Shown in pieces: positions 1-64,000 of a stretch of DNA of 64,000 nt. The notes under the pieces are model-generated. The model was not told where the DNA came from, did no database searches, and saw nothing but the letters and a program-made list of their open reading frames with translations. Both the position numbers and the translations under genes were made by a program. Source of the stretch: Clostridia bacterium (lineage in GTDB: Bacteria; Bacillota; Clostridia; Oscillospirales; CAG-272); assembly GCA_017462035.1 (NCBI GenBank), contig JAFTRY010000013.1, positions 425-64,424 on the forward strand, given 5' to 3'. Each line of letters opens with the position of its first letter. Position 1 is the stretch's first letter.

Positions 1-73
1 GTTCCTTGTTGCGTAGGTGGTGGTTGCTCATTACGGTATATCCTGTGTTGCGCTCCACGCGGAAAACTGCCAT
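1..73 (-). CDS. First 24 codons of a mobile-element HTH / replication-initiator-like protein; the gene runs off the left edge
   Basis: Minus-strand ATG at 71-73 is preceded by AAGGAG. Translation is MAVFRVERNTGYTVMSNHHLRNKE, an N-terminus I recall from HTH-domain proteins of Firmicute conjugative elements and plasmids. Only 24 aa are visible. Confidence 0.4.
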   Translation of the reverse strand, partial: MAVFRVERNTGYTVMSNHHLRNKE

Positions 74-222
74 TGCTTCATCACTCCTTTGCTGTGGTCT
101 TGTTACGCAATAAAACGGTATTTTTGAGGGGTTAGGTATAAATCCCTTACCGCGTCAGAAATGCGCCCGCAAAGCCGCATAAATCAAGGGCTTTTTTGCC
201 CCTACTGCGTAACAGAGGGCAT

Positions 223-272
223 GAAAAAAGCGGCGTTCCTATGTTCCCGTTGGGGAATTAGTAAACGCCGCC
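223..272 (-). terminator. Rho-independent terminator after the 284..646 gene
   Basis: Minus-strand hairpin GGCGGCGTT...AACGCCGC (229-272) is followed by a T-run (A-run 224-229 on plus). Confidence 0.55.
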
Positions 273-283
273 TGTGCGGTAGT

Positions 284-646
284 CTATTCTGTTTCGTCCG
301 CGATAATGTCCTGCATGACTTCGCCAAAGTCTGCCGTAAAGGAAAAAATGAAATAATCCAAAACGGCGGGGTCTGCGCCCATAGGCTCAGCTTCCTCGGA
401 AAAGGGCAAGCCCATAAGCCCGTACAGCATTTTGATAACCTTAAAGAGCTTTTCCCGGTCTGCCGGGGTGTTCATGGTAACGAGTACGTCCGTCAAGCGG
501 TTTACGGTTTCCATGTCGCCGCCTGTCGTTACCCATACCATTTCTGCGAATGGCTGCGTGATTGCTCCGTCTACAAGGTTAATCTTATCCTTGCTGATTT
601 CGCCGGACGGAAGTATAATACCTTTATCTAAAAGTACGTTTTTCAT
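284..646 (-). CDS. Hypothetical small acidic protein (120 aa), probably mobile-element cargo
   Basis: ORF with internal ATG at 644-646 preceded by AAGGAGG (MKNVLLDKGIILPSG...). No recognisable motif. It lies upstream of the element-like gene at the left edge. Confidence 0.55.
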   Translation of the reverse strand: MKNVLLDKGIILPSGEISKDKINLVDGAITQPFAEMVWVTTGGDMETVNRLTDVLVTMNTPADREKLFKVIKMLYGLMGLPFSEEAEPMGADPAVLDYFIFSFTADFGEVMQDIIADETE

Positions 647-901
647 GTCGTCCTCCTTATAATTTGTGGTGCCTAAATGGTGCCCGACTTTGCAAAACCA
701 CCTTATACGGAGATATGGCATGATATAGACAGATACGCGGAAAACCTTGATTTTAAGCCATTTTTGCAGGGTATCATAAACATTTGCAAGGACTTATAAG
801 AAGATTTCCGTCTATCAAATCAATAAAAAATATTCACTTTTTATTCGTAAAGACAGATTTTTGAGCTAAAATAAAATAAAGTGAAAAATTTAAATAAGGT
901 A

Positions 902-930
902 TTGAAATTTGGGTAAGGGGATGATATAAT
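902..930 (+). promoter_or_regulatory. Sigma-70-type promoter for the 971..2793 unit
   Basis: TTGAAA (902-907), 17-nt spacer, TATAAT (925-930). Confidence 0.5.
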
Positions 931-970
931 GGTAGCGTAATGACCGTAAACCAGCTGCGAGGACCGCCCA

Positions 971-1960
971 ATGATGATAAAAGACGAAGTGAAAAAGTAT
1001 ACCATAGCGGAGGATGAGGAAGAGATCTACGCGCGGTTTGTCAGAAGCAGACGCTTTTTTGAGGACTTCCTTGTGTTCGACGTGTCGGACGACGGTCGGA
1101 TCGTAGCAGGTCGGGCACCGGTTTCTCGAATGAGTTGGCTGGGAGACAGCCTTTGGAGCCATATGAGTTGGACCGATAGGGAGAGTGTGCGTTCCTTCTT
1201 GCTTAGCTACGAATCTCGTCCCATGATCGCCAAAACTGACCTGGGAATCGCCTTGATCCTGCCCGCGCTCATGCCGGGTGCCTCGGCGGGAGTCGCTGTA
1301 TTTCCTCAAATGAATCCCTCTGCGCTGTTTCAATTGTTGATAAGAGATAAAGACTCGTTTTTGTGGAGCGGGGAACTGAGGAATCAAGAGAAGGGAAGAA
1401 TGACGAAGGAGATGCGTCGCCGTGCACCGGAGCTTGCGGAGACTTTGCGAGAAATTCGTTTCTGCTTTGGTAATCTCGAGCCCTCAGAGATTCAAGCGGG
1501 AGAACGGATCGAAAGTGCTTTGATACAACGCGCTCGTCTGCTGTCCCGTTTCGTCGGTTGTCCCGTTCGGATCACGGAGTACGAGCCGCTGACGAATTAC
1601 GGTGAATTTGATTTTTCTATGTTTTCCGCTTTCGTGCTGGGGGTGCTCTGCTTTTGCAGACGCTTGATCCCTTTACGGGAGGCGGAGCTTTTGCTGTGCC
1701 GGCATCCGGATGGAGTTTCGGTGACGATACGGATGGCATGCCACTGTCCCGGTGCCAAGCGAATGCCCGAGCTCATCTGGCTGGAATCCTTGGCATCCAG
1801 AAAATACATGTTATTGGAACAGTCTCTTTCTCCTTCGGTATTGCAGTTGAGAATGGTTCCGACAAGACACGATTGGTCGTATCTCGGGTTGAAGGAGCCC
1901 AATCAAATGCGCAGAAAAGAATTCGAAAACGGAGGAAGTAGGGAGGAGAGAAAATCATGA
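971..1960 (+). CDS. Hypothetical protein (329 aa), translationally coupled to the AraC-family gene
   Basis: Long ORF with GAGGA upstream. Its stop overlaps the next start (ATGA at 1957-1960). No motif I can name. Confidence 0.55.
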   Translation: MMIKDEVKKYTIAEDEEEIYARFVRSRRFFEDFLVFDVSDDGRIVAGRAPVSRMSWLGDSLWSHMSWTDRESVRSFLLSYESRPMIAKTDLGIALILPALMPGASAGVAVFPQMNPSALFQLLIRDKDSFLWSGELRNQEKGRMTKEMRRRAPELAETLREIRFCFGNLEPSEIQAGERIESALIQRARLLSRFVGCPVRITEYEPLTNYGEFDFSMFSAFVLGVLCFCRRLIPLREAELLLCRHPDGVSVTIRMACHCPGAKRMPELIWLESLASRKYMLLEQSLSPSVLQLRMVPTRHDWSYLGLKEPNQMRRKEFENGGSREERKS

Positions 1961-2793
1961 CAGGTTTCTTTGCCGATATGGGCATAGATTTCTTCATGGA
2001 GCACGAGCGTCGGAGTGCTATCATGCCCTTTGTGCATATCCATCCCCAGTACGAATTGTATTTTTGTACGGATAATGTAGAACAGACGTCAGTGATCAAC
2101 GGCGTAAAGTACGTCTACAAATATCCCTGTGCCATTTTATCCTGACCATATACCGTTCATTCCATGTCCTGTGAGGATCCGAATCGTTTTGAGAGGTATG
2201 TGTTCTATTTTGGAGAGAAGACTTTGTCCGGAGTGGAAAATCGAATGATCCCCACGCTACTTCAGGAAAAGAACATCGGAATTTTATTTCCGTTGACTGA
2301 GGAACAGGCACAAAATCTGCGGCAGATGATCGAGGCATGCCTTTCCTTCGGTGAAAAGACTACCGTAGAGGAAAGAGAACTGATGTTTTACTTTGTTCTC
2401 AATCGGATCTTTGATTTCTGTCCCGAGGAGAAACGAATCCGGATCGGAATCGCTTCTACGTATATTCAAGAGGTGTTGCAGTACTTGGCGGAGAATTATA
2501 CCGCCTCCATTAACGTAGAGCAAGTGGCGGCAAGATTTGCCATCAGTGTGGCAAAGCTCAATCGGGATTTTCGCACTATTACAGGTCTTTCTGTTCACCG
2601 ATTCGTGGAGCTATGCCGTTTGAATCAAGCCAAATATCTGTTGCGACACTGTCCGGATATTACGGTGGGTAAGATTGCGGAGAAATGTGGATTTGCCACG
2701 GAAAGCTACTTTTTTCCGTTTTTTAAACGGCATGCGGGGATTACGCCGGTGGAATTCCGACGGCGGTATAAGAAGCTGAAATCGGGGAAGTAA
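1957..2793 (+). pseudogene. AraC-family transcriptional regulator interrupted by an in-frame TGA (2143-2145)
   Basis: ORF 1957-2145 is a cupin-like N-terminus (PFVHIHPQYELYF). ORF 2164-2793 is in the same frame and carries the AraC HTH (VEQVAARFAISVAKLNRDFR...YFFPFFKRHAGITPVEFRR). The joined length of about 278 aa is typical. GGGAGGAG precedes only the first ATG. Confidence 0.75.
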
Positions 2794-2848
2794 TTATAAC
2801 GTGATCTGGAGCAGAAGCCGTATCAGCAAATTTAATATAACAGTACGT

Positions 2849-2893
2849 AAAAAAATTCCCCTCGAAGAAAATACCTTCGAGGGGAATTTTTAT
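2849..2893. terminator. Bidirectional terminator between the AraC-family gene and the ACP gene
   Basis: 14-bp stem AATTCCCCTCGAAG / CTTCGAGGGGAATT flanked by an A-run and a T-run. Confidence 0.65.
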
Positions 2894-2899
2894 GTTCGA

Positions 2900-3127
2900 T
2901 CAAACGTTCAGAGTTTCCAGGTAGCTTACTACGTCACCAACGGTGGTGAATTTGCGAATGTCATCGTCATTGATCTCAATGCCGAATTTGTCCTCGCAGA
3001 GCATAACCAGATCGGCAAGCTCAATGGAGTTGATGCCCAGATCGTTGGACAGTTCAGCCTCCATAGTGATCTCGCTGCGTTCAATCTGCAGCTCCTCTAC
3101 CAACAGTTCTACAAACTTCTCGTACAT
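2900..3127 (-). CDS. Acyl carrier protein (75 aa)
   Basis: ACP length and acidity. The phosphopantetheine-site motif DLGINSIELADLV matches the canonical D-S-L/I. Confidence 0.85.
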   Translation of the reverse strand: MYEKFVELLVEELQIERSEITMEAELSNDLGINSIELADLVMLCEDKFGIEINDDDIRKFTTVGDVVSYLETLNV

Positions 3128-3149
3128 AATTTCCTCCTAATTTGTTTTT

Positions 3150-4859
3150 TCAGTTGACCTTAAAGCGCTGAATCTTTTTAGAAGTGGTGCGCTCAAATTT
3201 GTCGTATCTGACCTCGATCTTGCGGATATGCTTGAAAGAGGGCAACTTACGGTTAATATTATTTACAGCAGTTTTGATTTCTGCGTAAATTTCGTCTTTG
3301 TTCTTGCCGGCAAGAATTTCCTCGTTGGGGACAACGATGGCGGTAATGGTTTGCTCTCCTAAGTCGTTGGTTCTGGCGAGAACTACCGATTCCAGAATGG
3401 CGGGAACGGCGGCAAGATATTCCTCCAGTTCCTCGGGGAACACGTTCTTACCGTTGCTCAGGATGATGACGTTCTTTTTTCGTCCGGTAATGAAAATATA
3501 TCCCTCGTCATCCATATAGCCAATATCACCGGTCCGGAACCAACCGTCCTCGGTAAATGCCTCCGCGGTAGCTTCCTCATTCTTGTAGTAGCCCATCATG
3601 ACGTTGTCACCCTTGACCAAGATCTCTCCGGTCTCTTCCTCGGGTTTCTTGTCGATCATGACGGTACAGCCCTTCACAGGCGTGCCCACGGAGCGGAACT
3701 TGATCTTTCCGGGAGAGTTGACCGAAACCAGGGGAGCGCACTCGGTGATACCGTAGCCCTCCAGAACCGTAATACCAAAGGCATAAAAGTCCTTAATGAG
3801 ATCAGGACTCAGCGGGGCTCCGCCGCATACAATACTCTTCAGATTTCCTCCGAAGGCGGCGTTGACCTGCTTAAATAGCTTGCCGCGGATATCCAGCCGA
3901 ACCGAAAGCAAGGCACTGTTCATCTTGATCAGCGCACGCATCTGCTTTTCCAGCCCCTTCTTGCGTACCTCGTCCCAAATTCTCTTGTGCATAGTCTCCA
4001 CAAAGAGGGGAACTAGCATCAAGGCGTTGGGTTGGAAGGATTTGAAGTTTTTTAGTACGTGCTTCAGACTATCATTGATGAAGATCTGGGCACCCAGATC
4101 CATAATGGCAAGGTGACCGCAGGTAATTTCGTACGTGTGGTGAGGCGGGAGAACCGAAACAAAGGTGTTGCGGTCGTCGTAAGACATGGAAAGTACCGAC
4201 GCATTGGTAGCGGCGGTCAAATTTCTGTGGGAAAGCATCACACCCTTGCTGGTTCCGGTGGTTCCGGAGGTGAAGATCAGAGCGGACATTTTCTCCATTT
4301 CAAGGGAAATTTGAAGATAGGAATCATTTCCCTCGGAAATTGCTTTTTCACCCATTTCCAGGATCTCGTCTACCGTGTATACCTTGTCGGAAAAGCGGAA
4401 ATCCTCCTCCGGCTCAATGGGAATGAAATAACGGATCTCGGGACAGAGGGCGGAAAGCTCCTTGGCTTTTTCGTTCTGGGCGGCGGTGTAAACAAAGCAG
4501 ACGCACTCGCCAAATTTCAGAAAATCAGCGGTGGCTTCGGCGGAGAGCTCCTTGTCAATGGGGACGATACAGCCGTTACCGTTGATACATGCCAGATAGG
4601 TGGCGATCCAACGGGGATGGGTGTCACCGCTAACAGCAATGTGCTGATCCCCAATGCCCAAGAGGGAAAAGGCAGTTCCCAGGCGATTCATTTCGGTCAA
4701 AAGACGGGAGTAGGAATACTCGGCATATTCGCCGTTTCTTTCCTTGTAGAAATACAGGGTGCGGTCTCCGAAGCACTCCGCGCCCGAGGTAACCAAGTGG
4801 CGGAGATTGGAGATAACCTTGGGAGGCTTCGCTCCCTTGAGGTTGTTGATCATTCTCAT
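3150..4859 (-). CDS. AMP-dependent synthetase/ligase (long-chain fatty acid-CoA or acyl-ACP ligase type)
   Basis: AMP-binding motif FTSGTTGTSKGVMLSHRNL plus TGDIGYMDDEGYIFITGRKK. Start chosen at MRMINN with AAGGA upstream. Confidence 0.85.
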   Translation of the reverse strand: MRMINNLKGAKPPKVISNLRHLVTSGAECFGDRTLYFYKERNGEYAEYSYSRLLTEMNRLGTAFSLLGIGDQHIAVSGDTHPRWIATYLACINGNGCIVPIDKELSAEATADFLKFGECVCFVYTAAQNEKAKELSALCPEIRYFIPIEPEEDFRFSDKVYTVDEILEMGEKAISEGNDSYLQISLEMEKMSALIFTSGTTGTSKGVMLSHRNLTAATNASVLSMSYDDRNTFVSVLPPHHTYEITCGHLAIMDLGAQIFINDSLKHVLKNFKSFQPNALMLVPLFVETMHKRIWDEVRKKGLEKQMRALIKMNSALLSVRLDIRGKLFKQVNAAFGGNLKSIVCGGAPLSPDLIKDFYAFGITVLEGYGITECAPLVSVNSPGKIKFRSVGTPVKGCTVMIDKKPEEETGEILVKGDNVMMGYYKNEEATAEAFTEDGWFRTGDIGYMDDEGYIFITGRKKNVIILSNGKNVFPEELEEYLAAVPAILESVVLARTNDLGEQTITAIVVPNEEILAGKNKDEIYAEIKTAVNNINRKLPSFKHIRKIEVRYDKFERTTSKKIQRFKVN

Positions 4860-5092
4860 ATCACGTACATCCTTTTCTGTATTTTTTACAGCACCTTCTA
4901 TTATATAATAAACCTGCCAAAAAGTCAAGTAAAATCTTTCTACCTCTGTAAATTTTCTGTAAAAAAGAAAAATAATCGTCTTTTTGTGCTTTTTTTCATA
5001 AGTTTTCGGAGGGAATTGACAGATTACGTTTTTTGTGGTAAGATGAAAGAAAAATGAACAATTGCAAGAAACAAGAAAGATGGGAGGAATCT

Positions 5093-7276
5093 ATGGCACT
5101 TTTTGATCAACGACCCCTTTGCCTGTTCTGCTTCTTGTTCTACATCGCTTCTTTGCTTGTCTGGCGGCTTCCCATGTCCTTCCTGATCCCGCTTTTGCTG
5201 TTGACAGCCGCGGCACTTTGCTTTGTGGTGTGTTGGATGATTTTACGTCCGCAGAGTCGGCTTACACTCCTTAGCTGGCTTTTGGGGATTTTTTTCATAG
5301 GCGTTGCCATGCTGAATATTTTTCTTTCGGTGGATCTTCCTCAAAGGAGAGCAGCAGAACTGGAAGGGGAACGAAGGATCCTGGCGGAAATTTTGGATGA
5401 GAGAGAGTCAGGGTATCGGGTGAAGCTCCTTGAGACAGATGGAGAGAAATGCTCGGGCAAGGGGATCCTTTACTGTGATTTTGACGAAGAACTGAGGGTG
5501 GGAGATCGGGTCCTCAGCTTTGCCGATCTGCGTCCCGTTGCCGACCTGAGCGAGACTCGGGCAGAGGAGGGGATCGTCTTTTCTATATACATAGAACAGG
5601 AGGATCAGCCTTTGGTACAGAGACTGTCCGAGGAGAGATCGGTGTGGGAGCTTCTCAAAAGCAATACGGGCAGACGGATTCTCGCGTCGCGCGTTCAAGA
5701 CGGCATTTATGGCATCCTCACCCGAGAACTGGGGGATAGGGTGGGATACCTGTCGGGGGCGTTTTTGCTGGGAGACACCGCCGAGCTTTCCGATGAAATC
5801 GTCCGTGATTTTCGGCGTTCGGGCACCTCTCACTTAATGGCGATCAGCGGGATGCATATTACGGTACTTTTGGGAGGCTTGGAGTGGTTGTTGATCAGGC
5901 TGTGGATCCCGAAAAAGCTTCGCTGTGTGATCGTGGCACTGTTTGCCCTTGGATTTCTGTTTGTCACAGGCTTTTCCATGTCCGCCTGCCGTTCGGTGTT
6001 AATGCTCTTTTCGGTGTACCTGAGCTTTATGTTTTATGAGGAAAACGATTCTGTTACCGCTCTCTTTGCGTCGGTGACCGTGATTCTTCTGATCTTCCCC
6101 TACGGAGTGAGCGACCTGGGACTTTGGATGTCCTTTCTTGCCACCTTGGGCATTTTGACCGTCTACCCTGTGGCGGAGAAGCAGATTCCGTATTCAAAAA
6201 ATCCTCTTTTGCGTTTTTTGAGAAAGGGGATCATGCTTCTCTTGATGACGGTGGTGGCGAACTTGTTTTTGCTTCCTATTATGTGGGCGGTGTTTGGGGA
6301 AATTTCCTGGATCGGTCTCGTGAGTAATATACTCATGTCACCTTTGGCTGATCTGATTTTGGTGGCAACCGTGCCCCTTCTTCTGTTGCATGGCGTACCC
6401 TTTGCGGGCGATGGGATCCGAGCGGCGTTGTCTGCCGCAGGTGAGGGACTTCTTGCACAGCTTCGCTTCTTTTCGGGGATTCCGTACGGAACCCTGTCTC
6501 TTGATTACTCCTTTTCCTATCTGCTGATTCCTCTTTTCAGCATCGCCACGGCAGTGCTGTTGGTTGTCAGATTGGAGAAAAAACGATGGCTTGCCGTGCT
6601 GCCCTTGGCAACGGTGCTGGGATTGGCACTTTGTCTGACGGTCTATCACAGTGTGAATGCCACGCCCCGTCTTGTCTACGCCAACGACGGGAAACAGAAT
6701 GAGATCTTCGCAGTGGAGGAAGGAATCACACTGTCGGTTTGCGACTGTACCTCGGGCGGGCTTCGTACCTACTCCGCGGTGAAAGAGCTTTTGAGCGAGT
6801 CTCACGCCACGGAGATCCATTCCTACGTCCTGAGCCATTATCACGGTAGAGACGTTCGAGGCTTAGAGCTGTTATTGCGGAAGACAATGATCCATACACT
6901 CTATTTGCCTGCACCTACTACCCAAGAGGAGGCTCAAATCGCGAGCCGTCTGTTTGATACGGCAGAGGAATGCGGAACTCGGGTGGTCTTTACCCATAAC
7001 ACGGAAGGGGTGAGGATGACTGATTCGGTAGCTCTGGGAATGACCCGGTCAGATGGCGGAGAGGATCTGGAGGGAGCGTTTGTTTTCATCGGTGAAGAGA
7101 GCTCACTGACCTATCTGTCCTCAGAGAAGCTTCCGATAACCGACGGTCTTCCCGCATCCCAAGGGATCCTCATCGGAAATCACGATCACCGCATAGCGCA
7201 GATGCCCGCGGAGAGCTCCGTGCCGGTGTACAACTTACCGAGGGAGAGAAAAAGGATCCAATTTTTCTTGCCGTAA
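5093..7276 (+). CDS. comEC: ComEC/Rec2 DNA internalisation channel with C-terminal metallo-beta-lactamase-like domain
   Basis: Polytopic protein with competence-domain motif SGTSHLMAISGMHITVLLG and C-terminal SHYHGRD. GGGAGG lies 5 nt upstream of ATG 5093. Confidence 0.85.
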   Translation: MALFDQRPLCLFCFLFYIASLLVWRLPMSFLIPLLLLTAAALCFVVCWMILRPQSRLTLLSWLLGIFFIGVAMLNIFLSVDLPQRRAAELEGERRILAEILDERESGYRVKLLETDGEKCSGKGILYCDFDEELRVGDRVLSFADLRPVADLSETRAEEGIVFSIYIEQEDQPLVQRLSEERSVWELLKSNTGRRILASRVQDGIYGILTRELGDRVGYLSGAFLLGDTAELSDEIVRDFRRSGTSHLMAISGMHITVLLGGLEWLLIRLWIPKKLRCVIVALFALGFLFVTGFSMSACRSVLMLFSVYLSFMFYEENDSVTALFASVTVILLIFPYGVSDLGLWMSFLATLGILTVYPVAEKQIPYSKNPLLRFLRKGIMLLLMTVVANLFLLPIMWAVFGEISWIGLVSNILMSPLADLILVATVPLLLLHGVPFAGDGIRAALSAAGEGLLAQLRFFSGIPYGTLSLDYSFSYLLIPLFSIATAVLLVVRLEKKRWLAVLPLATVLGLALCLTVYHSVNATPRLVYANDGKQNEIFAVEEGITLSVCDCTSGGLRTYSAVKELLSESHATEIHSYVLSHYHGRDVRGLELLLRKTMIHTLYLPAPTTQEEAQIASRLFDTAEECGTRVVFTHNTEGVRMTDSVALGMTRSDGGEDLEGAFVFIGEESSLTYLSSEKLPITDGLPASQGILIGNHDHRIAQMPAESSVPVYNLPRERKRIQFFLP

Positions 7277-7366
7277 ATGCGGAATGTCCCTGTCAAAAGT
7301 GCTGTTTTTCACATATGCTGATACCAAAGCAGGCATCAGCATCCAGCCTGTGATTGAAAGGATTGT

Positions 7367-8272
7367 ATGACGATGAACAGCAAAAAAAAGCTTGCGATGC
7401 TTGGAGGCGATCTGAGACAATATACGGCGGCAGTCATGCTTGGCAAAAAGAATTGGGACGTGAAGGTTTGGGGCTTGACAACAGCAGGAGAGGAGAGGAA
7501 AGGGGTCACCTTCTTTTCCAGTCCGGAGGAGGCGGTAGCTGAAACGGAGGGAGTGGTACTTCCTTTACCGGCATCGGTGGACGGTCTTCTGTTGAATTGT
7601 CCCTTTGATGCATCGGACTCCCGTTTGCGTCTGAACGACTTACTTTCTCTCCTCCCGCCGGGGCAGAGGATCGTAGGCGGAAAGATCCCGGAATCCTTTT
7701 CGGCAAACGCAGAGGCAAAAGGACTCCGTGTATTTGATTATTTTCATTCTGAGGAATTCCAAATTCAAAACGCGTATACCACGGCGGAGGCGGCACTGAG
7801 CATTGCCATGAACCGCCTGAACCGTACTCTGTTTGGTGCGAAAATTGCCATTACCGGCTACGGAAGAATTGCCAAGCACCTGGCACGGCTGTTACAGAAT
7901 CTTGGTGCCACGGTTACCGTAGCGGCAAGAAAAAAGAGCGACCTTGCCTGGGCGGAATCTCTGGGATGTCTGTCTCTGGATCTGAGCAGAGAGGGCGCGA
8001 TCCGCCAATTGGCGGATGGATATGATGTGATCTACAATACCGTTCCCCATTGGCTTTTTGACCGTGAATTTCTGGAACGGGCGGATCCCCGCACATTTTT
8101 GATCGACCTTGCCTCGGTGCCGGGCGGTGTGGATATTGGGGCAGCCAAGGAGCTTGGTTCCAACGTCCTCTGGGCAACCTCTCTTCCCGGAAAATACGCA
8201 CCGGACAGCGCGGGGGAACTGATCGCCCACTGTGTGGATCGGATCCTCAGAGAGGAGGTGGAGACGGGATGA
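7367..8272 (+). CDS. dpaA: Dipicolinate synthase subunit A
   Basis: N-terminus KKLAMLGGDLRQ and Rossmann ITGYGRIAKHLARLL. ATGA overlap with dpaB. An alternative start at 7373 is possible. Confidence 0.85.
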   Translation: MTMNSKKKLAMLGGDLRQYTAAVMLGKKNWDVKVWGLTTAGEERKGVTFFSSPEEAVAETEGVVLPLPASVDGLLLNCPFDASDSRLRLNDLLSLLPPGQRIVGGKIPESFSANAEAKGLRVFDYFHSEEFQIQNAYTTAEAALSIAMNRLNRTLFGAKIAITGYGRIAKHLARLLQNLGATVTVAARKKSDLAWAESLGCLSLDLSREGAIRQLADGYDVIYNTVPHWLFDREFLERADPRTFLIDLASVPGGVDIGAAKELGSNVLWATSLPGKYAPDSAGELIAHCVDRILREEVETG

Positions 8273-8829
8273 TCGGATTTGCCATGTGCGGCTCCTACTG
8301 TACCCATCGATTGGCACTGGAGCAAATGAAGGCACTTTGCGAATCGGGGCAAGAGCTTTTGCCGATTTTTAGTGAAAACGTGTATACGACCGATACTCAT
8401 TTTGGAAGCAGTGAGGCGTTGAAGGAACGTGTCACTCAGCTTTGCCATAAACCAATTATCCATACCATCGTGGAGGCAGAGCCCTTAGGACCGAGAACAC
8501 CCCTGGACCTGTTGGTTATTTGCCCCTGTACGGGAAATACGCTGGCGAAGATTGCTATGGGGATTACCGATACGGCGGTAACGATGGCGGCAAAGGCTCA
8601 TTTGCGGAGCAACCGCCCCCTGGTGATCGCTCTTGCGTCCAACGATGCCCTGTCCGCAAACTTGAAAAATATCGGACTGCTTCTCACTCGTAAAGGTGTC
8701 TTTTTTGTTCCCATGACTCAGGATGACCCGGATAAGAAGCCTCACTCCTTGGTGGCTGACTTTTCTCTCTTGCGAGCAACCATTGCCGCCGCTAAGGAAG
8801 GAAGGCAGTACCAAAAGATCTTTCTTTAA
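8269..8829 (+). CDS. dpaB: Dipicolinate synthase subunit B (flavoprotein-like)
   Basis: MIGFAMCGSYCTH...ICPCTGNTLAKIA, typical of SpoVFB. Coupled to dpaA. Confidence 0.88.
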   Translation: MIGFAMCGSYCTHRLALEQMKALCESGQELLPIFSENVYTTDTHFGSSEALKERVTQLCHKPIIHTIVEAEPLGPRTPLDLLVICPCTGNTLAKIAMGITDTAVTMAAKAHLRSNRPLVIALASNDALSANLKNIGLLLTRKGVFFVPMTQDDPDKKPHSLVADFSLLRATIAAAKEGRQYQKIFL

Positions 8830-8852
8830 TTTTCCAATAAAAAGCATACGAA

Positions 8853-8892
8853 AGGCCGCTTTTGCTGTCAAAGAAATGATAGTAAAAGCGGC
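8853..8892. terminator. Hairpin between convergent dpaB and sigG
   Basis: GCCGCTTTT / AAAAGCGGC 9-bp stem with a T-rich flank. Confidence 0.45.
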
Positions 8893-8935
8893 TTTCTTTA
8901 GAAACAGAGAACGGTTCTTTTTTCTGAGGGAACGG

Positions 8936-9709
8936 TCAGATCTGCTTCCTCATATGCTCCAGAGCCCCTTTTTCCAACCGAGATACCTGCGCCTGAGAGA
9001 TACCGATCTCCTCGGCAATCTCCATTTGAGTCTTGTTTTTGTAGTAACGGAGCTGTAGAATGGTGCGTTCGCGCTCGTTTAGCTTTTGCATGGCTTCCCG
9101 GAGCGCGATGTTCTCCAACCAAATCTCATCGGAACTGTTGGAGTCGCTGAGCTGATCCATCACGTAAATGGAATCTCCGTTTTCACTGTATACCGGCTCG
9201 TAAAGGGAAATCGGTTCGATGATCGCCTCCATGGCGTGTACGACTGCTTCCTTTTTCTCCCCCAGACGAGCGGCAATCTCCTCGGGGCTCGGATCATACT
9301 CCTTTTCCCGTGTAAGCTCCTCCCGGGCTTGAAGGGAGCGGTATGCAAGGTCACGGACCGAGCGGCTGATCCGGATGGAGTTGTTGTCTCTCAGATAACG
9401 GCGGATTTCCCCAATAATCATGGGAACGGCATAGGTGGAAAATTTTACGTCCAGCTCAATATTGAAGTTGTCCACCGCCTTCACAAGCCCAATGCAGCCT
9501 ACCTGAAACAGATCGTCCATGCTCTCCTTTCGGTTGGTAAAGCGCTGAATGATGCTCAGCACCAAACGCAAATTTCCGTAGATCAGCTCTTGTCTGGCGT
9601 TTTGATCTCCTTCCTTTGTTTTTTTCAGCAGAGTCTTTTTTTCTTCATCGGTCAGAACCTTTAGGTTGGCGGTATTGACACCGCAAATTTCGACTTTGTT
9701 ATAATACAT
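8936..9709 (-). CDS. sigG: Sporulation sigma factor SigG
   Basis: NKVEICGVNTANLKVL, GNLRLVLSIIQRF, FSTYAVPMIIGEIRRYLRDNNSIRISRS and EIGISQAQVSRLEK match B. subtilis SigG rather than SigF. GGGAG lies 9 nt before the ATG. Confidence 0.85.
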   Translation of the reverse strand: MYYNKVEICGVNTANLKVLTDEEKKTLLKKTKEGDQNARQELIYGNLRLVLSIIQRFTNRKESMDDLFQVGCIGLVKAVDNFNIELDVKFSTYAVPMIIGEIRRYLRDNNSIRISRSVRDLAYRSLQAREELTREKEYDPSPEEIAARLGEKKEAVVHAMEAIIEPISLYEPVYSENGDSIYVMDQLSDSNSSDEIWLENIALREAMQKLNERERTILQLRYYKNKTQMEIAEEIGISQAQVSRLEKGALEHMRKQI

Positions 9710-9788
9710 CAAAAAATACTCCCGACATCGGCGGTGCTCCTTGGAGCATCAGCCTTTCTGTCAGGAGTATTGACGGTTCCCAATTTTG

Positions 9789-10403
9789 TTATTCAGCAGA
9801 GACCCTTCCACTTTTTTCCGACTCCAAACCGGTAACGGGGGAGCCTACCATGTGAAGTACGCAATCGCAGTAGTCCAGATCCGCCTCATCGTGGGTGACG
9901 AGGAGCACGGTTTTTTCACGGAGTGTCTGGAATACAAGGTCTGACGTTGCCAACCGTGTCTCCGCGTCTAAACCGCGGAAGGGTTCGTCCATTAAAACCA
10001 GATCGGGGGCGTACGCCAGCGCGCGGGCAATGGATACCCGTTGCTTCATCCCCCCCGAGAGCTCGTGGGGATATAGAGCGCTGATGTCTGAGTCGGGGAA
10101 CAGACGCCCCAGAAAATACAGGGCTTTGGCTTTGTCTGGGCAGACAGCACTTACGTTTTCTAAGGCGGTCATCCAGGGGAAGAGCCGGGGTTCTTGAAAT
10201 AAGTAGGCACACCTTTCATAGGAGCTTTGGATCCGTCCCTCAGAGGGAGTGAGTAAGCCCGAGATGACATGAAGCAGAGTAGTTTTTCCAATTCCCGAGG
10301 CCCCTAAAATTGCCGTGATCTTTCCCTCAGCAAAGGAGTAGCTCAGATCCGAAAGTACCGTCTTTTTTTGATACCGAAGAGTCAGATGTTCAATGTTCAG
10401 CAT
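9789..10403 (-). CDS. ABC transporter ATP-binding protein (NitT/TauT family)
   Basis: Walker A GASGIGKTT, signature LSGGMKQR, Walker B LVLMDEP. Confidence 0.9.
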   Translation of the reverse strand: MLNIEHLTLRYQKKTVLSDLSYSFAEGKITAILGASGIGKTTLLHVISGLLTPSEGRIQSSYERCAYLFQEPRLFPWMTALENVSAVCPDKAKALYFLGRLFPDSDISALYPHELSGGMKQRVSIARALAYAPDLVLMDEPFRGLDAETRLATSDLVFQTLREKTVLLVTHDEADLDYCDCVLHMVGSPVTGLESEKSGRVSAE

Positions 10404-11181
10404 GGGCTTCTCCTTTCGGGATCATGCGCAGCTTTTTGGTTAGCCGCTCTAAACCGTAGACCAGCAGCTTTTCGATGATCAAGCTCAGTAAAATGACGAT
10501 GAGTGTCCAAGCAAAGAGAGTAGGTGTTTCCAGATAGGTCTTGGAATAGTATAGCTCCTTGCCAATAGAATGATCCGGCGTTGCCAAGATCTCGGCGGCA
10601 ATTCCCGCCTTCCATGCCATTCCCAAGGAGGATTTACATGCCGCCATAAAGTACGGAACGACCGAGGGGACATAAAGACGGAAGAGCTTCTTCCAAAGGG
10701 AGAAGCGGTACACCGTCGCTACCTCAACAAGATTTCTGTCTACGCTTCGGATCCCTTCGGATACGTTTGCCCAAACGATGGGAATCACGATCAGTGCCGT
10801 GATAAAAACGGGAAGGATCCCGCGCTCCATCCAGAGAAGTGCCAGAATGATGAAGGAGGCGACGGGGGTGGATTTGACCGCAGAGATGGCGGGACTGAGA
10901 ATGGTGTCAAGGAATCGGGAGGAGGCGGTCAGATAAGCAAGAAGCGTGCCCAAGATCCAAGAGATCGAAATTCCCCATAGAACCCGGAGCAGAGAAGTGC
11001 AGGTAGTCAGCCAAAAGGACTTTTCGCCGATCAAGTGCCAAAGCTCGGCTCCTACGGTATCGGGGGCGGGGAAGAAAAAGTCGCTGTTCACACGCAGAGA
11101 GACCGCAAACCACACTCCGCCCCAGAAAACAAGAGCGACAAGGATCTTTATTACAGATAAGCATATTTTTTTTACGGTCAT
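10390..11181 (-). CDS. ABC transporter permease (SsuC/TauC-like)
   Basis: Six-TM BPD-type permease. AAGGAG precedes ATG 11181. Overlaps the ATPase start. Confidence 0.85.
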   Translation of the reverse strand: MTVKKICLSVIKILVALVFWGGVWFAVSLRVNSDFFFPAPDTVGAELWHLIGEKSFWLTTCTSLLRVLWGISISWILGTLLAYLTASSRFLDTILSPAISAVKSTPVASFIILALLWMERGILPVFITALIVIPIVWANVSEGIRSVDRNLVEVATVYRFSLWKKLFRLYVPSVVPYFMAACKSSLGMAWKAGIAAEILATPDHSIGKELYYSKTYLETPTLFAWTLIVILLSLIIEKLLVYGLERLTKKLRMIPKGEAHAEH

Positions 11182-11213
11182 GGCGGTCTCCTTGTGTGAC
11201 AAAATGACTTTGT

Positions 11214-12293
11214 TTATTGAGCGGCGTTGGCAGAGGTCAGCGCCACGGTTACCTTAGGCTCGGGAAGGACAGCGAGCGGTGCCTGCCCGGCAACGAATGC
11301 CGCCTGGAGGGCATCGGGACTGTTGTAAGAGGTGGTGTCCAGGGTCACGTCCTCACCAACCTTCAAGCCGGCGGATTGCACAAGGGCGGCGGTAATATAC
11401 TCGGGGTTGGAGCCGGCACCGGGAAGGTAGATCGTCTTACCCTTCAGATCAGCAAGAGAGGCGATGGTTCCTTCACCGTTCTGGAGCAGATACAATACGC
11501 CGAGGGTGTTCAGAGCCAAAAGCTGAAGCTTCCCCTGAGACTTGTTGAAGAGCTTCACCGCTACGTTTGTGGGAAGAGCGGCAATGGCGCACTCACCGCT
11601 TACGATGGCACCGGTAATGGCATCGGCGGCGGTGTGAAGGGAGATGTTGTAGTTCATGTCAGATTTGTTGTTCTTTTCATTGTCGATCATCTGTGCCATG
11701 CCCAGAGCGGTGGTTCCGTTCAGCGCGTAGATCTTCATTTCCAGATTCTTGTCCGCCTTGGTTGCGTCGCCGGCAACGGTGTAATAGAAGCCGTCGGTGG
11801 GAAGAGCACCGCCAATGGAGGTAGCATCGTAGGAGAAGATCTTGTTGCAGAAGGTGTTCATGACAGGTTTCATATCAGAGCCCGCGATATAGCAGAGATT
11901 ACAGTTCGGCAGAGCCTTTTTGGCAATGGCGGCTTTGGGAAGGATTCCGGCGTTCACGATCATGTTGATGGCATCCTCCGAGCCGCTTTTTACGGTGGTT
12001 ACCGAGGCACTGTAATCCTGGAGAAACTTAGCGACCTCGTTGGGGTGGGCGGCGGCGAAGGCAGTGTTGATTACAAGACATCCCTGTACCAGCGTGTTTT
12101 TGCCGTTGATGGTTTCCCACTCGGCGGTCAGATCCAAAGCCACCTTAGCGGAGGCGTTGGTGCCGCTTTCGATTCCGGCGGGGTCGGTGTTGTTAGGGGT
12201 TTCTTCCTGCTTGGCACAGCCGATCAAAGCGAAGGGCAGTACCATGCAAAGTGCCAGAAGAAGGGTGATGAGTTTTGTTGCGGTGTGTTTCAT
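11214..12293 (-). CDS. ABC substrate-binding lipoprotein (NMT1/TauA-like), apparently circularly permuted
   Basis: Lipobox FALIGC. Contains the family segments DLTAEWE...ALPTDGFYY and KIYALNGTTALGMAQ...LKGKTIYLPG...AVLPEPKVTVAL, but in swapped order (see findings). Confidence 0.8.
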   Translation of the reverse strand: MKHTATKLITLLLALCMVLPFALIGCAKQEETPNNTDPAGIESGTNASAKVALDLTAEWETINGKNTLVQGCLVINTAFAAAHPNEVAKFLQDYSASVTTVKSGSEDAINMIVNAGILPKAAIAKKALPNCNLCYIAGSDMKPVMNTFCNKIFSYDATSIGGALPTDGFYYTVAGDATKADKNLEMKIYALNGTTALGMAQMIDNEKNNKSDMNYNISLHTAADAITGAIVSGECAIAALPTNVAVKLFNKSQGKLQLLALNTLGVLYLLQNGEGTIASLADLKGKTIYLPGAGSNPEYITAALVQSAGLKVGEDVTLDTTSYNSPDALQAAFVAGQAPLAVLPEPKVTVALTSANAAQ

Positions 12294-12362
12294 TTTGAAA
12301 TTCCTTTCTTAAACAAAATTAGTAATAAAATTAGTAAAAATAGATTTTTTAGCCAATAGTGC

Positions 12363-13040
12363 TTACGGTGTCTCATACCGCCGTTTCAGAGCGTCGGGAT
12401 CTGGGAGAAAGAAGTCTTTGTCCTTCCTTTCCAGTAAATTCCCCTGAATCAGACTGTCCACGGCTCGGTAGAGGGAGGCCCGTCCGATCCCCAGCTGGTC
12501 GGCAAGCCCGCTCATGGAGCAGGGAAGCGTAACCTTCCCGTTTATTTGCCGGTCCAAAAGAAAGAGGGAGAGTTTTTTTTCTGCGCTTCCGGCGGTGAAG
12601 GTCAGAATTTTTCGGTTCAGATACATTAGCTTTCCACTCTGAAAGGTTAGGTAATTGCGAAGAGCACAGTGGTCGTTCTCGATCCATTGCCGAAAGGCAT
12701 CGCCGTCAATGAACAAGACCTGTGCTTCCCCCGCAGAGACGATCCGAGTGGGAAAGGGCTCCTGTTGGGCGTACAGATTGGCGACTCCAAACATGTCCCC
12801 CTCTCGCAGTGTATTCAAAACCGCGTACTCCTCGGAGCTGCCTGCCTGAACCTGAGCACTGCCGGAGCACAGAACCCCCACGTATAGCTTTTCCGATTTG
12901 GAGGAATAAATCACCTGGTTGGCGAGAAAGTTTGAAAGCCGTAGAGTGTTCGGAGTGAGAAAACGGTTTACCGAGTCTGGTTGCGTACCCGCAAAAATGG
13001 AGTTTTTGGAAATTGCGGGAAAGTAAGTGTAGACCGTCAT
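12363..13040 (-). CDS. Crp/Fnr-family transcriptional regulator
   Basis: cNMP-binding-like N-terminus (GDMFGVANL) and C-terminal HTH MSGLADQLGIGRASLYRAVDSL. First gene of the ABC operon. Confidence 0.85.
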   Translation of the reverse strand: MTVYTYFPAISKNSIFAGTQPDSVNRFLTPNTLRLSNFLANQVIYSSKSEKLYVGVLCSGSAQVQAGSSEEYAVLNTLREGDMFGVANLYAQQEPFPTRIVSAGEAQVLFIDGDAFRQWIENDHCALRNYLTFQSGKLMYLNRKILTFTAGSAEKKLSLFLLDRQINGKVTLPCSMSGLADQLGIGRASLYRAVDSLIQGNLLERKDKDFFLPDPDALKRRYETP

Positions 13041-13061
13041 AGCAACCTCCTTTCAAAAAAG

Positions 13062-13077
13062 TGTCTCAAATGAGACA
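13062..13077. promoter_or_regulatory. Perfect 16-bp palindrome TGTCTCAAATGAGACA, candidate operator
   Basis: 7-2-7 inverted repeat lying between the -10 box and the RBS of the Crp/Fnr gene. The architecture resembles a CRP/FNR-type site. Confidence 0.45.
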
Positions 13078-13082
13078 AATGA

Positions 13083-13111
13083 ATTATAGCATGGATCATG
13101 GAAATTGTCAA
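13083..13111 (-). promoter_or_regulatory. Consensus sigma-70 promoter of the crp/fnr-ABC operon
   Basis: Minus strand reads TTGACA, 17-nt spacer, TATAAT. Confidence 0.65.
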
Positions 13112-13280
13112 TAGCTTTTTGAAAAATTCTGTTATTTTTTTATCAATCCGTGTATTGTAAACAAATTGTTAATTAGATTCGAAACTTATTTTCAATTTGT
13201 TAAAAAAATGGTATAATGACATTTCAGAGAAATAGACAGATCAACGGTGAAAATGCTGACCGTAAAGAAAGGAAATCATT

Positions 13281-14186
13281 ATGACTCTCGTAATTTTGGC
13301 AGCGGGCATGGGTTCGCGCTACGGAGGACTCAAGCAACTGGATCCCATTACTGACCGCGGTGAATTCATTATTGATTTTTCAGTGTACGATGCCATTCGC
13401 GCAGGCTTTGACAAGGTGGTGTTCGTGATCAAGGAAGAAAATCTGGAGCTGTTCCGCCAGACCATCGGAAGCCGATTTGAGTCGAAAATTCAGGTCAAAT
13501 ACGTGTTCCAGGATCTGAAGGATCTGCCCGAGGGATTTGCAGTACCGGAGGGACGGGTCAAGCCTTGGGGAACCGCCCAGGCGTTGCTGGCGGCAAGACA
13601 TGAGGTGCATGAGCCCTTCGCCGTGATCAATGCGGACGATTTTTACGGCAAGAGTGCCTATGAGCTGTTGGCAAAGCATCTGTCCGCCCCAAAGAAGGAG
13701 GGCGAGTCGGAATACTGCATGATCGGCTACGTGCTGGAAAATACATTGACTGAAAACGGAACGGTATCCCGTGGAATCTGCTGTGTGGGCGAGGACGGGT
13801 ATCTGGTGGACGTGACGGAGCGTACAGCCATCCGCCGAGAAGGGAATCACGCCGTGTTTTGCGAGAACGGAGCGGAGTCCGCTCTTCCTTTGAACGCCAT
13901 CGCTTCTATGAATTGCTGGGGCTTTACTCCCGATATTTTCGCCGAGGTAGAGGCGGGATTTAAGAGTTTTCTCTCTGATCTGGGACCCAATCCCCAGAAG
14001 TGCGAGTACTATCTGCCCTTTGCCGTTCGAGAAATGATGGAGGCGGGAAGGTGCCGCGTGAGAGTATACGAATCTGACAGTGCCTGGTATGGCGTTACCT
14101 ATCATGAAGACAAAGAAAAGGTGCAAAATAGCTTGGCGGAGCTGAAGGTACGGGGCGTATATCCCGATTCCCTCAGCAACGCGTAA
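13281..14186 (+). CDS. Sugar-phosphate nucleotidyltransferase family protein
   Basis: N-terminal LILAAGMGSRYGGLKQLDP (NTP-transferase G-rich loop). Clustered with galE and galM. Confidence 0.7.
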   Translation: MTLVILAAGMGSRYGGLKQLDPITDRGEFIIDFSVYDAIRAGFDKVVFVIKEENLELFRQTIGSRFESKIQVKYVFQDLKDLPEGFAVPEGRVKPWGTAQALLAARHEVHEPFAVINADDFYGKSAYELLAKHLSAPKKEGESEYCMIGYVLENTLTENGTVSRGICCVGEDGYLVDVTERTAIRREGNHAVFCENGAESALPLNAIASMNCWGFTPDIFAEVEAGFKSFLSDLGPNPQKCEYYLPFAVREMMEAGRCRVRVYESDSAWYGVTYHEDKEKVQNSLAELKVRGVYPDSLSNA

Positions 14187-14210
14187 GAATCAATCAGAAG
14201 GAGAAGAGAC

Positions 14211-15224
14211 ATGGCAATTTTGATTACCGGCGGAGCGGGTTATATCGGCTCCCATACGATGGTGGAATTTCTGAATGCTGGAAGAGAGCTTGTGGTTGTA
14301 GATAACTTTCTGAACAGTAAGCCTTGCGCGCTGGAACGGGTCAAGCAGATCACGGGAAAGGACTTCAAGTTCTATGAGGTAGATCTTCTGGACAAGGAGG
14401 CGCTGGAGCGCGTTGTTTGTGAGAACGGCATCGACAGTTGTATTCACTTCGCGGGTCTAAAGGCTGTAGGTGAGTCCTGCCAGAAGCCTCTGTGGTATTA
14501 CCATAACAATATTACGGGTACGCTAAATCTGTGCGAGGTTCTGCAAAAGTACAACGCCAAGCGGATCGTGTTCAGCTCTTCCGCTACGGTTTACGGTAAT
14601 CCCTCCAGTGTTCCCATTACCGAGGATTTCCCCCTGTCCACCACCAACCCCTACGGCGAGACAAAGCTGATGATCGAGCGGATCTTAAAGGATCTTCACA
14701 CCTCCGACCCCGAGTGGAGCATTTCCATTCTCCGTTACTTCAATCCCATCGGTGCTCACAAGAGCGGGCTCATCGGTGAGGATCCCCAAGGGATTCCCAA
14801 TAACCTGCTCCCCTACATTACTCAGGTTGCCGCCGGAAGACGGGAGCGTCTGTCTGTGTTCGGTAACGACTATAACACGCCAGACGGAACCGGTGTCCGA
14901 GACTATATTCACGTAGTGGATCTGGCAAGGGCACATTTAAAGGCAATTGAGCGGGCGGAGAAGATCACCGGCGTGGAGCACTTTAACATTGGAACCGGCG
15001 TGGGCTACTCGGTGCTGGATATTGTTCACGCGTACGAGAAGGCAACGGGTATTGCCATCCCCTATCAGATCACTCCTCGCCGTCCCGGTGATATTGACGA
15101 GTGCTACGCCAACCCCGCTAAGGCAGCGGAGATTCTTGGCTGGAAGGCGGAGTATAACATTGAGGACATGTGCCGGGATGCCTATAACTGGCAGTTGAAG
15201 AATCCCCGCGGTTACGATGACTAA
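14211..15224 (+). CDS. galE: UDP-glucose 4-epimerase
   Basis: ILITGGAGYIGSHT, the YGETK catalytic motif, and 337 aa length. Confidence 0.92.
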   Translation: MAILITGGAGYIGSHTMVEFLNAGRELVVVDNFLNSKPCALERVKQITGKDFKFYEVDLLDKEALERVVCENGIDSCIHFAGLKAVGESCQKPLWYYHNNITGTLNLCEVLQKYNAKRIVFSSSATVYGNPSSVPITEDFPLSTTNPYGETKLMIERILKDLHTSDPEWSISILRYFNPIGAHKSGLIGEDPQGIPNNLLPYITQVAAGRRERLSVFGNDYNTPDGTGVRDYIHVVDLARAHLKAIERAEKITGVEHFNIGTGVGYSVLDIVHAYEKATGIAIPYQITPRRPGDIDECYANPAKAAEILGWKAEYNIEDMCRDAYNWQLKNPRGYDD

Positions 15225-15234
15225 GGAGGAGAGT

Positions 15235-16296
15235 ATGAGTATCCAGAGGCAATTATTCGGGACACTTACTGACGGACGTAAGGTGTACGCCTACACCCTC
15301 CGAAACGAAAACGGAATGACGGTAAAGATTCTAAACTATGGCGGTGTGCTGGCAGAGCTGAGGGTGCCGGATCGGAACGGATGCATGACGGATGTGATCG
15401 GAGGTTATGATTGTCTGGATTCTTATGTTCGCGGAGACGGCTACCAGGGGGCACTCATTGGACGTTGGGGCAATCGAATTGCCCGCGGAGCCTTCACGCT
15501 GGAGGGGAAGGCTTACAGCCTGTTTATTAACAACGGTGTCAACCACCTTCACGGCGGTGAGTACGGCTTCAATACGAAGCTCTGGGATGTGACCGAGATC
15601 GATGGTGACGAACCGTCCCTCGTGTTGCATATCCTTTCTCCCGACGGAGACGAGGGATATCCCGGCAATCTGGATCTGACGGTTACCTATCAGCTGACGG
15701 CGCAAAACGGTTTGTCCATCCGTTATGTGGCAACTACCGACCAGACCACCGTGCTGAATCTGACCAATCATACTTATTTCAATCTGCGCGGCTACGCCTC
15801 AGGCAGTGTTCATCCGCTGATCCTGTGGCTGGATGCCGATACCTATCTGCCTACTGACGATACACTGATCCCTACCGGCGAGCTGCGGAGCGTAGAGGGA
15901 ACTCCCTTTGATTTTCGTACACCGAAGACGGTAGGACAGGACATCGGGGCAGATGACGTGGATCTGAAGCAGGCAGGAGGCTATGACCATTGCCTCAATT
16001 TCCGCGGAGGAGCCACCCAGGAGCCTGTGAAACGCGGGGAACTGTACGATCCCGAAAGCGGAAGGGTCATGGAGCTTTTTACCAACCAGCCCTGCGTGCA
16101 GTTTTATTCCGGCAATTTCTTGACGAATAAAGAGTTTCCCTTTAAGGGAGGCTACGGACAGGCTCCGCAGACGCTCCTTTGCCTGGAAACCCAGCACATG
16201 CCGGACAGCGTGAATCACGAGAATTTTACGAATTGCGTCCTAAAGCCGGGAGAAGTTTACGACTTCTTCACCGAATACCGCTTTTCAGTTAAATAA
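15235..16296 (+). CDS. galM: Aldose 1-epimerase (galactose mutarotase)
   Basis: NNGVNHLHGG, the TNHTYFNL motif, and AAGGAGG before ATG 15235. Confidence 0.88.
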   Translation: MSIQRQLFGTLTDGRKVYAYTLRNENGMTVKILNYGGVLAELRVPDRNGCMTDVIGGYDCLDSYVRGDGYQGALIGRWGNRIARGAFTLEGKAYSLFINNGVNHLHGGEYGFNTKLWDVTEIDGDEPSLVLHILSPDGDEGYPGNLDLTVTYQLTAQNGLSIRYVATTDQTTVLNLTNHTYFNLRGYASGSVHPLILWLDADTYLPTDDTLIPTGELRSVEGTPFDFRTPKTVGQDIGADDVDLKQAGGYDHCLNFRGGATQEPVKRGELYDPESGRVMELFTNQPCVQFYSGNFLTNKEFPFKGGYGQAPQTLLCLETQHMPDSVNHENFTNCVLKPGEVYDFFTEYRFSVK

Positions 16297-16297
16297 A

Positions 16298-16335
16298 ACA
16301 GAGTCGGCTTGCCTCGGTAAGCCGACTCTGTTTTG
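16298..16335 (+). terminator. Rho-independent terminator after galM
   Basis: ACAGAGTCGGCTT...AAGCCGACTCTGT followed by TTTT. Confidence 0.75.
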
Positions 16336-16388
16336 TCTGCGGCAAGATTCATAATGCTCTGCGGCGGCGCATAAAATGTGTCGAGGTG

Positions 16389-17609
16389 ATGAAGGTGAGA
16401 AGTGTATTATTGCTCAAAAAACGGACAAAAATAGGATTGAGCTTGTCAAAAAAATGGAGAAGGAGACTGTGCGGTTTGCTCCTTGTGATATGCCTGATTT
16501 TGCCGGGGAGGCTACCTGTCGCGGCGGAGACAGTGCGTGCCGACGGGGCTCCCACGCCCGACTGTAAGTCCGCCATCCTCATGGAGGCATCTACCGGAAT
16601 GATTCTCATGGAGCAAAACGCGGACGAACCGTTACCTCCCGCTTCGGTGACGAAGGTTATGACCCTTTTGTTGGTGATGGAAGCCATCGAAGGAGGACGG
16701 CTTCGCTATGAGGATATGGTGACTGCCAGTGCTCATGCCTGTTCCATGGGCGGTTCCCAGATCTATTTAAAAGAAGGGGAGCAGATGACAGCGGAGGATA
16801 TGATTAAAAGTGTGGTCATCGCCTCTGCCAATGACGCGGCGGTTGCTCTCGCCGAGCATCTTGCGGGTAGCGAAGAAGCCTTTGTGGAGCAGATGAACCG
16901 TCGGGCACGGGAATTGGGAATGGTGAATACCAATTTTGAGAATACCAACGGTCTTGACGATACCGCCACAAACCACGTGACCTCTGCCAGAGATATTGCC
17001 CTTATGTCAAGGGAGTTGATCAGGCACAAGAAAATAACCGAATATAGCTCTATTTGGATGGATACCGTGCGAAACGGTAGCTTTGGATTGACGAATACCA
17101 ACCGATTGGTTCGCTTTTACAGGGGAGCCACCGGGCTGAAAACCGGGTCCACCTCCAAGGCGGGCTTTTGTGTGTCCGCAACTGCGGAGCGTGACGGCAT
17201 GACGTTGATCTGTGTCATTATGGGTGCTCCCAGCCGAGATATTCGAAACGGAGCGGCAACCGCTCTTCTGGATTATGGATTCGCGAATTATACGGTTTAC
17301 GCCCAAGAGGGCAAGGAGTTAGAGCCTTTGTCGGTGCTTGGCGGACTGCGGGAGGTGTGCGGCGCATCCTTCCCTCACTTCGAAACTGTGATCAAGAAGG
17401 GGGATGGAAAGCGAGTGGAATACGTGGTGGATCTGCCCGAAACTCTGACCGCTCCAATTGCAAAAGGGGAGAAGATCGGAAGTGTGGAATATCGTTTGGA
17501 TGGTAAGGTCATTGGCAGCGTGGAGATTACTGCCACCGAATCGGTACCCAAAATTCGCTTCGTGGATGTACTGCTTCAATTGCTGAAAAACCTTGTTGGA
17601 TTTTCATAA
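16389..17609 (+). CDS. D-alanyl-D-alanine carboxypeptidase (PBP5 family, DacB/DacF-like)
   Basis: SxxK (SVTKVMT), SxN (SANDAA), KTG (LKTGST) and a signal/anchor N-terminus. Confidence 0.85.
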   Translation: MKVRSVLLLKKRTKIGLSLSKKWRRRLCGLLLVICLILPGRLPVAAETVRADGAPTPDCKSAILMEASTGMILMEQNADEPLPPASVTKVMTLLLVMEAIEGGRLRYEDMVTASAHACSMGGSQIYLKEGEQMTAEDMIKSVVIASANDAAVALAEHLAGSEEAFVEQMNRRARELGMVNTNFENTNGLDDTATNHVTSARDIALMSRELIRHKKITEYSSIWMDTVRNGSFGLTNTNRLVRFYRGATGLKTGSTSKAGFCVSATAERDGMTLICVIMGAPSRDIRNGAATALLDYGFANYTVYAQEGKELEPLSVLGGLREVCGASFPHFETVIKKGDGKRVEYVVDLPETLTAPIAKGEKIGSVEYRLDGKVIGSVEITATESVPKIRFVDVLLQLLKNLVGFS

Positions 17610-17710
17610 ATCGTTACAAAATGTTCATAAATTGTTCTAAAAATAACGGAGGATATGTTATATAATATAGTCCTAAGTTTTTTAATTTAAAAAGGTGGGA
17701 AAAAGTAGAA

Positions 17711-19051
17711 ATGGCACTGAAATTAAACGACGCATACGTAAAAAATTTTGTGAAGGCGGAGGATTGGAAGGAAATCTGTCCCGAGGTTCTGAAGGCTCAG
17801 AAGACCTTGTTGGACGGAACCGGCGAGGGAAATGATTTCCTGGGTTGGGTGAATCTGCCCACCAACTACGACAAAGAGGAATACGCGAGAATCAAGAAGG
17901 CAGCACAGAAGATCCAAAATAGCTGTGACGTGTTTATTGCCATCGGAATCGGAGGCTCTTATCTGGGTGCCAGAGCAGTGATTGAATTCATGAAGTCACC
18001 TCTGTATAATAATTTGAAGAAGGATACCCCCGATGTGTACTTCGCGGGATGCAATATCAGTGCTCAATCACTGAACGAACTGCTCTCTATCTGTGAAGGC
18101 AAGGACATCTGCATCAACGTGATCTCAAAGTCGGGTACTACAACCGAGCCTGCCGTGGCGTTCCGTGTATTCCGTGAGCTTTTGGAAAAGAAGTACGGCA
18201 AGGAAGGTGCCCGCGAGAGAATTTTCGTGACCACGGATAAGGCGAAGGGAACTCTCAAGCAGTTTTCCGATGAGGCGGGTTACGAAACCTTCGTGGTTCC
18301 GGACGATGTGGGAGGACGTTTTTCGGTTCTTACCGCCGTGGGTCTGTTGCCCATTGCCGTTGCCGGAATCGACCTGGACGGTCTTATGCAAGGTGCCGCT
18401 GCGGCTGCCGAGAAGTTTGCCGCTGTGAAGGACGTAGAGGAGAACGACTGTCTGAAGTACGTGGCTTACAGAAATCTGATGTACCGTCAGGGCAAGACCA
18501 CGGAGATCCTGGTCAGCTACGAGCCTTATGCCGCTATGCTGAACGAGTGGTGGAAGCAGCTGTACGGTGAGAGTGAAGGAAAAGATGGAAAGGGTATTTT
18601 CCCCGCCTCCGTGATCTTCTCCACAGATCTGCACTCCCTGGGACAGTTTATTCAGGACGGAACCAGAAATTTGTTTGAGACTGTGGTTCGTGTGAAGGAA
18701 ACCGATGAGAAGCTGGCAGTTCCTTACGACGAGGCAAACGTAGACGGTCTGAACTTCCTGGCGGGAACCGACCTAAACGAGATCAACAAGACCGCCATGC
18801 AGGGAACCATTCTGGCACACATCGACGGTGGTGCTCCCAATCTGCTCATCGAGCTGGATCGCAAGAACGAATTCTGCTTAGGCTATCTGCTCTATTTCTT
18901 TGAGTTTGCCTGCGGTGTATCCGGCTATTTGCTGGGGGTGAATCCCTTCAATCAGCCCGGCGTGGAGGCATATAAGAAGAATATGTTCGCTCTCTTGGGT
19001 AAGCCCGGCTATGAGGACCGAAAGAAGGAATTGGAAGCAAGATTAAAATAA
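17711..19051 (+). CDS. pgi: Glucose-6-phosphate isomerase
   Basis: 446-aa Firmicute-type PGI: [31 protein letters not shown]. Confidence 0.93.
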
Positions 19052-19084
19052 TTTGAAAATTTTTAAAGAATCTTAAAATAATAC

Positions 19085-19113
19085 TTGAAAAATTTTCCGA
19101 TATGCGATATAAT
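19085..19113 (+). promoter_or_regulatory. Sigma-70 promoter
   Basis: TTGAAA, 17-nt spacer, TATAAT. Confidence 0.55.
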
Positions 19114-19158
19114 AGTATTGAGCAAACAAATGCTCAATAAATTAATCGGAGGTCCGGA

Positions 19159-19566
19159 ATGTTAAAGTTAATTATCGGTGTAAAGGGAACCGGAAAAACA
19201 AAGGCGCTCATCAATTTGGTAAATACCGCTGTGGATCATTCTCAGGGTGATGTGGTTTGCATCGAGAAGGGTGTAAAGCTTCGTTACGATATAAAGTATC
19301 AGGTAAGACTAATTGATACCAATGAGTATTTCATTACTGACGCACAGTCTCTGTACGGCTTTGTGGCAGGCATCCTGGCAAGTAACCATGATGTGACCGA
19401 TTTGTTTATCGATTCCGCTCTCAAGATCTGCAACAATGACGCCGCGGCATTCGATGTTTTCGTGGAAGAGGTTGCCAAGATTGCCGAGAAGCTGAACCTG
19501 AAGGTGGTTATGACTTCCTCGATTCCTACCGAGGAAGCATCCGAAACCGTTAAGAAGTACATCTGA
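19159..19566 (+). CDS. Minimal P-loop NTPase-like protein (135 aa), function unknown
   Basis: Walker A GVKGTGKT and Walker-B-like DLFIDS. Good RBS GGAGG. Confidence 0.6.
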   Translation: MLKLIIGVKGTGKTKALINLVNTAVDHSQGDVVCIEKGVKLRYDIKYQVRLIDTNEYFITDAQSLYGFVAGILASNHDVTDLFIDSALKICNNDAAAFDVFVEEVAKIAEKLNLKVVMTSSIPTEEASETVKKYI

Positions 19567-19588
19567 CCGAAATAGATAGAAAACGATG

Positions 19589-19625
19589 AAGCCATAGGTA
19601 TTTTATGCCTATGGCTTTACTTTAA
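19589..19625 (+). terminator. Hairpin terminator
   Basis: AAGCCATAGG / CCTATGGCTT stem followed by a T-rich tract. Confidence 0.55.
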
Positions 19626-19643
19626 AATTACAGGAGAACCAAT

Positions 19644-21764
19644 ATGATCTTGATCATTGCCGAAAAGCCAAGTCTTGGCAGAAATATCGCAGCCGGTCTT
19701 GGAAGCTTTCAGCGACGGGACGGATATTTGGAAAACGAAAGCTACGTGATCACGTGGGCGTTCGGACATCTGTTTTCACTGGTGGACATTGAAGCTTACA
19801 ATCCCTTACCCGAGGCACAGGGACGTTGGAGCATGAAGAACCTGCCCTGTTTTCCCGAAACCTTTCGGTTTGAGCTTCGGAAGGGAAAGGATAAACAGAC
19901 CGACGGAGGGGTTCTCAAGCAATTTCGGATCATTGAAGCACTTTGCAACCGAGAGGACGTGGATACTGTGGTCAACGCGGGAGATGCGGACCGAGAGGGC
20001 GAGATCATTGTCCGAACCTGTATTCGGAACGCGCTGAAGCATCCAAAAACGGTGAAACGGCTCTGGTTGCCTGATCAGACACCTCAGACCGTCCGTGCGG
20101 CGTTTTCTGAGATGAAGGAAGACGAGGCGTACGACAATCTTGCCAACGAGGGTTATGCCAGAACCTACATTGACTGGTTGTATGGGGTGAATCTGACCCG
20201 TTACGCTACCTTGAAGTCGGGGAGTCTGATGCGTGTGGGGCGGGTCATCGTTCCCATTGTACGTGCCATTTATGATCGTGATATGGCGATCAAGCATTTT
20301 GTTCCGGAAACATATTATTCCATTGCCAGTAAGGAAAAGACAGGTGACGAGGTGGTGGAGCTGCAAAGCAAGAAGCGCTTTTCCGCCGAGGAGCTGGAAA
20401 AGGCGAAGAAAACCTGTGACGCTTACAACGCTTGTGATGCTATTGTGACATCGGTGAAGCGCAGGAAGGATATTCTGTCTCCCGGTAAGCTCTATTCCTT
20501 GTCTAAGCTCCAAAACGTGTTGGGAAAGAAATATAAAATGTCTATGGCGGAGAGCCTTGCCATCGTGCAAAAGCTGTATGAGGAGGGTTTCTTGACCTAC
20601 CCCAGAACCAACTCCGAGTATTTGGCAACAGCGGAGAAGGGGAAGATCAAGACGATCCTGGAAGCCTGTGCCAAGCTGGGATACCCGGTGGTATTTAAGG
20701 ACAAAAAGACGATCTTTGATGACAGCAAGATCGAATCCCACTCTGCTATTACGCCCACCTATAAGATCCCCGACAAAAGCCGCTTGAGCGAAAAGGAGAT
20801 GCAGGTCTACTCCACAGTGTTCCGTCGGTTTGTGGCGGTGTTCTGCTCGGAGGACTGCGTGGCGGAAAAGGTGGAGATCACGGTAGCCGTGGGAGATCTG
20901 GAGGAATTTGTACTCAAAGGCTTGTCCATTCGGGAAAAGGGTTGGATGAAATACGACGACGCAAATCAGAGGGACAAGCTTCTTCCGGCTCTGCAAAAGG
21001 GAGATCGCGTCAATATCCGCTTTACTCCCGTGGAAAAGGAGACCTCGCCCCCCAAACACTACACGATTGAAACGCTGAACAATTATCTGAAAAATCCCTT
21101 CCGTGAGGAAAAGGCGGCGGTAGACGATTCCATGGGTGCCGACGATGCCGAGGAATACCGCGCAATGTTCGAAGGCATCGAGCTGGGAACCGAGGCGACT
21201 CGAACAGGCATTATTGACAACGCCAGAAACAGCGGATATATTCAGCTGAAAAAGGACGTATATACCATTCTTCCCGGCGGGATCTACCTCATCGAGTCTC
21301 TGGAGCGAATGAATATTCGAATGGATAAGTACAAGACCTCGGAGATGGGAAGAGCACTGAAAAAGGTGTATCGAGGGGAAATGGCGGTGTCGGAGAGCGT
21401 CGACATGGCAAAAACGGAGATCGCGCAGTATTTCACCCCCGATGTTCCGCTTCCCATTGAGGAGGACAGAAACGTGGGATTCTTTGGGGACGTGATTGGT
21501 GTCTGCCCTCTGTGCGGTGCTCCGGTGAAACGATATAAAATGAGCTACGGATGCAGCGGATACAAAAACGGATGCAAGTTCCAGCTGAGTCTGTATATTT
21601 GCGGAAGAGAGATCTCGGTGGCAAATGCCCGTCAGCTATTGGAGACCGGCTCCACTTCCAAGATTAAGGGCTTTATTTCCAAAAAGGGAACCCCCTTTGA
21701 TGCCGTTTTGCGACGGGAGGGGGAGAGATGTGTATTTGTTTTTAATGACGAACGGAATGATTGA
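19644..21764 (+). CDS. topB: DNA topoisomerase III (type IA)
   Basis: Toprim N-terminus MILIIAEKPS, GDADREGE, active-site region FLTYPRTNSEY and C-terminal Cys-rich zinc ribbons. Confidence 0.9.
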   Translation: MILIIAEKPSLGRNIAAGLGSFQRRDGYLENESYVITWAFGHLFSLVDIEAYNPLPEAQGRWSMKNLPCFPETFRFELRKGKDKQTDGGVLKQFRIIEALCNREDVDTVVNAGDADREGEIIVRTCIRNALKHPKTVKRLWLPDQTPQTVRAAFSEMKEDEAYDNLANEGYARTYIDWLYGVNLTRYATLKSGSLMRVGRVIVPIVRAIYDRDMAIKHFVPETYYSIASKEKTGDEVVELQSKKRFSAEELEKAKKTCDAYNACDAIVTSVKRRKDILSPGKLYSLSKLQNVLGKKYKMSMAESLAIVQKLYEEGFLTYPRTNSEYLATAEKGKIKTILEACAKLGYPVVFKDKKTIFDDSKIESHSAITPTYKIPDKSRLSEKEMQVYSTVFRRFVAVFCSEDCVAEKVEITVAVGDLEEFVLKGLSIREKGWMKYDDANQRDKLLPALQKGDRVNIRFTPVEKETSPPKHYTIETLNNYLKNPFREEKAAVDDSMGADDAEEYRAMFEGIELGTEATRTGIIDNARNSGYIQLKKDVYTILPGGIYLIESLERMNIRMDKYKTSEMGRALKKVYRGEMAVSESVDMAKTEIAQYFTPDVPLPIEEDRNVGFFGDVIGVCPLCGAPVKRYKMSYGCSGYKNGCKFQLSLYICGREISVANARQLLETGSTSKIKGFISKKGTPFDAVLRREGERCVFVFNDERND

Positions 21765-21786
21765 AGGCTTTGAAAAGGAGAATGTG

Positions 21787-23493
21787 ATGAAAAAAACAAC
21801 GGTATTGATTTTATCCGCGGTGGTTACGGTACTTTTGGGAGCTTTGGGATATTATATCTTCTTGCCGGCTCTAAACGTGTTCAGCCAGGGCTTTTGGGTG
21901 TTTTTGCTTGCCCTGACGCTGATCTTTGCCGCGGCGTATTTTGCCCTCAGCGCTCCTCAGACCATGAAGAGGCTGTTGGGAGGCGGTATAGCTACGCGTT
22001 CCAAAAAACAGACCCGAGGAGAAATGCCCCGCGGTATCACGGGGAAGATCATTTTGATCATTGCCGCCATTCCCGTAGCGGTACTCCTTGTGGGAAATCT
22101 GATCTCTTCCACCTTCCTAAACGCCACAAAGTATTCCAACATTATTTCGGTGACCGAGGCGGTATTTGAGGAGGATATGCCGGAGAGTGACCTGGTGACC
22201 AATATTCCTCTGATGGATTCGGAATCTGCCAATATCATCGGTAACCGTACCTTGGGGGCTTTGTCCGAGGTGGTTTCTCAGTATCAGGTCAACGGAACCT
22301 ATTCCCAGATCAACTACGGCGGTGTGCCGAGGAAGGTCTCCAATCTGGAATACGTAGATTTCTTTAAGTGGATCAACAACCGTCAAAGCGGAATTCCCGG
22401 CTTTGTTATGGTGGATCCTGTGAACAGCAGCGCGGAGTATATCAAATTCGAAGTACCCATGAAGTACGTGGACAGCGCGTACTTTGGAGACGATCTGAAC
22501 CGAAAACTCCGTTTCTCCTATCCTACCAAGATCTTCGGCTCCTGTATGTTTGAGCTGGATGAGGCAGGAAAGCCTTATTACATCGTCTCTTGTATGGAGC
22601 CCCAGGTTGGTCTGTTTGGCGGTATGGACGTAACGGAGGTCATCATTTTCAATCCTTGCGACGGAACCTCTCAGCTCTATGCTCTGGAGGAGACACCCAG
22701 TTGGATCGATAACGTGTTTACCGGTACCCTGGCATCGGAGAAATACGACTGGTACGGAACGCTAAAAAACGGCTTTTGGAACAGTGTGATCGGCAACAAG
22801 GATTGTAAGGTTACCACGGATGATTACGGCTACATTGTACTGGGCGATGACATTTGGTTCTTTACCGGTGTCACCTCGGTGAGCAGTGACGAAAGCAATA
22901 TTGGTTTTATTATCAGCAACGCCAGAACCGGTGAGTATAAGTTCTATCCCGTTATCGGTGCGGAGGAATACTCCGCTATGGGAGCCGCCCAGGGTGAGGT
23001 GCAGGAAAAGGACTACGTGGCTTCCTTCCCGTCTCTCATTAACGTATCAGGCGAGGCTACCTACATCATGGTTTTGAAGGATGCCAACGGGATCGTGAAG
23101 ATGCACGCTTTGGTCAACGTGGAAAATTACAGCATCGTTGCCACCGGCGTGTCCCAGAGCGATGCCAAGCAGGCGTACGTGGAGCTTCTGCGGCAGGAGG
23201 GAATCATTGAGGCGGAGGATGCTCCTACGGTGCCTGAGGAATCTGTGGCGGAGGTCAAGAACCTATTGGTAAGGGACGTTCAATTTATCACGGTGGAGGG
23301 AAATTCCATCATATATATCAAGGGCTACGACGGAAATCTCTATAAGCAAAAAATCGCTGAGGATGAATCCCTGCTGTTTATTCAGAGCTCGGTCAGCCTG
23401 GATATTCGGTACCACGAAACCGAAACCAACGGAATCCGACAGATCGTATCCTGGAATTATCACGTTTATGAAGAAGGAGAGGGAAAGGGATAA
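21787..23493 (+). CDS. Membrane protein with large extracytoplasmic domain, function unknown
   Basis: Start MKKTTVLIL with AAGGAG upstream. Three to four N-terminal TM helices are followed by about 430 aa of soluble domain. Confidence 0.6.
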   Translation: MKKTTVLILSAVVTVLLGALGYYIFLPALNVFSQGFWVFLLALTLIFAAAYFALSAPQTMKRLLGGGIATRSKKQTRGEMPRGITGKIILIIAAIPVAVLLVGNLISSTFLNATKYSNIISVTEAVFEEDMPESDLVTNIPLMDSESANIIGNRTLGALSEVVSQYQVNGTYSQINYGGVPRKVSNLEYVDFFKWINNRQSGIPGFVMVDPVNSSAEYIKFEVPMKYVDSAYFGDDLNRKLRFSYPTKIFGSCMFELDEAGKPYYIVSCMEPQVGLFGGMDVTEVIIFNPCDGTSQLYALEETPSWIDNVFTGTLASEKYDWYGTLKNGFWNSVIGNKDCKVTTDDYGYIVLGDDIWFFTGVTSVSSDESNIGFIISNARTGEYKFYPVIGAEEYSAMGAAQGEVQEKDYVASFPSLINVSGEATYIMVLKDANGIVKMHALVNVENYSIVATGVSQSDAKQAYVELLRQEGIIEAEDAPTVPEESVAEVKNLLVRDVQFITVEGNSIIYIKGYDGNLYKQKIAEDESLLFIQSSVSLDIRYHETETNGIRQIVSWNYHVYEEGEGKG

Positions 23494-23494
23494 A

Positions 23495-24163
23495 ATGGAT
23501 GTTTGCGAAATTATGAAATTCGTAGATCACACGCTTCTCTCCCAAGCGGCAACCTGGGAGGAGATCCGGGTGGTTTGCGATGACGCAAGGCGGTACGGTA
23601 CGGCATCGGTTTGTATTCCACCCTCCTTTGTGAAACAGGCGGCGGAATATCTGGAGGGAAGTCTTCCCGTTTGTACGGTAATCGGCTTTCCCAACGGATA
23701 CCAAACCACAGAGGTGAAGGGCTTTGAAACCATGGACGCTCTGCAAAACGGAGCTGCTGAGATCGATATGGTAATCCACGTGGGCGCGCTTCGTGCCGGT
23801 CAATATGATAAGGTGTTAGAGGAGATCCGCACCATCAAAAGAATTTGCGGGAGTCATATTCTGAAGGTTATCATTGAGACCTGTCTGCTGAATGAAAGCG
23901 AAAAAATGGAAATGTGTCGGATCGTAGCGGAAGCGGGGGCAGACTTCATTAAGACCTCCACCGGATTTTCCACGGGAGGAGCTACCTCCGAGGATATCCA
24001 ACTGTTTGCTGAGCAGACGAAGGGAACAATCGGGATCAAGGCGGCAGGAGGGATCCGCAGCTTTGAGGATGCGGAAAAATTCCTGTCCCTGGGAGCCACG
24101 AGGCTGGGCACCAGCCGTCTGGTAGCCATTCTGAAAAAGGATCCTTTTACGAAAAATTACTGA
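23495..24163 (+). CDS. deoC: Deoxyribose-phosphate aldolase
   Basis: IDHTLL, VCIPP, the KVIIET motif and FIKTSTGF (Schiff-base Lys). Confidence 0.9.
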   Translation: MDVCEIMKFVDHTLLSQAATWEEIRVVCDDARRYGTASVCIPPSFVKQAAEYLEGSLPVCTVIGFPNGYQTTEVKGFETMDALQNGAAEIDMVIHVGALRAGQYDKVLEEIRTIKRICGSHILKVIIETCLLNESEKMEMCRIVAEAGADFIKTSTGFSTGGATSEDIQLFAEQTKGTIGIKAAGGIRSFEDAEKFLSLGATRLGTSRLVAILKKDPFTKNY

Positions 24164-24201
24164 TCCAACTCATGAACGCCGGAGGGCGGTTATCGGAATA
24201 C

Positions 24202-24245
24202 AAATGAAACGAGGCAGACTCATTTGAGTCTGCCTCGTTTCATTT
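24202..24245. terminator. Bidirectional terminator between deoC and potCD
   Basis: 21-bp near-perfect inverted repeat AAATGAAACGAGGCAGACTCA / TGAGTCTGCCTCGTTTCATTT. Confidence 0.75.
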
Positions 24246-24253
24246 GGGGTGGG

Positions 24254-26296
24254 TTAGCTTGCGGTGCGAAGCTCCTCCCACTTTTTGTTGTAATATTCCT
24301 TGGTAGCCTTATCCAGATCCTTGTAGCAGTTTTGATCGTAGGATGCGGCAAAGTCAAATTCTGAGGGGTAGAGGATCTCGTAGGCTTCCTCACCCATATC
24401 CTCCTTGTAGGTCTCGCTGTTGAATACCAGAGAGTTGGGAGAGGCATAGCAGATATACTCCGCGTTGGCAATTGCCACCTCTTCGCTGAGCATGAAATTG
24501 ATGTAGATCTCCGCAAGCTCCTTATTCTGTGCTCCCTTGGGAATACACATGGCATCCACAAAGAGATTGGTTCGCTCAGGGTAATAGAACTGAAGGTCTA
24601 CGTTCTCCGCCTGATTGTCAACCATGGTCAGGTAGTCGCCGGCGTAGTAGGCGGCAATTGCCGCTTCACCGGATTCCATCATGTTGTATACCTCGTCCAT
24701 GACCAGCTTTTTTAGCAGGGGGCGTTGCTTCTTCAATTCCTCAAGACCCCGATCCCACACGGAAGTATCCGTGGTGTTCACATCCAGTCCAAGCTTATAG
24801 AAAGCCGTTCCAAAGGCATCGCGGGGATTGTTGAACTGAAGAATCTGCTTGGAATATTTCTCGTTCCACATCAGATCCCAATTGCCGGTGTCGGCTTCGT
24901 CTACTACGTTTGCGTTGTAGATGATGCCGACCATGCCATAGGTATAGGGAACCGAATATTTGTTATCGGGATCATAGTAGAGCCCACGAAAGTCCTCGGG
25001 AATACAGGTTTCGTAATTGGGGATGTTGGAGAAATCCAACTCCTCCAGAAGTTCTTCGGAGGCGAGGCGGGCAATCATATAGTCCGAGGGAATAACCACG
25101 TCATAGCTGACAGCACCGGTAGAAAGCTTGGCGTACAGATCCTCGTTGGAGGTGTAGGTCACATAGTTGACACGTACCTTTTTACCCAGTACCTCTTCAC
25201 AGTATCTTTCGAATTCTTGATTGGTGTCCAGTGTACCCTCCGAGCCATCGGAGATGTACTCACCCCAGTTGTAAACATTTAGGGTCAGTGTTTTTTCTCC
25301 GTAAAGACCGATGGCTACGAAGACGGAGATCGCAATGGAACAGGCGCAGATAACGGCGACCAGCTTTAGATAGAAAGAGGGCTTCCGCCTTTTACGCGCC
25401 AGCAGAGAAACGGGCTGTTCCTCCTGGAGCTTACCCTGTCTTCTTCGTTTTTGAGCGCGGAGAATTGCCTCCTGTCTCTTCTTTTCCTCCTTTGCTTTTT
25501 TCGCGCGGATCCTCTCGTCAGAGTTTTTCTCAAGGTTAGATAGGAGAAGCATGACCAGGATGATTACGAAAATAATGGTGGAAAGAGCGTAGATGGTAGG
25601 CTTGACGTTCTTCTTGGTCATGCTGTAGATCAGTACGGGCAGGGTCTGGAAATCTATGCCCGAGGTGAAATAGCTGATAACGAAGTCGTCAAGGGACATG
25701 GTAAACGCCATAGTCAGACCGGTGAGAACACCGGGGAGAATGGCAGGAAGCTGTACCTTAAAGAAGGATTGCATGGGGGTGCACCCCAGATCCAAAGCCG
25801 CCTCTGGCAAGGACTTGTCCATTTGCTTGAATTTCGGAAGAACATTGAGAATCACGTAAGGTAAATTGAAGGTTACGTGAGCGATCAGCATGGTCCAGAA
25901 ATTCAGTTTGGTTTTGAGTCCCAGCATACCTCCCACGAATACGAAGAGGAACATAAGGGAAATGCCCGTAATGATCTCTGGATTCATCATGGGAATATTG
26001 GTGGCTGTCATAAGAGAGCGGCGGAGGTGCTTGTTTCTCATGTGATGAATACCAAAAGCCGCAGCCGTTCCCAAAACCGTCGCGATCAGTGAAGAACTGA
26101 CGGCAAGGATCAGGGAGTTTTTCAGTGCTCCCAGGATCTCACTGTTGCGGAAAAGCTCCAGGTACCACTTAAAGGAGAAACCTGTCATGGTCGAGGTGCT
26201 GGCACCCGCATTAAAGGAGAATACGATCAGAACCGCAATGGGAGCAAAGAGAAACAATAAAATGAGGGCGATGTAGAAGGTAGAGAATTTTTTCAT
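24254..26296 (-). CDS. potCD: Spermidine/putrescine ABC permease PotC fused to the substrate-binding protein PotD
   Basis: The N-terminal ~260 aa are a PotC-type permease (EAALDLGCTP). A lysine/arginine-rich linker and one TM follow, then a PotD-like SBP (NVYNWGEYI...PYTYGMVGIIYN). Confidence 0.85.
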   Translation of the reverse strand: MKKFSTFYIALILLFLFAPIAVLIVFSFNAGASTSTMTGFSFKWYLELFRNSEILGALKNSLILAVSSSLIATVLGTAAAFGIHHMRNKHLRRSLMTATNIPMMNPEIITGISLMFLFVFVGGMLGLKTKLNFWTMLIAHVTFNLPYVILNVLPKFKQMDKSLPEAALDLGCTPMQSFFKVQLPAILPGVLTGLTMAFTMSLDDFVISYFTSGIDFQTLPVLIYSMTKKNVKPTIYALSTIIFVIILVMLLLSNLEKNSDERIRAKKAKEEKKRQEAILRAQKRRRQGKLQEEQPVSLLARKRRKPSFYLKLVAVICACSIAISVFVAIGLYGEKTLTLNVYNWGEYISDGSEGTLDTNQEFERYCEEVLGKKVRVNYVTYTSNEDLYAKLSTGAVSYDVVIPSDYMIARLASEELLEELDFSNIPNYETCIPEDFRGLYYDPDNKYSVPYTYGMVGIIYNANVVDEADTGNWDLMWNEKYSKQILQFNNPRDAFGTAFYKLGLDVNTTDTSVWDRGLEELKKQRPLLKKLVMDEVYNMMESGEAAIAAYYAGDYLTMVDNQAENVDLQFYYPERTNLFVDAMCIPKGAQNKELAEIYINFMLSEEVAIANAEYICYASPNSLVFNSETYKEDMGEEAYEILYPSEFDFAASYDQNCYKDLDKATKEYYNKKWEELRTAS

Positions 26297-27144
26297 GGCA
26301 TCATACCTCCTCCGTCACTGTCGGAATATCGATTGACAATTGCCAATCCCACCAGTAGGATCAGCATGAGGATCAGGGAGAGAGACGCGGTCATATTGTA
26401 ATTGGAGGCGGTATATTGCTGTTCAATTACGTCACCGATCATCAGCATATCGATACCACCCAGCTTTTGGGAGATGTAGAAGGTGCTGATAGAGGGGACT
26501 AAAACCATCGTTACGCCTGAAATAACACCGGAAAGACTCAGCGGAAAGATGACCTTACGCAACACCTGAAAGCCGTTGCAACCAAGGTCTGCCGCCGCCT
26601 CTACCAACCGATAGTCCAGCTTGGTCATGACCGAATAGATGGGGAGGATCATGTAGGGCAGATAGTCATAAACCATACCGATAATCACTGCCGTTTCGGT
26701 TCCCAGGATGTGAATGGGTTCGATACCGAAATTACCAAGGAAGGAATTGATGATACCCGTGTCCTGGATCAGTACCATAATGGCGTAGGTCCGAATAAGA
26801 AAGTTCATCCACATGGGAAGCATCAGAAGAAGGATCAGAGCCCGCTGGGTCTTCGGCTTGCACCGAGAGATAAAATAGGCAATGGGATACCCTAAGAGCA
26901 GACAGATGAGGGTAGCAATAAACGCTAGCTTCAGCGAACGGAAAAAAATCTTTAGATAGGTGGGGGTGAAGAACTCCGTTACATTGGAAAGGGTGAAGCC
27001 GCCGTCTCCATCGGTAAAGGCGTAATACGCGACGAAGATCAAGGGGGCGATGACAAAGAGAACCGACCAAACCACGTGAGGAGCCGCCGCGTAGCGCTGA
27101 AGCAGGGAACGGTTGCTCTTTTTGACTTGCTTTGCTTTGGTCAT
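26293..27144 (-). CDS. potB: Spermidine/putrescine ABC permease PotB
   Basis: BPD permease with [12 protein letters not shown]. Overlaps both neighbouring genes. Confidence 0.88.
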
Positions 27145-28262
27145 TCTTCCTCGTCCTCCGTAACATCCGAAAGATGCTCCATTTCTTCGGAGAATGTGGA
27201 GTAGTCACCGAACATATTGGAATATTCGGATTTTTTCATAATGTGAATGGCATCGGGCTCAATATAAACACCGATCTCCGCTTCGGGGGCTACGTAATCC
27301 GTGGTTTGGATCATCCACTTAAAGCCCTTGATGTCCACGATGATCTCGTAATGAACGCCCTTGAAGGTAACGGAGGTTACCTTTCCGGAGAGCATACCCC
27401 TCTCAACGGGTACCACGTCCACGTCCTCAGGACGGATCACCACGTCTACCGCCTCTCCCTGGGCAAAGCCTCCGTCAAGACAGGAGAAAATATGACCGGC
27501 GAAGCGAACGCTAAAGTCCTTTAGCATGACACCGTCTAAGATGTTGGACTCGCCGATAAAATCTGCTACAAACGCGTTGATGGGTTCGTTATATATATCG
27601 GTGGGAGAACCGATCTGCTGAATCTTACCGTTTGCCATGACCACTACCGTATCCGACATAGACAGAGCCTCTTCCTGGTCGTGGGTTACGTAAATAAAAG
27701 TAATGCCGGTTTTGGTTTGAATATTTTTCATTTCTACCTGCATGTCCTTGCGGAGCTTCAGATCCAAGGCACCCAGAGGCTCGTCCAAGAGGAGGACCTG
27801 GGGCTCGTTGATCAGAGCTCTCGCGATGGCAACACGTTGTTGCTGACCGCCGGAAAGCAGATTGACGTTTCGTTTTTCAAAGCCGCGAAGGTTCACCAGC
27901 TCCAACATCTTGGAGACACGGGCGCGAATCTCGTCCTTATTGACCTTTGCCAGCTTTAATCCAAAGGCAATGTTATCATAAACATTGAGATGGGGAAAGA
28001 GGGCATATTTCTGGAACACCGTATTGACCGGACGTTTGTGGGGAGGAACGTCGTTGATCCTCTCACCGTTGAAATATACGTCGCCTACATCGGGGGTCTC
28101 GAATCCGCCGATGATCCGCAACGTGGTGGTTTTACCGCATCCGGAGGGACCCAGGAGGGTGATAAATTCATGGTCGTTGATATAAAGATCAACATTGGAA
28201 AGAATTTGTTCGCCGTCAAATGCCTTACAGATATTTTTCAGCTCTATCAGCTTTTTTTTCAT
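27141..28262 (-). CDS. potA: Spermidine/putrescine ABC ATPase PotA
   Basis: [23 protein letters not shown] and a C-terminal TOBE-like domain. Confidence 0.9.
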
Positions 28263-28527
28263 TCCACATAAAAACTCCTTTGAATATGAAATACGGGGAT
28301 AAGGGCAGAATTGTACACGCCTGCTTCGCGTGTATAACGCCGCCCTCATCTGCCGTTGCGAATATTGTAACAGATATTGATTGAAATTGCAATAACTTTT
28401 ATAAAAAAATTTGATAATTCGGCATTTTTTTTCATCAATTGCCGCAAATGGGCATTATTTGGAATTTTTTTCGCTTTTTCTCTGTTTTTCGCGGGCTTTC
28501 TTCCGAAATCGTTGGATTCCTTTGTTT

Positions 28528-29100
28528 TTATGCCTCACCGTCCTCGATAAAAAGTTTTACAAACAGGGAAAGGGAAAAAACGAAGAGGGAAAGGGATGCG
28601 GCGGCGCGGAGCAGTAGGTAGACAGAGAAGCACCACATAAGGAAAACGCATAGAAAGGAGAGGACACGGAGAAGACGGTGGGAGAGGGAGGGCGAGAGCT
28701 TTAGGGAGAGAAAATGAGAGAGAATCCGCCCGCCGTCGAAGGTCTGAATGGGAAGGAGATTGAGCAATCCGAGAAAGAAAGAAGAAAGTATGAAAGCAAG
28801 AATCAGATCTGAGGCGGGAAGAAGAAGGGCGAGGGTGCCGAGGACCAAATTGGTCAGTGGACCCGCGAGACAAAGCAGAATTTCTTGGCGGTAGGAATAG
28901 GTACCGTAATCGGGCGCGAGTCCCGCTCCGAATAGACCTATACTACATTCTCTGAGACGGATATGACAGAGTTTTGCCATGAGAATATGTCCCAGCTCAT
29001 GAAATAGGGCGGCGAGAAATGCCGCAGGAGTGAAAGGGGAGGGATTGAGTATCAGGGTAAGGGCGAGAAGAATCGTGAAAAAACCGATTTTCAGCTTCAC
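28528..29100 (-). CDS. Site-2 protease (M50) family membrane metalloprotease, SpoIVFB-like
   Basis: HELGH plus NLLPIQTFDGG motifs in a polytopic protein. GTG start with GAAAGGAAG upstream. Confidence 0.75.
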   Translation of the reverse strand: MKLKIGFFTILLALTLILNPSPFTPAAFLAALFHELGHILMAKLCHIRLRECSIGLFGAGLAPDYGTYSYRQEILLCLAGPLTNLVLGTLALLLPASDLILAFILSSFFLGLLNLLPIQTFDGGRILSHFLSLKLSPSLSHRLLRVLSFLCVFLMWCFSVYLLLRAAASLSLFVFSLSLFVKLFIEDGEA

Positions 29101-29213
29101 GGCGGCGACTTCCTTTCTTCAACGACGTATTGTAATTTTATGAATAAGGTGACGGAATTATGGCGGTATACTCGGAAACTTGAAAAACCTTCCGACTTTT
29201 TTTAAAAAAGGTA

Positions 29214-29242
29214 TTGACAAATGAGGAAATCAAGTGTATAAT
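29214..29242 (+). promoter_or_regulatory. Consensus promoter of tRNA-Leu
   Basis: TTGACA, 17-nt spacer, TATAAT, ending about 24 nt before the tRNA 5' end. Confidence 0.75.
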
Positions 29243-29265
29243 ATATGAGTCGCCGAAAGCGATAT

Positions 29266-29350
29266 GCGAGAGTGGCGGAACTGGCAGACGCGCACGTTTG
29301 AGGGGCGTGTGGTTCACACCGTACGGGTTCAAGTCCCGTTTCTCGCACCA
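29266..29350 (+). tRNA. tRNA-Leu (anticodon GAG), CCA encoded
   Basis: Hand-folded class II cloverleaf: acceptor GCGAGAG/TTCTCGC, D arm TGGCGGAACTGGCAGACGC, anticodon loop TTGAGGG, long variable arm, T arm ACGGGTTCAAGTCCCGT. Confidence 0.92.
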
Positions 29351-29357
29351 AAAAAGA

Positions 29358-29391
29358 ACAGTCCAAACCTTGGTTTGGGCTGTTTTTTTTG
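29358..29391 (+). terminator. Terminator after tRNA-Leu
   Basis: ACAGTCCAAACC / GGTTTGGGCTGT stem followed by T8. Confidence 0.75.
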
Positions 29392-29538
29392 ATTTTGACT
29401 GAACCGACGCCGAACCCCTTCAATCCGCAAGGATTGGATCGCTTTGCGCTGACGATGCGATACCTCCCAATCCCCAAGAAGACCTGAACAAACGGTTCAG
29501 GTCTTCTTGGCGTTAGCCATAAACTATATCTTTCACAC

Positions 29539-30975
29539 TCAACACATCCTTATCAGCCGAATATAAAACTCAACAGCTTTGGCTACTGCTTCCGTTCGGA
29601 TTCGTTCGTTGTTTCCGTGAATGGTGGCGCGCTCCTCACTTGTGAGCTCCATGGCAGAGAAGCGGTATACTCTGTCGGAAATTTTGCCCCAATGGCGGGA
29701 GTCGGAGCACTGAACCATCAGATAGGGGGAAACGATGCATCCTCGCCAGGTGGAGCCAACGGCAGAGGCTACCTTCTCCCAACCCTCGCAATCGGTGCGG
29801 GAGATGCGGCTGGGGTTCATACCGCGGAGACAGGAGATCTCAACCCGTTCATCTCCCACTATTTTTCGGATATAGGAAAGGGCGGAATCCATATCGTCGT
29901 CGGGATTCAGACGGATATTGGATACCATGGCGGCGGTAGGAGGGATAACGTTGGAGGCATCAGAGCCTTGCGCCTGGGTAAACGCCACGGTGGTTCTCAT
30001 GAGAGCGTTCATCTCGCCGCCCTTTTTACAGATCATATTCAGAATGGGAAGAAACAGCTTAATATTGGCAAAAATAATTCTGTATCCGAAGGAGGAATGC
30101 CGCCCCAAGGTGTCGAACATCTTTGCCACAGGGGGCGTGAGGTGACAGGGAAAGGGCTTTTTGAGAAGTCTTATACAGGATTTGGATAAGAGGTCAATGG
30201 GGGCGTTGGGCTTGGGAGCGGACGCATGTCCGCCGTTGGATGTTACCGTATATTGTACGTCCATCATACCTTTTTCTGCGATTCCGATCAGACCGCAGGC
30301 GGCATTAACTCCGGGAAACACATTTTTTACCACGGCACCGCCCTCGTCCAGGACAAAGGAGGGATGAATTTCATGCTTCTCGAAATAGTCAACAATGTGT
30401 ACCGCGCCCATTCCGTTGACCTCCTCGCCGCCGGAAAAGGCGAAATATATATCTTGTTCGGGAGTAAATCCTCGATGGATCAAATGGTCGGCAGCACTGA
30501 GAATGCCGTTGAAGGTCACCTTTGTGTCCAAGGTTCCCCGTCCCCACACGCATCCGTCTTTCAGAATCGCCTCGAAGGGAGGAAGCTCCCACGCCTTCTC
30601 ATCGGCGGGCACTACGTCGTAGTGTGCCATCATCACGGCAGGCATTTCCTCCTTCTTGCCCCGCCAGCGAAAGAGTAGGGCACGGTCTGGAAGCTGTTGA
30701 AATTCACAGGTTTCAAACACGTGAGGATAAAGCTGGGGCAGAGAACGGATCAGCTCATCAAACTCTCGATCGTCTTCCCGATTTTTGTCACGGTAGGAGA
30801 CGGTTTTAAAGCGCACCAGTGTCCGCAAATTTTCAACGGTTCTTTCCTGATCAAAGGCTTCTACTCTATCTGCGATTCGTGGGTGCTTCGTGGGTTTGAA
30901 CATAGCCGCTCTTAGAATCATCACTGCCACAAAGATTACGAGAGACAAAGGAATTAGCATGAAAAGCCAAGTCAT
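29539..30975 (-). CDS. M20-family metallopeptidase with N-terminal membrane anchor
   Basis: MMAHYDVVP, WGRGTLDTK and GGEEV motifs. TM helix at the N-terminus. Confidence 0.8.
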   Translation of the reverse strand: MTWLFMLIPLSLVIFVAVMILRAAMFKPTKHPRIADRVEAFDQERTVENLRTLVRFKTVSYRDKNREDDREFDELIRSLPQLYPHVFETCEFQQLPDRALLFRWRGKKEEMPAVMMAHYDVVPADEKAWELPPFEAILKDGCVWGRGTLDTKVTFNGILSAADHLIHRGFTPEQDIYFAFSGGEEVNGMGAVHIVDYFEKHEIHPSFVLDEGGAVVKNVFPGVNAACGLIGIAEKGMMDVQYTVTSNGGHASAPKPNAPIDLLSKSCIRLLKKPFPCHLTPPVAKMFDTLGRHSSFGYRIIFANIKLFLPILNMICKKGGEMNALMRTTVAFTQAQGSDASNVIPPTAAMVSNIRLNPDDDMDSALSYIRKIVGDERVEISCLRGMNPSRISRTDCEGWEKVASAVGSTWRGCIVSPYLMVQCSDSRHWGKISDRVYRFSAMELTSEERATIHGNNERIRTEAVAKAVEFYIRLIRMC

Positions 30976-31246
30976 AGATCATATACTCCTTCCTACGTAA
31001 AATTCTTGAAGAGAACGCCGTAATGACCGTTTCCGTGAGATCCAATGCCGGCATTTAGGTGTTCCGCGCGGAAACGAAAAACGGCATGGCGTTATTGTCC
31101 TTCTTGAAACGCTATGATCATTATATCATGAATGCCCGAATTTTACAAGTCGAAATCATCTGTTTTGCTTCGTGGCGAAAAAATAACAAAGTCTTGCAAG
31201 GAGGGTTATATTTTACGCATTTCTTTTATAAATTTCCCAATTCATC

Positions 31247-31275
31247 TTGATTTGAAGCGGTGACCTTGCTATAAT
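31247..31275 (+). promoter_or_regulatory. Sigma-70 promoter
   Basis: TTGATT, 17-nt spacer, TATAAT. Confidence 0.55.
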
Positions 31276-31351
31276 GTAGACGATGTCGATTTCTATGGCG
31301 GAGCTCGATTGATCTTGGGCAGATAACTCACGACTGAAAGGAGCCAATTTT

Positions 31352-32485
31352 ATGAATCTTAATAACCAAATAGACAGCACGGCGTACTTGCAATCCTTGT
31401 TGGATCAGCGGGGGGAAGTGAAGATTCCCGGCGGTGTGTATACCATTTCTCAAACCTTGATTATTTACGACAACACGAAATTGTCTCTTGCTTTTGACGC
31501 GGTAATTCGTCTCGCTGACGGAGCCAACTGCGTGATGCTGAGAAATCAGGCTTGCCAGACTACGGGCAAGAACCGCAATATTCTCGTGGAGGGCGGTACC
31601 TGGGACGGAAATAACAGAGGACAGGCTCCCGATACCAAGCCCGAGGGAAAACCCTATTACTTTGGGGTGATTCTTCGATTCCAGGAGGTTGAGGATCTGA
31701 CGATCCGTGACGTGACCGTAAAGGACCCTTGCCGCTACGCCATGCAGATCATGCATGCGGATCGTTTTACTGTGGACAATATTACCTTTGATTACAATAT
31801 GTATCAGAAGTGTATGGACGGTGTTCACGTGCAGGGTTGGGCAAGGAACGGAATGATCCGCAATATCAAGGGGGCTACCAATGACGACCTAGTTGCCCTG
31901 AACTGTGACGATTACTACGACGACGGAGAGAAGAGAAGCATCAGCCAGGGAGATATTGAAAACGTGGTGGTGGATGGCTTATATGCCGACAATGGGTATA
32001 CCGCTGTTCGTCTGCTCTCCTGCGGAAGCCGCATGAGAAACGTAAAGATCCGAAACGTGTTTGGTACCTACCGCTTGTACGGTGTGTCCTTTACCCAGCA
32101 CGATATTGTTCCCGGAGCACCTGTTTGGTTTGACAATATTGACATTGACGGTATATATTGTGCCAAGCAGCCTCAGGATCCTCCGGTGGATCCCAAATTC
32201 ATTAACGGAATTGACAACTACTATTCAAAGGGCAGTCATGATCGGAATATTCGGAGAAGTCCCATTATTTGGTTTGCCAGAGGGGTCACCTGCGGCAACG
32301 TATCGATTGTCAACGTTCACCGGGATGAGGAGACGGTGACCGAGGCAAATACCATTAAGATCGACCCGAACGTCCGGATCGAAAAGTTGCTCCTACAGAA
32401 TATTACGCAACGATTTCACAATTGTCCCGAGGTTCCGCTCATAAGGAACGAAGGGGACGTTGAAAACTTAATTGAATTGGCATAA
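31352..32485 (+). CDS. Right-handed beta-helix (pectate-lyase-superfamily / GH28-like) protein
   Basis: N-terminus STAYLQSLLDQRGEVKIPGGVYTISQTL and repetitive beta-helix turns (DGVHVQG, NDDLVALN). Confidence 0.6.
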   Translation: MNLNNQIDSTAYLQSLLDQRGEVKIPGGVYTISQTLIIYDNTKLSLAFDAVIRLADGANCVMLRNQACQTTGKNRNILVEGGTWDGNNRGQAPDTKPEGKPYYFGVILRFQEVEDLTIRDVTVKDPCRYAMQIMHADRFTVDNITFDYNMYQKCMDGVHVQGWARNGMIRNIKGATNDDLVALNCDDYYDDGEKRSISQGDIENVVVDGLYADNGYTAVRLLSCGSRMRNVKIRNVFGTYRLYGVSFTQHDIVPGAPVWFDNIDIDGIYCAKQPQDPPVDPKFINGIDNYYSKGSHDRNIRRSPIIWFARGVTCGNVSIVNVHRDEETVTEANTIKIDPNVRIEKLLLQNITQRFHNCPEVPLIRNEGDVENLIELA

Positions 32486-32487
32486 GG

Positions 32488-32528
32488 AAAAAACAGCTGC
32501 CTTACAATGGGTAAGACAGCTGTTTTTT
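32488..32528. terminator. Bidirectional terminator
   Basis: AAAAACAGCTGCCTTAC / GTAAGACAGCTGTTTTTT. Confidence 0.7.
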
Positions 32529-32542
32529 ATTATTTGTTGTGC

Positions 32543-33451
32543 TCAGATCGAGTCAATATACCGACAGGCGGCAAGGGCGGCAACGGCACCGTCCGCTGTG
32601 GCGGTGGTGATCTGACGAACACTCTTGGTTCGGCAATCTCCGGCAACAAAAATGCCCGGGGTACGGGTCAGACAGGACTCGTCCGCCATGACGTATCCCG
32701 CCTCATTCAGAGCGGCAACGTCGGCGAAAGGCTCATTTTCGGGTTGTTGACCGATGGCAACGAACAAGCCGTCCGCAGAGATGGCATAATCCATTTCCAG
32801 CTTACTGTTGTGTAGAACAATCTCCTTCAGTTCCTCCTCGCCCACAAGCTCGGTGACAACTGTGTCGTATACCATGGAGACATTGTCTTTCGCTGAGAGC
32901 GCGGTGACCAGCTTAGCTTCTCCGGTCATGAAAGAGAGATTTTGGATGATGGTTACGTGAGTGCAATATTCGCTGAGCATCATTGCCTCCTGAAGTGCTG
33001 TGTTTCCGCCTCCAACCACGGCAACCGACTTGCCGCTGAAAAAGGCACCGTCACATACGGCACAATAGGAAACGCCCTTTCCAACCAGCTCGTCTTCGTT
33101 GGGAAGTCCCAAATGGCGGTGCTTGGAGCCGGCGGCAATGATGACCGCCTTCGCCTCAAATTCGCCCTGATCGGTAACCACAGTCTTTTTCTCTCCTCCG
33201 TCTTGGATTGCCGTAACCTCAGCAAGCTCGATTTCGGCACCGTGCTCCATGACCTGATCCAGCATCATCTGAGCCAGTTCGCTTCCGCTTACCTTCATGA
33301 GAGTGGGGTAATTTTCTACCTGGGGCGAATAGGTGATCTGACCTCCAAAATTTTCTTTTTCGATTAAGAGAACTGATTTATCCGCTCTTCTCGCGTACAG
33401 GGCAGCCGTCATTCCGGCGGGTCCCGCTCCGACAATTATGATATCGTACAT
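32543..33451 (-). CDS. trxB: Thioredoxin-disulfide reductase
   Basis: MYDIIIVGAGPAGMTAALY, redox CAVCDG, GGGNTALQEA. Confidence 0.9.
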   Translation of the reverse strand: MYDIIIVGAGPAGMTAALYARRADKSVLLIEKENFGGQITYSPQVENYPTLMKVSGSELAQMMLDQVMEHGAEIELAEVTAIQDGGEKKTVVTDQGEFEAKAVIIAAGSKHRHLGLPNEDELVGKGVSYCAVCDGAFFSGKSVAVVGGGNTALQEAMMLSEYCTHVTIIQNLSFMTGEAKLVTALSAKDNVSMVYDTVVTELVGEEELKEIVLHNSKLEMDYAISADGLFVAIGQQPENEPFADVAALNEAGYVMADESCLTRTPGIFVAGDCRTKSVRQITTATADGAVAALAACRYIDSI

Positions 33452-33486
33452 AGAATGTCCTTTCATGTATTTGAATTCACGAAACG

Positions 33487-33525
33487 AAGGCATTGCCGGT
33501 AAATAGGGATTTCCGGCAATGCCTT
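33487..33525 (-). terminator. Strong hairpin between nrdD and trxB, possibly a partial terminator
   Basis: 13-bp perfect stem AAGGCATTGCCGG / CCGGCAATGCCTT. The T-run is weak. Confidence 0.45.
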
Positions 33526-33565
33526 GTTTAGCATTTGCGATTTTCCTTCAATGGATTCCGGAAAA

Positions 33566-36022
33566 TTATGCCTTAATGGAATCTACGAATTTACGGATAT
33601 TGGAGACGTTTTCGATCTTCATCACCGTTCCGTTTGTAATATGGATCAGAGTAGGCGCCTGCTTGATTCCAAAGCGGCTGACCTGGTCGGGAGCTTCGTC
33701 CGCATAGACCTTTGCGTAAGCGATACCTGCCTCGGAGAGGAAGCGCTCAGCCATCTTACAGTTGGGGCAAGTGCGGGTAGCAAAGAGCCAGGTCTGGGTT
33801 CCTTCCATGGTGATCACGGGAGATGCCACGGCGGTGTCCACCGTTTCCTCAGCCTCGCATACGCAGGGCTCCTCCACGGGTACGCTTACGGGAGCTTCCG
33901 CTACGGGAGTACCCACCTCACCGCAGCTCAGATCGGCATGCTTTTCCATAGAGGATGCGATGTTGTAGAGCTTACGGTTCTTATATTCCTCGGACTTACC
34001 GTCGTTCCAGTTCTGAACGGGTCGGTAGTAACCGGTAATACGGCTGTAAACCTCGGTCTTTTCGCCGCAGAAGGGACAGGTGAACTTCTCCCCGGCGATA
34101 TATCCGTGTGCCTTACATACGGAGTAGGTAGGAGACAGGGTATAGTAGGGAAGCTTGTAGTTCTCCGCAATCTTGCGAACCAGGGTAGCCGCCGACTTCC
34201 AGTCGGGAAGCTTCTCGCCTAGGAATGCGTGGAATACGGTACCGGAGGTGTAGAGGGTCTGCAGCTCGTCCTGGATGTCCAGAGCCTCGAAAATATCCTC
34301 GGTATAGCCAACAGGCAGGTGAGAGGAGTTGGTGTAGTAGGGGGTGTTGCCCTTTTCGGAGGCGGTGATGATGGCGGGGAATCTCTTTACGTCGTGCTTT
34401 GCCAGACGGTAAGAGGTAGACTCGGCGGGAGTTGCCTCCAGGTTATAGAGGTCGCCGTACTTTTCCTGGTAATCGGACAGACGCTCTCTCATGTGGTTGA
34501 GTACGTCCTTGGTGAACTGCTGTGCCTCAACGGTGGTGAGATCCTTGCGGACCCAGTTCGCGTTGAGACATGCCTCGTTCATACCAACGAGACCGATGGT
34601 GGAGAAGTGATTGTCAAAGGTTCCCAGGTAACGCTTGGTGTAGGGATACAGACCCTCATCCAGCAGCTTGGTGATGACGGTACGCTTGATCTTCAGAGAA
34701 CGAGCGGCGATGTCCATCTTATGATCCAGTCTCTCGTAGAAATCAGCCTCGTTTTCAGCCAGGTACGCGATACGGGGAACGTTGATGGTAACTACGCCCA
34801 CAGAACCCGTGCTTTCACCGCTTCCGAAGAAGCCACCCGACTTCTTGCGAAGCTCACGAAGATCCAGACGGAGACGGCAGCACATACTTCTGACGTCGCT
34901 GGGCTCCATGTCGCTGTTGATGTAGTTGGAGAAGTAGGGAGTACCGTACTTGGAGGTCATCTCGAACAGCAGACGGTTGTTTTCGGTATCGGACCAGTCA
35001 AAGTTGGAGGTGATGGAGTAGGTGGGGATGGGATACTGGAATCCGCGTCCGTTGGCGTCACCCTCGATCATGGTCTCGATGAACGCCTTGTTGATCATAT
35101 CCATCTCGCGCTTACAATCCTTGTACTTGAAGTTCATCTCCTTGCCGCCCACGATGGCATTCAGCTCAGCGAGGTCAGCGGGAACGACCCAGTCCAGCGT
35201 GATGTTGGAGAAGGGTGCCTGCGTACCCCAACGGGAGGGCGTGTTCACACCGAAGATAAAGGATTCAATGCACTTCTTGACCTGGTCATAGGACAGGTTG
35301 TCTACCTTTACAAAGGGGGCAAGGTATGTATCGAAGGAGGAGAATGCCTGCGCGCCTGCCCACTCATTCTGCATGATGCCGAGGAAGTTGACCATCTGGT
35401 TACACAAAGTAGCCAGGTGACTGGCGGGGGCGGAGGTGATCTTGCCCGTTACACCGCCCAAGCCCTCCTGGATCAGCTGCTTCAGGGACCAACCCGCACA
35501 GTAACCGGTGAGCATAGAGAGGTCGTGGATGTGGATGTCTGCATTGCGGTGAGCGTTGGCGATCTCCTCATCGTAAATTTCGGAAAGCCAATAGTTTGCG
35601 GTAATGGCACCCGAGTTGCTTAAGATCAGACCGCCTACCGAGTAGGTAACCGTAGAGTTTTCCTTGACACGCCAGTCAATGTTCTTTACGTAGCTGTCCA
35701 CGATATCCTTGTAGTCCAGAATGGTGGACTTCATGTTACGCAGCTTTTCTCTCTGCTTTCTGTACAGAATGTAAGCCTTGGCAACGTCGGCGTAGCCCGC
35801 CTGTACCAGTACTGCCTCCACGCTGTCCTGAATATCCTCCACTGCGATCAAGCCTTCCTTGATCTTGGGTTCAAAATCCGCGGTGACCTTCAGAGACAAA
35901 AAGTCGATCACGGAGGGATGGAACTGTTTTTCTTGGGCTTCAAAAGCCAGCTTGATGGCATAGGTGATCTTGGAGAGATCAAAATCAATTACCTTGCCGT
36001 CACGTTTTAAGACCTGATACAT
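33566..36022 (-). CDS. nrdD: Anaerobic ribonucleoside-triphosphate reductase (class III) with C-terminal thioredoxin/glutaredoxin-like domain
   Basis: ATP-cone N-terminus, SMCCRLRLD, Zn ribbon CPFCG and glycyl-radical motif SRITGYYRP. An extra ~130 aa follows, ending in a CPNC thioredoxin-fold domain. Confidence 0.92.
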   Translation of the reverse strand: MYQVLKRDGKVIDFDLSKITYAIKLAFEAQEKQFHPSVIDFLSLKVTADFEPKIKEGLIAVEDIQDSVEAVLVQAGYADVAKAYILYRKQREKLRNMKSTILDYKDIVDSYVKNIDWRVKENSTVTYSVGGLILSNSGAITANYWLSEIYDEEIANAHRNADIHIHDLSMLTGYCAGWSLKQLIQEGLGGVTGKITSAPASHLATLCNQMVNFLGIMQNEWAGAQAFSSFDTYLAPFVKVDNLSYDQVKKCIESFIFGVNTPSRWGTQAPFSNITLDWVVPADLAELNAIVGGKEMNFKYKDCKREMDMINKAFIETMIEGDANGRGFQYPIPTYSITSNFDWSDTENNRLLFEMTSKYGTPYFSNYINSDMEPSDVRSMCCRLRLDLRELRKKSGGFFGSGESTGSVGVVTINVPRIAYLAENEADFYERLDHKMDIAARSLKIKRTVITKLLDEGLYPYTKRYLGTFDNHFSTIGLVGMNEACLNANWVRKDLTTVEAQQFTKDVLNHMRERLSDYQEKYGDLYNLEATPAESTSYRLAKHDVKRFPAIITASEKGNTPYYTNSSHLPVGYTEDIFEALDIQDELQTLYTSGTVFHAFLGEKLPDWKSAATLVRKIAENYKLPYYTLSPTYSVCKAHGYIAGEKFTCPFCGEKTEVYSRITGYYRPVQNWNDGKSEEYKNRKLYNIASSMEKHADLSCGEVGTPVAEAPVSVPVEEPCVCEAEETVDTAVASPVITMEGTQTWLFATRTCPNCKMAERFLSEAGIAYAKVYADEAPDQVSRFGIKQAPTLIHITNGTVMKIENVSNIRKFVDSIKA

Positions 36023-36062
36023 GAGATTCTCCTTTTTTGATTACATATTTTTCAGCATATAT

Positions 36063-36091
36063 AGTATAAAACAAAATCAGACGTTTGTCAA
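36063..36091 (-). promoter_or_regulatory. Promoter of nrdD
   Basis: Minus strand reads TTGACA, 17-nt spacer, TATACT. Confidence 0.6.
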
Positions 36092-36101
36092 TTGTGAGTT
36101 G

Positions 36102-36149
36102 TTACAATATATTGGGTCGAAGATTGGAGAATATCACAATATCTTGTAT
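36102..36149. promoter_or_regulatory. Two NrdR-box-like palindromes
   Basis: TTACAATATATTGGGT (36102-36117) and TCACAATATCTTGTAT (36134-36149). Each matches 13 of 16 positions of the NrdR-box consensus acaCwAtATaTwGtgt. Their starts are 32 bp apart. Confidence 0.6.
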
Positions 36150-36178
36150 GTTTTTTGCTGAATTTGCTACATATAGAA

Positions 36179-36868
36179 TCATATGCCGCGAAGGCGCGCG
36201 GAGGGGACGAGAGTCTGTATCTCGGGGAGAAACGCTCTCGTTTCTTCCTCGGAATAGGCGGAAAGCCCCGTTCCGATGAGATCCCCGGAATCGGTAAAGC
36301 TCTGGAGAAAGTATCTTTCAGCTCCCCGAATGATTGTTGCCAGCTCCGTGAGACTTTCCTTTGTGTGAAGCTCACGGACTACCGTTGTGCGGAATTCGTA
36401 GGGAAGTCCGGAGGACATGATCAGACGGATACTTTCTTCGATTCCATCTGGCACGTGATCCAACCCACAGGTGATGGGATAAAGGGGAAGGGCGTTCTTG
36501 ATGTCCATGGCAATGTAATCCACAAGCCCCTCACTTAGCAAGCCGTTGAGCCGTTCTGGGAAGGAGCCGTTGGTATCCAACTTGACCAGAAGCCCAAGAT
36601 CATGAATCTTTCGGCAGAAGCGGGCAAGGTCGGGCTGAAGCAGAGGCTCGCCCCCCGTTACGCATACGCCGTCCAGAATACCTTTTCTTTTTTTTAGGTA
36701 AGAAAAGATCTCCTCCTCGGGAATGGTTTGCGCAGGATCTATGTGGGTCACGAGAGAGGCGTTGTGGCAGAAGGGACAACGAAAATTACAGCCTCCTGTG
36801 AATACGGTGCAGGCTACCTTTTCGGGAAAATCCAAAAGAGTTGTTTTTTGAAAGCCGTGAATCAACAT
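36179..36868 (-). CDS. nrdG: Anaerobic RNR activating protein (radical SAM)
   Basis: CNFRCPFCHN cluster motif plus GVCVTGGEPL. Confidence 0.9.
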   Translation of the reverse strand: MLIHGFQKTTLLDFPEKVACTVFTGGCNFRCPFCHNASLVTHIDPAQTIPEEEIFSYLKKRKGILDGVCVTGGEPLLQPDLARFCRKIHDLGLLVKLDTNGSFPERLNGLLSEGLVDYIAMDIKNALPLYPITCGLDHVPDGIEESIRLIMSSGLPYEFRTTVVRELHTKESLTELATIIRGAERYFLQSFTDSGDLIGTGLSAYSEEETRAFLPEIQTLVPSARLRGI

Positions 36869-36924
36869 AATTTTACCTTCTTTCTGTCATAATAATAGTA
36901 CCTACGAAACACCGGAGGAATGGT

Positions 36925-37944
36925 ATGAGTGTGTTTGATCTGTTGGATCTGCTTTTGGGTGTGGCACTTTTTTTATTTGGTATGCATTGTATGGGAGAGG
37001 CACTGCGCGAGAGTGCCGGTAACCGTCTGCATTACGTTTTGGAGACGCTGACGTCCAAATCTTGGCGTGGCTTTTTGTTTGGGGCGGCAGTCACCGCCGT
37101 CATTCAATCCTCTTCAGCGACCACAGTTATGGTGGTTGGCTTCGTCAATTCCGGGGTGATGAGCCTATCGCAGGCAGTGGGGGTGATTATTGGAGCTAAC
37201 GTTGGAACCTCCGTTACCTCTTGGATCACTGCTTTGTCAGGCATACGGGGAGGGGAATCAGTGGGAAGTCTGATGAGCTGGTTCAAGCCTTCCGCTTTTA
37301 CGCCAATCCTTGCCGTGCTTGGCATTGTCTTCTATATGTTCAGCCGACGGGGAAAACGCAGGAATCTCGGCTTGATCCTTCTTGGCTTTTCGGTTTTAAT
37401 GGTAGGAATGGATACGATGTCGGAGGCGGTATCGGTTCTGGAGGATCATGAAGGCTTTCGTTCCGTGTTGCTTTGGTTTGAAAATCCCATTCTCGGTGTT
37501 CTTGCCGGAATGATTTTGACCGCCATCGTGCAAAGCTCCTCCGCATCCATCGGGATCCTACAATCCTTTGCCGCCACGGGTGCCATCCGATTTGCCAACG
37601 CCGTCCCCATTATCATGGGGCAAAATATCGGAACCTGCGTGACCGCTCTGTTGGCATCTGCTCCGGCGGGAATCAACGCCAAGCGAGCATCCTGGATCCA
37701 TTTGAGCTTTAATGTGATTGGAACCGTTTTGGGACTTACAGCGTTTCTGATCATCCGCGCTCTCGGTCTCTTTTCCTTTTGGGAAGAACCCATCGATATG
37801 TGGGATATTGCAGCCACTCACACAGTATTCAATCTTGCGACGGCACTGATCCTGTTCCCATTTTGTTCGTCCCTTGAGCGTTTGGCATGCTTGGTGATCC
37901 GAGATCGAAAACAGGGTGACACAGACCGAAATTCTTCAAAATAG
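36925..37944 (+). CDS. Na/Pi cotransporter family protein (membrane domain only)
   Basis: Duplicated QSSSAT / QSSSAS repeat motifs typical of Na_Pi_cotrans. Ends right after the membrane domain. Confidence 0.8.
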   Translation: MSVFDLLDLLLGVALFLFGMHCMGEALRESAGNRLHYVLETLTSKSWRGFLFGAAVTAVIQSSSATTVMVVGFVNSGVMSLSQAVGVIIGANVGTSVTSWITALSGIRGGESVGSLMSWFKPSAFTPILAVLGIVFYMFSRRGKRRNLGLILLGFSVLMVGMDTMSEAVSVLEDHEGFRSVLLWFENPILGVLAGMILTAIVQSSSASIGILQSFAATGAIRFANAVPIIMGQNIGTCVTALLASAPAGINAKRASWIHLSFNVIGTVLGLTAFLIIRALGLFSFWEEPIDMWDIAATHTVFNLATALILFPFCSSLERLACLVIRDRKQGDTDRNSSK

Positions 37945-37977
37945 TTCATCACATTTACCTTTTTTTGCCTGTGATAC

Positions 37978-38006
37978 TTGATTTTTGGTGTTCGATGTGA
38001 TACAAT
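37978..38006 (+). promoter_or_regulatory. Sigma-70 promoter with extended -10
   Basis: TTGATT, 17-nt spacer, TGaTACAAT. Confidence 0.55.
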
Positions 38007-38033
38007 GAATGCATCAAACCATAGGAGATCAGG

Positions 38034-38915
38034 ATGAATATTGGTGAAAAAATAAAAAAACTTCGGACGGCGAAGCTAATGACTCAATCCGAGCTGGTGG
38101 GCAATGAGATTACTCGGAACATGCTCAGCCGTATTGAGCACGGTGCCGCCAATCCCTCTTTGGAGACCATCTGCTATATTGCCTCCCGTCTCAATGTTTC
38201 TCCCGGCTTTTTACTGGCGGAAGAGGGAGACGAGGAGATTTATTTCAAGCACAATGAGATCGTTGGCATTAAGAAGCTGTATCTGAACGAGGACTATCAG
38301 CTGTGCCGAGACATTTGCTTGCACGCTGAGAGTGCCCGGGACGACGAGATTCAGATGATCCTGGCGGAGTGCAATTTGGCGATTGCCGCGGAGGAATTTC
38401 ATAGGGGAAATTTAAGGGCTGCCTGTTCCTTTTTGGACGAGGCGGTGGAGTGTTGCGGAAGGACGATGTACCGCACCGATCATATTCCCGCCGCGGCAGG
38501 CTTGTATTTTCAATACATGCGGAGGATTTCCGCAACCCTTTCCTCCAACGTGATAGATGATGAAGAGGTGAATGTGTATCCCGCACTGACCGATGACTTT
38601 TGTCGATATGCGGCGGCATGGGAGGCGAGAGAGCAAGGGAACGAGCAGGCGGCGGATATCTTGATGAAGTTCAGCCGCAAGGATTGTCCCTATGTTCTCC
38701 ACTACGAGGCAAAGGCGTTGATGGAGACGGGGGTATACGATAAAGCTTATGAAAAGCTCCATGCTCTTCTGCGGGGAGATGATTCCTTGCCGGAACCGGT
38801 CCTTTATTTCGTTTTTTGCGATTTGGAGATCTGCTGTCGGGAGATCCAGGATTTCAAGGGCGCGTATGAGTACTCCATCGACAAAATGGAACTGGCGCAA
38901 AAGCTTTTGGCATAG
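38034..38915 (+). CDS. XRE-family HTH regulator with helical-repeat (TPR-like) C-terminal domain
   Basis: IKKLRTAKLMTQSELVGNEITRNMLSRIEHGAANPSLETICYIASRLNVS, followed by about 220 aa of helical sequence. Confidence 0.8.
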   Translation: MNIGEKIKKLRTAKLMTQSELVGNEITRNMLSRIEHGAANPSLETICYIASRLNVSPGFLLAEEGDEEIYFKHNEIVGIKKLYLNEDYQLCRDICLHAESARDDEIQMILAECNLAIAAEEFHRGNLRAACSFLDEAVECCGRTMYRTDHIPAAAGLYFQYMRRISATLSSNVIDDEEVNVYPALTDDFCRYAAAWEAREQGNEQAADILMKFSRKDCPYVLHYEAKALMETGVYDKAYEKLHALLRGDDSLPEPVLYFVFCDLEICCREIQDFKGAYEYSIDKMELAQKLLA

Positions 38916-38923
38916 GAGGCTGT

Positions 38924-39469
38924 ATGATCTACGATCTGACTCAGGAGTTGCTTCGATCCGTAGTATATCCCGGCGATCCGGCACCAATGGCTTTGCCTAT
39001 TCTGCGCATGGACGAGGGAGACGATATCAATCTGACGGCACTTTCTCTCTGTGCTCACAACGGTACCCACGTGGACGCTCCCCGTCATTTTATCCGCGAC
39101 GGAAAAAGCGTAACCGATCTTCCTCTTTCCGTCTTTGTCGGAAAGGCGGAGGTGATAGCCTTTGAAAACCGTGAAAAAATTCTCGCATCCCGATGCGAAA
39201 GAATTCTGCTCAAGGGATGCGAGGAAATCGGGGAGGAGCTTGCGACCCGTCTTTGCAAAAAGGAAATTTGCCTGGTAGGCTTAGAGGGGCAGAGCGTGGG
39301 GAACGCAAATGTTCACCAGTGTCTGCTCTCGCGGGAAATCGTACTTTTGGAAGGAATACGCTTAAAAGACGTTCCCGAGGGAATCTATACCCTGGTGGCG
39401 GCTCCGTTGAAGCTTTCGGGCTTCGAGGGCTCGCCTTGTCGGGCAATTTTACTGGATGAGGTCAATTGA
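38924..39469 (+). CDS. Cyclase-family protein (kynurenine-formamidase-like fold)
   Basis: HNGTHVDAPRHF metal-binding motif. Confidence 0.75.
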   Translation: MIYDLTQELLRSVVYPGDPAPMALPILRMDEGDDINLTALSLCAHNGTHVDAPRHFIRDGKSVTDLPLSVFVGKAEVIAFENREKILASRCERILLKGCEEIGEELATRLCKKEICLVGLEGQSVGNANVHQCLLSREIVLLEGIRLKDVPEGIYTLVAAPLKLSGFEGSPCRAILLDEVN

Positions 39470-39477
39470 CCTCATCC
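39454..39477. repeat. 24-bp perfect palindrome spanning both stop codons of two convergent genes
   Basis: GGATGAGGTCAA|TTGACCTCATCC. A T-rich tract follows on the plus strand. Confidence 0.9.
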
Positions 39478-40277
39478 GCTTTTTCTTTTTTGACTGCGTT
39501 CTTCTTTTCCGTATAGCGGAATAGCTGATTTAAAACAAGAATAGAAAGAACGTAAAAGATGACCGCGAGGAAAAGGTCGGACAGGTAGTATACCGCCATG
39601 ATCATAACCTCAGCGAAGTCGGCGGGGGCACCGTAATCCACGTCGTAAAGAATACGGGTGATTACCTTAATTACCGCCAAAATGACGGATAGTGCCGCTA
39701 CGTGAGCCTGGAGGTGATTTTTTATATCAACGATTTTCCGGAAGGGGTAAAGGGCATCCACAGAAAGCTTGGGGGAGGCATCCTTGAAGAGCAGATTCGC
39801 CTTGGCGGTGAGTGCCATTTTTTTATAGTACCGATTTGCCTTGCTTCGCGCCAAAAAGAATGCGGCGAGAGTGAGCGCGGTGTCCAGTAAAACGTAGACG
39901 ATGGCGTAGGTCAAGTCCAGCGAATCGAGAGAGCCGTAGAGGAGCCATACGCCAAGCAGATCACAGGCACGGCGAAACAAAACGGCACTTAAAAAGATCC
40001 ACACCAGAGAGAGTCCCGGTGCACCCTCATGCACATGAAACGCTGAAAACAGCAAAATCGAGAAGCAGATGGCGTATATGGCGATTTCGGTCAAGTCAAT
40101 CAGTATTTTTACTGCATCCGGAAGAACGGATGCGTAAAGGACAATGTCGGTGTTACAGTAATTATAAAAAAGGGTAAATCCCAGAGAAAGGATGGCGAAC
40201 AGTCCAAAGGAAAAGATTGCCAGAACTGAGCGAAGCCAGCCGAAGGATTTGATGGGTTTGGTATCGGTATGTTTCAT
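39462..40277 (-). CDS. Polytopic membrane protein, function unknown
   Basis: Start MKHTDTKPIK with GAGGAG upstream. About 7 TM helices. The 3' end overlaps the cyclase gene by 8 nt. Confidence 0.6.
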   Translation of the reverse strand: MKHTDTKPIKSFGWLRSVLAIFSFGLFAILSLGFTLFYNYCNTDIVLYASVLPDAVKILIDLTEIAIYAICFSILLFSAFHVHEGAPGLSLVWIFLSAVLFRRACDLLGVWLLYGSLDSLDLTYAIVYVLLDTALTLAAFFLARSKANRYYKKMALTAKANLLFKDASPKLSVDALYPFRKIVDIKNHLQAHVAALSVILAVIKVITRILYDVDYGAPADFAEVMIMAVYYLSDLFLAVIFYVLSILVLNQLFRYTEKKNAVKKEKADEVN

Positions 40278-40440
40278 AATTCTCCTCTGTGCCAATGTGC
40301 CGATGATTTTCTTCCTACATTGTACCACAGGAAAGAGGAAAATTGTTTATTGATTTGTAAATAATTTTTCAAATTCTCATTTTTTTCGCAAAAAACACAT
40401 ATTTTTTATCACAGAAAGAAGAGGGAGGAGCGCAAGCAAG

Positions 40441-41373
40441 ATGACACATTCCAATCAATCGGTAGGCATCCGCACCGAAAAAAGCCTCATAGAATACCTT
40501 CATCCCCTGGATCATGCCTGTATGATGGAGACGATCAATGTCCTTTGCGAACGGTATTCTTTTTTATCGGTTTCCTACGTGGGGGAATCCATCTTAGGAC
40601 GAGGGATACCTTTGGTGACCCTGGGAGAGGGAGAAAAATCGGTTTTATATGTGGGAGCTCATCGAGGAGACGAATGGATGAGCTCACTCCTTTTGCTGAG
40701 GATGATTAACGAATACTGTGAAACTATGAAAAACGGCGGAAAGCTGCTTCATTACAATTTGCGGTATCTGTTTTCCTCCCGAACACTCTATATTATTCCC
40801 ATGCTGAACCCGGATGGCGTGGAATACGCGCTTCACGGAGTACAGGGGGATCACGTGATGTATGAGAGGGTAATGGGCATGAACGGAGGAAATCCGGATT
40901 TTTCTCTGTGGCAAGCCAACGCCAGAGGGGTGGACCTGACACAAAATTACGCCACTGATTTTGCTGAGTATAAAAGATTGGAAATCGAACAAGGGATCTT
41001 AGGCGGTCAACCCTGTGGCTACGGAGGCGACATGCCGGAAAGTGAACCGGAAGTGGCTCAGCTTTGTAATTGGATCCATTATCACGGGGATATCCGACTT
41101 GCCATGGAGCTGCGGTCAGGCGAGAAAGGGGTATACGTGGCGGAGGAATTACCGAAGGGCATGGAAATGGGAGCATCGCTTTCACGCGCGGCAGGGTATT
41201 CTTTGAAACCTTTATCGTCTCGCGGGATGAGCCAGTGGTGTACCGGAGAGCTGGGAGTTCCCTCCTTTCACGTATCTTACGGAACGGGAGAGCGTATCAA
41301 AACCGTGAGAGAATACTTCTATTATTACGCGAAGCTCAGACAAATGCTTTTTCTGGCACCTTCCTTGATTTAA
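40441..41373 (+). CDS. M14-family zinc carboxypeptidase-like protein (gamma-D-Glu-DAP peptidase type)
   Basis: VGAHRGDEWMSS (HxxE-like with one extra residue), IIPMLNPDG and ANARGVDLTQNY. Confidence 0.7.
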   Translation: MTHSNQSVGIRTEKSLIEYLHPLDHACMMETINVLCERYSFLSVSYVGESILGRGIPLVTLGEGEKSVLYVGAHRGDEWMSSLLLLRMINEYCETMKNGGKLLHYNLRYLFSSRTLYIIPMLNPDGVEYALHGVQGDHVMYERVMGMNGGNPDFSLWQANARGVDLTQNYATDFAEYKRLEIEQGILGGQPCGYGGDMPESEPEVAQLCNWIHYHGDIRLAMELRSGEKGVYVAEELPKGMEMGASLSRAAGYSLKPLSSRGMSQWCTGELGVPSFHVSYGTGERIKTVREYFYYYAKLRQMLFLAPSLI

Positions 41374-41409
41374 AGTCCGACCTTTTATCCCATCCTTCCG
41401 AAAAGCTTC

Positions 41410-41438
41410 TTGACAGGACACTGGAAATGTGGTATACT
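41410..41438 (+). promoter_or_regulatory. Sigma-70 promoter
   Basis: TTGACA, 17-nt spacer, TATACT. Confidence 0.6.
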
Positions 41439-41475
41439 GATTTCAGAAATAGGGCGTGAGCCTGAGGAGGAACGT

Positions 41476-41790
41476 ATGATAAGAAAAGCATTTAAAATGA
41501 AGCTGTATGAGGGCATGGAAGAGGAATACGAGAAACGTCATAACGCGTTGTGGCCTGAAATGAAGGAGATGATCCACGAGTTTGGCGGAAGCAACTATTC
41601 CATCTTTTTGGATCGTGAGACCTTGACCTTGTTCGGATATATTGAGCTGGAAGACGAGGAGAAGTGGGCGAAGTCCGCGGACACGGAGATCTGTCGGAAA
41701 TGGTGGCATTACATGGCAGATATTATGGAGACCAATGCGGATGAGAGCCCGGTGTCCATCGATCTGCAAGGCGTATTTCATTTGGATTAA
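41476..41790 (+). CDS. rhaM: L-rhamnose mutarotase
   Basis: 104 aa: MIRKAFKMKLYEGMEEEYEKRHNALWPEM...NYSIFLD...WWHYMADIM. Confidence 0.85.
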   Translation: MIRKAFKMKLYEGMEEEYEKRHNALWPEMKEMIHEFGGSNYSIFLDRETLTLFGYIELEDEEKWAKSADTEICRKWWHYMADIMETNADESPVSIDLQGVFHLD

Positions 41791-41794
41791 CTCA

Positions 41795-41824
41795 AAAGGC
41801 AGAGATTGCTCTCTGCCTTTTTTC
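41795..41824 (+). terminator. Terminator after rhaM
   Basis: AAAGGCAGAG / CTCTGCCTTT stem followed by a T-run. Confidence 0.75.
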
Positions 41825-41837
41825 ATAGGAGGATGGT

Positions 41838-42401
41838 ATGAGCTTGTGCCGTTGCGGATGGTGTAATTTGAATAACGAGACATATGTGGATTATCACGAC
41901 AGGGAATGGGGCGTGCTTTGCTTGGAGGACGATTACCTGTTTGAGATGCTTTTGCTGGAATCCTTCCAAGCGGGACTTTCCTGGGAGTGTGTATTGAACA
42001 AGCGGGAGAATTTTCGCAGGAGCTTTGATGGCTTTGATTGGCGGAAGATCGCAAGCTATACGGAGGAGAAGCTATCGTTTTTGCTGGATGATCCCGGAAT
42101 CATTCGCAACCGTCGGAAGATTTACGCCGCCGTAAACAATGCGAGGATATTCGGACAGATCCTTGAAGAACATGGCTCCTTCTCCGAATATTTGAAACGG
42201 TTCGTTCCCGCCTTTCCTCTGTATGAGGTTGGTCTTACCTCCTCGCCGGTGTCAGATGCCATATCTGCGGATCTGCGAAGACGGGGGATGCGCTTTGTAG
42301 GCTCGACCATTATCTATTCATATCTTCAAGCGGTGGGAATGATCTGCTCACACGAGGAGGGGTGCTTTTTGTACGTTACCCGATGTGAGGAACAACGGTA
42401 A
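41838..42401 (+). CDS. tag: DNA-3-methyladenine glycosylase I
   Basis: CRCGWCNLNNETYVDYHDREWGV and LLLESFQAGLSW. Confidence 0.88.
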   Translation: MSLCRCGWCNLNNETYVDYHDREWGVLCLEDDYLFEMLLLESFQAGLSWECVLNKRENFRRSFDGFDWRKIASYTEEKLSFLLDDPGIIRNRRKIYAAVNNARIFGQILEEHGSFSEYLKRFVPAFPLYEVGLTSSPVSDAISADLRRRGMRFVGSTIIYSYLQAVGMICSHEEGCFLYVTRCEEQR

Positions 42402-42502
42402 AAAAGAAGAGAACAGCCTCTGTTCTGTCCGTATCATTGACAACGGTACAAGATTATGGTATAATGGAGAGAGAACGAATTGACTTTGAAGGAGGCGGCG
42501 GA

Positions 42503-43771
42503 ATGAGTTCGATTCATAGTATTTATCTTGCGTTGGATATTCTTGGTGCCATGATCACGTTGATTATTTTTCTCGGCTGTATGGGAGATACCCGAGAAAA
42601 AGATACCCATGACGGAGCCTTTATCGGATATTTGATTCTTTTGCTTTTAGTGTTGATTTCGGACGGGCTTTGTCACGCTTTGGACGGGAACGAGAGTCTT
42701 AGGCTTCTCACTTATCTTGCTAACACCGTTAGCGATTGTGCCGAATATGTGCTTTTCGTGTTTTTTATGCGCTATCTCGCTCAGCGCCTGTATCAGCGGC
42801 GACGGGAGATTTCTCATCTTATCTGGGTGCTTGGCGTGCTTTGCGCTTTGTCTGTGGCAATGTCTATTGCCAACCTTTGGTGCGAATTTCATTTTACCGT
42901 GGACGGCGGCGGAGCTTACGTTCGAGGCGCATATCCTTGGGTTTCCCGTATTTTTCCGCTCCTTTGTCTGTTTACGGCAGCTGTGACCATTGCGATCAAT
43001 CCGAGCTTGAGTGGAAAAGACCGCGCGATCTTTTTCTGTTATCCGCTATTTCCGTTGACGGGTCTGTTACTGGATTATTTCGTGCTGGGAGCATCGTGTG
43101 TGTATATCGGTGTCTTGATCAGTACGGTGATCATGTACACCAACACTTATTCTAAAAAAAGGAGAATGATCGTAGAGCAAAGGACCGCGTTGATGGTGTC
43201 ACAGATCAATCCGCATTTCATGTATAATACATTAACCACCATTGCGTCGCTTTGCGAGCTGGATCCTCCGCGGGCAAAACAAATTACCCTGGAGTTCTCC
43301 TCGTTTTTAAGACAAAATTTAAACACTCTTACTACCAATCAGCTCATTCCTTTTGAGCAGGAATTGCACCACGTAGACTGTTATTTGAAAATTGAAAAGG
43401 CACGTTTTGGAGATAAGATCAATGCGGTGTATGACATTCAAACGGAAAATTTTTCTATTCCCGCCTTAACGATTCAGCCACTGGTTGAAAATGCGGTGCG
43501 ATACGGTCTTTCTGCCAAAGCAGAGGGCGGTACAATCAAATTGTCTTCCTATTCTACGGAGGATTCGTATATTGTGGAGGTCAAGGATGACGGTGTTGGA
43601 TTTGATATGGAGGAGGCTGTCTTTGACGGAAAAAAACACGTGGGAATCGCAAACGTGCGCACGAGACTTATGGATATGTGCGGCGGTAGCTTAACCGTCA
43701 AGAGTATGGTAGGTATCGGAACCAGGGTGGTAGCGGAGATTCCTTGCAAAAAGAAAGGAAGGGGCAAATGA
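42503..43771 (+). CDS. Sensor histidine kinase, LytS/YehU type (His_kinase plus HATPase)
   Basis: Six-TM sensor, SQINPHFMYNTL, LTIQPLVENAVRYG, DDGVGF. Confidence 0.85.
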   Translation: MSSIHSIYLALDILGAMITLIIFLGCMGDTREKDTHDGAFIGYLILLLLVLISDGLCHALDGNESLRLLTYLANTVSDCAEYVLFVFFMRYLAQRLYQRRREISHLIWVLGVLCALSVAMSIANLWCEFHFTVDGGGAYVRGAYPWVSRIFPLLCLFTAAVTIAINPSLSGKDRAIFFCYPLFPLTGLLLDYFVLGASCVYIGVLISTVIMYTNTYSKKRRMIVEQRTALMVSQINPHFMYNTLTTIASLCELDPPRAKQITLEFSSFLRQNLNTLTTNQLIPFEQELHHVDCYLKIEKARFGDKINAVYDIQTENFSIPALTIQPLVENAVRYGLSAKAEGGTIKLSSYSTEDSYIVEVKDDGVGFDMEEAVFDGKKHVGIANVRTRLMDMCGGSLTVKSMVGIGTRVVAEIPCKKKGRGK

Positions 43772-44574
43772 ACATTTTAGCGGTAGACGATGAGATTCAC
43801 GCTCTGAGCATGCTGGAGGATGCTATATCCGAGGCGGTGACGAATGCCCGCATCTACCTGTGTCAAGACGTACAGGTTGCCTTAGAGACGGCGAAGCTGG
43901 TAAAAATCGATATTTGTTTTTTGGATATCCATATGCCTAAGAAGAGCGGTATTGAGCTGGCGGCGGAGCTGAAGCTACTAAACCCGGAAATCAATATTGT
44001 CTTCGCCACAGCGTTTTCGGAGCATATGAAGGAGGGAATTGATCTTCGGATGAGCGGGTATCTGCTCAAGCCTGTTACGGCTCAGGCGGTGAAGGTGGAG
44101 CTGGAAAACCTCCGCCATCCCGTGGAGTGGGACGAGAGCAAGAAATTACGGGTATTGACCTTTGGTAATTTTGAGGTCCTCATCGACGGTGTTCCCGTTA
44201 AATTTGAAAGAAAACAGGCAAAAGAGATTTTAGCTTATCTGATCGACAAACGGGGAACGTCGGTGACCTACGCTGAGTTGGCATCCGTTTTGTGGGAGGA
44301 TGGCGCGTATGATCGTACTCAGCAGAAGAATTTACAGGTGTATGTGGCATCTCTGGTAAAAACTCTGAATACTCTCGGAGCCAAAAAAGTCATTCGTAAA
44401 AACCGTACCTCCATTATGGTGGACACCTCCCAGGTGGATTGTGATTTTTATCGCTTTTTGGAGGGAGACGTTCGAGTCATCAATTCCTTTACAGGACAGT
44501 ACATGAGCTCGTACTCCTGGGCGGAATTTACTACGGGGTACCTGGATGCTCAAATACAAAAATTAAATTTGTAA
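43768..44574 (+). CDS. Response regulator: receiver plus SARP/OmpR-like winged-helix output
   Basis: MNILAVDDE...FLDIHMP receiver. C-terminal LRVLTFGNFEVLIDGVPVKFERKQAKEILAYL...LASVLWED. ATGA overlap with the kinase gene. Confidence 0.8.
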   Translation: MNILAVDDEIHALSMLEDAISEAVTNARIYLCQDVQVALETAKLVKIDICFLDIHMPKKSGIELAAELKLLNPEINIVFATAFSEHMKEGIDLRMSGYLLKPVTAQAVKVELENLRHPVEWDESKKLRVLTFGNFEVLIDGVPVKFERKQAKEILAYLIDKRGTSVTYAELASVLWEDGAYDRTQQKNLQVYVASLVKTLNTLGAKKVIRKNRTSIMVDTSQVDCDFYRFLEGDVRVINSFTGQYMSSYSWAEFTTGYLDAQIQKLNL

Positions 44575-44595
44575 ACGAAGCAAGAAGAACCAAAT

Positions 44596-44640
44596 AAAAA
44601 ATCACCTGCTATCGCACACGGGATAGCAGGTGATTTTTGT
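44596..44640. terminator. Bidirectional terminator between the two-component system and the fibre operon
   Basis: AAAAATCACCTGCTATC / GATAGCAGGTGATTTTT. Confidence 0.8.
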
Positions 44641-44715
44641 TGTAAATCCGGTCAACCAAAGAAAATTGGGTCGGGCTTGCGTTACTTCTTTGAGAGCCGG
44701 GGAGGGAAGAGCCTT

Positions 44716-45858
44716 TTATTCCTCCGGTAAGCTTTGGATAATACTGTTGAGGGTTATATTGGTTCGATTGCCGTTTTCGTCCAGCTGTCTCCACGTATCC
44801 GGATCGAAGGAATCGTGAGCGTAGGTACTTCCCAACAAATAACCAATTGCTTGCGCGCTGCCATGGTACATGTCCCCGACCTGATACCATTCGCTTCCGT
44901 TCGCGTCTTTGGTGTATACCACGGCATAAACCTCTACGTATGAGCCGCCGGAAACAGCGGTAAGGTCGTCAGCGGTCATAAAAAGGATCATCTCGTTTCC
45001 GTTTACGGTTGTGGTTGTCGGATTAAACCAACCGCTTTGATAAGAATAGCTGTCTCCGGTGGTTTCGTCACCGTCTACGTTGCTTCTTTGAATGACCACG
45101 GTAACCGGTTTGTTCTCACCGTCGATATTCAGTTCCAGCGCCACGCCAAACAAATTCTCAACTGTCTCAACGTCGTTATTCAATCCCAAAAAGCCAACCA
45201 CGTTGCCGATGTAATCGGGATGCAGTGTGTTAGCGTCCAGAGCATCGGTAAGCTGTTGGTAATCCTCCGGTGTATTCAGGATCTCAGGGAATCTTGCCAA
45301 TACGCCGGAAACCGCCGCCACGTCACTGCTTTCGGGCTGCTCTAATCCAAATTGATACTCAATGGTGGAGGTTAGTGTCAAGTCGGAGGTGTCCGCTCCC
45401 TCAGCAAAGGTTGCGGTAACTGTTATGATCCTTTTCTCGTCCGGAGCGATTTCCTCTCCCAGCTGAATATCCGCTTCCATTTGTATGTTGGGATTGGAGT
45501 ATGCCACGATCTCTCCTGATTCATCCGTGTAGGTTCCCCGGACCATAGCCAGATAATAGTAGGGAACCGACGTATTATTCCATACCTCGATTTGGTATAC
45601 CGCTTTCATGACACCGTCTGTTCCTTCTTCTAACGTGACCTTGCTGGTCAATATCGTGTCGGAGAAGAGCAGAGTCTCCTGATCCAACTCGCCAACAGCC
45701 CCCTGCGTTACACCCGTAATAAATATCTCTTTGGGCGGTGTGGCAGAGGCGTAGCCCTGAATGGAAACGTCGGTGGTGACCTGTGCGTATCCCACGAGCA
45801 TGAAACAACACATCAAGGAGAGCGTGATGCTTAAGGCAATCTTAATTCCTGTTTTCAT
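44716..45858 (-). CDS. Secreted protein (380 aa) with a SipW-substrate-like N-terminal module
   Basis: Signal sequence MKTGIKIALSITLSLMCCFMLVGYA followed by QVTTDVSIQGYASATP, shared with the 183-aa protein. GGAAGGAG RBS. Confidence 0.65.
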   Translation of the reverse strand: MKTGIKIALSITLSLMCCFMLVGYAQVTTDVSIQGYASATPPKEIFITGVTQGAVGELDQETLLFSDTILTSKVTLEEGTDGVMKAVYQIEVWNNTSVPYYYLAMVRGTYTDESGEIVAYSNPNIQMEADIQLGEEIAPDEKRIITVTATFAEGADTSDLTLTSTIEYQFGLEQPESSDVAAVSGVLARFPEILNTPEDYQQLTDALDANTLHPDYIGNVVGFLGLNNDVETVENLFGVALELNIDGENKPVTVVIQRSNVDGDETTGDSYSYQSGWFNPTTTTVNGNEMILFMTADDLTAVSGGSYVEVYAVVYTKDANGSEWYQVGDMYHGSAQAIGYLLGSTYAHDSFDPDTWRQLDENGNRTNITLNSIIQSLPEE

Positions 45859-45899
45859 GCTTCCCGCTCTCCTTCCTTTTTGTTTTTCTTAAATGAAAA

Positions 45900-47651
45900 T
45901 CAGTTGTCCTTTGTTTCTTTCTGGTTTTGGTCATCCTCGGTATTGATCATGGCGGTAAATACCTGTTCCGCTTTGCGTCTTACCACGCCGATGATCTTTT
46001 TGAGGGGGTGATTCAATGTGTCGGGATCTACCTTGTAATTGCCCTTAGCTACCTCCGCCTCGCGGATCACGTCTTTATCGCTTGACACGTCTCTGGTTGG
46101 AACCAAAACGACGTCGCCTGCCTCAACGGCTTCACCGTCCGGATCGTAGCGGTAGGTCTTATTGTCGTTGTTTCTCTCGGGCCAAAATACGTCGATCACG
46201 TCAATCCCGGTTTCCTCAACCGTCTCGCCAATGACCTCTTCCACAGCCGCGGTGATCTCGGGCTCCAGAATCGGCTCGGGAGTGATCTCTGCTACGGCTT
46301 GGGGCTCGGTCTCGGCGGCAATTTCCGTCTCAACCTCTGGGGCTGTCTCCGGGGGGATCTCCTCCTCCGTTTCCAACGTCGGTTCGGTCTCTGCCTCCGG
46401 TTTGGGAGTGGGCTCAACGGCGGGCTCGACGCTCGGTGAGGACTCAGCTTTCGCTTCGGATTTCAGCGCGACTACCACGACCTTCACCTCGGGCTTTCCT
46501 TCTGCTTTTTCATCCTTCTTTTCATCCCTCACCACGCTTGGCTGCTCCGCCGGGGGGGGAGGTGTTGGCGTGGAATCAACAAATCCCGGAATTTTGATCT
46601 CGTAGAGATACAACAGCTTGTTGTCCGTAGGAATGATGAACTTCGTGCAGGTCTTATCCTCGTTTTCATACATCAAAATGGGTGCCTGGATGGTGTCGCG
46701 AATCTCCAACATCTCCTCAAAGGTATCCACCCACACGGTCTGATAACAGGATACGTCAAAGAGATTGTGAATCTTTTGAATATAGGATTTGTACTGCGAC
46801 AGAATTTTCTTGATACGGGCGGTATAGGTAATATCCTCCGTTCTGGTCAGATAGATAAACGCCACGAGGAAGAGAACAAGGAGCAGATCGACAATGCCCA
46901 GAACGATGGCGGTGGTCTTGAATACCTCACTGCCTACGCCTCTGGTACAAGCGATCATCTTGGTTTCGCCCTGAGGAACACTGGAGGTCATGTTGATATT
47001 GACCGTCTTGGTGGTCAGGGGGATTCTCAGCTCGGATACGTAGCTATCGGAGCTTCCGCCGGTAAAGGCGTTGCAATCACTGATCACATCCACCTTAAAG
47101 GTCACCACGATATTGCTGGTGGTTTGATCCAGGGAATACGCTGCCAGGAATTTATTTGCCAGATCGTTGTACTGGTCATAGTCAAGAACCGCGATCTCGC
47201 TAATCTGCAAGCTACTGTTGCTCGCCTGGGATACGTTGGTCTGTGACTTAATTTCCTGAGCATGGTTGAAAATCGCGGCACCGGAGGTATTGTCAGTAAT
47301 TTCCAGATTGGCTGTGATGCTATAGGAATAACGGTAATAAACATCCTCGGCGTTCATATCCAGCTTGTAATTGAAGGTCGTTATGATATGATCGACCAGA
47401 GAGGCGACGTAGGATTGATCCTTTTCGAGATAAGGCTTCTCGTAGAACTCGTTGTCCTTCAGATATACCTTATAATCGATATTTCCGCTATCCGTATAGT
47501 CAATATAATAGGTCTTGTTGAGCTGATACGCGACCAATGACGAGATCAGAACAGCTAAGGTAAGAACCACGACCAGAATAGACTGTGTGAAGATCCATTT
47601 TTCACGGTGCTTTCGGTAAGAGAACCTTTTTTTCTTTTCGGCTTCTGACAT
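45900..47651 (-). CDS. Bitopic/two-TM protein with extracytoplasmic domain, Pro/Glu-rich linker and small C-terminal domain
   Basis: TM at about 25-45 and 250-272. PE-rich low-complexity region encoded at about 46230-46555. GGAGGGAG RBS. From memory only, it resembles DUF5305-type partners of SipW-like peptidases. Confidence 0.6.
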   Translation of the reverse strand: MSEAEKKKRFSYRKHREKWIFTQSILVVVLTLAVLISSLVAYQLNKTYYIDYTDSGNIDYKVYLKDNEFYEKPYLEKDQSYVASLVDHIITTFNYKLDMNAEDVYYRYSYSITANLEITDNTSGAAIFNHAQEIKSQTNVSQASNSSLQISEIAVLDYDQYNDLANKFLAAYSLDQTTSNIVVTFKVDVISDCNAFTGGSSDSYVSELRIPLTTKTVNINMTSSVPQGETKMIACTRGVGSEVFKTTAIVLGIVDLLLVLFLVAFIYLTRTEDITYTARIKKILSQYKSYIQKIHNLFDVSCYQTVWVDTFEEMLEIRDTIQAPILMYENEDKTCTKFIIPTDNKLLYLYEIKIPGFVDSTPTPPPPAEQPSVVRDEKKDEKAEGKPEVKVVVVALKSEAKAESSPSVEPAVEPTPKPEAETEPTLETEEEIPPETAPEVETEIAAETEPQAVAEITPEPILEPEITAAVEEVIGETVEETGIDVIDVFWPERNNDNKTYRYDPDGEAVEAGDVVLVPTRDVSSDKDVIREAEVAKGNYKVDPDTLNHPLKKIIGVVRRKAEQVFTAMINTEDDQNQKETKDN

Positions 47652-47665
47652 ATATCTCCCTCCTT

Positions 47666-48796
47666 TCATTTATTTTGTTCAATGGCTTCTCTCAGCCAAA
47701 GGGTAGGGTGTCCTACATAAGCCACTTTGAAGCAGACCGTTCCAACGATCTGTCCGGCTTCAATGTAGCCCATGTCCATTGTCTCATTGGCATCGCCCTT
47801 GGTGTAATACCGTGTGGTTCCGCCGATCTGCGTAATTTGAACTACTCGATGGACGATTTTGGCGTCGCCCTTGGAAAATACGATGACTTGACCCTCTTGG
47901 ATCGCGGAGCCGTCGTATCGCTCATAAATAATGACGTCGCCTTTGTTGATCTCACCTGTCATGCTCTCGGTGGCGATCACCAGAGTGCCAAACCGGAACT
48001 GACAGGAAATAAGCATTACGATTGAAATCATAACAAGGACAGCGGCAACTATACTAATGCCGTTTGCTGCCTTTTTCGCTTTTGTGTGTACCCGTTTCCG
48101 TTTCCTCTCAAAAAGGGCGGCAACCAGTCCCCAGACGGCAAGGGGAGTCAAGAGCCTTATGGCTGCCATCAGCGCGTCGGGGATCGCCGGTGTGGTGGGG
48201 AGCAGGTAAACGTAAAGCGTTGTAATCGATCTGTATACAATGTTGGGAATTTTTCCGTACCGTTTGGAAATGAAATGGTACAGAAGATTGGCGGTGATCG
48301 CCGGGAAGAAAAACAAACCGACCAGATCCATAAATTGATTGAAGCTCTTTAGCCCTTGCAGGTTCGAGCAGATCAGGAGCTCGGCGACAACAGAGGCGAG
48401 ATAGCTCGTTATCTCCGCAAGCTTGTTTTTCTGCGCCAGCAAAACGCTTCTTATGATTTCGATCGTAATGATTATGATCGAGATCGGTAAAATATACTTT
48501 GCGAGGGACGAGAGGGACAGGGGATAGACGGAGTTGTAATAGCCAAACCATATACCGCTTATTTGGATCAGAATGGCGTACAGTGCCGCGATGACCCCCA
48601 TCAACAACGTGACCTCTTTTTTGCTGACTGCGTGGGAAACTCTCTTTCTGACCAAGAAACAGGTCAGGAGGGTCAGCGGAAGCAGCAGGATGGCAGTAAA
48701 GATCCTGCCGCTTCCCACATCCACAAAGAGAGACAGAAGGAGGACCGCAAGGACGGTAATGGAAACCGCATACAGAATTTTTTTATCTCTATTCAT
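47666..48796 (-). CDS. Signal peptidase I of the archaeal/SipW (S26B) type fused to an N-terminal ~230-aa polytopic membrane domain
   Basis: The C-terminal ~140 aa carry the catalytic-type motifs TESMTGEI (Ser), KIVHRVV (His) and TKGDANETMD. Seven to eight TM helices precede them. AAAGGAGG RBS. Confidence 0.8.
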   Translation of the reverse strand: MNRDKKILYAVSITVLAVLLLSLFVDVGSGRIFTAILLLPLTLLTCFLVRKRVSHAVSKKEVTLLMGVIAALYAILIQISGIWFGYYNSVYPLSLSSLAKYILPISIIIITIEIIRSVLLAQKNKLAEITSYLASVVAELLICSNLQGLKSFNQFMDLVGLFFFPAITANLLYHFISKRYGKIPNIVYRSITTLYVYLLPTTPAIPDALMAAIRLLTPLAVWGLVAALFERKRKRVHTKAKKAANGISIVAAVLVMISIVMLISCQFRFGTLVIATESMTGEINKGDVIIYERYDGSAIQEGQVIVFSKGDAKIVHRVVQITQIGGTTRYYTKGDANETMDMGYIEAGQIVGTVCFKVAYVGHPTLWLREAIEQNK

Positions 48797-48844
48797 TTGC
48801 GATCCTCCTTTCCCGGGTTATTTTCTAAAGGGTTTCGTTAGCTG

Positions 48845-49396
48845 TTAGGTAGTACTTGCTGTCTGTGTTCCGGCAGACGCGTTGAAGGTGATGGTGAAGT
48901 CCTCGTTGATGGCATCAGCGGAAGGGGTGAGAAGCTCTACGGTTACCTCAAAGGTAACGGAGGGGGCATCAGAGGTCAAGGTCTTGGCGGCAGTTCCCCA
49001 GGTAGTTGTAATTTTGAATGCAGATCCCTGTGCCTGAGTGATTACAGGTACGGCAACTGTGACATCGTACTCATTATCAGAGGTAATGGTGTAAGTGGCG
49101 GTCAATTTGTCACCCGCCTTGCTCATTCCCGAAGCGGTCAGAGAGATCGTGATATCACCTGGTGTACCTACGCCAGAGGTGGTTTCGATCGTTCCCTTTC
49201 TGGCGGTATCCTCAGCTTCGCTACCCAAAACGGTAGCCTCCTTGATCGAAGCCGCAGAGAAGTATACGTCCAGGTTGTGGGGGGTGGATTTTGCTTTACC
49301 GGTGATACTAAGGTCTCGGGCCAGACCTGCGTAACCAACACCAAGGCAGAGTGCCGCGATCAGCAAAAATGCGATGATTGTTCTTCTTTTTTTCAT
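48845..49396 (-). CDS. Small secreted beta-rich protein (183 aa), candidate TasA-like fibre subunit
   Basis: MKKRRTIIAFLLIAALCLGVGYA followed by GLARDLSITGKAKSTP. The mature part is Thr/Ser/Val-rich. First gene of the operon, with AAAGGAG RBS. Confidence 0.65.
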   Translation of the reverse strand: MKKRRTIIAFLLIAALCLGVGYAGLARDLSITGKAKSTPHNLDVYFSAASIKEATVLGSEAEDTARKGTIETTSGVGTPGDITISLTASGMSKAGDKLTATYTITSDNEYDVTVAVPVITQAQGSAFKITTTWGTAAKTLTSDAPSVTFEVTVELLTPSADAINEDFTITFNASAGTQTASTT

Positions 49397-49469
49397 GTTT
49401 TTTTCTCCTTTGTAGAAAGTTTTATAATTAACTAAAGCCTTCGCTTTATTTAATTCAAAATCGATACGG

Positions 49470-49505
49470 ATGGCAATTTTGCCATTTTGTAAGTCCATTA
49501 TAACA
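49470..49505 (-). promoter_or_regulatory. Extended -10 promoter (TGtTATAAT) plus 16-bp perfect palindrome ATGGCAATTTTGCCAT in the leader of the fibre operon
   Basis: Minus strand: TGTTATAAT at 49497-49505, palindrome at 49470-49485, about 75 nt upstream of the start codon. Confidence 0.5.
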
Positions 49506-49622
49506 GTGTATGACTACAACAGGACTACATAATCGGTGTTTTTATAAAAAAATACTGAAAAAAGGAAAAAAAGGGAAAGTTTTTGACCGGTTTCATGGAT
49601 TTAATAGTTAATAAAGTACAGC

Positions 49623-49650
49623 AAAAGGCAGTTCAAAATGAACTGCCTTC
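49623..49650 (-). terminator. Terminator after the HTH-GHKL-STAS gene
   Basis: AAGGCAGTTC / GAACTGCCTT stem followed by TTTTG on the minus strand. Confidence 0.6.
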
Positions 49651-49664
49651 TTCCATAAATATTC

Positions 49665-50687
49665 TTATTTTGTGTTTTTTACTCTTTGAATCATAAAGTT
49701 TACGTCATCACAAGCATTGATAATATTTAGTATAGCGTCAGGATTGTTTTTCTTCCATACAACGAACAATTCATGGCAGAATGCCTGACCAACTTCCTCA
49801 ACGCCCGAAAAATCCAAGGTTATTTCTTTGAAATCGGAAACAAGTTCTCCGAGACGTCTTGCCTCGGAGCGCGAAATAGGATTGCCGTAAGCAAACATAT
49901 GTGATATTGGAATATGAGTACGAATAAAGCCTTTTTCAATATCAGAGAATCTATCAAATACTTCCTTGGTCGTTTTCTTTGTTTGGTTGTTTAATGACAT
50001 TGATACAAGTGTGCTTTTAATACTTCCGGATATTTTCACAGTAGCGTCGTTGAAATTATCTCTGGAGAAGAAGATGTTGTCAGAAAGAATAAAGAATTCA
50101 TCCATTAAATGGGAGGTGAAGAAGATACCTTCTCCGGAATGACAGCTTTCTGCTGTTGTGAATTTCCCGGCAAACAAAAGAGAAACACATTCGTCAAGAG
50201 TAAGCTCCTCGTTTTTTTCTTCCTTGAAAAACATTTGAATGTTTTTGAAAATACCAATTCCATTATCGGCTATTACTATTCGTGTTTCCAACGGATTGCT
50301 TGAAAAGGCTACCATTATTTGAGATGCCTTGGAATGCTCTATTGCATTGTTCATCATTTCTGTAAACGCATATTGCCAAGCTGAAAACACATTTTTTTCA
50401 TAGCCTTTCAGTAAAGGTTGAATATCGGTGCGGAAAATTTTATCTTCTCCAAGTGAACCGTTGTTATTATAATGAAACTTGTGAATGACAGTAACTATTT
50501 TATATGGCGGGACAGCTTTTTCAACTTTTTTGAGAATTTTTTCTTCGCACATCTTTTTGACATAGTTATAAACAGTTGACTTTGAAACACCAAAATATTC
50601 AACGGTTTTATGTGCAAAATCCTTATCTTTGGCATCAATAAGCTTTAGAATGTATTGCTTGATTTGATGCGCGTTTATGTTTGACAT
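49665..50687 (-). CDS. Fused winged-HTH, GHKL (HATPase_c) ATPase and STAS-like (DUF4325-type) protein
   Basis: N-terminal HTH FGVSKSTVYNYVKKM. N-box MMNNAIEHS, G1 box DNGIGI, G2-like GEGIF. C-terminal ITLDFSGVEEVGQAFCHELF. Confidence 0.7.
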   Translation of the reverse strand: MSNINAHQIKQYILKLIDAKDKDFAHKTVEYFGVSKSTVYNYVKKMCEEKILKKVEKAVPPYKIVTVIHKFHYNNNGSLGEDKIFRTDIQPLLKGYEKNVFSAWQYAFTEMMNNAIEHSKASQIMVAFSSNPLETRIVIADNGIGIFKNIQMFFKEEKNEELTLDECVSLLFAGKFTTAESCHSGEGIFFTSHLMDEFFILSDNIFFSRDNFNDATVKISGSIKSTLVSMSLNNQTKKTTKEVFDRFSDIEKGFIRTHIPISHMFAYGNPISRSEARRLGELVSDFKEITLDFSGVEEVGQAFCHELFVVWKKNNPDAILNIINACDDVNFMIQRVKNTK

Positions 50688-50716
50688 AAAGAATACCTCC
50701 TTTTATAGTCAACACC

Positions 50717-50744
50717 ATTATAACATATTTTCCAAAAAAGTCAA
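50717..50744 (-). promoter_or_regulatory. Promoter of the HTH-GHKL-STAS gene
   Basis: Minus strand reads TTGACT, 16-nt spacer, TGtTATAAT, then AGGAGG RBS. Confidence 0.6.
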
Positions 50745-50956
50745 CAATTATTCCAAATAATCAAAAAAACATTCCAATATTACCCATAAGATGTGACGAT
50801 TTTTGATGTTCACTACGGCAAATATTTATAGCCATATCGATAGTGCGAGTAAAAAGGAGACGCGCAAGCGATTGGAGAGTTGCTGGGGTGAGTATAAACA
50901 GAGAAGGGCTACCGTGGGGTAGCCCTTTGACATCAGTCACTTGGGGTGAGATATCA

Positions 50957-52081
50957 TTATCCTTTTGAATAACTAACTTTAGTATAGAGAAAAGTACCGC
51001 GGGGTACGCCCGAAATATTACTTTCGTCGATGATGAGCCAAATGCTGTCAAGTCCGAATTCAAGTCTTCCCGAAATCTCTTCGGCATCAAATGTTGCTAT
51101 ATTTCCGTTAAGTGTGGCTTTGACAGACACCTTGTGATGATATGGTGAAGATAAAGTATCATACAAATCAATCGATACAGTACGGTCGGTAAGGTTTGAT
51201 ATGGACAAGGTGTTTTCGTTGTAAAAACTGTTCCAATCCCATGAGTAAATATCAGGCAGATATAAATTCAGCTCTCCGAACAACCGTATAAAATCAAATT
51301 GTGCATTAGTCTTTGTTATGATACCAGCGTCATAACCGGATACCCACCCGTGCGTTAGCTCCGACCATTGGGATTTTGGTATGCGTATTTTTTCTCCGTT
51401 TGTGATATCGTAACACTCATCGTGATTATAATAGTTATAGCGTACGTACAGATATTTTTCGTCCAGTACCAAATTATCGTATTCGTTCAATGAATATATC
51501 TGTGTATAAAGATTGGATGATTCAAAGAGTTCGGTATAAAATCTTCCTTTTTCATCAATTCGACAGTAGTAATTTCTTTCGTAATTGTCAAGCAGTAATT
51601 TTGGTTGGTTTTCTTCCATTGAAAAAACAGCAATAATATCGTACAGATCGGTGAGAAGTATAAGTTCCTCGCTTCCGTTTTGGTTTAAATCTGTTATGGT
51701 ATAGCCGAAATAATTTCTTCCATCTTCCTGATATTTGTATGCATATTCATCAAGATAAAATCTGTATCCCGAAATGAACAGTTTTTTATATAGCTCTTTT
51801 GTTTCTTCCTCGAGAATAGCATCAATGCCGTCGCATTTATTTGAAAGCATTTTCTCCTCGGTATAGGAAGGATAAAGATTCACAATCTGCTTGCACATAG
51901 TGATAATATCATCATAGCTTAAAACATCATCGGTGGATACAGAGTTTTTCATAATGTTTTCCGTAGATCCAACTGTATTTTCAGGTGTTGTATTTATGTC
52001 ATTTTGCGTTGCATCACAAGCGGTAAGGGCGGATAAAAGTAATGTGAAGAGCAGCAATAAACACAAGAATTTTTTTCTCAT
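50957..52081 (-). CDS. Lipoprotein (374 aa), function unknown
   Basis: Lipobox LSALTAC. Tyr/Asn/Asp-rich mature protein. GGAGGA RBS. Confidence 0.65.
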   Translation of the reverse strand: MRKKFLCLLLLFTLLLSALTACDATQNDINTTPENTVGSTENIMKNSVSTDDVLSYDDIITMCKQIVNLYPSYTEEKMLSNKCDGIDAILEEETKELYKKLFISGYRFYLDEYAYKYQEDGRNYFGYTITDLNQNGSEELILLTDLYDIIAVFSMEENQPKLLLDNYERNYYCRIDEKGRFYTELFESSNLYTQIYSLNEYDNLVLDEKYLYVRYNYYNHDECYDITNGEKIRIPKSQWSELTHGWVSGYDAGIITKTNAQFDFIRLFGELNLYLPDIYSWDWNSFYNENTLSISNLTDRTVSIDLYDTLSSPYHHKVSVKATLNGNIATFDAEEISGRLEFGLDSIWLIIDESNISGVPRGTFLYTKVSYSKG

Positions 52082-52160
52082 ATATCCTCCATTTTTTTTT
52101 TATATCCAAATACAATATATCAAACAGTTAAAATTATTTTCGAACGATTGCTACGTATTC

Positions 52161-52169
52161 ATTATATCA
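52161..52169 (-). promoter_or_regulatory. Extended -10 element (TGaTATAAT) upstream of the lipoprotein gene
   Basis: Read on the minus strand, about 80 nt upstream of ATG 52081. Confidence 0.4.
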
Positions 52170-52393
52170 CAAGAGCAGAAATAATACAAGCAATTTTTTA
52201 ATGACGGTTTTATTTTGGGGGAGGGAGCGTGCGATTTAGGAAAGTCCGCACAAGAGAGGGATTCGTTCTTGAATTTTGCAAAGCATTTCGGATTGGATTT
52301 AAGGTTATGCTTTGCAAAATTCTTCGGTCACCGTTCCAAAACAACTCACCGGGTTGTTTTGTTTACTGCGTTCGAATCCCTGTTTATATTCTC

Positions 52394-52430
52394 GCAAAAA
52401 ACAAGAAGCACCCTCTGTTGAGGATGCTTC
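52394..52430 (-). terminator. Terminator after tRNA-Ser
   Basis: GAAGCATCCT / AGGGTGCTTC stem (one mismatch) followed by TTGTTTTTT on the minus strand. Confidence 0.7.
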
Positions 52431-52438
52431 TCGCTTTT

Positions 52439-52527
52439 TGGCGGAGAGAGAGGGATTCGAACCCTCGTGTGCTTGCGCACAAACTGATTTCGAGTCAGCC
52501 CCGTTATGACCACTTCGATATCTCTCC
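52439..52527 (-). tRNA. tRNA-Ser (anticodon CGA), CCA encoded
   Basis: 89-nt class II tRNA: GGAGAGA acceptor, anticodon arm GCTGA-CTCGAAA-TCAGT, long variable arm, T arm GAGGGTTCGAATCCCTC. Confidence 0.92.
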
Positions 52528-52565
52528 ATAGTTATGATGCACAAGTGTGCATCATAACTATGGAG
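52524..52565. repeat. 19-bp perfect inverted repeat overlapping the first 4 nt of tRNA-Ser
   Basis: CTCCATAGTTATGATGCAC aagt GTGCATCATAACTATGGAG. Confidence 0.9.
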
Positions 52566-52802
52566 CCCCGTGAGATGCGGCTCAATGAGCTTTGCTCATT
52601 GAATCCACTTCGCATACCCCACCCGAAGATCGACAAGCTCGCTTGTCAGGCGCAGGGTGTGGGTATCCTCGCCGTAGGCGAGATATCTCTCCTTGATGCG
52701 TACTGTGCATATTTAGTTGTTGGAATTTTGATAGAAAACTGTCGACCTGCCTCTGAAAATTCTGCACTTAAAATCCCGAAAAAGTGAAGTATTTCAAGGC
52801 TT

Positions 52803-52870
52803 TGCGGAGAAGATTTAGTGACGAGGACAAGCCGCTTTCGAGTCAGTCCCGTTATGACCACTTCGATACG
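52803..52870 (-). pseudogene. Degenerate tRNA-Ser copy (5' half plus 3' tip, no T arm)
   Basis: 52836-52868 matches tRNA-Ser 52488-52520 at 32 of 33 positions. 52802-52812 resembles the tRNA 3' end. No acceptor pairing or T arm can be folded. Confidence 0.55.
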
Positions 52871-52900
52871 CTTTCGTATTGAAATTTAACAACGAAAAAC

Positions 52901-52929
52901 ATTATACCACAGATTTGTAAAAAAAACAA
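52901..52929 (-). promoter_or_regulatory. Promoter driving pseudo-tRNA, spacer and tRNA-Ser
   Basis: Minus strand reads TTGTTT, 17-nt spacer, TGgTATAAT. Confidence 0.55.
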
Positions 52930-53018
52930 GTGGTTTCCAAAATTTATTTTTCCTTTTTTTATTTAAGGACTAAAACTATGAGGCTGAACCGCGGTTCAGC
53001 CTCATGCAAGAAAGCTTC

Positions 53019-54353
53019 TTAAGCTTCGACGACCTCTTCGGATTCCTCCGATTCGGTGGAGAGCAGGGAAACCTGTACTTCCTTCGTCATCTGATCGTCT
53101 GCCTCGGTCACACAGATCAACAGATTTTCATATTGGAAGGAATACCCCTTTTCAGGAATACTGCCGCACTGCTCAGTAATCCAGCCGTTTACTGTAGACG
53201 ATTGAATTTCATCATTCTCCGGTAGCGAGAAAAATTCAAAGAATTCCGCAATGGAGGTGCTAGATAGGACACGGTAAGTATGCTCATCGGTAGCAAGAAT
53301 CGCTTCGATCGCCTCGTCCTGCTCGTCCCAGATCTCACCGACCAGCTCTTCAATGATATCCTCCATAGTGACGATACCCATGGTCAAACCGTATTCATTC
53401 AAAACCACTACCATATGGATATGCTTGTCTCGCATATCCTTAAACAAGACATCCAGGTGGACGGTTTCCGGAACAAATTCGGGGCTCAGAAGAACGCTTT
53501 CAATGGAAAAATCGGGGTCCCGATACGTCAGCAGATAACGTCTGACGTGCAAAATTCCCACAATATTATCTACGGTACCGTCATATACGGGAATACGGGA
53601 ATATCCCTCCGTGTCAATAACCTCAAGCAGTTTTTCCGTCGTGATATCCTTCGGAACTGCAATCATTGCCGTTCTGGGTGTCAGAATATCCGCTGCGTTA
53701 CGTCTCTCCAGTTTAAAAACATTTTTGATGTATTCAATATCATCCTGCTTCAGCGTTCCTTCATCGGCACCGGCATCTAACATGACGACGATATCCTCTT
53801 CTGAAACCGCCTCCTCTTTTTCGTGAGGATCCATGCCGAACAGGCGAAGACAGGCGTTGGTAGACAGTGTTAAAAACCAAATGATAGGCTTCAAGGCGGT
53901 GGTTAAAAAGGTCATTACACCACAAACGGAGTTTGCCAGCTTCTCCTTGTGCTTCATAGCCACTCTTTTGGGAACCAACTCGCCCAGAATCAGGGTGAAG
54001 TAAGAAAGGATCAGCGTGACCGCTACGACGGAAACCGTATGGATCGTTCCTACCATGGAAGGGGATAGATCAAAGGTTCTCACGCACCAGCTTGTGAGAC
54101 GCTCCGCAAAGTTATCCGCGGCGAACGCAGAACCGAGAAATCCGGCAAGGGTAATTCCAACCTGGATCGTAGAGAGGAATTTCGTGGGATTCTCGATGAT
54201 TTTTAACATTTTCTTTGCTTTTTTGTCACCGTCCTCCGCCATGGCTCGAACCTTCTTTTCGTTTAAGGAAATCAAGGCGATTTCTGTAGCGGCAAAAAAA
54301 GCGTTTAGGGCAATTAGAATAATTTGTAATAATAATTGTCGAAATAAGGACAT
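53019..54353 (-). CDS. Hemolysin-family / CNNM-type protein (DUF21, CBS pair, CorC_HlyC)
   Basis: N-terminus LNAFFAATEIALISL, CBS region, C-terminal transporter-associated domain. GGAGG RBS. Confidence 0.88.
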   Translation of the reverse strand: MSLFRQLLLQIILIALNAFFAATEIALISLNEKKVRAMAEDGDKKAKKMLKIIENPTKFLSTIQVGITLAGFLGSAFAADNFAERLTSWCVRTFDLSPSMVGTIHTVSVVAVTLILSYFTLILGELVPKRVAMKHKEKLANSVCGVMTFLTTALKPIIWFLTLSTNACLRLFGMDPHEKEEAVSEEDIVVMLDAGADEGTLKQDDIEYIKNVFKLERRNAADILTPRTAMIAVPKDITTEKLLEVIDTEGYSRIPVYDGTVDNIVGILHVRRYLLTYRDPDFSIESVLLSPEFVPETVHLDVLFKDMRDKHIHMVVVLNEYGLTMGIVTMEDIIEELVGEIWDEQDEAIEAILATDEHTYRVLSSTSIAEFFEFFSLPENDEIQSSTVNGWITEQCGSIPEKGYSFQYENLLICVTEADDQMTKEVQVSLLSTESEESEEVVEA

Positions 54354-54624
54354 ATAAACCTCCAAAAATTATTTGTCATTTTTTGTAAATTTCAAAGCAA
54401 ACAGATTGTCAGCACCGTAGGCTTAAAAAATTCATGTCAAAAAAGACAAGCCTTTTCGGAAGATATCCCAGACATAATCGTCCCTCTTCGGGGCAACTTC
54501 GGGGCAACGGATCCACAAAACCAACTCCTTTCCAATTACAATTAATTTAATTATAACACATTTATCAATCAGAATCAATACCAAAAAGCATATTTTTAAT
54601 TTTTTTTAAAATTCATCAGTTGGA

Positions 54625-54653
54625 TTGACAGTGCTGAAAAAACATGGTACAAT
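54625..54653 (+). promoter_or_regulatory. Promoter of the three-gene defence-like cassette
   Basis: TTGACA, 17-nt spacer, TGgTACAAT. Confidence 0.6.
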
Positions 54654-54687
54654 AATATAATAAGCAAAAATGAGAGGAGGATGCTAT

Positions 54688-56370
54688 ATGAGTGAAAAAT
54701 ATGACCGTCTTGGTGAATTGGATCGCTTTTGGGATCTGTCGGAACTGACACCAAAGCCGGCGAGCGGAGCGAGACCGATCAGGCGTCCTCATTCCACCGA
54801 AGGGGTAGAGATCACTGCCTCTTCCGGAATGTCTGAGCCTCCCGTTTCTTCCGGTAGCGGAACGGTGTTGACTCGGTACATTCCCCCGAGATCCACGGGT
54901 ACGCAATTGAGTGCGGCATCCCTGACCCATGTGTTGACCTATGCTCCTACAGAATCCTTGATCCATAAGGTGATTTTGAAAAAATGGAAATGCTCTTACT
55001 CGTATTACAGCGAATTTCTCTCTGATGCTATTCGATACTTAGATCGGGAAGGAACGGAATGTGACATTGTGCCGTTTTTCTCCTACGTGCCTCAATATAA
55101 TCAAATGAGCGACGCGCAGCTTGCTTGTTATTTTTGGTTTCGTCACTGTGCCCGCGGAGGCTGTTATCTAAAGGTGGATTGCAGTTATGTGCTGCTATAC
55201 GTATTCGAGCTGATCAATCTGGGAGAGCGGTTGGATCCGAAAGAGACTCAAGATCAGTTGGTGGGACTTTGGAACGCTTACAGCGAAGCATACCCGGGAA
55301 TTTCGGTGAAGTTGGCGGATTGGATCTGTGATTACAGTCTGATCCATCGGTTGCCGCCGCCCGCCCGGGGACGTTCACGCCTGACTGCTAAGGTGATTGC
55401 TCTGAAGGAGTTTTTTATTCCCATGCCAAGGGGAGACGTGGAGGGATGTACCCGTTCCTTGCTCCGTTTTTGCAATTCATACGACTACAAAACCAGCAAG
55501 TTCGCTACCCCCGAAAACCTTCCGCTTTTTGACCGCCATATTTACGAGGCATTGCTTCGGGCGGTACGATATTATTCCGCTGACGGAAGACTCTTGTCCG
55601 GTGTTGCCTTTGAGGATAGCCGTCTGGCGCGTGATGCGTACGCCGGCGCACTTTGCGTAGCGGAGGAAAAATACCGTTTGGAGGTGGAGTATTGTTCTTT
55701 TTCACGTTCCAACGAGCTTCGGTTCTTGATCGGAGATTTGGTGAAATATGCGGAGAACAAGCTTCGGGGACACCTGGGGATCAAGTCTCGCATGACGGTA
55801 TATTCGGTTCCCTCCGAGGTTGCCAAGCTCCTGGATGAATATTTTGCCGAAGCACTTCCCGGACGGATCCATACTCCGAGGGAGCGAGAAAAGCAAGCGT
55901 ATGAGGCTTTGTACGACGTTCCTCACAAGCCGTTGTCTCTTTCTGACGCGGCAAGGATCGAGGAGGAATCCTGGAGTACCACAAGGGAATTGGTGGATGC
56001 CTTTGAGACAGAGGAAGGGGCGGAAGCTTCGGTTACGGTACCTTTACACCAATCAGAGCCTTCCGTAACTGCGGAAGCTTCCTTGGCTGAGTCCGCCGAG
56101 GAACCCGCTGATGAATGTGGGGAATGGAAGCGTGCTTTGGGAGAGCTTTTCGCGGTTCTGGTACAGACGGCGGAAGGAGACTTGGGCGCGCTGGCAAGGT
56201 ATGCCCGTACAGAAGGCAGACTTTCCGATACGGTTGCGGAAGTAATCAATGAGGCAGGATGGGATCGGATGGGAGACGCGATCCTGGAAGAAAGAGACGG
56301 CGGCTATGCCGTGATAGAAGATTATCGTGAAGAGCTTTTAGGACAGCTCCGAGCGGAGGAGGATTTGTGA
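54688..56370 (+). CDS. sngA: TerB-N / TerB-C domain protein (Shango SngA-like)
   Basis: TerB_N-like VPFFSYVPQYNQMSDAQLACYFWFRHCARGG...YVLLYVFELIN. C-terminal TerB_C-like EVINEAGWDRMGDAILEE...YAVIEDYREEL. GAGGAGG RBS. Confidence 0.7.
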   Translation: MSEKYDRLGELDRFWDLSELTPKPASGARPIRRPHSTEGVEITASSGMSEPPVSSGSGTVLTRYIPPRSTGTQLSAASLTHVLTYAPTESLIHKVILKKWKCSYSYYSEFLSDAIRYLDREGTECDIVPFFSYVPQYNQMSDAQLACYFWFRHCARGGCYLKVDCSYVLLYVFELINLGERLDPKETQDQLVGLWNAYSEAYPGISVKLADWICDYSLIHRLPPPARGRSRLTAKVIALKEFFIPMPRGDVEGCTRSLLRFCNSYDYKTSKFATPENLPLFDRHIYEALLRAVRYYSADGRLLSGVAFEDSRLARDAYAGALCVAEEKYRLEVEYCSFSRSNELRFLIGDLVKYAENKLRGHLGIKSRMTVYSVPSEVAKLLDEYFAEALPGRIHTPREREKQAYEALYDVPHKPLSLSDAARIEEESWSTTRELVDAFETEEGAEASVTVPLHQSEPSVTAEASLAESAEEPADECGEWKRALGELFAVLVQTAEGDLGALARYARTEGRLSDTVAEVINEAGWDRMGDAILEERDGGYAVIEDYREELLGQLRAEEDL

Positions 56371-57734
56371 TGAACGAAAAAGACAGGGAGCTTCAAAAAA
56401 TACCTAAGCGGATTCTCAATACACTTTTGGTTTCGGTGTCTGCGGGGGTGGTTCCTCGGGTCGGTGCTCCTTATATTGCCATTGGTCGAAAGGATGAGAT
56501 TGCCGCGTTACTTTCCGATCTGGAGCAGGTGAACGAGGGGTGCGGTACCATGCGCTTTGTGGTAGGGCGCTACGGAAGCGGTAAAAGCTTCTTGATGCAG
56601 CTGATCCGCGGCTATGCTTTGGAACGAAATTTTGTGACGGCGGATGCCGATCTATCACCCGAACGCCGATTGTACGGAAGCTCCGGCAGCGGTGTGGCAA
56701 CCTATCGGGAGCTGATGAAGAATCTGGCAACGAAGACCTCTCCCGATGGCGGTGCTCTGCCGAAGATCATCGCGCGGTGGATCGAGCTTTTGAAATCCCA
56801 GCTGGTCAGCGAAGGGGTGGATCCCGAGAGTGACCGCTTTGACGGGGCGTTGCACGCCCTTGTGTCAGAGAAGCTGAGAGAGGTAGAATTTATGGTGGGA
56901 GGCTTTGATTTCTCCCGTGTGATTACCGAATATTACCGCGCTTTTCTGGAGGAAAACGACGAAAAGCGAAGTGCCTGCTTGCGCTGGCTCAGAGGAGAAT
57001 ATTCCACCAAGACCGAAGCGAGACAAGAGCTTGGCTTTTCCGTATCGGTCATTATCGACGACGACAACTGGTACGATTTTATTAAGCTGTGGGCGGTCCT
57101 TTTGCGGTTTATCGGATATCGAGGCTTGATCGTATTGATCGATGAATGTGTCAATCTTTATAAGATCAACCATCGGGTAAGCCGAGAAAACAACTATGAA
57201 AAAATTCTTTCTATGTTCAACGATACCCTTCAAGGAAGGGCACCGGGCTTGGGACTGATCTTAGGAGGTACGCCTCAGTTCATGGACGATCCGAGACGGG
57301 GACTTTTCAGCTATGAGGCGCTGAAAAGCCGCCTATGCGACAGTCGGTTTGCCTCGGAGGAATATCGAAATTTCCTGGGTCCTGTCATTCGTTTAAAGCG
57401 TTTGACCGACGACGAGCTCTTTGCTCTGATTGCTCGGATCACAAAGCTTTACGCTGTGAATTATGGACACCAGCCCAGGATCACCCAAGAGGAAATGGTT
57501 CGTTTTCTGAACACGGCTCTTGCGCGTACGGGAGCTGATCGGATGATTACTCCCCGGGAAATGCTGCGTGACTATATGACGGTGTTGAATATACTGATGC
57601 AGAATGATACCGTGACCTTTGACCAAATTCTTGCCGGTTCCCTTGGCGGAACGGAGGAGCCTGTCCGTGAGGAAAGAGAAGCTTCCGAAGCAAAAAAGAG
57701 TGTTGCCTTTACGGCAGAGGATATCGAATTTTAA
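56370..57734 (+). CDS. sngB: P-loop ATPase, DUF2791/BrxD-like (Shango SngB-like)
   Basis: Walker A GRYGSGKS, Walker B IVLIDECVN. The start overlaps the sngA stop (TGATG). Confidence 0.7.
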   Translation: MNEKDRELQKIPKRILNTLLVSVSAGVVPRVGAPYIAIGRKDEIAALLSDLEQVNEGCGTMRFVVGRYGSGKSFLMQLIRGYALERNFVTADADLSPERRLYGSSGSGVATYRELMKNLATKTSPDGGALPKIIARWIELLKSQLVSEGVDPESDRFDGALHALVSEKLREVEFMVGGFDFSRVITEYYRAFLEENDEKRSACLRWLRGEYSTKTEARQELGFSVSVIIDDDNWYDFIKLWAVLLRFIGYRGLIVLIDECVNLYKINHRVSRENNYEKILSMFNDTLQGRAPGLGLILGGTPQFMDDPRRGLFSYEALKSRLCDSRFASEEYRNFLGPVIRLKRLTDDELFALIARITKLYAVNYGHQPRITQEEMVRFLNTALARTGADRMITPREMLRDYMTVLNILMQNDTVTFDQILAGSLGGTEEPVREEREASEAKKSVAFTAEDIEF

Positions 57735-57760
57735 CGGATTTCATTCAGACAGGAGGAGTT

Positions 57761-59998
57761 ATGACTGAGGCAGATCGTATTTTTGAGCGGTTTCCCGTCT
57801 TCATTCGAGAATTTATATATTCCCACGGATGGGAGAATCTGCGCCAGGTTCAGCTGGAGGCGGCAAGGACGATTTTGGATACCGACCATCATTTACTGCT
57901 GACCTCTTCTACGGCGAGCGGAAAGACTGAGGCGGCTTTTTTTCCGATCTTGACGAAGATCGGAGAAGTGCCATCGGAGGGGATTTCTGTGCTCTACATC
58001 GCACCTCTTAAGAGCTTGATAAACGATCAATTCGCCCGTATGGACGAGATTCTTCGGGAAAGCGGAATCCGTGTGACTCACTGGCACGGCGACGTGGCGC
58101 AATCTCAAAAAAGAAAGCTGTTGGAGAGACCGGAGGGGATTTTACAGATCACGCCTGAGTCATTGGAAGCTATGTTGCTCAACCGTCCCAACGACATTGT
58201 TCGTCTGTTTTCGGGACTTCAGTTTGTGGTGCTGGATGAAATTCATATACTGATGGGAACTGATCGGGGAAATCAGATCCTTTGTCAGCTGACACGCTTG
58301 GAGCGCATGATCGGTACCTCTCCCCGACGGATCGGACTATCGGCAACAGTGGGAGATCCTGCCGGTGCCGCAGAGTGGCTCAGCGCGGGAACCGATCATC
58401 CCACTGACGTACCTCTGTTCTCGGAGGAGAAGATTCGTTGGCGTTTGGGAATGGAGCATTTTTTTATTCAGAATCCCAATTTTGACCAGACAGAGAACGC
58501 TTTGACGGGTAGGGAAGACAATCGCGCTCTGATGGACGCGGGATATGAGTTCGTTTACGACTGCGTCAGGCAAAAAAAATCTCTTGTCTTCTCCAATTCT
58601 CGGGAGGAGACCGAGTACGTTTGCGCCACTTTGCGGCAGATCGCCGCCAAGCGAAAGGATCCCGATGTATTCCTGATCCACCACGGCAACCTTTCCGCCT
58701 CTCTGCGTGAGGAAGCCGAGCTGAAAATGAAGGACGAAGATTCCTTTGCGGTCACCTGTGCCACCGTGACCATGGAGCTTGGAATCGATATTGGACGGTT
58801 GGAACGGATCATGCAGATGGATTCCCCCAATTCGGTGTCAAGTTTCTTGCAGAGATTGGGGCGCTCGGGACGAAGAGGACAGCCGCCGGAAATGATGATG
58901 GCGTTCAGGGAGGAAGAGCCTCTTCCCAACGCTCCTTTACCTCAGCTCATTCCATGGAGTCTGCTTCGTGCCATTGCCATCGTTCAGCTTTATATTGAGG
59001 AGCGGTTCGTGGAGCCGCCCTCGGATAAAAAAGAGCCCTTGAGTCTTTTGTTCCATCAGACCTTAAGTGTGCTTGCATCCAAGGGGGAACTGACAGCGGC
59101 GCGGCTTGCGGGAGAGATACTGACTCTTCCTCCGTTTCGCAAAATTTCCAAGGAAACGTACAAAGCGCTGTTGGTCAGCATGTTGAATAACGATTTTTTG
59201 GAAATGACCGAAGAGAAGGGACTCATTGTAGGTATGGCAGGCGAACGCTTGCTGAACAGCTTTAAATTCTACGCTGTATTTCAAGATTGTGAGGATTTTA
59301 CCGTCCGATGTGAGTCGGAGGAGATCGGCACCATTACCACACCGCCTCCCGTGGGAGACCGGTTTGCTTTAGCGGGACGTGTATGGGAGGTAGTAGAACT
59401 GGATGCTCCCAGACGGTTAGTCTACGTAAAGGGCGTAGAAGGGAAAATGGAGGTATCCTGGCCGGGAGAATACGGAGAGATCCATACCCGCATTTTGGAA
59501 CGGATGAAGCAGGTGCTTTCGGAGGATACCGTGTACCCTTATCTGAAGCCAAACGCGGCGCGCCGCTTGGAAATGGCACGTCGTGTTGCCGCCAATACGG
59601 GAATGACCCGTCGGTCTTTGATCCACCTGGGCGGCTATACCTGGTGTCTTTTTCCATGGTTGGGGACTCGGTCCTTCCGTACTCTGCGAAAAATGATCGG
59701 CTCGGTTGCTTCGGAATTCGGAATTTCCGGAATGGACTTTGAGGGATGTAACTACATGACCTTCCGCATGGAACGGGGAAATGAAAGAGCCCTTCTGGAT
59801 GGATTGCTGTGCCGTTTTTCAGAGGTTGACGAGCCTGCTCAAGAGCTGGTGAGCCCAAGGGAATTGCCGGTTTTTGAAAAATACGATCAGTATATTCCCG
59901 GAGACCTCTTGCGCCATGCGTACGCCACAGATCGTTTGAATTTGTCGGAGGCGAGAAAACGCTTATCCCAGATTGTACAGGAAGAGACGGTTGATTAA
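57761..59998 (+). CDS. sngC: DEAD/DEAH superfamily-2 helicase, Lhr/BrxHI-like (Shango SngC-like)
   Basis: Motif I STASGKTEAAF, motif II VLDEIH, motif III LSATVG, motif VI QRLGRSGRR. Long C-terminal extension. Confidence 0.78.
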   Translation: MTEADRIFERFPVFIREFIYSHGWENLRQVQLEAARTILDTDHHLLLTSSTASGKTEAAFFPILTKIGEVPSEGISVLYIAPLKSLINDQFARMDEILRESGIRVTHWHGDVAQSQKRKLLERPEGILQITPESLEAMLLNRPNDIVRLFSGLQFVVLDEIHILMGTDRGNQILCQLTRLERMIGTSPRRIGLSATVGDPAGAAEWLSAGTDHPTDVPLFSEEKIRWRLGMEHFFIQNPNFDQTENALTGREDNRALMDAGYEFVYDCVRQKKSLVFSNSREETEYVCATLRQIAAKRKDPDVFLIHHGNLSASLREEAELKMKDEDSFAVTCATVTMELGIDIGRLERIMQMDSPNSVSSFLQRLGRSGRRGQPPEMMMAFREEEPLPNAPLPQLIPWSLLRAIAIVQLYIEERFVEPPSDKKEPLSLLFHQTLSVLASKGELTAARLAGEILTLPPFRKISKETYKALLVSMLNNDFLEMTEEKGLIVGMAGERLLNSFKFYAVFQDCEDFTVRCESEEIGTITTPPPVGDRFALAGRVWEVVELDAPRRLVYVKGVEGKMEVSWPGEYGEIHTRILERMKQVLSEDTVYPYLKPNAARRLEMARRVAANTGMTRRSLIHLGGYTWCLFPWLGTRSFRTLRKMIGSVASEFGISGMDFEGCNYMTFRMERGNERALLDGLLCRFSEVDEPAQELVSPRELPVFEKYDQYIPGDLLRHAYATDRLNLSEARKRLSQIVQEETVD

Positions 59999-60048
59999 AA
60001 TGTCAAATAGATCGGTGGATTTTCTTGTTTTATTGTGAGAAATAACTA

Positions 60049-60077
60049 TTGACATTTTTCGCAAAAAGGAGTACTAT
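60049..60077 (+). promoter_or_regulatory. Promoter of the ilvA leader
   Basis: TTGACA, 17-nt spacer, TACTAT. Confidence 0.55.
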
Positions 60078-60084
60078 AATAAGG

Positions 60085-60352
60085 TATAGAGATGCAATGA
60101 CGGGGAGCGACCGGGCACCTTCTTTTCAGAGAGCCGTTGGCTGGTGGGAAACGGTAAGAGTTGCCTGAGTTAAATCACCCCTGAGCATGTTGTCGAAGGG
60201 AATCGCGAAGCGAGGACAGGTAGAGCAACACGTATTTCTGCGTTAAAGAATAATGTATGAGAGTACATGAGTGGTTCGTAGGAACAAGAAGAGTGGTACC
60301 GCGGAGTTTTCAGCCTTCGTCTCTTTTGAGGGAGACGAAGGCTGTCTTGTTT
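60085..60352 (+). promoter_or_regulatory. T-box leader, probable Ile specifier (AUC at 60174-60176)
   Basis: AGAGA box, distal GGTGGGAAACGG, T-box sequence AGAGTGGTACCGCGG (60289-60305), and terminator CAGCCTTCGTCTC / GAGACGAAGGCTG followed by Ts. ATC followed by A sits just 5' of the CCCC that pairs with GGGG at the Stem I base. Confidence 0.8.
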
Positions 60353-60396
60353 CCCGCTGAAATTCAATTCCATTGGTTTGAACGAAAGGAAGAAAG

Positions 60397-61593
60397 ATGC
60401 TGACATTAGACAAGGTTTATCAAGCCGCATTTGTATTGAAGGACGTGATTCGCGAAACCGCCCTTACCCCCTCTCCGAAGTTGAATCCGACGTGCAAAAA
60501 CGTGTATTTAAAAACGGAGAATCTCCAGCTTACCGGATCCTTCAAGGTTCGTGGCGCCGGCTATATGATCTCTCAGCTTAGCGCGGAGGAGAAGGCGAAG
60601 GGAGTGATCGCCTGCTCGGCGGGAAATCACGCGCAGGGCGTGGCTCTCGCGGCGGCAAAATACGGGATCCGCTCTGTCATTTGTCTCCCTGAGGGTGCTC
60701 CGATTTCCAAGGTGGAGGCAACCAAGAGCTACGGTGCGGAAGTGGTGATGGTGAAGGGTGTTTACGACGACGCGTACAAGCATGCCTTGAAGCTGAGGGA
60801 CGAGATGGGATATACCTTTGTACATCCCTTTAATGATGACGATGTCATTGCGGGACAGGGAACCGTCGGTTTGGAGCTTTTGAATCAGTGTGCCTCTCTG
60901 GATGCCGTTGTCGTGCCCGTTGGCGGTGGCGGCTTGATTTCCGGCATTGCCTTTGTGATCAAGCATTTGGCACCTCATATTAAGGTGTACGGTGTTCAAG
61001 CGGCGGGAGCACCCAGTATGGCAAATTCCGTACGGGACGGCAAGATCGAGCGGCTGCCGTCGGTATCAACCATTGCCGATGGTATCGCGGTGAAGGAACC
61101 CGGTGATAATACCTTTGCGTTGTGTTCAAAATATGTGGACGAAATCGTTACCGTTACTGAGGACGAGATCTCAACGGCGATCCTCGCCTTGGTGGAGCAG
61201 CACAAGATGATCGCCGAGGGTGCTGGCGCTGTTTCGGTGGCGGCTGTCATGTTTGATAAGCTTCCCTTGAAGGATAAGAACGTAGCGTGTGTAATATCGG
61301 GCGGTAATATCGACGTGACCATACTCTCCCGTGTCATGGAGAGAGGTCTTCTGAAGTCGGGAAGGACCTGCAATTTGTGTATTGAGCTGATGGATAAGCC
61401 CGGACAGCTTCGAGACGTTTCGGAGATCATTGCCGAGCTGGGCGGAAACGTAATCTCGGTTCATCACGAGCGTGCCAGCGAAACGAAGGATATCAACGGA
61501 TGCTTCCTTCGTCTGGTTCTGGAAACCAGAAACTATGAACATATCGAGCATATTACCGATGCGCTGAAGCGTGCCGGCTTCCGCTTGGTCTAA
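60397..61593 (+). CDS. ilvA: Threonine ammonia-lyase (threonine dehydratase) with C-terminal ACT-like domain
   Basis: PLP lysine motif GSFKVRGA plus GGGGLISG. Confidence 0.9.
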   Translation: MLTLDKVYQAAFVLKDVIRETALTPSPKLNPTCKNVYLKTENLQLTGSFKVRGAGYMISQLSAEEKAKGVIACSAGNHAQGVALAAAKYGIRSVICLPEGAPISKVEATKSYGAEVVMVKGVYDDAYKHALKLRDEMGYTFVHPFNDDDVIAGQGTVGLELLNQCASLDAVVVPVGGGGLISGIAFVIKHLAPHIKVYGVQAAGAPSMANSVRDGKIERLPSVSTIADGIAVKEPGDNTFALCSKYVDEIVTVTEDEISTAILALVEQHKMIAEGAGAVSVAAVMFDKLPLKDKNVACVISGGNIDVTILSRVMERGLLKSGRTCNLCIELMDKPGQLRDVSEIIAELGGNVISVHHERASETKDINGCFLRLVLETRNYEHIEHITDALKRAGFRLV

Positions 61594-61617
61594 CATAACG
61601 AACACAGGAGTACGAAT

Positions 61618-61989
61618 ATGGAAAAAGTATATACGAAGCAAGCCCCCGAGGCGATCGGTCCCTATACCCAGGCAATGATTTCGGGAAATCTGGTATTTAC
61701 CTCCGGACAGATCGCAATTGACCCCGCTGACGGACAGGTTCATGCCCTTACCATTGAGGAACAGACCGAGCAGGTATGCAAAAATCTCTCCGCGGTTTTG
61801 CAGGCGGCAGGGAGTTCTCTTGACCGTGTGGTGAAGACCACGTGCTTCTTGGCAGACATGGCGGATTTCGCTGCCTTCAATGGAGTTTACGGCGCGTATT
61901 TTACCGGTAAGCCGGCAAGATCCTGCGTGGCGGCAAAGGCTCTTCCCAAGGGTGTACTGGTTGAGATCGAGGTTATTGCCGAGCACTGA
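61618..61989 (+). CDS. ridA: RidA-family enamine/imine deaminase
   Basis: APEAIGPYTQA...VFTSGQI...PARSCV...VEIEVIA. Confidence 0.9.
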   Translation: MEKVYTKQAPEAIGPYTQAMISGNLVFTSGQIAIDPADGQVHALTIEEQTEQVCKNLSAVLQAAGSSLDRVVKTTCFLADMADFAAFNGVYGAYFTGKPARSCVAAKALPKGVLVEIEVIAEH

Positions 61990-62113
61990 GGGCATCGGAA
62001 TTTTCTCTTTCTTGTTAAACCTTGCAAATATGTTGAATTATCTCGTTTTTTTGAGAAAAAGGAAGAGAAAACTGTGCAGAATCACCCAATTTATATTTTA
62101 TTTTAAAATTCTC

Positions 62114-62142
62114 TTGACAAAGAAATGATTTCATGATAAAAT
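62114..62142 (+). promoter_or_regulatory. Promoter of the ilvB leader
   Basis: TTGACA, 17-nt spacer, TAAAAT. Confidence 0.55.
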
Positions 62143-62149
62143 AACCACA

Positions 62150-62427
62150 AATTAAAGGCGATAAAGGGAATTAGTAGTATGTGAGCGTTTACAGAAAGCC
62201 GATGGGTGATGGAAATCGGTAGCGTGAGCTTATGAATCTCCTCCCCCAGCTTCCGCTTGAAGACCGAGATCGGTTGTGTAGACGCGGACGGAAGTCTCCG
62301 TTATCTTAGACGGCTTTACTGTTGGGTGAAGTACGAGTGGCTGATATTTCAGCAATAAGAGTGGTACCGCAGAGTGTTTTTTATGACCTTTGTCTCTTTG
62401 TGAATCAAGAGATAAAGGTCTTTTTTG
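62150..62427 (+). promoter_or_regulatory. T-box leader, specifier unresolved (CUC Leu or AUC Ile candidates at 62233-62239)
   Basis: GCGATAAAGGGAATTAGTA K-turn/AGUA region, AGAAAG box, T-box AGAGTGGTACCGCAG, and terminator GACCTTTGTCTCTT / AAGAGATAAAGGTC followed by T6. Confidence 0.75.
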
Positions 62428-62497
62428 CTTAATTTTGTTTCATTCATAATAACATAACCTTGACGGCGTTTGATCCGTTAAGGCTACGGAGGAAAAA

Positions 62498-64000
62498 ATG
62501 ATTTTAAACGGTTCGGAAATTCTTGTCAATGTGTTACTGGAGCAGGGCGTGGATACTGTGTTTGGGTATCCGGGCGGTGCCGTGCTGAATATTTACGATG
62601 CATTGTACAAGTACAGAGATCAGATTCATCACTACATGACCGCTCATGAGCAGGGTGCCGCTCACGCGGCAGACGGCTATGCCCGTTCTACGGGAAAGAC
62701 CGGCGTTGTGATTGCTACCAGCGGTCCCGGTGCCACCAACCTGGTTACCGGCATTGCCACCGCCTATATGGACAGTGTACCCTTGGTGGCAATTACGGGT
62801 AACGTTTCGACGCCTCTGATCGGATGCGATAGCTTCCAGGAGGTGTACATTGCCGGCATTACCATGCCCATCACAAAGCACAATTTTGTAGTTCGCAAGG
62901 TGGAAGACCTGGCGGATACGCTTCGGGAGGCATTTCGAATTGCCTCATCGGGCAGACCGGGTCCGGTTTTGGTCGACATTCCCAAGGACGTAACTGCTGA
63001 GCGCACAACATATACTCCTGCTCCTCGGACGGATCTCCACGAGCGTACCACCGATGTGGTTGGCAACGTGGAGGAGATCGCGGAGCTGATCAACCGCGCG
63101 GAGCGCCCCTTTGTGTACTTCGGCGGCGGTGTCCGTTTGTCCGGCGCATCGGAGGAGCTGAGACAGGTGCTTCTTACTGCGGATATTCCCGCGGCGTATA
63201 CGTTGATGGCGGCGGGCGCGCTGAAGTACGGCGAGCGAAACAATCTGGGACTAATGGGCATGCACGGATGTTATTCCGCTAACTGCGCCGCCAATCGCGC
63301 GGACGTGCTGATTGCTATTGGAACCCGTTTTAGTGACCGTGTAGCACTGAACACCAGTAAGTTTGGGCATAACGCGAAGATTGTACATATTGATATTGAC
63401 TCGGGCGAGATCAACAAGAACATCATTGCGGATTACAGTATTCTCGGTGACGTGAAGGCGGTGCTGAATGAAATGATGAAGTACATCAAGCCCGCTAAGC
63501 ACGACAGCTGGTTTGCCCAGATCGAAAAGTGGAAGGAAGAGGATTATCACCCCACCGACAGCGAGGAGGTTCTCAAGCCGCATCAGGTGATCGAGACTGC
63601 TTGCCGTGTAGCGGGAGAGGATGCGATCTTTGTCACCGACGTGGGTCAGCACCAGATGTGGGCAGCTCAGTATCTCCATCATGTCAAGCCCATGAACTTC
63701 TTGACCAGTGGAGGTCTTGGAACGATGGGGTACGGTTACGGTGCCGCTATCGGCGCGCAGATTGCCAACCCCGAAGTCCCTGTGGTTCACTTTACCTCGG
63801 ACGGCTCTCTTCATATGAACATGAACGAGCTTTGCACGGCGGTAAGCTACGGCGTTCCTGTAATCACTGTGATCCTCAACAACGCGGTGCTGGGAATGGT
63901 TCGCCAGTGGCAGGGCGTATTCTACGGACAGCGCTATTCCTCCAGTGAGCCAGAGCGCGTGACGGACTATGTAAAGGTAGCCGAGGCGTTTGGGGGTAAG
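62498..64000 (+). CDS. ilvB: Acetolactate synthase large subunit (5' 501 codons; continues past the window end)
   Basis: My translation of the first ~100 codons: MILNGSEILVNVLLEQGVDTVFGYPGGAVLNIYDAL...ATSGPGATNLVTGIATAYMDSVPLVAITGNV. The frame stays open to the end of the window. GGAGG RBS. Confidence 0.9.
   Translation, partial: MILNGSEILVNVLLEQGVDTVFGYPGGAVLNIYDALYKYRDQIHHYMTAHEQGAAHAADGYARSTGKTGVVIATSGPGATNLVTGIATAYMDSVPLVAITGNVSTPLIGCDSFQEVYIAGITMPITKHNFVVRKVEDLADTLREAFRIASSGRPGPVLVDIPKDVTAERTTYTPAPRTDLHERTTDVVGNVEEIAELINRAERPFVYFGGGVRLSGASEELRQVLLTADIPAAYTLMAAGALKYGERNNLGLMGMHGCYSANCAANRADVLIAIGTRFSDRVALNTSKFGHNAKIVHIDIDSGEINKNIIADYSILGDVKAVLNEMMKYIKPAKHDSWFAQIEKWKEEDYHPTDSEEVLKPHQVIETACRVAGEDAIFVTDVGQHQMWAAQYLHHVKPMNFLTSGGLGTMGYGYGAAIGAQIANPEVPVVHFTSDGSLHMNMNELCTAVSYGVPVITVILNNAVLGMVRQWQGVFYGQRYSSSEPERVTDYVKVAEAFGGK

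Follow-up and report, generated by a model that had tools for sequence, protein, structure and literature searches.

The window analysed here, a stretch of 64,000 nucleotides of contig JAFTRY010000013.1 (assembly GCA_017462035.1) from a Clostridia bacterium, carries a three-gene operon that can be placed, on sequence and architecture, firmly in the known Shango (SngABC) family. We put at about 0.6 the probability that, in this uncultured gut Oscillospiraceae/Clostridia clade, the operon is a long-resident, vertically inherited chromosomal fixture and not recent island cargo, with SngA, SngB and SngC acting in the roles proposed below. Shango consists of a TerB-like protein, an ATPase and a helicase, and is active against phages in E. 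coli and P. aeruginosa (Millman et al. 2022; Johnson et al. 2023), where its copies lie in variable hotspots or islands.

The genes sngA (54688-56370, 560 aa), sngB (56370-57734, 454 aa) and sngC (57761-59998, 745 aa) are co-directional on the plus strand, in the order A-B-C. The preliminary description had called them tightly coupled, with a TGATG overlap followed by a 26-nt gap, and both junctions read as claimed. In the sequence ...GAT TTG TGATG AAC, the stop codon of sngA (TGA, 56368-56370) and the ATG of sngB at 56370 share one nucleotide, and exactly 26 nt, with an AGGAGG ribosome-binding site among them, separate sngB from sngC. A GTG at 56367 represents an alternative start of sngB. 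No internal terminator was detected within sngABC in a terminator and promoter scan, and the three genes are one operon behind a single strong sigma-A-type promoter.

This promoter (54624-54663, plus strand) is composed of a -35 element ATTGACA (TTGACA at 54625-54630), a 17-nt spacer and an extended -10 element TG-n-TACAAT (54645-54653), followed by the conserved AATATAATAA. It matches the consensus at 11 of 12 positions and is the top promoter-like site of the region. The near-consensus promoter proposed earlier is thereby confirmed; moreover, its -35 and -10 blocks are invariant in nine diverged lineages, whereas the intergenic DNA around them shows no such conservation. The likely start of sngA is the ATG at 54688, behind a GAGGAGG ribosome-binding site, in agreement with the nine-lineage alignment. 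The ATG at 54670 is the less likely start.

Upstream, the operon is flanked by a CNNM/CBS/CorC gene on the minus strand (53019-54365). Downstream of sngC, a boundary region on the plus strand (59999-60344) contains a promoter-like site for ilvA (60049-60077), a T-box leader (60088-60327; Rfam T-box, 99.4 bits) and the terminator hairpin of this leader (60311-60344), and ilvA itself follows at 60397-61593 on the same strand. Both flanks are thus those originally named, the CNNM gene and the ilvA leader. The terminator scan revealed no intrinsic terminator 3' of sngC, and this layout, without a terminator between sngC and the next promoter, is common to nine lineages. Beyond the CNNM gene lie a tRNA-Ser(CGA) gene (52439-52527), a 42-nt partial copy of it (52827-52868) and a gene pair of low GC content (49665-52081, GC 0.35).

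In PADLOC searches, the Sng models rank first for all three proteins and well ahead of BrxD and BrxHI, in line with the Shango-type assignment first made from the open reading frames, and the Pfam families are those predicted. SngB matches its own profile at 5.2e-168 (558 bits) and BrxD at 4.8e-51 (172 bits), and the corresponding values for SngC are 1.3e-245 (816 bits) and 9.6e-130 (432 bits) for BrxHI. The parallel drawn earlier with the BrxD/BrxHI pair is therefore real at the level of these secondary matches. SngB belongs to Pfam BrxC_BrxD (PF10923, formerly DUF2791; 3.4e-157), and it scores 169.5 bits against the NCBIfam BrxD equivalog NF033438, under the 350-bit cut-off. As expected of a BrxD-like P-loop ATPase, its Walker A (GRYGSGKS, residues 66-73, K72) and Walker B (LIDECVN, 256-262) motifs are located as quoted and intact.

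SngC is a superfamily 2 helicase of the Lhr-core type, with RecA1, RecA2, winged-helix and C-terminal domains. Pfam assigns DEAD (1.6e-29) and Helicase_C (2.5e-17), and the four motifs previously read from the translation are all present, namely ASGKTE (52-57, K55), DEIH (159-162), SAT (194-196) and QRLGRSGRR (364-372), so that motifs I, II, III and VI are intact. Its top sequence matches in the PDB are Lhr (5v9x, 9e-31) and MrfA (6znp). The AF2 model fits the Lhr core from end to end (Foldseek E 4.8e-26, TM 0.68), with MrfA next; RecA2 is modelled with moderate confidence (mean pLDDT 75). However, all NCBIfam Lhr-type equivalogs score far under their cut-offs (e.g., TIGR04121, 216 versus 850 bits), and SngC is thus a relative of the Lhr family and not a member of it. 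Along its full length it aligns colinearly with the plasmid-borne SngC from Klebsiella (30% identity over 733 aa). The earlier statement that the triad has no nuclease or methylase domain also holds, both by Pfam in the three proteins and in the SngC model, whose whole length is accounted for by the Lhr core; no further domain was recognised.

The first protein is the most divergent of the three. It matches the SngA profile only moderately (2e-45, residues 82-558), and the TerB_N-like and TerB_C-like signatures ascribed to it were recovered by Pfam above the gathering scores (9.7e-15 and 2.3e-9), while the TerB domain proper (PF05099) gave no match at E <= 0.01. An N-terminal LDxFWD(L/I)SxLxP motif is followed by a first disordered linker (26-76), a folded core that includes TerB_N (about 79-440), a second linker, disordered and acidic (443-478), and a TerB_C domain (479-559) of winged-helix-like shape in the AF2 model (pLDDT 82). 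The Foldseek matches of this last domain to winged helices are weak, with a probability of about 0.9 but E values of 0.4-0.8. No transmembrane segment was found in SngA (maximum 19-residue hydropathy 1.27), and the FW motif is kept in 109 of the 146 nearest cluster representatives. The BLAST comparison with the SngA of the enterobacterial plasmid is not significant (E = 0.17), and SngA changes two to four times faster than SngB and SngC. The protein encoded here belongs to a distinct soluble subfamily.

Several lines of evidence speak for long residence. In eight sampled related lineages the triad immediately precedes ilvA-ridA-ilvBNC-coaX, and in a ninth (L175) it immediately precedes coaX. 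It stays in this place down to 37-41% SngA identity, while its own upstream flank varies between lineages. The set with triad and ilv synteny includes L001, L164, L167-170, L172, L178, L181-190 and L192-197, and the lineages form an opportunistic sample from metagenome contigs, not a complete species tree. Among IlvA homologues picked without reference to Shango, two of three have the triad upstream, and in at least 21 further IlvA clusters the longest contig is equal in size to that of an SngA or SngC cluster. The Sng and Ilv proteins co-diverge (Mantel correlation of protein distances, r = 0.95, 0.89 and 0.82; p <= 0.001). The comparison across relatives that the preliminary description had suggested gave near-invariant synteny in the sampled lineages, with one exception: a single sampled relative, whose IlvA is 85% identical, has no triad at ilvA. 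The patchy accessory distribution in defence islands or on mobile elements that is typical, but not defining, of Shango was not seen in the sampled lineages.

Furthermore, the operon is under strong purifying selection. Across lineages, SngB and SngC keep an identity of about 72-85% to the proteins of the window. Compared with the copies of L181, SngB is 73-84% and SngC 70-82% identical, whereas CoaX reaches only 43-57%; for CNNM, identity to the copy in the window is about 70%. In comparisons of different lineages, SngB and SngC have dN/dS values of about 0.04-0.07 and SngA of about 0.12-0.16, synonymous sites being saturated, and nine strain-level comparisons gave pN/pS values of 0.10-0.16 and no indels.

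We propose, as a working model, a division of labour in which SngA would be a soluble scaffold or sensor. The lack of a transmembrane segment, the two disordered tethers and the conserved FW motif speak for this role: a TerB_N-containing core would carry the conserved N-terminal FW peptide on one flexible tether and, after the acidic linker, the fast-evolving winged-helix-like TerB_C on the other. SngB would serve as a BrxD-like, nucleotide-dependent P-loop switch or loader. SngC would be the effector, a helicase presumably moving 3'-to-5' on single-stranded nucleic acid by analogy with characterised Lhr, and it would act by unwinding or stripping invading or aberrant nucleic-acid intermediates such as those of phage replication and recombination or RNA:DNA hybrids. 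Since such an action is unwinding or stripping, interference would be non-nucleolytic. The mechanism may be that of an ATPase-gated Lhr-like helicase that works without a nuclease, and the operon may confer anti-phage activity in its host.

Nonetheless, long fixation, a stronger conservation of SngB and SngC than of CoaX and CNNM, and a conserved promoter that looks constitutive are atypical for defence and fit a housekeeping function equally well. It is possible, although on balance improbable, that the triad is a domesticated or primarily housekeeping complex for maintenance of the cell's own nucleic acids (damaged DNA, RNA:DNA hybrids, stalled forks), a task that Lhr and MrfA perform, its anti-phage effect being secondary or absent. 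The fixed place beside a core biosynthetic operon in nine sampled lineages agrees with this, as do a dN/dS of about 0.05 at saturated synonymous sites, the invariant promoter, the lead of SngB and SngC over CoaX in the L181 comparison and the fact that the nearest solved relatives of SngC are repair helicases; in addition, a toxin or nuclease effector was not found, and close relatives are essentially absent from viral contigs and phage records. However, the same architecture demonstrably defends elsewhere, and the family resides on hundreds of conjugative plasmids and on islands beside IS elements or a relaxase. The faster change of SngA than of its partners is what would be expected of a sensor facing a parasite, and the relative with an 85%-identical IlvA and no triad means that the triad is not indispensable at the ilvA locus. 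A more specific version, in which SngABC has turned into, or has been from the outset, a near-core complex for genome maintenance in the Oscillospiraceae clade, with a constitutive strong promoter and vertical descent past synonymous saturation, seems to us a little less likely again. If this were so, the defence system known as Shango would descend, as a mobile branch, from a surveillance or repair module of the cell centred on an Lhr-like helicase; its effect on phages would then be incidental to its action on aberrant nucleic-acid intermediates.

Other readings carry far less weight. The cassette had been implied to be mobile and linked to a scarred tRNA-Ser hotspot; the scar is present, and the nearby partial tRNA copy and low-GC pair, the mobility of the family in other taxa and the differing upstream flanks would suit a defence island recently acquired between CNNM and ilvA. 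The CNNM gene, though, stands between the triad and the scar, and neither the scar nor the low-GC islet has a connection with the cassette. The GC content of the triad (0.51-0.52) and its GC3 (0.53-0.57) are host-like, no flanking direct repeats and no adjoining integrase or transposase were found, and the retention of the triad beside ilvA or coaX across nine lineages, together with its co-divergence with the Ilv proteins, already contradicts recent acquisition, which we regard as very improbable. Equally slight is the chance of a Ter-type (tellurite-resistance-like) membrane stress or "membrane surveillance" module with SngA at the membrane. TerB_N and TerB_C were originally recognised in TerB-associated proteins, membrane surveying by Shango has been a matter of speculation in reviews, and the Klebsiella plasmid SngA starts with a hydrophobic segment, but the SngA of the window has neither PF05099 nor a transmembrane segment, no ter genes are adjacent, and this SngA is paired with a nucleic-acid helicase and an AAA-type ATPase. 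Least probable of all is a remnant or satellite of type 2 BREX (Pgl-like), reduced to BrxD and BrxHI after loss of the methyltransferase and phosphatase partners. The secondary PADLOC matches and the PF10923 domain common to BrxC and BrxD would be explained in this way; the Sng profiles, on the other hand, score far higher, the BrxD equivalog remains under its cut-off, PglX, PglZ and PglW-type genes are absent from the flanks in the window and in related loci, and the operon is always led by the TerB_N/C gene.

The preferred reading, a vertically inherited Shango operon, can finally be set beside the systems it resembles. With Shango elsewhere it has in common the order of a TerB_N/TerB_C protein, a PF10923 P-loop ATPase and an Lhr-like DEAD/DEAH helicase, without a nuclease. 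The A-B-C order also occurs on a Klebsiella pneumoniae IncFIB plasmid (NZ_CP069995.1), whose proteins outscore those of the window on the Sng models, and on the Clostridium estertheticum plasmid pCF002-344; SngB relatives are present on 690 plasmids. Plasmid copies of Shango adjoin IS26, IS110 or a relaxase. In contrast to these plasmids, islands and hotspots, the operon described here is chromosomal, beside ilv/coaX and inherited vertically across many species, and its soluble SngA of 560 aa with a D-D-F-W-D N-terminal motif differs from the Klebsiella plasmid SngA of 769 aa with its hydrophobic N-terminus. Type 2 BREX likewise couples a PF10923 ATPase to an Lhr-like helicase, with significant homology at the profile level, but it has the PglX methyltransferase, PglZ and PglW and no TerB_N/C protein, whereas the triad is led by one and, by Pfam families, has no PglX, PglZ or PglW/PglY beside it in the window or any related locus. 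Lhr of M. smegmatis and MrfA/YprA of B. subtilis are DNA-repair helicases that work alone or with a nuclease (MrfB). They have the same RecA1-RecA2-winged-helix-C-terminal-domain architecture as SngC and are its best matches in sequence and fold among solved structures, at an identity of only about 17-20%; unlike them, SngC is always encoded together with SngA and SngB.

The cassette comprises three plus-strand open reading frames, sngA (from 54670 or 54688 to 56370), sngB (from 56367 or 56370 to 57734) and sngC (57761 to 59998), and the tight coupling attributed to them in the preliminary description is borne out. The sngA/sngB junction reads GAT TTG TGATG AAC, so that one base is common to the sngA stop and the sngB ATG, and a ribosome-binding site, GGAGGAGGA, sits within the 3' end of sngA. 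The gap between sngB and sngC measures 26 nt and includes an AGGAGG. The ATG at 54688 is the most probable genuine start of sngA: it is preceded by GAGGAGG, and its position aligns across nine lineages. The near-consensus promoter that had been described is likewise present: TTGACA (54625-54630) and TG-n-TACAAT (54645-54653), with a spacing of 17 nt, agree with 11 of 12 consensus positions and form the top promoter-like site of the region.

The flanks are also as described, with a CNNM/CBS/CorC gene on the minus strand (53019-54365), a tRNA-Ser(CGA) at 52439-52527, and a T-box leader (60088-60327) upstream of ilvA (TIGR01127, 487 bits). NCBI protein accessions at the locus are MBQ9086221 and MBQ9086223, their source being named 'Clostridia bacterium'. 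No intrinsic terminator lies between sngC and the next promoter in any of nine lineages (59999-60087 in the window and the equivalent stretches of the related loci L164-L192), and the first terminator 3' of sngC belongs to the ilvA T-box. Read-through from the strong sngA promoter may therefore enter the T-box leader and add to the regulated transcription of the ilv genes. A second T-box leader is found at 62152-62400, upstream of ilvB (the two T-boxes score 99 and 108 bits); with T-boxes before ilvA-ridA and before ilvB, at least two separate T-box-controlled units make up the ilv block.

As had been proposed, SngA, SngB and SngC are the top PADLOC matches of the three proteins (2e-45, 5.2e-168 and 1.3e-245, respectively), with the runners-up far lower (BrxD 4.8e-51, BrxHI 9.6e-130). 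Pfam recovers the expected TerB_N and TerB_C in the first gene product, BrxC_BrxD (PF10923, formerly DUF2791) in the second, and DEAD and Helicase_C in the third, and the catalytic motifs quoted in the preliminary description are all found in the proteins. Judged by sequence and architecture, the cassette belongs to the Shango family; a routine run of PADLOC or DefenseFinder would label the locus Shango, and the system type is already known.

The locus behaves as a core gene cluster, not as a mobile island. On the contigs of SngA homologues, the triad stands directly upstream of ilvA-ridA-ilvB-ilvN-ilvC-coaX, in the same order as in the window, at L164 (SngA 67% identical to that of the window), L167-169 (55%), L170-171 (55%), L172-174 (49%) and L178-180 (41%), and in each of these lineages its upstream neighbour is a different one. 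At two loci of the lineage whose IlvA is 93% identical to that of the window (L181:1-4166 and L188:671-2428), the variable flank upstream of the triad contains faint RHS-repeat and HNH-repeat matches, which could belong to a polymorphic-toxin locus. At L175-177 (SngA 46%), coaX itself comes next after the triad, 107 nt on. Here an ilv-type promoter, TTGACA...TAATAT, is kept 44 nt 3' of sngC (L175, 13608-13716, and also L176 and L177), which suggests a secondary deletion of the block from the T-box-ilvA to ilvC and, further, that the old ilv promoter now drives coaX.

In order to avoid ascertainment bias, three IlvA homologues were picked without reference to Shango. The triad is upstream of ilvA in all ten places listed for P0124 (93% identical to the IlvA of the window) and in all six listed for P0226 (84%). 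P0159 (85%; GCA_965332375.1, contig CBDPPF010000061.1, locus L191) is the exception, with a radical-SAM/DUF2344 pair upstream of ilvA in place of the triad and with coaX missing after ilvC at this locus. Synteny in the relatives, whose invariance, joined to the lack of a phage phenotype, the preliminary description had counted against its own reading, is thus nearly invariant, save for L191. At least 21 further IlvA clusters are apparently co-located with an SngA or SngC cluster, a lower bound that takes a longest contig of the same size as its proxy. Exact look-up of the SngC and IlvA of the window gave no match, although both proteins occur on L001. A survey of loci centred on CNNM homologues, 80 in species-representative genomes and another 80 in metagenomes, had a top identity of 71-74% and found no Sng or IlvA gene within 10 kb in either set; the adjacency of CNNM is therefore lineage-specific and uninformative.

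Sequence divergence follows the same pattern of residence. Across lineages, identity to the window is 78-85% for SngB, 72-83% for SngC and 41-67% for SngA, as compared with 84-95% for IlvA, 81-95% for IlvB and 79-84% for RidA. CoaX is 43-57% identical (with L181 as the reference), and in the sole MAG with two contigs available CNNM is about 70% and three other neighbours are 48-70% identical. SngB and SngC are hence more conserved than several housekeeping proteins. In Mantel tests over eight lineages, pairwise protein distances correlate with those of IlvA+IlvB for SngA (r 0.95, p 0.0005), SngB (r 0.89, p 0.0004) and SngC (r 0.82, p 0.0009), as expected for co-inheritance. A comparison of ten strain-level contigs from a single lineage gives pN/pS values of 0.15 (SngA), 0.10 (SngB) and 0.16 (SngC), similar to IlvB (0.11) and IlvC (0.15), all from small counts, and none of the three Sng proteins has an indel. 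Even the closest lineages show saturation at synonymous sites (dS 0.8-2.7); precise dS values were therefore dropped, and the approximate dN/dS serves as a ranking only (SngB and SngC 0.04-0.07, SngA 0.12-0.16, IlvA and IlvB 0.02-0.04). Furthermore, the -35 and the extended -10 of the sngA promoter are invariant in nine lineages, the remaining intergenic DNA being unalignable, the GC (0.51-0.52) and GC3 (0.53-0.57) of the triad are as in neighbouring genes, and no repeats flank the cassette, all of which fits a long residence.

The constraint is unevenly distributed over SngA, a large family (E <= 1e-3 takes in 2020 50%-cluster representatives). The AlphaFold model (65 homologues, pLDDT 82) shows an N-terminal helix that bears a conserved L-D-x-F-W-D-(L/I)-S-x-L-x-P motif, then a disordered S/T/P/G-rich linker of about 50 residues, a confident core (residues 79-440), a disordered acidic linker (443-478) and, at the C-terminus, the TerB_C domain. 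The core retains 54-63% identity; the linkers and TerB_C evolve fast (mean identity 8-32%). The motif, which can also be written D-D-F-W-D-(I/L)-x-x-L-x-P, falls within residues 1-25 (54688-54760 of the window), with the disordered linker next to it (alignment A1). This FW motif looks like a tethered docking peptide; of the 146 nearest 50%-cluster representatives that were newly retrieved (P0361-P0506), 109 carry it near the N-terminus, and many of the remainder have close variants. Foldseek searches of the model against PDB and BFVD returned no significant whole-protein match, only weak winged-helix matches and a phage 'TerB-C' fragment; secondary structure, together with weak hits to LysR DNA-binding domains, hints that TerB_C may be a winged helix. 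Relaxed Pfam scans of the sub-regions gave a weak Ig-like match, below threshold, in an N-terminal fragment, and a sequence search of solved structures gave no match to SngA.

The same search found no relative of SngB; for SngC, it placed Lhr (5v9x) and MrfA (6znp) closest among solved structures. The SngC model (pLDDT 75) superposes over its whole length on the Lhr core (E 4.8e-26, TM 0.68), so its C-terminal third is predicted to hold an Lhr-type winged-helix and C-terminal domain and no hidden nuclease. Relaxed Pfam scans are consistent with this, with WH_Lhr below threshold and nothing stronger at the C-terminus, and agree with the preliminary description, in which no nuclease had been seen.

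Taken together, we consider it probable (roughly 0.6) that the SngABC operon was fixed in an ancestor of these uncultured herbivore-gut Oscillospiraceae/Clostridia and was passed down vertically from then on, with strong purifying selection acting on it. From the anatomy of the proteins, SngA would be soluble and, with its two tethered modules, serve as scaffold or sensor; SngB would be an ATP-dependent switch or loader; and SngC, an Lhr-like translocase, would be the effector, acting non-nucleolytically on nucleic-acid intermediates that are invading or aberrant. The main rival, that in this clade the complex maintains the genome as a housekeeping or domesticated function, is rather unlikely in view of the proven defence function of the Shango family elsewhere, its mobility there, the fast evolution of SngA and the one lineage without the triad at its ilvA site, even though such a role would suit the core-like behaviour of the triad, its strong and invariant promoter and the kinship of SngC to repair helicases.

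The preliminary description had implied a mobile cassette near a tRNA hotspot; a recent island at the tRNA-Ser gene is contradicted by the synteny with ilv/coaX in related lineages, the co-divergence, the host-like composition and the absence of repeats. The tRNA-Ser region itself contains a partial copy of the tRNA-Ser(CGA) gene (42 nt, 90% identical, 52827-52868), 348 nt away from the complete gene, and, across the tRNA-Ser, two low-GC open reading frames (49665-52081; GC 0.35-0.36 versus 0.49 for the window). One encodes an HATPase_c and DUF4325 (STAS-like) protein and the other a protein of 374 aa that matches no family and whose N-terminus resembles a signal peptide; PADLOC gave no match to either. 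The partial copy and the gene pair give the impression of a tRNA attachment scar with a small islet acquired by horizontal transfer. A remnant of BREX type 2 is contradicted by the NCBIfam BrxD equivalog, which scores 169.5 bits, below its cut-off of 350, and a Ter-type membrane module by SngA, in which Pfam finds no TerB domain proper and which has no transmembrane segment.

The residual interest of the locus lies in its core-like behaviour, which is beyond the reach of a sequence-only reading. The many vertically related triads form a natural orthologue series in which co-evolution and interfaces among SngA, SngB and SngC can be analysed, and help to tell the constrained parts (SngB, SngC and, in SngA, the core and the N-terminal FW motif) from the free parts (the SngA linkers and TerB_C). 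The clade is a test case either for the long-term, core-like upkeep of a 'defence system' or for a cellular role. Moreover, a DefenseFinder or PADLOC call of 'Shango' in gut Clostridia should not be equated with a mobile island.

In the literature, Shango consists of a TerB-like protein, an ATPase and a helicase, with anti-phage activity reported in E. coli and P. aeruginosa, and is usually described as cargo of islands or plasmids; no paper on its mechanism or structure was found. The attribution of the TerB-associated operon to Anantharaman, Iyer and Aravind (2012) is supported indirectly, through its citation by Millman. In E. coli and P. aeruginosa, Shango occupies variable islands or hotspots. 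SngB relatives (38-50% identity) occur on 690 PLSDB plasmids, 449 of them from Klebsiella and 144 from Salmonella, with 541 typed as conjugative, and the matches reach rhizobia, actinomycetes and haloarchaea. For SngB, phage records contain no match and IMG/VR a single one, weak and partial; the SngA of this clade gave only four weak partial matches to plasmids. The A-B-C architecture is also annotated on a Klebsiella IncFIB conjugative plasmid (NZ_CP069995.1, L200), where it adjoins IS26, and on a C. estertheticum plasmid, where it is flanked by a relaxase gene and IS110. The Klebsiella triad outscores that of the window on the Sng models, and the two SngC proteins are colinear, with 30% identity over 733 residues. 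The FW motif, however, is absent from both plasmid SngAs, and the Klebsiella protein (L200:2655-4964, 769 aa) has a hydrophobic, transmembrane-like N-terminus, MELLNFLAAIFVIYLLFF. The N-termini of SngA thus differ fundamentally between Shango subfamilies, of which, to go by these sequences, one would be membrane-anchored and the other soluble and equipped with the FW motif.
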